Assembly (NCBI GenBank): GCA_029856365.1
Contig: JAHQWW010000105.1
Span: forward strand, 1-13,406
Length of the DNA stretch: 13,406 bases
Source of the DNA: Candidatus Hodarchaeota archaeon
Lineage (GTDB): Archaea > Asgardarchaeota > Heimdallarchaeia > Hodarchaeales > Hodarchaeaceae
Direction: 5' to 3'
How positions within the stretch are numbered: the first letter of the stretch is position 1; every line of letters starts with the position of its first letter. Both the position numbers and the translations under genes were made by a program. This document shows positions 1 to 13,406 of this stretch, piece after piece. Under the pieces are notes generated by a model. It was not told where the DNA came from, searched no databases, and worked only from the letters and a program-made list of their open reading frames with translations.

Positions 1-666
1 AGCTTCCGTTGTTATTGCAGCAATCTCTTCGTCAATAAATTGTGCATGAGTTGGAGCATCTTTTTCAGACATAACCCCTCCTGTTGAACAGATCTTAATG
101 ACTCCAGCACCTTGTCTGATTTGTTCTCGAGCTGCACGACGACATTCATCTACCCCATCAGCTATTCTTCCCATGGAATAAGGTCCTATAGCCCACTCCA
201 GTGGCAGCTCATGCGTATCTCCGTGTCCAGCAGTTTGTGTGATAATTTTATGGGCAGCTACAATGTGTGGACCTGGGATAGTGCCTTCTTCGATAGCTTT
301 CTTGAGATGGACGCTTACATCCGAACCAGCACATCTCACACTTGTGAATCCAGCTTCAATGAGTTTTTTGCTATCTGCAGTAGCCCTGGCAGCTCTCAAA
401 GCGGGCATATCCAGTACCCATTGAACAGGTTGCATAGATCGAATACCCATAAGGTGTAAATGAGCATCAATGAGGCCTGGCATTATTGTTTTTCCAGTTG
501 CATCAATTTCTTGTGCAGCTTGAGGAATTTGAGTTTCAATATCGAAATCACCTGACTCTGGAATTATAGCTACAATCTTCGTATCCTCGATCAAAATAAG
601 ATTGTTTTGTTGTGGGGGTACACCTGTACCATCAATAAGTGTTCCGTTTCTAATAGCAATCTTCAT
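1..666 (-). CDS. Metal-dependent amidohydrolase superfamily protein (Xaa-Pro dipeptidase/carboxypeptidase-like subgroup); N-terminal 222 codons, runs off the window start
   Basis: Manual minus-strand translation from the ATG at 666 gives MKIAIRNGTLIDGTGVPPQQNNLILIEDTKIVAI...IDATGKTIMPGLIDAHLHLMG...LIEAGFTSVRCAG...GTIPGPHIVAA...ITQTAGHGD...ADGVDECRRAAREQIRQGAGVIKICSTGGVMS...EEIAAITTEA, with no stop to base 1. It contains the PGLIDAHxH metal motif, GHGD, and IKxxxTGGV (carboxylated-Lys position). A GGTGA site lies just upstream. Confidence 0.93.
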   Translation of the reverse strand, partial: MKIAIRNGTLIDGTGVPPQQNNLILIEDTKIVAIIPESGDFDIETQIPQAAQEIDATGKTIMPGLIDAHLHLMGIRSMQPVQWVLDMPALRAARATADSKKLIEAGFTSVRCAGSDVSVHLKKAIEEGTIPGPHIVAAHKIITQTAGHGDTHELPLEWAIGPYSMGRIADGVDECRRAAREQIRQGAGVIKICSTGGVMSEKDAPTHAQFIDEEIAAITTEA

Positions 667-670
667 TAAA

Positions 671-675
671 TCACC
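671..675 (-). promoter_or_regulatory. Shine-Dalgarno-like GGTGA for the amidohydrolase
   Basis: The minus strand reads tttGGTGAtttaATG. GGTGA is the typical archaeal SD core. Confidence 0.65.
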
Positions 676-1000
676 AAACATTCCAAAGAGTTCTTGGAAG
701 TATTTTTTACAATCCTAAATAAATTTTCCATTAATCTAGATAAATTTAATTTCCTATTCAAAAAAAACCTGTTTTTCACTAGAAACAAAGGCCATATTTT
801 GATTTATAAGATTGAAATAGATATATTTTCCAGATAAAAACCCACAAGTTGGTTTGTCACTCTATTAACTAATAAGAATATCAAAACATATAAAAATTAA
901 TTAAAAGAGACAATTAGTATCTAACTCCTTTGGTAATAGTCTTAAAAATTCACCTATATTGATAAGAAAAACCCTTTAATTTAGTAATGAGGTTGTCTCA
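676..1000. promoter_or_regulatory. AT-rich divergent promoter region between the amidohydrolase (-) and the membrane protein (+)
   Basis: Non-coding and very AT-rich, between head-to-head genes. Several TATA-like words occur (e.g. catataaaaa near 887-896), and GAGGT precedes the TTG at 1001. Exact promoters cannot be assigned. Confidence 0.5.
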
Positions 1001-1984
1001 TTGGCAGAAAAAGTTAAAAAAGGTAGATACACTTTTGATTTGAGTGATGGCTTTGGTTCAGAAGATGTAAAGGCCATCTTCGCTAGTATTTGGCGGTTCA
1101 TTAAGGATATACTAAAAGTTATTTTTTGGCCATATGTCTGGATCTTTCGTGTTTTTGGGCGTTCTATCCGTTTTGTTAGAACCAAAGAAGCAGCAGAAAA
1201 AGCTCTAAATAAAGACGAACGTTGGTTTATGGAAAGCATACCAACCTTCTTTATTTTCGTCGGACTTTTTTCAGGGATTCTATTATCAATCCTAGTATGG
1301 CTTTTTGGGACTGATGTTATAGATGAGATTCTCCGAAGAATTACTGGGCTTGAAGGCTTTTTACAAGCGATTTATGATATTTCAGCTTTAATTATTGAAG
1401 CAATTTTAACAGTAATTGGACTTGGTTATAGACCCGATGGAACCGAACGCAGAAGTGGGATTATTGATATTCTCCGATTCCTAATCGAGCTTTTATGGGG
1501 TGGCTTAGTAGATAATCCTTTAACTCTCTTTATAGGAATTGGTGTTGTTGGAGTTATTATTGCTGTGGTCTTGATAGTATTATCAGAAACAGGAATAGTC
1601 TCAGCTTGTATAAAAATTGTTTCAAAGTCGTTTAATTTCGTTTTTACAGCCCCCACGAGGATTTTTGATACTTTAAATGGGATATATCTAATGTTTAATC
1701 GGGTACTGAGTTCATTAATTATTGGATCTGAACGACTTACAAATAGGACAATAGCATTTCATAGAAAGAATTTGCTCTTATCTTATGCTCTGGGTATCTA
1801 TACATTTTTCAGTGGATTATTTGTGTTAGCGTCCCAACCAGATTTCTTCAGTGACGTTACTAGTGCAGTTATCTTCATTATAATAGTGTTATTAGTAGTT
1901 GGAATCGGTGTGGGTATTATTGAAATGTTTCTCATTGTTCGATTCCTTGATATAATGTCCCGTGGGAAATATAACGTAGATTGA
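1001..1984 (+). CDS. Hypothetical multi-pass membrane protein (327 aa)
   Basis: TTG start after GAGGT. Several long hydrophobic segments (FFIFVGLFSGILLSILVWLF, LFIGIGVVGVIIAVVLIVL, YALGIYTFFSGLFVLA, AVIFIIIVLLVVGIGVGIIEMFLIV) alternate with amphipathic helices. No family recognised. Confidence 0.8.
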   Translation: MAEKVKKGRYTFDLSDGFGSEDVKAIFASIWRFIKDILKVIFWPYVWIFRVFGRSIRFVRTKEAAEKALNKDERWFMESIPTFFIFVGLFSGILLSILVWLFGTDVIDEILRRITGLEGFLQAIYDISALIIEAILTVIGLGYRPDGTERRSGIIDILRFLIELLWGGLVDNPLTLFIGIGVVGVIIAVVLIVLSETGIVSACIKIVSKSFNFVFTAPTRIFDTLNGIYLMFNRVLSSLIIGSERLTNRTIAFHRKNLLLSYALGIYTFFSGLFVLASQPDFFSDVTSAVIFIIIVLLVVGIGVGIIEMFLIVRFLDIMSRGKYNVD

Positions 1985-2024
1985 TTTGAGTTTATGCAGC
2001 TCAAATTCAGCAGTATCGTGGTTA

Positions 2025-2073
2025 ATTTTCCTCATTTTCTTTTTTTTCTTTCTTGAGTTTTATTTTCATCTTT
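2025..2073 (+). terminator. Oligo-T/pyrimidine tract, probable archaeal-type terminator
   Basis: Several consecutive T-runs (ttttcctcattttctttttttt...) start about 40 nt after the stop at 1984. Confidence 0.55.
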
Positions 2074-2093
2074 AGGTTTGGGTATTCACAGAG

Positions 2094-2120
2094 TTCTCAT
2101 AATATTGTAAATTATGAGAA
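2094..2120. promoter_or_regulatory. Perfect 10-bp inverted repeat TTCTCATAAT-N7-ATTATGAGAA, candidate operator
   Basis: Arms at 2094-2103 and 2111-2120 are exact reverse complements. They lie just upstream of a TATA-like tttaataa (2128-2135) and 68 nt before the MFS start. Confidence 0.5.
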
Positions 2121-2188
2121 GATTACATTTAATAAGAAAAAAAAAATAGAAGAAATTTCAATTTGAACAACCCCTTGGGTAGTCTTTC

Positions 2189-4147
2189 ATGATAGATAAG
2201 GAAGAAAATATAGAAAAAACTGTCAATGAGAAAAAAACAAATCGCATATATTTAGTTGCAGGAATACTTTGCGTCCTTTTTTTTGTTGCTTCTGCTTACG
2301 GGGTTCAACGTACCATTCTTTCTACTTTCGCTGAAGAACAACTTGAATTTTCAAAATGGTTTGAAAACTGGGCATGGATATCTATTGCCTTTACTTTAAT
2401 GGGTTTTGGGTTGTTTAAAGCCTTAGCAGGCCTTTTTACAAGTGCATATACTCAGAAAATCGGAACCAAAATTATGATTCTTCTAGGAGTGGGGTGTTTT
2501 GTTATAGGAGGCATTCCTCTTCTACTTTCAGAGGGAGATCCTTTATTTTTAGGCATTGGAAATTCAATTCTTGGTGTTGGTGAAGGACTGCTTTATGCAA
2601 GTGCAATGACCTACCTTTCTGATGTAAGTACTGCCTCCAGACGTGCTCAATGGATGGGTGTCATGGAACTGGCAGTTTATGGAGGGTATTCTTTTGGTGC
2701 AATAGTGGCTGGTTGGATAACTATGCTTACAAACAAGTCTGGTGCAGCCTTCATCTTCTCATCTATTGTCTCTCTCTTCGGTTTAATAATTACAATTACT
2801 GCTGTGAAGTCAAGTGTCAAATCTGATACCCAAGTAGTGTTAGAAAAACTTCGTACCCCAATTGAAGGAGCTAAAACTGTCCCACGGTTTAGAAATCTCA
2901 TAATTAGGCCAACAGTAATTATTACCTGTTTAAACGGCCACATTAGTAAAATGGTGGATAGTATCATTGTATTATTCCTCCCTCTATTACTTAGCAGTAC
3001 ATTATATGGTTATGGTCTTTCAATTGAAGAAACAGGATTAATCACAGGAGTTTTTACATTGTCTTGGGCTATAATAATGCCTCTAGCAGGGAATATTAGT
3101 GATAAGATTGGTCGAAAAGCACCTACATTTCTTGGTCTAATTGTAGAAGGTCTAGCTTTATTCGGTTTACAAGCGGGAATTTCCCCATTCCCAGTTTTAT
3201 TCATCCTTTCAGCATTAGGAGGAGTTGGTGTGGGCCTTTATTATCCTATATTACCATCGATTTCAGTTGATATCTCTCCTGAAGGTCAAAAACCTAAAAT
3301 TATTGGCTTTTATCGTGCTGTGAAGGATTTCGGTTACTTTACTGGTCCTTTAATGGCTGGATTTGTCGCCCAACTTTGGTTTGATTCAAATCCAGAACGA
3401 TTAGACCAGATTTTACATGTACCTCTACATACAGCAGGTTTATTGTTATTGATTGGAGCATTTAGTTCTGTTGTAGTCCGAGAGACACACCCAGGTTGGG
3501 TTCAATTCCAGACATGTTTAAAACATGCTCAACTAGTAGAAGCATCTGTAATTCAGGGAACCAAGGGATTATTAGTATATCTCGAACAAGAAGCAATAGA
3601 AAAATCAAATTTTCAGAAAAGACTGGTAAGATACTCACAACAAGCAAAAGAATTAGAAGTGCAAGCTGATCAACAATTAGAGGAAATTGCAGTACAAACT
3701 TACAAAAGTTTGGTTAAAACACCTGATGCTGGGAATTTCTTACGAATTGCAAGACGCTTAGATCGTGTTGCTGGATTAACCTTAGGAGCATTATTTCGGA
3801 TTCAAACTATTCCTATTGAAGAAGTACCCCCCTTGATTCAAGAGAAACTACATGATGCCGCAATTGCGTTACGTGGGTTGGTTAGAACAACTGTAGACAT
3901 TCTGCAAGTGCTTGATATCAAGTTAGACGCTGTTTCTGGGGTTTATCGTATAGTTCGTGATCGTGAGTCAGATCTTGATTTGTTGTATCAAATAATGAAT
4001 CAACATCTTTTCATTGCTTCTCGTGGAATGCATTATGGGACTTGGTATGCAATTAAAGATGTCATTAACATAATCGAGCAAGCTGCTGACTCTGCTGAAG
4101 ATGCAGCAGAGGTTATTAATTTTCTTGCCATAAAATATAAAACGTAA
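2189..4147 (+). CDS. MFS transporter fused to a C-terminal DUF47/PhoU-like (phosphate transport regulator) domain, 652 aa
   Basis: Residues ~20-432 hold about 12 hydrophobic helices, with MFS motif A GNISDKIGRK in the second half and a degenerate copy SAYTQKIGTK in the first. Residues ~437-652 are soluble and helical with DUF47-type motifs KELEVQAD, RIARRLDRVA, RDRESDLD and IEQAADSAEDAAEVI. Confidence 0.85.
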   Translation: MIDKEENIEKTVNEKKTNRIYLVAGILCVLFFVASAYGVQRTILSTFAEEQLEFSKWFENWAWISIAFTLMGFGLFKALAGLFTSAYTQKIGTKIMILLGVGCFVIGGIPLLLSEGDPLFLGIGNSILGVGEGLLYASAMTYLSDVSTASRRAQWMGVMELAVYGGYSFGAIVAGWITMLTNKSGAAFIFSSIVSLFGLIITITAVKSSVKSDTQVVLEKLRTPIEGAKTVPRFRNLIIRPTVIITCLNGHISKMVDSIIVLFLPLLLSSTLYGYGLSIEETGLITGVFTLSWAIIMPLAGNISDKIGRKAPTFLGLIVEGLALFGLQAGISPFPVLFILSALGGVGVGLYYPILPSISVDISPEGQKPKIIGFYRAVKDFGYFTGPLMAGFVAQLWFDSNPERLDQILHVPLHTAGLLLLIGAFSSVVVRETHPGWVQFQTCLKHAQLVEASVIQGTKGLLVYLEQEAIEKSNFQKRLVRYSQQAKELEVQADQQLEEIAVQTYKSLVKTPDAGNFLRIARRLDRVAGLTLGALFRIQTIPIEEVPPLIQEKLHDAAIALRGLVRTTVDILQVLDIKLDAVSGVYRIVRDRESDLDLLYQIMNQHLFIASRGMHYGTWYAIKDVINIIEQAADSAEDAAEVINFLAIKYKT

Positions 4148-4199
4148 AGGATTATCAAAGAAATTTAGAAAAATTAGGTCCTACTCGGTGTAATCTATA

Positions 4200-6800
4200 G
4201 TGAACACATCGATTGACTTTGTCCTCTTAGATGCCGATTACGAGATTTATGTGCGTGATGGAATTAAGAAACCGCTACTTCGTCTCTGGGGCCGATCTAA
4301 TAGCAAACGAGTTGAAATACGAGTCAGTGGTTTCCTTCCATACTTTTACGCGGAAGCTTCAGAAGAAAAAATAAGGAAAATTCTGAACAAACGAGGAGAA
4401 CAGACAAAAGACTGGTTAATTGAAACTTTTAGATGTAAAAAACGCACATTTTTTGGTGGATCATCACGAATTGTAACCCAATTGATTGGAAACATCCCTT
4501 TTCTTGTTCCTGAAATCAAGCAACTTCTTCAACAAGCTGGAATCGAGGTTCATGAAGCAGATATTCCTTTTACACGTCGATTCTTGATTGATAGGAATGT
4601 ACGGGCTTTACATCCTGTCACAGTGATAGGGACAATAATTAAGCAAGAGAATGATATACTTATCGCAGAAGCTCCATTTAAAAATATCTCACAAAAAACA
4701 GAAGCTTCTAGTGATTATCAACCCCTCCTTCTCGCTTTTGATATTGAAGTTGATCATAAACAAGGTGAAACAATACACGAATTATTACTTGTGAAGAAAA
4801 GAAGAATTACAGCGATCTCAATGGCCTGGGGTACAGTGGAAACTGAAAACCCAGACTCGAAGGTTATTATTCTAGAAAATGATAGCGATATTGCAGAAAA
4901 TGCACTATTGATTAAATTTTTAGAGACTGTTAAACAAACCAAGCCTGATGTTTTACTCTCATTCAATGGAACTTTTTTCGACATCCCTTATTTGATAGCT
5001 CGTCTCTCAAGATATGGAAAGTCATTAGGAGAACTAGCACTTTTCACAGGACTTCAAAAGGATATTATTAAATCAAAAATTCCTGTGGAAAGTTACAAAT
5101 TGAAGGGGCGAGCTGTAATAGATTTATTGCCAAAAACATGGGGAATTCATCCTATTAGTGGGCAAAAAACACTCGACTCGGTGTCAGAAGAAGTACTGGG
5201 TGAGTCTAAAGTCAAACTTGAAAAGAGTATTGGAGAATTATGGAGAGCTGGGGTACTTGGATCTAAAGAAGATGCTCAATTATTCCGAGAGTATTCACTG
5301 AAAGATGCTATTCTTACTTTTAAGTTAGCTTCTGAGTTAGGAGTGTCAAATTCTATTGAATTATGTCGTCTAACTGGGTATCCCATACCTGAAGGGATTC
5401 TTTCGACGAGTCGTAATATTGGTGAGCTCGAATTAATGAGGATTCTTCATTCGAAGGACATATTTATACCGTCGAAACCATCTCCTACAGAATTAAAAGC
5501 TAGGAAAGAATTTAGTCGAAAATACCCCCATCTTGGTGGGTGGGTAATAGACCCTTCTGTTGATGAAGCCACGTTTGTTGGAATATTCGATTTCCGATCA
5601 TTATATCCTAATATTGTACGAACACACAATATCTCTGGGGAAACTTTAATTGCCAATTCAGAAGGATATCCTCCAGAGCAGCGATTTTTAAAAGAGCCTC
5701 GTGGTGCCCTCGCGATTTTAATGGATAGAATTTTAGAACAACGGTATCAAACACAAGAGATATTAACAAAAATAAAGGAAAATAGGGCACAGGATCCGCA
5801 AAAACAGACAGATCTTCTTGAAAAGAGACAAATATCATTAAAATTAATGGCCAACTCTCTTTTAGGTGCATCAAACTATCCCCGAGGAAGATTTTACCAC
5901 CATATAATAGCAAATAGTATTACAGCCATCGCGCGGGAGTTATTAAGTGAAAAACTAGAGAATTGGACTAATGAGTACTCAGAAAGGCATCCATATGATG
6001 TATTATTAAGATATGGTGACACAGATTCCATTTTTGTTGAATTTATATTACCAAATCTCAGTTTGACAGATTTCCAGCAAGAATTGCCATTAAAAGCGAG
6101 AACCCGAAAAGAAAAGCAGCTCTTAGTTGCAATTAACGATTATCGTTCATTCTTAGCCCAGAAATTACCAGAATTTCTTGAATTACAGCTTGAGGATATA
6201 ACATCACGGATTATTTTGAAGAAAGGTCGAAAAAAAGCCTATGCTTATGTGTCTTTATTGACTAATAATATCATTATTAGAGGTTTTGAAGCTGTAAGAT
6301 CAGATTGGTCACCTCTAGCAAGAAAAGCACAACGAGAGCTTCTTGAGGCACTTTTAACTGATTTGTCAGATGAACGAAGAGAACATGCGCGCAGAGTGAT
6401 TTTTAATATTAGTCGAGCTATTCTACGTAATCCAGTTTCTCAACTGGTTAAAGAGTTAACCATTCGGGGTCCGCTGCGACGTTCTCCAGCTAAATATAGG
6501 TCAAAAACTCCAGCTGTTGGTGCTTTTTTACATTATTGTGAACAAAAGAATTTGGATCCAGAGCTAGAATGGAAAAAATGGGATGGTTTCCCTTATATTA
6601 TCGCAAAAGGTTCATCTAATGAGTCTCAATATCTTAGAGCTTATCATCCTGATGTTTTTCAACAAAATAAGAAAGAAATTGACCGATTACATTATGTGAG
6701 AGAAATCCTCGGAGCTAGTAAACGTTTTGGGATAAATATAAATGAAACTGAGGCGCAGCAAGGAGCTCTTATTATCCCATTAACCGTTTTCTTAAAGTAA
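4200..6800 (+). CDS. polB: Family B DNA polymerase, archaeal type (PolB3-like), 866 aa
   Basis: GTG start with GGTG at 4187-4190. Exonuclease motifs: ExoI FDIE, ExoII FNGTFFDIPYL, ExoIII YSLKDA. Polymerase motifs: A DFRSLYPNI, B KLMANSLLG, C YGDTDS, then KKAY and RGFEAVRSDW. Uracil-pocket-like segments: LDADY, LPYFY, VPEI, EADIPF. Confidence 0.95.
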   Translation: MNTSIDFVLLDADYEIYVRDGIKKPLLRLWGRSNSKRVEIRVSGFLPYFYAEASEEKIRKILNKRGEQTKDWLIETFRCKKRTFFGGSSRIVTQLIGNIPFLVPEIKQLLQQAGIEVHEADIPFTRRFLIDRNVRALHPVTVIGTIIKQENDILIAEAPFKNISQKTEASSDYQPLLLAFDIEVDHKQGETIHELLLVKKRRITAISMAWGTVETENPDSKVIILENDSDIAENALLIKFLETVKQTKPDVLLSFNGTFFDIPYLIARLSRYGKSLGELALFTGLQKDIIKSKIPVESYKLKGRAVIDLLPKTWGIHPISGQKTLDSVSEEVLGESKVKLEKSIGELWRAGVLGSKEDAQLFREYSLKDAILTFKLASELGVSNSIELCRLTGYPIPEGILSTSRNIGELELMRILHSKDIFIPSKPSPTELKARKEFSRKYPHLGGWVIDPSVDEATFVGIFDFRSLYPNIVRTHNISGETLIANSEGYPPEQRFLKEPRGALAILMDRILEQRYQTQEILTKIKENRAQDPQKQTDLLEKRQISLKLMANSLLGASNYPRGRFYHHIIANSITAIARELLSEKLENWTNEYSERHPYDVLLRYGDTDSIFVEFILPNLSLTDFQQELPLKARTRKEKQLLVAINDYRSFLAQKLPEFLELQLEDITSRIILKKGRKKAYAYVSLLTNNIIIRGFEAVRSDWSPLARKAQRELLEALLTDLSDERREHARRVIFNISRAILRNPVSQLVKELTIRGPLRRSPAKYRSKTPAVGAFLHYCEQKNLDPELEWKKWDGFPYIIAKGSSNESQYLRAYHPDVFQQNKKEIDRLHYVREILGASKRFGININETEAQQGALIIPLTVFLK

Positions 6801-6897
6801 AGAGTCAGTTCTCCCTCGGGAAAGCTCCTAATTGTCTTTTAGAGTACTAAAGCCCTTGTCAGCAGAATTTGAAAGGACCTGTTCATATTACTATTTT

Positions 6898-6945
6898 TTA
6901 GAACATGTCTACATTTTCTGTTCTAATGCTTGGTATCTTATTATA
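6898..6945 (+). promoter_or_regulatory. 8-bp inverted repeat TTAGAACA-N13-TGTTCTAA followed by TATA-like TTATTATA, candidate promoter/operator of the thioester protein gene
   Basis: Arms at 6898-6905 and 6919-6926. TATA-like word at 6938-6945, about 50-60 nt upstream of the start codons at 6993/7008. Confidence 0.35.
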
Positions 6946-6992
6946 GGAGATTATAGAGTTCCATTAACAAATAATTCGCTAATAAGGTCAAA

Positions 6993-9900
6993 ATGTGTGG
7001 TAAAACGATGAAAAAAAAGATTTTAAGTATTTTATTGCTAATACTCCTTAATCTTAATGTATTTTTCACTGTTGGTTTTTCTCAGTCAGTTGACAAGGCA
7101 GTACTGGATAATAATACAGAACTATCTCAAGAGAGATTCTCTAAAGATCTTTTTGATGTGGAACGGGAAATTAAAGCCATAGAAGATCCAATATATCCTT
7201 CTTCTCCGTCAAATTTTCAACTAGGTCCATTAAATACAAATAATTTCTCAGCTGCTCCTTCTCTTTCAATAAAAGATCAAGAGCGATCCATGATTATCAA
7301 TATTGATTTAGAGAAACAGGTGGTCTCTCCTGGAACACCCCTCAACTATGTTATTCAAGTGACCCAAGGACTCGAACCTGTGCGTTATGAGACTTTACTC
7401 TTAGAAATTATTAAAGGGGAATACTGGGGTTGGTACTTTTATTGGTTAGAAGATTATACTCCATATGAAAACCGCACAGTTTGGAGTGACCTGATTACAA
7501 CAGATATTGAAGGTGAGTACCAAGGAAAATTTACTCCTCCTTCCTCTGGCCGTTATTCCATTCTGGTTCATTCATCATCTACAGGTTACGTTCAAGAAAT
7601 TAGATCTTTTACTGTGGCTAATATTGCTTTATTTTGGCGTGTTTCGAGTGAATATGTTACTGGAGAAAATCATCAATCTGTTGCATATGTCTTAAATACA
7701 AATGATTTCTCCCCTGTTCCAAATGCGCAAATAGAATTATCTGGGATTACATATAATTATGATTATGATAGTAGTAAGTATGAGATTCAATCTAAACAGT
7801 TATTTTCAGGAGTGTCAAATGACCTAGGAATCGTTGAAATAGATTTTGTACCACTTAATAGCATTTCAGAGAATTATAACTTTCTAGCTAATCTCAGTGC
7901 TAGTTATAATGGCGAAACAATCTATATATCACGTGATATTTACCGAGGGGGGTATTACTGGGGATGGGATGGTTACAGTGAATATCAAAAATATGATTTC
8001 ATTGTAACAACCGATAAACCAATTTATTCCCCAGGTGAAACCATCCAAACTCGAATTCTTCTTTGGGAAAATGATTATCTAAAAGTAACTAAGGAACCTG
8101 CACAAACTTCCTTTATTCTGAAATTTCTATCTCCTTCTCAACACATTTTGCTTCATCGTCAAGTCACAACTAATTCCTATGGAGTTGCAACATATTCTTT
8201 CACGTTAGATACTGATAGTGAATTGGGAAGTTATTCCATTGTTACTCAAAAAGAAGATGTTGTTAGTTCTTTGCCAATCCGGGTTGATAAATATGAAAAA
8301 CCATCCTTTCGTGTTACACTAGGATTAGATCATGAATATGTTGCTCCAGGGGGAAAAGTCTCTGGCAATGTGACTGCAGAATACTACTTTGGAAAACCAG
8401 TCGCAAACAGTGAAGTTAAACTTACTATTGGAGATATAGATGTTCTTACTGGCATAACTGATATAGATGGATTTTGGGAATTTGAATACAGATTACCTAG
8501 TAAATCAACTCTCGAAGGTATGAGTGCAATTCCAATTAATGTAACAGTGATTGACACAGTGGGTCGAGAGGTTACAAGTTCCTCAGCAGTTCAGATTACA
8601 GATGAGGTTTATGTATGGGCTTATATCAATCCATGGTTTCCAAAAATAGGCGAAAATGTAACAGTCTACTTTGGTGCGTATCAATATTCGGAACGGGATT
8701 GGTCGTGGTGGAATTGGCGAGCTTTGACGAATGTAAAGGTGGAAGTTAAGTTATACGGGGTGTATTCTGATACTGATTTCCAATTAATTACCACTCTGAA
8801 ATCTAAAACAGATCTTAACGGCCAAGGTCAAATAGAAATTGATCTACCTCCTAAAATTCTAACTTCCTTTAACAGATTCAAGGGAGTCGTAGAAGTGAAC
8901 GCTGGCGATGGCAGAAAAGGATCATCAACATTTTACTTCACTGTTGATAGAAATTCAGTTGAAGTTAATCTTGGTACTAGTACCTATAAAGCAGGAGATA
9001 AGATTGAATTCGAGGTATTCATTCAAAACGTGGTTTCAAACACTCCCATTGATGGTAGCTTACAATTCCGAATTTTTGATTCTGATTATGACTTAATAGG
9101 AGAAGATATTCAGGATATTTCATCCCAAGGTGGTATTGTTAAATTTCAGCTGTCCTCCTTCGCTCCAAATGGTAAATATGTCATTTATTGTTACTTAGAA
9201 ACAACATATGATAGTGAATATGGTTCATGGACTTACTATAGGTTTTCAAAATCAGTTGAATTTCATGTTGGGGCTACTTACGAAATTTCTCTCACCGCTG
9301 ATAAGACCCATTATTCTTTAGCAGATAGTATTTCCATTTCTGGGCAGATTCAAGGTCAAACTCATGCTTCAGTGATGGTTCAATTCGTTAAAAAAGGAAT
9401 AGTAGTCACTGAGTATATTGATGTTTCTTCTACAACAATTTTTAATGTTAAAATCCAGAATATTCAATTCCTTGCCCCTCGCTTCTGGGTATATTCATTT
9501 GCTATCTTGGACGATGGTACCATTCTTGAAGCTTCCTTAAGCTTAGAGATCGACACCACACTTTTAGTGGAAGTGAGTTCCGATAAATCTGTGTACGAAC
9601 CAGGAGACACGGCCAAGATCAGTATCGAGATTCTTGATTCTAAAAACAAGGCTCTTCCTGCTGTTCTGGTTGTTTCGTTCATTGATAGTTCAGTATTTGG
9701 AGTTCAAGCAGACCCTGAAGCAGAACAAGAATATTTCAATGAACAAGAATACTGGCCTTCGGTATGGACAGTTGTTTCATGGAAGAGTCAGCAAAGATAC
9801 TGGTGGTTCTGGTGGTACGACATCTATCCTATCAGAAGGGGGGGATTCTTCGGCTATTATATGGAAGATGTAGCCTATAATCAAGAGTATGCTGAAATGG

Positions 9901-12900
9901 ATGAGGGCCAACCAGTTCCTGGATCTAATACACGGAAAGATAGCGCTGATGAGGCATCTACTCAAACAAAGCGAGAAATTCGGGATAACTTACCTGAAAA
10001 TGCTTATTGGAGTCCTTTAGTAATTGTGGAAGAGGGATATTTTGAGATGGATTTGCTCTTACCTGATACCATTGGTGAATGGACTGTACGAGTGGTAGCT
10101 ACTACGCAATCAGGACAAGGAATTTTGCATAAATACTCCTTTAAAACATTTCTTCCCTTTTTCGTTGAGATCAATAAAGAACCTTTTGTTTTACAGGATG
10201 ATGTGTTTATTATCAAAGGGATTGTATATAATTACCTTGACGAGCAAAATGACGTTGCCATCACTCTTGAGATTGAAACTGAAGTTGGAATACTTGTATT
10301 AGGGCGAAATATCCAAACTTTAAGGCTTCCAAGTGGATTCTTAGGATCTATCGGTTGGGCATGTTTAGCCCAAGAAGTTGGTTTCTTTAATATCACACTT
10401 TATGGTAATACCTTGGTAGAGGGGACTAATTATCAAGATGCCATCCGAAAACGTTTAGAGGTCGTTCCTAATGGAGTTACATCTGAAGTTAAGGCTAGTG
10501 GTTTTGTTTTTAGCGATCCAAGCTTTTCATATATCCGTTATTCAGAAACAGTCCAACAATCTGAGTTTCTTGAGCTTTCACTTGGCTTAGGATCAATAGC
10601 CCTCACATCATGGGAGAGATTGGTAAAATATCCTTATGGATGTACAGAACAAACGATTTCTTGTCTTATTCCTGATGCTTTAGTCTTGAAATACCTTGAT
10701 GAAACAGAGCAACTCACTAACAATACAGAAGAAACAATTCGAGATATGATTGTATCAGGATTATCTCGTCTTTATAGTCAACAACACAATGATGGAGGTT
10801 GGGGATGGTGGTACGATGATTCCTCCCGTCTATATATGACCAGTCTAGTCCTTTATGGCTTAGGAATGGTAAATAAAAGTGGATTCTATATTGACCCCAA
10901 TGTAGTTACGAATGCTATTAACATGATAAGTGTTCATCAGAATTCCGATGGTTCTTGGACACCTGATTCTTGGAGAGGAGTAGATCAAACATCATTCACC
11001 GCTTTTGTTCTAAGATCAATTTTACAGTGGAATAATTTGTATGAGTCTAGTTCTATATCAAAAGCACTGAGCTATATTACCAATGCTTGGAATGACGACA
11101 ATAAACGTTCTACATACTTAGCTAGTTTATATTTGGATAGTGTTCCTGGATCAGGATTTGGTCAATCTTCTTTCAAAACAACTCTCATCACTTATTTGAC
11201 GAATGAAGCTCAATTTTCTTCTGATGGTTATTATTATTGGACTTATACCACAGATGGGCAATACTGGCGAGCACTAGGAGGTGATGTTGAAATAACAGCT
11301 TTAGCTTTGAAGGCATTAGTTGAAAATGATCCCGCTGCTTTAATGCCAATCATTCGTTCAGCAGTTCAATGGTTGTTACAGCGTCAATCTTGGTATGGGT
11401 GGGGTAATACAGCTGATACTGCTGCAGCAATTTCCGCGATTGTGGCTCTTAGTCAAAGTGAAGTAAGCTCTGATGAGGATGCAGAAGTCACTCTAATTGT
11501 CAATGACAATATAATTGGGAGCTATGATCTCTCAATTTCCTCTCAACCTACAATCTATCTAGATCTGGAACAATATTTTGTTATAGGTGAGAATTTCATT
11601 GAACTGGAGAAACAAGGGCTGGGTAATGTGAGTTACTACTTTTATGGAAACCAGATACTTCGAAGCTTGCCTTCTATTGAACTCCCAACTGAAATAAGCA
11701 GTGTTATTGGTCAACAAGTCACCCTTCCTTTAACATTAACACCTACTTCCCCACAGATTTTTGCTTACAATTTATCAGTTATTCCACTTGATGGGGATCT
11801 CACACCAATGATTAATCTTCCTCAGTCAATTAACCAGCTTACTCAGCAAACAATAGTCAAATTTAATTATACAACTCCCTCTCAAACAGGCACATATGAA
11901 ATTCTTGGATTTGAAATCTCTTATCAATTATCAAATTTGGATAAAACAGAGTTTTCGCCTGGAATCATAACTCGAAGATACGGTCCTGTTCAGCTTACGG
12001 TTTCTAACTCAGCTTCAGCTGTTATTTTAAACATTCCTTCACTTTCTGACCCCTCTTTGACAACTAATATTGAAAAACCAAGTATACAAATCAGGAGTTC
12101 AAATGGGCTTGAATTATCACGAAGTTATTCACAGATGAAAGGTTTTCAAAAAGGGGATCTTGTCTTTGTTACTTTAACTATCACTAATACGGAGCAGACT
12201 GAGAATTTTCTTATGGTAGAAGACTATATTCCAGTTGGTTTCGAGCTTGATAAAAGCACTATTAAACATCCAGCAGAAACTTATGAGATTACTACATCTG
12301 GAATAACTTTTTTCTTCCCTGAATTAAAAGCTGGAACCATAGAGGTTAGTTATGGGCTGATTGCAATGAATGTTCGACAGTCTCTTGTATCTCCCGCGAA
12401 ATTATCAAGTATGTATGATGAGTGGGAAGTTACTAGTTTACCAACAATCCTAGGAGATGCTCGCATTTCAATAAACTCCTCTACTGGTGCAGTGGTACAG
12501 GATCTCGAACTGCCTATACTTGAAAAAGTATCTGTCGAAGAAGTTTTACTCGCATCTAAAGGTGTGTTGGACGTAGAAGTAGTAGCTTTAGATAACTGGG
12601 GAATTGCGAGTGTTAGAATCTTTATTAAACAATCTTCATGGAATGTATTTGAATGTTCAAAAGAAACCGATGAATGGAGAACCATAGCAACAGGACTCAG
12701 TGATGGTGACAGTCAAATTTACCTAGAAATAATTGATTTTGCTGGAAATGTCTTGGTTAGTGATCCATTTTCCAAATACATTGAAATTGAAGATCTTTTT
12801 GTTCCCGAAAAGATTCTACCCGTCTTAGGACTAATTAGTGTTGCATTGGTCACAGGAATAGCAGCAGGAGTCGCGTCTGGGATGTACCTAAGAAAGAAGC

Positions 12901-12908
12901 GCAGCTAA
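6993..12908 (+). CDS. Alpha-2-macroglobulin/complement-family thioester-containing protein; secreted, C-terminal transmembrane anchor, 1971 aa (true start may be ATG 7008)
   Basis: Signal peptide MKKKILSILLLILLNLNVFFTVGFS. MG-domain signatures TDKPIYSPGE, KYEKPSFRV, AEYYFGKPV, SDKSVYEPGD. Post-bait motifs IRDNLPENAYW, LPDTIGEW, PFFVEI. Thioester motif YPYGCTEQ (GCTEQ at 10638-10652). TED motifs QHNDGGWGWW, QNSDGSW, DVEITALAL, WLLQRQ...NTADT. Last MG domain GDLV...VEDYIPVGFE...SMY. Terminal TM helix followed by RKKRS. Confidence 0.95.
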   Translation: MCGKTMKKKILSILLLILLNLNVFFTVGFSQSVDKAVLDNNTELSQERFSKDLFDVEREIKAIEDPIYPSSPSNFQLGPLNTNNFSAAPSLSIKDQERSMIINIDLEKQVVSPGTPLNYVIQVTQGLEPVRYETLLLEIIKGEYWGWYFYWLEDYTPYENRTVWSDLITTDIEGEYQGKFTPPSSGRYSILVHSSSTGYVQEIRSFTVANIALFWRVSSEYVTGENHQSVAYVLNTNDFSPVPNAQIELSGITYNYDYDSSKYEIQSKQLFSGVSNDLGIVEIDFVPLNSISENYNFLANLSASYNGETIYISRDIYRGGYYWGWDGYSEYQKYDFIVTTDKPIYSPGETIQTRILLWENDYLKVTKEPAQTSFILKFLSPSQHILLHRQVTTNSYGVATYSFTLDTDSELGSYSIVTQKEDVVSSLPIRVDKYEKPSFRVTLGLDHEYVAPGGKVSGNVTAEYYFGKPVANSEVKLTIGDIDVLTGITDIDGFWEFEYRLPSKSTLEGMSAIPINVTVIDTVGREVTSSSAVQITDEVYVWAYINPWFPKIGENVTVYFGAYQYSERDWSWWNWRALTNVKVEVKLYGVYSDTDFQLITTLKSKTDLNGQGQIEIDLPPKILTSFNRFKGVVEVNAGDGRKGSSTFYFTVDRNSVEVNLGTSTYKAGDKIEFEVFIQNVVSNTPIDGSLQFRIFDSDYDLIGEDIQDISSQGGIVKFQLSSFAPNGKYVIYCYLETTYDSEYGSWTYYRFSKSVEFHVGATYEISLTADKTHYSLADSISISGQIQGQTHASVMVQFVKKGIVVTEYIDVSSTTIFNVKIQNIQFLAPRFWVYSFAILDDGTILEASLSLEIDTTLLVEVSSDKSVYEPGDTAKISIEILDSKNKALPAVLVVSFIDSSVFGVQADPEAEQEYFNEQEYWPSVWTVVSWKSQQRYWWFWWYDIYPIRRGGFFGYYMEDVAYNQEYAEMDEGQPVPGSNTRKDSADEASTQTKREIRDNLPENAYWSPLVIVEEGYFEMDLLLPDTIGEWTVRVVATTQSGQGILHKYSFKTFLPFFVEINKEPFVLQDDVFIIKGIVYNYLDEQNDVAITLEIETEVGILVLGRNIQTLRLPSGFLGSIGWACLAQEVGFFNITLYGNTLVEGTNYQDAIRKRLEVVPNGVTSEVKASGFVFSDPSFSYIRYSETVQQSEFLELSLGLGSIALTSWERLVKYPYGCTEQTISCLIPDALVLKYLDETEQLTNNTEETIRDMIVSGLSRLYSQQHNDGGWGWWYDDSSRLYMTSLVLYGLGMVNKSGFYIDPNVVTNAINMISVHQNSDGSWTPDSWRGVDQTSFTAFVLRSILQWNNLYESSSISKALSYITNAWNDDNKRSTYLASLYLDSVPGSGFGQSSFKTTLITYLTNEAQFSSDGYYYWTYTTDGQYWRALGGDVEITALALKALVENDPAALMPIIRSAVQWLLQRQSWYGWGNTADTAAAISAIVALSQSEVSSDEDAEVTLIVNDNIIGSYDLSISSQPTIYLDLEQYFVIGENFIELEKQGLGNVSYYFYGNQILRSLPSIELPTEISSVIGQQVTLPLTLTPTSPQIFAYNLSVIPLDGDLTPMINLPQSINQLTQQTIVKFNYTTPSQTGTYEILGFEISYQLSNLDKTEFSPGIITRRYGPVQLTVSNSASAVILNIPSLSDPSLTTNIEKPSIQIRSSNGLELSRSYSQMKGFQKGDLVFVTLTITNTEQTENFLMVEDYIPVGFELDKSTIKHPAETYEITTSGITFFFPELKAGTIEVSYGLIAMNVRQSLVSPAKLSSMYDEWEVTSLPTILGDARISINSSTGAVVQDLELPILEKVSVEEVLLASKGVLDVEVVALDNWGIASVRIFIKQSSWNVFECSKETDEWRTIATGLSDGDSQIYLEIIDFAGNVLVSDPFSKYIEIEDLFVPEKILPVLGLISVALVTGIAAGVASGMYLRKKRS

Positions 12909-12936
12909 TCTCTTCTTCTCCCCCACCTTTTTATTA
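12909..12936. terminator. 28-bp gap between convergent genes; pyrimidine/T-rich on the + strand, probable terminator of the thioester gene
   Basis: The gap reads tctcttcttctcccccacctttttatta. The minus-strand gene ends with three tandem TAA codons (12931-12939). Confidence 0.4.
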
Positions 12937-13406
12937 TTATCGCTCCTGTTCTGAAACAACAGACCGAATCTTTTTCAATTCAGTTAACATTTGTTTACGA
13001 AGAATAGCAATTCCTGTTGCGCGATCTTCTTCACGTTGTCCTTTAGGTTGAGATAAAGGGCTCGGAGAAGGTATTGAACTAGGTTTAGAAATTGATGGAA
13101 ACGAAATTTTTGGGATAGTTGGAGGTGTAATTTCACTTTTCGGGGATTCAATAGGTGCAGGAGTAGGAGAAGGTGCCGATGGAATTTCCTTTGGTTCGTC
13201 TGGCTTTTCAGGAAAGGAAAAACTAATTTTAGGACGGGTTATCGACTGTTCCGAGGGAATGGTTGGAGGTGAGGGTTTAGCATCAGGTGAAGGTTCTGTA
13301 ATTGGTGGTGTAGAAGGTTGTGGGGTAGTGGAGGGGGTTTTATGAATAATAGGACGTAGTGATGGAGTTTCAACAACTTCAACACTAGGAGTTGGCAATT
13401 CATCAG
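12937..13406 (-). CDS. C-terminal part of a Pro/Ser/Thr-rich disordered protein ending in an amphipathic helix (WH2-like); 5' end lies outside the window
   Basis: The frame stays open past the track's TTG at 13398 (…DELPTPSV…) to the window edge. About 120 aa of P/S/T/E/K low-complexity sequence is followed by EEDRATGIAILRKQMLTELKKIRSVVSEQER*. Confidence 0.8.
   Translation of the reverse strand, partial: DELPTPSVEVVETPSLRPIIHKTPSTTPQPSTPPITEPSPDAKPSPPTIPSEQSITRPKISFSFPEKPDEPKEIPSAPSPTPAPIESPKSEITPPTIPKISFPSISKPSSIPSPSPLSQPKGQREEDRATGIAILRKQMLTELKKIRSVVSEQER

Follow-up and report, generated by a model that had tools for sequence, protein, structure and literature searches.

A conserved archaeal fusion of a major facilitator carrier with a DUF47/PhoU-like domain

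In this study we describe a 652-residue protein encoded in a stretch of DNA of 13,406 nucleotides (the window) from Candidatus Hodarchaeota archaeon (assembly GCA_029856365.1, contig JAHQWW010000105.1). A transporter core of the major facilitator superfamily (MFS) is followed, in the same chain, by a six-helix bundle of the DUF47/PhoU_div family. The analyses reported below establish how this MFS-DUF47 fusion is built and folded, how well it is conserved and in which taxa it occurs. The explanation that we favour, with about equal shares of confidence and doubt, is that the protein is a self-regulated anion carrier, possibly of phosphate, with a fused PitR/PhoU-type domain.

Architecture and distribution of the fusion

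An earlier note, made from the sequence alone, had described one uninterrupted reading frame joining an MFS transporter to a helical C-terminal domain. Indeed, the 652-aa frame at 2189..4147 (+) runs without interruption, and its product falls into three segments: the MFS core (residues ~19-429), a linker (430-439) and the DUF47/PhoU_div bundle (440-649) (Table 1). Four lines of evidence, namely Pfam, the comparison of a family profile with the PDB, AlphaFold2 and Foldseek, uphold this two-domain build. The topology, for which the note had proposed structure prediction, is clear in the AlphaFold2 model of the whole protein (pLDDT 84, pTM 0.79): 12 long helices are followed by six at 440-649, which form the C-terminal bundle. 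Its placement after TM12 supports the cytoplasmic location ascribed to it.

Table 1. Coordinates of the fusion gene, its features and its upstream neighbourhood in the window
Feature	Position	Strand	Basis or remark
Upstream neighbour, 327-aa multi-pass membrane protein	1001..1984	+	conserved beside the fusion in Asgard loci only
T-rich tract 3' of the upstream gene, putative archaeal terminator	2030..2062	+	read from sequence
Whole gene, MFS-DUF47 fusion protein, 652 aa	2189..4147	+	single open frame; stop codon 4145-4147
MFS core, residues 1-429: 12 transmembrane helices after a short N-terminal tail	2189..3475	+	Pfam, AlphaFold2, Foldseek
R41 codon, TM1	2309..2311	+	invariant in 33/33 diverse family members
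TM7 motif H251-x-x-K254-x-x-D257, candidate proton and substrate site	2939..2959	+	family alignment
MFS motif A, C-terminal half (G301-NISDKIGRK), TM8-TM9 cytoplasmic loop	3089..3118	+	family alignment
Linker after TM12, residues 430-439 (V-R-E-T-H-P-G-W-V-Q)	3476..3505	+	conserved in family alignment
DUF47/PhoU_div domain, residues 440-652, six helices as two three-helix repeats	3506..4144	+	Pfam, profile, AlphaFold2, Foldseek
Helix 2 motif E490-x-x-x-D494 (with K487, A493)	3656..3670	+	33/33; aligns with EREGD of 3l39
D525 codon, helix 3	3761..3763	+	33/33; aligns with first D of DDVID in 3l39
Helix 5 motif E593-x-x-x-D597	3965..3979	+	33/33; aligns with ENQAD of 3l39
Helix 6 motif E630-x-x-x-D634-x-x-x-D638	4076..4102	+	E630 invariant

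Among Asgard genomes, 13 loci carry full-length homologues with 58-92% identity, two of these loci lying on complete chromosomes (CP070695, CP070760), and the same continuous MFS-DUF47 frame is present in 33 metagenome loci, retrieved by a scan whose query, a Thermoproteota alignment, is narrower than the diverse family alignment. At 50% identity the fusion makes up ~35 clusters, colinear over profile positions ~10-646; those that are named are all archaeal (Hodarchaeales/Heimdallarchaeia, Baldrarchaeia, Thermofilum, Thermoprotei, Korarchaeota and Nitrososphaerota). The earlier note had raised the concern that the fusion is an assembly artefact. The probability that faulty assembly or gene calling merged two distinct genes, one for an MFS and one for a DUF47 protein, is negligible: the same frame and the conserved linker recur in the two complete chromosomes, the 11 other genome loci, the 33 metagenome loci and the ~35 clusters, and the artefact is refuted because independent assemblies share the continuous frame. 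The fusion is thus real, not rare, and conserved across several archaeal phyla.

In a quick tree the fused DUF47 domains form one group (SH-aLRT 88), apart from the PiT-linked and ABC-linked DUF47 proteins of the same archaeal class and not nested in the PiT-linked clade, a topology consistent with a single old fusion event. As to whether the architecture is already widespread and characterised, as the note had allowed, it is widespread, but our literature search found no paper describing an MFS-DUF47 fusion. The family proteins themselves are public, with both Pfam domains computed, and carry the database labels "MFS transporter" or "predicted phosphate transport protein".

The linker and the DUF47/PhoU_div domain

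Conservation is highest in the C-terminal domain (83% mean column identity vs 65% for the whole protein), and the assignment of this domain to DUF47/PhoU_div (PF01865), in line with the earlier reading, is confirmed by family, profile and fold. The Pfam match covers residues 484-648 and scores 27.2 bits, above the cut-off of 24.4, and PF01865 is matched by 34/34 full-length homologues (best E 9.1e-18). A profile was built from 33 diverse members of the family, the set used for all residue-conservation counts given here; its C-terminal part picks out crystal structures of DUF47 proteins, 3l39 at E 3e-19 and 2iiu/2olt at E 9e-16. Modelled alone, the domain reaches pLDDT 88 and superimposes on 3l39, 2olt and 2iiu with Foldseek TM values of 0.7-0.8 over ~220 columns; after these structures, genuine PhoU proteins follow in the list (1t8b, 4q25, 1t72, 1xwm, 2i0m and 1sum). 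The six helices (440-465, 472-506, 514-538, 548-577, 579-613 and 616-649) build the two-repeat bundle of PF01865, with its acidic signature in helices 2, 3, 5 and 6. Single-sequence and narrow queries gave a weaker signal: a PDB search with the C-terminal domain sequence alone returned no matches, a narrow 13-sequence profile matched 3l39 at no better than E 0.78, and hhalign against three DUF47 proteins of the same genome was insignificant. This was overcome by the diverse 33-member profile and by fold comparison. As for PhoU itself (PF01895), Pfam detects neither a match nor the two repeats in the window protein; 4/34 homologues match weakly (best E 0.0013), and PhoU structures are matched by fold alone.

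The E-x-x-x-D repeats previously noticed in this domain are present, and six acids, E490, D494, D525, E593, D597 and E630, never vary among the family members and line up with acids of 3l39. In helix 6, position 634 is D in 21 members and N in 12, and position 638 is D in 25/33. The earlier claim that the first repeat had lost acids to basic residues must be corrected: E490, D494 and D525 are all invariant, and the change is limited to helix 3, where DDVID of 3l39 reads DRVAG, so that the second and third acids alone are altered. Since the invariant acids of the family are intact, the altered ligand binding deduced from basic replacements is unsupported. Within the linker P435 never varies, and E/D432, T433 and W437 hardly do, in Asgard and Thermoproteota members.

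The closest known relative in kind is thus PitR/DUF47 (PF01865; 3l39, 2olt and 2iiu), the accessory regulator of PiT transporters, which shares with the fused domain the fold, the family, the two-repeat six-helix bundle, a transporter as partner and the signature K..E...D, D, E...D, E...D. The fused domain differs in forming a separate clade and in helix 3, where the first Asp alone remains of the DDxxD of 3l39. Moreover, it is joined to the C-terminus of an MFS core and no PiT gene (PF01384) lies nearby, whereas PitR is encoded beside a PiT gene and DUF47 proteins are typically stand-alone, of ~210-230 aa.

The MFS core and its possible cargo

The N-terminal part matches MFS_1 (PF07690) with E 1.8e-38 and displays the two six-helix halves of the superfamily, with helices at 2-51, 62-91, 93-113, 118-146, 149-181 and 185-205, then at 241-269, 279-307, 310-327, 334-361, 365-400 and 405-429 (Foldseek TM up to 0.83). 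Motif A (G-x-x-x-D-x-x-G-R-K), expected in the TM2-3 and/or TM8-9 loop, is found in the C-terminal half, with G308 and R309 invariant and D305 shared by 27/33 members; its N-half copy is present in most of the family and degenerate in the clade of the window protein. Pfam sees only the MFS and PhoU_div domains, and no SPX domain occurs in the N-terminal tail of 18 residues.

The whole-model Foldseek search returned generic MFS structures only, including VMAT, sialin, NorA, OxlT, DgoT, VGLUT2 and SLC37A2. With the family profile against the PDB, the core matched best NorA (E 1.4e-17), YajR (3wdo, E 2.9e-14), VMAT, LtaA and QacA, with SLC37A2 at E 6.5e-13 and PiPT at E 7e-8; its top NCBIfam match is the DHA1 superfamily model, below cut-off. 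E. coli YajR is also an earlier case of an MFS protein with a soluble domain behind TM12, although this extra C-terminal domain adopts a small ferredoxin-like fold instead of a DUF47 bundle. The cargo is not assignable by family, because neither the fusion nor its nearest relatives lacking DUF47 reached a cut-off in NCBIfam scans. The core does not group with the phosphate and organophosphate MFS families (PHS, e.g. PiPT; OPA, e.g. GlpT, PgtP and SLC37), and it scores 24.5 bits with TIGR00881 against a cut-off of 407. The best-scoring proteins, NorA and YajR among them, are drug/H+ antiporters and not phosphate carriers, which speaks against a phosphate cargo.

These matches suit an alternative that we consider unlikely but still worth weighing, in which the core, as a DHA1-like exporter or carrier, handles a substrate of some unrelated kind, for instance a metabolite, a metal chelate or a drug-like molecule, and the DUF47 part is a generic, phosphate-independent regulatory or metal-sensing bundle; the separate clade of the fused domain would fit it too. 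An argument against it lies in TM1, which carries an invariant arginine, R41, in place of an acid; this is unusual for cation or drug exporters. As unforced HMM alignments to GlpT and DgoT swap the MFS halves, its counterparts come from forced N-half hhalign comparisons, in which R41 pairs with R47 of DgoT (probability 86%) and, weakly, with R45 of GlpT (probability 23%). DgoT R47 contacts the carboxyl group of the DgoT substrate. Thus an anionic cargo is indicated by the alignment of R41 with the substrate arginines of DgoT and GlpT.

The conserved charged residues of ACS/SLC17 symporters are R47, R126 and E133 in DgoT numbering (PMC11649914). In the same N-half alignment (probability 86%) E132 of the fusion corresponds to E133, but it is kept in 15/33 members only, and the R126 position is occupied by N125. 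Of the ACS/SLC17-type carriers (E. coli DgoT, sialin and VGLUT) and GlpT, the comparison pairs R41 with DgoT and GlpT and E132 with DgoT; the scores of the fusion lie far under the cut-offs of these families, and the likeness of its core to DHA1 carriers equals or exceeds that to ACS/SLC17 and GlpT. In the TM7 motif, residue 254 is basic in 32/33 members and residue 257 is Asp in 32/33; D257 pairs with D46 of DgoT and R45 of GlpT, but in alignments with the MFS halves swapped. E160, R376 and D380 are also invariant.

Such conservation bears on a further possibility, that of a sensor or transceptor in which the MFS part reports an external substrate by conformational change and the DUF47 domain signals to cytoplasmic partners, with little net transport. 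In the clade of the window protein the N-half motif A, whose usual part is to stabilise one conformational state, has decayed, and this would be in keeping with such a role, as would the signalling of bacterial PhoU and PitR modules to regulators (PMC13170248). We nevertheless hold it to be quite improbable: the C-half motif A, the K-x-x-D of TM7, R41, E160, R376 and D380 are kept, as expected of a working carrier, and no partner gene is conserved across phyla in the Asgard and Thermoproteota loci.

Gene neighbourhood, mechanism and related systems

The 327-aa upstream protein has no Pfam or NCBIfam match. Its gene precedes the fusion on the same strand in 11/13 Asgard loci and in 0 Thermoproteota loci, which makes a functional tie between the two a candidate only. 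Since a putative terminator lies between them, the fusion gene is probably transcribed from a promoter of its own. The genes next to the fusion in Asgard loci are PolB and A2M; Thermoproteota loci have Taw1, NucS and FeoAB there, encoded on the opposite strand. In neither group is a phosphate gene among the conserved neighbours. The phosphate or organophosphate transporter proposed by the earlier note is thus upheld only in part, the anionic cargo being indicated by R41, with neither a phosphate-family match nor a conserved phosphate neighbour to specify it, nor a place of the fused domain inside the PiT-linked DUF47 clade. FeoB and FeoA near the fusion gene in ~13 Thermoproteota loci could favour the DHA1-like exporter, but these genes, absent from the Asgard loci, belong to a housekeeping block of a single lineage, read from the opposite strand, and were set aside as a firm metal clue.

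In the genome under study, standalone DUF47 genes adjoin two PiT phosphate transporters (contigs C34 and C3), and another closes the operon of an oxyanion-type ABC importer. The latter, a non-PiT partner, is compatible with the DHA1-like exporter; taken together, these genes indicate that DUF47 is a transporter-accessory module in this genome. PstC was not found above cut-off in this 84%-complete genome.

In the self-regulated carrier that we favour, an MFS secondary carrier would be connected, from its last transmembrane helix and through a short rigid linker, to the cytoplasmic six-helix DUF47 domain. R41 of TM1 would bind the anion, the K/R-x-x-D pair of TM7 would supply proton coupling, and the invariant acidic cluster of the DUF47 domain may bind a cytoplasmic ligand: phosphate, metal-phosphate or a metal. 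Of this, cargo, ligand and gating are inferred. The most likely cargo, on the evidence of the alignments, is an anion, for which phosphate or a related oxyanion would be the first, though unproven, choice. Conservation of the signature acids and linker residues across phyla speaks for this explanation, as do the DUF47 genes beside other transporters in this genome and the lack of a PstC match above cut-off there.

A functional parallel exists in plants, where PHT5/VPT1-type SPX-MFS proteins are MFS phosphate carriers with a built-in cytoplasmic helical sensor. Their SPX domain is N-terminal, reads inositol pyrophosphates and has no sequence or fold relation to DUF47. Compared by description, SPX-MFS and MFS-DUF47 proteins are functional analogues with no sign of common descent. 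The NptA Na+/phosphate cotransporters (PF02690 + PF01895; S. aureus NptA) likewise carry a PhoU-superfamily module in cis on a secondary transporter, although there the transporter is Na_Pi_cotrans rather than MFS and the module consists of PhoU repeats rather than DUF47; the present family, moreover, is archaeal. The analogy to NptA-PhoU and SPX-MFS suggested by the earlier note stands, for SPX-MFS without homology. PhoU acting with the PstSCAB ABC importer has a related helical-bundle fold and the same logic of a transporter-attached regulator, but it is a separate protein acting on the ABC ATPase and a histidine kinase, and PF01895 barely matches the fusion family.

In bacteria, to which the study was confined, PhoU-like accessory regulators form three clades, each tied to one phosphate importer family, Pst, Pit or NptA (PMC13170248). 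Experiments have shown that PhoU, PitR (PF01865) and NptA's PhoU domain each work with their own transporter in phosphate homeostasis, to which the fused PhoU domain of S. aureus NptA contributes (PMC13170248). A built-in regulator fits this picture, and that all experimentally studied PhoU/PitR modules act in phosphate homeostasis argues against the phosphate-independent bundle of the DHA1-like exporter (PMC13170248).

The mechanism of the fusion is likely an extension of the PhoU/PitR accessory-regulator theme. More specifically, and only tentatively, it may represent an archaeal fourth, hitherto undescribed pairing of the PhoU superfamily with a transporter class, an MFS anion/phosphate carrier with a PitR-like sensor in cis that gates itself by the cytoplasmic phosphate or oxyanion status. 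If so, it would be a prokaryotic functional counterpart of the eukaryotic SPX-MFS carriers, common in Heimdallarchaeia, the class of this genome, and, together with the ABC-linked DUF47 operon, would make DUF47 a general governor of oxyanion transport and not a PiT-specific partner. Beyond the Pst/Pit/NptA scheme, the family adds a cis-fused MFS partner, and an ABC-linked DUF47 is contributed by the same genomes; both occur in archaea, whose phosphate homeostasis is little understood. A transporter and its regulator in a single chain should also be handy for structural and biophysical work on the communication between PhoU/DUF47 domains and carriers and on the ligand that is sensed.

A continuous MFS-DUF47 frame in archaea

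The fusion gene is a single open frame, in which Pfam places MFS_1 on the first 450 residues (E 1.8e-38) and PhoU_div/DUF47 (PF01865) on residues 484-648, the latter at 27.2 bits against a gathering score of 24.4 bits. NCBIfam yielded only weak generic MFS matches and a sub-threshold match to the DUF47 equivalog TIGR00153. The one-ORF fusion described in the earlier note is thus confirmed, and it is real: the same continuous frame is present in 13 Asgard genome loci, two of them complete chromosomes, and again in a Thermoproteota-type branch, at 33 metagenome loci, which rules out an assembly artefact. Across 1.84 billion representatives, an exhaustive profile search recovered the fusion in about 35 clusters at 50% identity, with proteins of 590-690 aa that are colinear with the profile from about position 10 to 646. 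All named members are archaeal (Hodarchaeales, Kariarchaeaceae, Baldrarchaeia, Thermofilum, with a cluster of 57 members, Thermoprotei, Korarchaeota and one Nitrososphaerota MAG), the ESM Atlas cluster is 100% Archaea, and close homologues carry the source names Hodarchaeales, Heimdallarchaeota and "Promethearchaeota" (Asgard archaea).

Within the phylum, the fused-type domain was found in 16 of 200 sampled genomes, almost always as part of a frame some 620-690 aa long; three frames are shorter and seem truncated, and three large families of the sample had none (0/43, 0/40 and 0/19). A Pfam-model scan of the class found fusion-length frames in about 14 of 25 genomes. In a quick maximum-likelihood tree, whose standalone DUF47 sample was drawn only from Heimdallarchaeia, the fused domains cluster together (SH-aLRT 88), separate from the standalone proteins, and this grouping fits a single old fusion event. 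Two fusion-length frames of 647 and 657 aa lie about 2 kb apart in another genome of the class (G085) and are probably a tandem duplication.

Features of the fusion and of the loci compared
Feature	Location	Strand	Remarks
Asgard gene block	window 1001-12908	single strand	327-aa membrane protein, fusion, PolB, A2M; loci L005-L017
Upstream 327-aa multi-pass membrane protein	window 1001-1984	+	directly 5' of the fusion
Fusion gene	window 2189-4147	+	652 codons
N-half MFS motif A	window 2429-2458		residues 81-90
Gap from fusion stop codon to PolB GTG start	window 4148-4199		52 bases
Paired fusion-length DUF47 frames, G085	contig C25, 37713-38294 and 39885-40469
Thermoproteota loci, Feo type	L024, L029, L030, L032-L037, L044, L047, L050
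Thermoproteota loci, FeoA only	L025, L026, L028
ABC importer operon, source genome (G000)	contig C86, L051:5414-10102	minus	standalone DUF47 as last gene

Structure of the C-terminal domain

The C-terminal domain is DUF47, as the earlier note had proposed. PF01865 is matched by 34 of 34 full-length homologues (best E 9.1e-18), the window protein alone being marginal. Narrower searches with the domain failed to place it, and the assignment depended on a diverse profile and on fold comparison. A profile of 33 diverse members (20-65% identity) searched against the PDB had as its top match overall the DUF47 structure 3l39 (E 3e-19, profile 437-622 on chain 43-226), and also matched 2iiu/2olt at E 9e-16. 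In the residue-level alignment with 3l39, KDMEREGD lies opposite K487/E490/D494, the leading D of DDVID opposite D525, ENQAD opposite E593/D597 and LEKTTD opposite E630. The AlphaFold2 model of the domain consists of six long helices (pLDDT 88), and its best Foldseek matches were all DUF47 structures (3l39, 2olt and 2iiu; TM 0.7-0.8 over about 220 aligned columns), ahead of the genuine PhoU proteins 1t8b, 4q25, 1t72, 1xwm, 2i0m and 1sum.

The full-length AlphaFold2 model (pLDDT 84, pTM 0.79) displays 12 long helices over residues 19-429, with a cytoplasmic loop at 206-240, followed by six helices over 440-649. Basic residues are concentrated in the TM2-3, TM6-7, TM8-9 and TM10-11 loops, from which the two termini, and with them the DUF47 domain, are expected to lie in the cytoplasm. 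Conservation is highest in the DUF47 domain, with a mean column identity of 83% versus 65% for the whole protein. Invariant residues are P435, H446, E490, D494, D525, E593, D597 and E630 in the linker and DUF47 part, and G38, R41, G129, G133, E160, G170, G308, R309, G345, R376 and D380 in the MFS part; the post-TM12 linker, (R/K)-E-T-R/H-P-x-W, and H446 are kept from Asgard to Thermoproteota.

The carrier core and its cargo

Motif A of the C-half, G-x-x-S-D-x-x-G-R-K, remains intact. Its N-half counterpart reads SDxxGRK in most of the family but SAYTQKIGTK in the window's clade, which has lost the Asp and Arg. TM7 bears the motif H251-x-x-K254-x-x-D257, with a basic residue at position 254 and Asp at position 257 in 32/33 members each.

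The PDB sequences nearest to the core are NorA, YajR, VMAT and LtaA, with SLC37A2 reaching 6.5e-13 and PiPT, a phosphate carrier of fungi, 7e-8; by fold, it matches VMAT, sialin, NorA, OxlT, VGLUT2, SLC37A2 and DgoT about equally. The main rival reading, an unrelated exporter bearing a generic regulatory bundle, appears rather unlikely to us. When the N-half profile is forced into alignment with E. coli DgoT (probability 86%), the invariant R41 falls on R47, which touches the substrate carboxyl group and links binding to closure of the gate, and E132 falls on the protonation site E133 (PMC11649914). E132 is retained in only 15/33 members, and the third SLC17 residue, DgoT R126, is Asn in the fusion; R41 also pairs with R45 of GlpT in a weaker alignment (probability 23%). 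That this TM1 position is always arginine speaks for an anionic cargo, without identifying which. The most likely mechanism, on a roughly even balance of belief, would be an anion carrier whose activity is throttled by the attached DUF47 domain according to a ligand in the cytoplasm.

The phosphate cargo put forward in the earlier note finds no support, since neither the fusion nor its nearest DUF47-less relatives reached any curated MFS family model, and no phosphate gene, nor any common partner, is conserved beside the fusion in the Asgard and Thermoproteota loci. The fusion protein looks self-contained. The window (about 36% G+C) also encodes a family-B DNA polymerase (PolB) and a giant alpha-2-macroglobulin (A2M), and Hodarchaeales/Heimdallarchaeia genomes retain the Asgard gene order down to 58% fusion-protein identity. 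The 327-aa membrane protein, which has no Pfam or NCBIfam match, is the same-strand upstream neighbour in 11/13 Asgard loci and is absent from the Thermoproteota loci. Because a T-rich tract follows its gene, the fusion gene probably has its own promoter. The short gap before PolB includes an A/T-rich stretch and holds no T-tract; PolB may be co-transcribed with the fusion, or started from a promoter within the gap. In one Thermoproteota lineage the genes flanking the fusion are on the opposite strand, NucS-(M48)-Taw1 to one side and, to the other, a radical-SAM gene and then FeoB and FeoA; this may be plain synteny or hint at a metal link. In another lineage, a creatininase-family gene follows.

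Relation to known PhoU-like regulators

Two standalone DUF47 genes of the source genome adjoin PiT transporters. A third, of 233 aa, is the last gene of an operon for an ABC importer, which includes two TOBE_2 ATPases and a double permease of 574 aa whose best resemblance, in every case short of the cut-offs, is to permeases for sulfate, tungstate and molybdate; a Sir2 gene comes next. Of the 28 standalone DUF47 loci sampled in the class, 14 show this ABC linkage, and against the fused-domain profile the ABC-linked paralogue reaches 79 bits versus 42 and 17 bits for the PiT-linked ones. In the source genome, 84% complete, no PstC was detected above the curated cut-off (best 34.9 bits vs 196); two PhoU-domain matches lie on its contigs C46 and C197.

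In the literature consulted, we found no description of a PhoU-like module paired with a non-Pst ABC system, nor of an MFS-DUF47 fusion, whose members are labelled "MFS transporter" or, at JGI, "predicted phosphate transport protein (TIGR00153 family)". Of the earlier interpretation, the architecture and the regulatory analogy hold, eukaryotic SPX-MFS carriers being a functional analogy only, whereas "altered ligand binding" is, like the phosphate cargo, unsupported. In bacteria, PhoU-like accessory regulators form three clades, namely PhoU with Pst, PitR (PF01865) with PitA, and a PhoU domain fused to NptA, each working with its own transporter (PMC13170248, mBio 2026). As that work ties such modules to their own transporters and mentions neither MFS nor archaea, the MFS-DUF47 family is most readily viewed as one more variant of the PhoU-accessory theme, in which a PitR-branch module is carried in cis on an MFS carrier.

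Follow-up and report, generated by a model that had tools for sequence, protein, structure and literature searches.

The gene that we analysed encodes a type-I membrane protein of the alpha-2-macroglobulin (A2M)/thioester-protein (TEP) family, from a clade spread across Asgard archaea, and the reading that we favour for its product is that of a tethered, bait-triggered covalent protease trap. It lies at nucleotides 6993..12908 of the window (the whole stretch of 13,406 nucleotides that was analysed), on the plus strand like every feature given below, and its reading frame is open over 1971 aa; the assignment to an A2M/TEP-family surface protein is supported by the open frame, by the set of Pfam domains and by 39 orthologues of similar length (43-82% identity). 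The actual start is probably Met6 (nt 7008), because the profile match starts there, as do most orthologues; residue numbers here count from nt 6993, and a start at Met6 would shift them by 5. The GCxEQ motif, the signal peptide and the transmembrane (TM) helix with its basic tail are kept in all of the 39 orthologues having the relevant end, and about 20 more distant full-length Asgard relatives (31-38% identity) have the same length, motif, signal peptide and anchor.

A sequence-only reading of this DNA had proposed a full A2M architecture, and all Pfam domains of the family indeed exceeded their curated cut-offs: MG2 (residues 336-421), A2M_BRD (766-902), A2M (1004-1092), TED_complement (1207-1484, E 4.9e-32) and bMG10 (1714-1809). 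After the signal peptide, a disordered and variable linker (residues 32-96, nt 7086..7280; pLDDT 23-31, top-residue frequency 0.39) leads to seven beta-sandwich MG-type domains (residues 97-934, nt 7281..9794), delimited with the N-half model (pLDDT 76.9), Foldseek and Pfam. The MG2 match corresponds to the third of them and A2M_BRD to the seventh (MG6), while Foldseek matched the N-half to ECAM, CD109, A2ML1, C4 and C5 at E 1e-26 to 1e-21. Beyond the bait region, MG7 (nt 9981..10280; the Pfam A2M match) opens with a conserved R-D-N-L-P-E-N and is the most conserved domain (top-residue frequency 0.76), and it is followed by a CUB domain (halves 1100-1198 and 1497-1557) split by the thioester domain (TED, 1207-1488), the whole spanning nt 10290..11663 according to the model, the structure alignment and Pfam. 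MG8 (nt 12108..12473; the Pfam bMG10 match) then comes after an additional beta domain defined from the model (residues 1561-1671, nt 11673..12005) and a variable linker (1675-1702). Two features that characterize the family are found here, namely an MG ring whose MG6 contains the bait-region domain (Pfam, model, Foldseek), and a helical TED with CxEQ, nested in CUB and followed by MG8 (Pfam, structure alignment).

Two domains are lineage-specific and gave nothing significant in Pfam, and their Atlas scores (0.86-0.88) are to be taken as leads only. The additional beta domain separating CUB from MG8, which is restricted to this archaeal lineage, showed weak family hints, namely a BatD/DUF11-like Pfam match and Atlas clusters resembling MG10/A2M_recep (score 0.86). 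The C-terminal Ig-like beta-sandwich (residues 1842-1930, nt 12516..12782; model strands 883-971, pLDDT ~90), without any Pfam match and with an Atlas lead to Big_7/Big_13 (score 0.88), would form a stalk that separates MG8 from the membrane. At the equivalent positions P0099, a giant A2M of Thermoplasmata type (NCBI name 'alpha-2-macroglobulin family protein [Thermoplasmata archaeon]'), carries a DUF11 and a CARDB domain, respectively. Anaphylatoxin and C345C/netrin families were absent from the protein (Pfam scan, E <= 0.01), which places it with the A2M-type rather than the C3-type proteins, so that the label 'complement-like' initially given to it has to be abandoned.

The thioester motif G-C-T-E-Q, already reported as intact, was confirmed by position and alignment at residues 1216-1220 (nt 10638..10652) inside an invariant Y-P-Y-G-C-x-E-Q, and it did not vary in 34 orthologues nor in 44 sequences including the distant Asgard relatives; a thioester would be expected to form between Cys1217 and Gln1220. 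The pair Met1807-Tyr1808 of MG8 (nt 12411-12416) is likewise the same in each of the 44 aligned Asgard sequences; many of the bacterial-type A2M homologues found also have an 'MY' pair some 20 residues before their C-terminus, and the matching residues of Salmonella A2M, in work by Wong and Dessen from 2014, reportedly help to shield the thioester. The residue tuning thioester reactivity in CD109, a His, falls in an alignment gap, and no His or Asn of the Hodarchaeales protein was found to correspond to it. Flexible and variable, as in A2M-type inhibitors, a bait region (residues ~942-996, nt 9816..9980) takes the place of the anaphylatoxin in a protein for which Pfam gave no C345C: it is disordered (pLDDT ~25), 44-56 aa long among orthologues, and has a top-residue frequency of 0.40 vs. 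0.57-0.76 in the folded domains. Together with two disordered linkers it belongs to the most weakly conserved parts of the protein, and its hypervariability could simply be that of an unconstrained loop.

Only two stretches of the protein are strongly hydrophobic (residues 9-31 and 1935-1964, hydropathy), in agreement with the signal peptide lacking a lipobox and the C-terminal TM helix with an RKKRS tail that had been proposed from the sequence. The former (residues 1-31, nt 6993..7085) consists of a K-rich n-region and the hydrophobic core 9-31, is helical at 5-24 in the model and is kept in full-length orthologues; the sole early cysteine, Cys2, is outside any lipobox context. The latter (nt 12813..12908) comprises a TM helix at ~1941-1964, modelled as helical over 1941-1968 and present in every orthologue with an intact C-terminus, and a cytoplasmic tail Y-L-R-K-K-R-S followed by the stop codon. 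This end is predicted to be a stop-transfer anchor and, together with the signal peptide, supports the outward-facing, C-terminally tethered topology suggested earlier. The genome encodes three archaeosortase-family proteins, and at least 12 of its other proteins reach the Heimdall-CTERM cut-off. The C-terminus of the A2M protein had no match to the Heimdall-CTERM/PGF-CTERM sorting signals at E <= 10 and the protein was absent among the 51 genome-wide matches at E <= 1; a role as archaeosortase substrate was rejected, the PGF-type tripartite C-terminal signal not being matched. A C-terminal 'IPxxPI' motif considered as a new sorting signal was likewise dropped, as the genome scan returned only eight loose and dissimilar cases. 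C-terminal TM anchors are common among archaeal A2Ms and among the secreted proteins of this genome. Concerning glycosylation, the 14 N-x-S/T sequons counted by the sequence-only reading are correct in number, but they equal what is expected by chance (15.8 ± 3.5 in 2000 shuffles), and sequon enrichment was therefore discarded as a sign of glycosylation; five sites recur in 29 or more of 34 orthologues.

The AlphaFold model of the C-half (pLDDT 81.5, pTM 0.72) superposed as one body on native TEP1, A2M, A2ML1, C5 and C3 (VIA-align Z 32-33.5, rmsd 3.6-5.3 Å over ~600-657 residues), while activated forms fitted only at 13-25 Å, a native-like pose that is partly learned since AlphaFold has seen native TEP structures. 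MG7-CUB-TED-MG8 was the part aligned to native TEP1, A2M and C3; Z was 33.5 for TEP1 and 32 for native A2ML1.

According to the trap reading, the signal peptide would direct the export of ~1900 residues outside the cell, where the lone C-terminal helix and the basic cytoplasmic tail would keep the protein on the membrane, raised by the Ig-like stalk. At rest, the Cys1217-Gln1220 thioester would be hidden between TED and MG8. A foreign protease cutting the exposed hypervariable bait (~942-996) would provoke a rearrangement and the exposure of the thioester, which could then attack a nucleophile of the protease, most likely a lysine, leaving the enzyme covalently bound to the tethered monomer and sterically blocked. 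The triggering by bait cleavage and the targets are, like the formation of the thioester, what we infer, and the mode of action would be the same as in the monomeric conjugating inhibitors ECAM, CD109 and A2ML1. The likely benefit would be the shielding of the exposed membrane and surface proteins among protease-secreting microbes of marine sediments.

The same chemistry and the same outward tethered topology would also suit a covalent tagger or adhesin, whose thioester links the archaeal surface to nucleophilic groups of a partner cell, virus or substrate in the manner of opsonising TEPs or of the thioester adhesins of Gram-positive bacteria, bait cleavage being at most a trigger. The Asgard archaea brought into culture are close syntrophs of partner organisms, stalks like the C-terminal Ig-like one (with its leads to Big_7/Big_13 and CARDB) are frequent in adhesins, and the model is equally near TEP1, an opsoniser (Z 33.5). 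Nonetheless, a long disordered hypervariable bait at the A2M position is a hallmark of the protease-inhibitor members, Pfam revealed no lectin or receptor-type recognition domain, and the gene is single-copy and strongly conserved, unlike diversified recognition molecules. We regard a tagging or adhesive function as possible, though unlikely. Quite improbable appears to be a structural surface or envelope protein that kept the A2M fold and left the thioester chemistry unused, as might be thought of a very large product rich in beta-sandwich domains, with five conserved sequons and anchored like many surface proteins here (157 ORFs of this genome have a C-terminal TM helix plus basic tail). Against it, Y-P-Y-G-C-x-E-Q, the Met-Tyr of MG8 and many TED residues are invariant at an overall identity of only 27-35%, which is hard to account for without use of the thioester, and bacterial members that abandoned the function, e.g., those of YfaS type, also lost the motif.

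Among known systems, the protein belongs to an already recorded archaeal branch of the A2M family. Large, archaea-specific A2M homologues have been described that combine MG/Ig domains with a TED whose CxEQ is intact and, in most cases, a signal peptide (Makarova et al., 2021; PMC8416519), and the phyletic table of that paper tallies 27 such proteins in 24 genomes, two of them in Heimdallarchaeota LC_3 (now Hodarchaeales LC3). Its text treats Halobacteria and Methanomicrobia, the main text makes no mention of Asgard proteins, and no occurrence of 'transmembrane' in that main text refers to the A2M homologues. The features given there for archaeal A2Ms (archaeal genome, TED with CxEQ, MG/Ig domains, signal peptide) are all found in the Hodarchaeales protein, whereas the neighbourhoods described in that text (arCOG14565, Ig proteins, peptide transporters) are absent around its gene. 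Among the papers searched, no relevant one joining Asgard archaea or Hodarchaeales with macroglobulin or thioester-containing proteins was found. The Asgard clade was monophyletic (support 100), its neighbouring branches were archaeal and among its nearest relatives in both trees were Thermoplasmata-type A2Ms, sister to it in FastTree (support 90) and forming one group with it and with P0100/P0114 in IQ-TREE (SH-aLRT 95). These relatives share the C-terminal module (DUF11-like extra domain, bMG10, Ig-type domain, TM helix and basic tail), but they are longer (2400-2800 aa), contain additional domains and have only ~28-30% identity to the Hodarchaeales protein over MG7-CUB-TED. The novelty initially attributed to the gene is therefore largely lost, as it falls within an archaeal A2M group in which this C-terminal TM anchor is common, and as archaeal CxEQ homologues, including the two of Hodarchaeales LC_3, had been tallied in the phyletic table cited above.

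The resemblance to CD109 suggested at the outset holds for topology, the C-terminus retaining both proteins on the outer face of the membrane, but not for kinship, since CD109 and A2M fall beside two bacterial proteins, apart from the Asgard clade. CD109 and A2ML1 are monomeric and of A2M type with bait and thioester, as is predicted for the Hodarchaeales protein (sequence matches of 118 and 105 bits, vs. 121 bits for human A2M). However, the anchor is GPI in CD109 and a TM helix here, and in the animal proteins MG8 is of the receptor-binding type (PF07677), disulfides are numerous and extra C-terminal domains are lacking; the Hodarchaeales protein neither belongs to the animal TEP clade nor has a GPI signal. 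E. coli ECAM/YfhM and Salmonella A2M, prokaryotic, membrane-tethered, monomeric thioester A2Ms as this protein is predicted to be, have like it extra MG domains at the N-terminus and a last domain of bMG10 type with Met-Tyr. Their N-terminal lipid anchor, periplasmic location and adjacent pbpC nevertheless set them apart from a protein having neither lipobox cysteine nor pbpC neighbour, and matches to 4ZIQ and 4U48 (31-40 bits) were confined to part of the TED.

To our knowledge, eukaryotic TEPs are confined to animals. That the Asgard anchored thioester proteins and animal TEPs descend from a specific shared ancestor, which would place the root of thioester surface defence in archaea and make the Asgard protein an innate-immunity tagger, is in our opinion very improbable. 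Archaeal and animal TEPs do form one well-supported subfamily separate from the sampled bacterial A2Ms, and a forced Asgard plus animal clade was not rejected (AU p = 0.107); however, in both trees the animal TEPs (CD109, A2M) stood with two bacterial proteins apart from the Asgard clade, in a thin animal sampling lacking C3 and insect TEPs, where the CD109-seeded search gave almost only vertebrate CD109. The finding alone has no bearing on the origin of complement.

The archaeal, possibly Asgard, origin proposed for this DNA could be narrowed to Hodarchaeales, because the named orthologues are Hodarchaeales, Heimdallarchaeota or Promethearchaeota, because the same synteny is found inside a 4.9-Mb single-contig genome, and because the genome has at least 12 Heimdall-CTERM proteins, a signal for which no protein of 14 control genomes reached the cut-off. 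The gene is single-copy in this genome and has an orthologue in 19 of the 21 genomes of the genus, which indicates that it is under purifying selection. Directly upstream and on the same strand lies a family-B DNA polymerase (nt 4200..6800; Pfam DNA_pol_B and exonuclease domain), a position kept in all eight loci of the genus; we regard it as context and not as a partner, and this conserved neighbour says nothing about function. The other genes of the window encode an MFS transporter, a multi-TM protein, an amidohydrolase and a proline-rich protein; as stated in the sequence-only reading, no pbpC is adjacent, and no transglycosylase or transpeptidase gene occurs in the window either, nor was a protease or other partner gene linked to the A2M gene. 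The public sequencing runs containing the stretch were only DNA runs (marine sediment, seawater, mangrove), with no RNA run among them. Bacterial contamination of the bin, or a recent bacterial transfer, could be suspected of a window that is an entire 13.4-kb contig from a MAG 84% complete with 4% contamination, and of an MG8 matching the 'bacterial' Pfam model bMG10, but it is effectively refuted by the recurrence of the gene with its neighbours (PolB, MFS, multi-TM) in 8/8 genus loci, including 4.9 Mb single-contig genomes, by close homologues all named Asgard, and by the monophyly of the Asgard clade among archaeal tree neighbours.

A conserved clade across Asgard archaea hence keeps the full predicted machinery of a thioester trap at the cell surface. 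The protein can be expressed and is a concrete candidate with which an archaeal A2M could be tested biochemically for the first time, and such a test would offer a first view of how the membrane of wall-less Asgard cells is defended against proteases.

The window's single very long plus-strand ORF (6993-12908) encodes an alpha-2-macroglobulin (A2M)/TEP-family protein of 1971 aa. A scripted check of the translation placed the thioester motif GCTEQ at residues 1216-1220 and found only two strongly hydrophobic stretches (residues 9-31 and 1935-1964), a C-terminal end of Y-L-R-K-K-R-S and six cysteines, none of them in a lipobox context; on all these points the sequence-only reading was exactly borne out. 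Its count of 14 N-x-S/T sequons was also correct, but composition alone predicts 15.8 +/- 3.5 (2000 shuffles), so the number is no evidence of glycosylation. Among 34 orthologues, N300 and N1133 are conserved in all, N516 in 33, N1243 in 30 and N1545 in 29. The Pfam models MG2 (residues 336-421), A2M_BRD (766-902), A2M (1004-1092), TED_complement (1207-1484, E 4.9e-32) and bMG10 (1714-1809) all passed their curated cut-offs, upholding the proposed A2M architecture, and neither anaphylatoxin nor C345C domains appeared in the Pfam list. In most orthologues the protein begins at the residue matching Met6, and the match to the family profile sets in at nt 7008, so the true start is probably five codons downstream of the annotated ATG (window 6993-7007 adds the residues M-C-G-K-T); the longer form also occurs in one orthologue (P0010).

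From an alignment of 44 sequences, the N half (pLDDT 76.9, pTM 0.68) and the C half (pLDDT 81.5, pTM 0.72) were modelled separately with AlphaFold. The predicted chain opens with a signal helix and a disordered linker (residues 32-96), followed by seven MG-type sandwiches of which the last is the bait-region domain (97-934), a disordered bait (about 942-996), MG7, a CUB split by the helical thioester domain (TED), an extra beta domain (1561-1671), a variable linker, MG8 (the bMG10 match), a further Ig-like sandwich (1842-1930) and a TM helix (1941-1968). Foldseek matched the N half to ECAM, CD109, A2ML1, C4 and C5 (E 1e-26 to 1e-21). The C half superposed as one rigid body on native TEP1, A2M, A2ML1, C5 and C3 (Z 32-33.5, rmsd 3.6-5.3 Å, about 600-657 residues), whereas activated forms (C3b, induced A2M, active CD109) fitted it only at 13-25 Å, indicating that the predicted state is the thioester-shielded one, with the reservation that structures of this kind were in AlphaFold's training data.

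Across the 34 orthologues, mean top-residue frequency was 0.57-0.76 in the folded domains and 0.40 in the bait, which varied between 44 and 56 aa and contained no conserved residue. Invariant were Y-P-Y-G-C-x-E-Q, many TED residues and the MG8 pair Met1807-Tyr1808, and the same held after adding Asgard relatives at only 27-35% identity. Among the bacterial-type A2M homologues listed, many have a similar 'MY' pair about 20 residues before their C-terminal end, beyond which the Asgard proteins run some 160 residues further (Ig-like domain and TM helix). In Salmonella A2M, the residues matching this pair reportedly help to lock the thioester (Wong and Dessen, 2014).

The export signal and tether, the variable bait, the thioester motif, which is invariant and covered by MG8, the native-like pose and the lack of complement domains together make it fairly probable that the protein is a tethered, bait-triggered covalent protease trap guarding the exposed cell surface, a combination of features matching that of the monomeric conjugating A2M-type inhibitors (ECAM, CD109, A2ML1). 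The export signal and membrane tether would place it on the cell surface, where the exposed and variable bait, lying in the A2M position, would act as protease trigger; MG8 would cover the thioester motif in the native-like arrangement, and the thioester would covalently trap the protease, protecting the surface. The main rival, a covalent tagger or adhesin, would exploit the same thioester chemistry and seems unlikely. A purely structural role is hard to reconcile with a thioester apparatus that does not vary, and is very improbable.

The TM helix and basic tail were present in every orthologue with its C-terminus, in about 20 full-length but distant relatives (the cytoplasmic tail is longer in some of these) and in neighbouring-clade members (1500-2800 aa), including one named Thermoplasmata A2M-family protein with a C-terminal module in common (DUF11-like domain, bMG10, CARDB, TM helix). 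Such a helix and tail is a common ending in the window's genome, with 157 cases among ORFs 200 aa or longer, 30 of them PGF-like. The topology signals of the proposed outward tether are thus genuine, though nothing unusual for a surface protein in archaea; their distinctiveness did not stand, since the anchor, judging from these relatives, is common to the archaeal A2M branch. A PGF-type Heimdall-CTERM signal was rejected as the anchor, the A2M C-terminus not matching that of the genome.

The window is an entire contig (C132) of a 4.24 Mb genome (204 contigs, 84% complete, 4% contamination). The 39 close relatives (43-82% identity, mostly 1940-1990 aa) carry the NCBI organism names Hodarchaeales, Hodarchaeota, Heimdallarchaeota or Promethearchaeota archaeon. 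In a search across 399 genomes of the phylum, the gene was found in 19 of the 21 genomes of the genus, nearly always as one intact frame and including a 4.9-Mb single-contig genome; it was missing from all 31 genomes of another family of the class, while distant full-length copies (about 1000-1100 bits) occurred in two families of another class (8/14 and 10/135 genomes). Gene order is kept in the genus: multi-TM protein, MFS transporter, PolB, A2M and a convergent proline-rich protein. The family-B DNA polymerase (window 4200-6800, +), whose exonuclease and YGDTDS motifs are intact, lies 192 bp upstream of A2M here and directly upstream on the same strand in 8/8 genus loci (the window and L107-L113), even where identity between the A2M proteins is only about 48%; nothing suggests that the two are functionally linked. 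Three archaeosortase-family proteins are encoded in the genome as well, along with no fewer than 12 proteins carrying a PGF-E-type Heimdall-CTERM ending (examples of the system at C6:2577-2651, C117:38992-39066 and C111:954-1244, on other contigs), a signal that reached its cut-off in 0/14 control genomes. Genus-wide presence, synteny and this content exclude bacterial contamination for practical purposes, and the suspected Asgard origin is confirmed.

Among the neighbours, the transporter (Pfam MFS_1; window 2189-4147, +) bears an unusual C-terminal fusion to a PhoU_div/DUF47-type domain (residues 484-648, E 2.9e-06), conserved in the genus (gene family F2 of the locus comparison). The 327-aa multi-TM protein (1001-1984, +) and the proline/serine/threonine-rich one (12937-13404, -; about 250 aa in relatives, here cut by the contig end) match no Pfam family and are both conserved in the genus. 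In all seven loci from distant lineages in other Asgard families (L115-L121), a 154-202-aa protein with a winged helix (ArsR/TrmB-like, weak Pfam) and two C-terminal TM helices is encoded upstream of A2M on the same strand (e.g., L119:6273-6785), immediately adjoining it in six, with a 240-aa opposite-strand ORF between in L120; the trap may thus have a membrane-bound regulator coupled to it. Its homologue in the window's genome (C150:44690-45115, 43-50% identity) lies away from A2M.

The best PDB sequence matches were human A2M (121 bits), CD109 (118) and A2ML1 (105), then TEP1 and C4/C5/C3, with E. coli and Salmonella A2M at only 31-40 bits. Trees of MG7-CUB-TED (FastTree, 166 rows; IQ-TREE LG+C20 PMSF, 64 rows) agreed on a monophyletic Asgard TM-anchored clade (support 100), joined by Thermoplasmata-type giants and two further proteins (P0100/P0114; support 95), within a subfamily (support 100) that also holds Nanoarchaeia-type and Freyarchaeota-type proteins and animal TEPs and stands apart from the sampled bacterial A2Ms (Acidobacteriota, Ignavibacteriota, Chloroflexota, others). 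In both, the animal clade (CD109, A2M-like) grouped with two metagenomic proteins (support 98), whose contigs are bacterial, judging from their genes for an ECF sigma factor, an outer-membrane efflux protein and a lytic transglycosylase. A constrained Asgard+animal clade, a group named after the tree was seen, was 25.7 log-likelihood units worse and not rejected (AU p = 0.107), and the trees, thinly sampled for animals (neither C3 nor an insect TEP), gave no positive evidence of a special Asgard-animal kinship. P0046 (L122:7375-12827), one of these two bacterial proteins closest to the animal TEPs, has a weak N-terminal zf-HC2 anti-sigma-like segment (E 0.017, below cut-off), and its gene directly follows one for an ECF sigma factor, a hint that A2M and a transmembrane signalling module are fused here.

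Our literature search found no paper that deals with the Asgard A2M clade or with the anchor or additional domains of its members. Archaea-specific A2M homologues with intact CxEQ and signal peptides are on record (Makarova et al., 2021; PMC8416519); the supplementary phyletic table of that paper counts 27 of them across 24 genomes and assigns two to Heimdallarchaeota LC_3, now classed Hodarchaeales LC3. In NCBI the orthologues already go by 'MG2 domain-containing' or 'alpha-2-macroglobulin family' protein. The novelty claimed for an archaeal A2M is therefore much weakened; overall, what had been observed in the sequence was confirmed and its interpretation supported in part only. The protein is a well-conserved member of the archaeal thioester macroglobulins, an already recorded group, and its value lies mainly in being a ready target for their first biochemical test.
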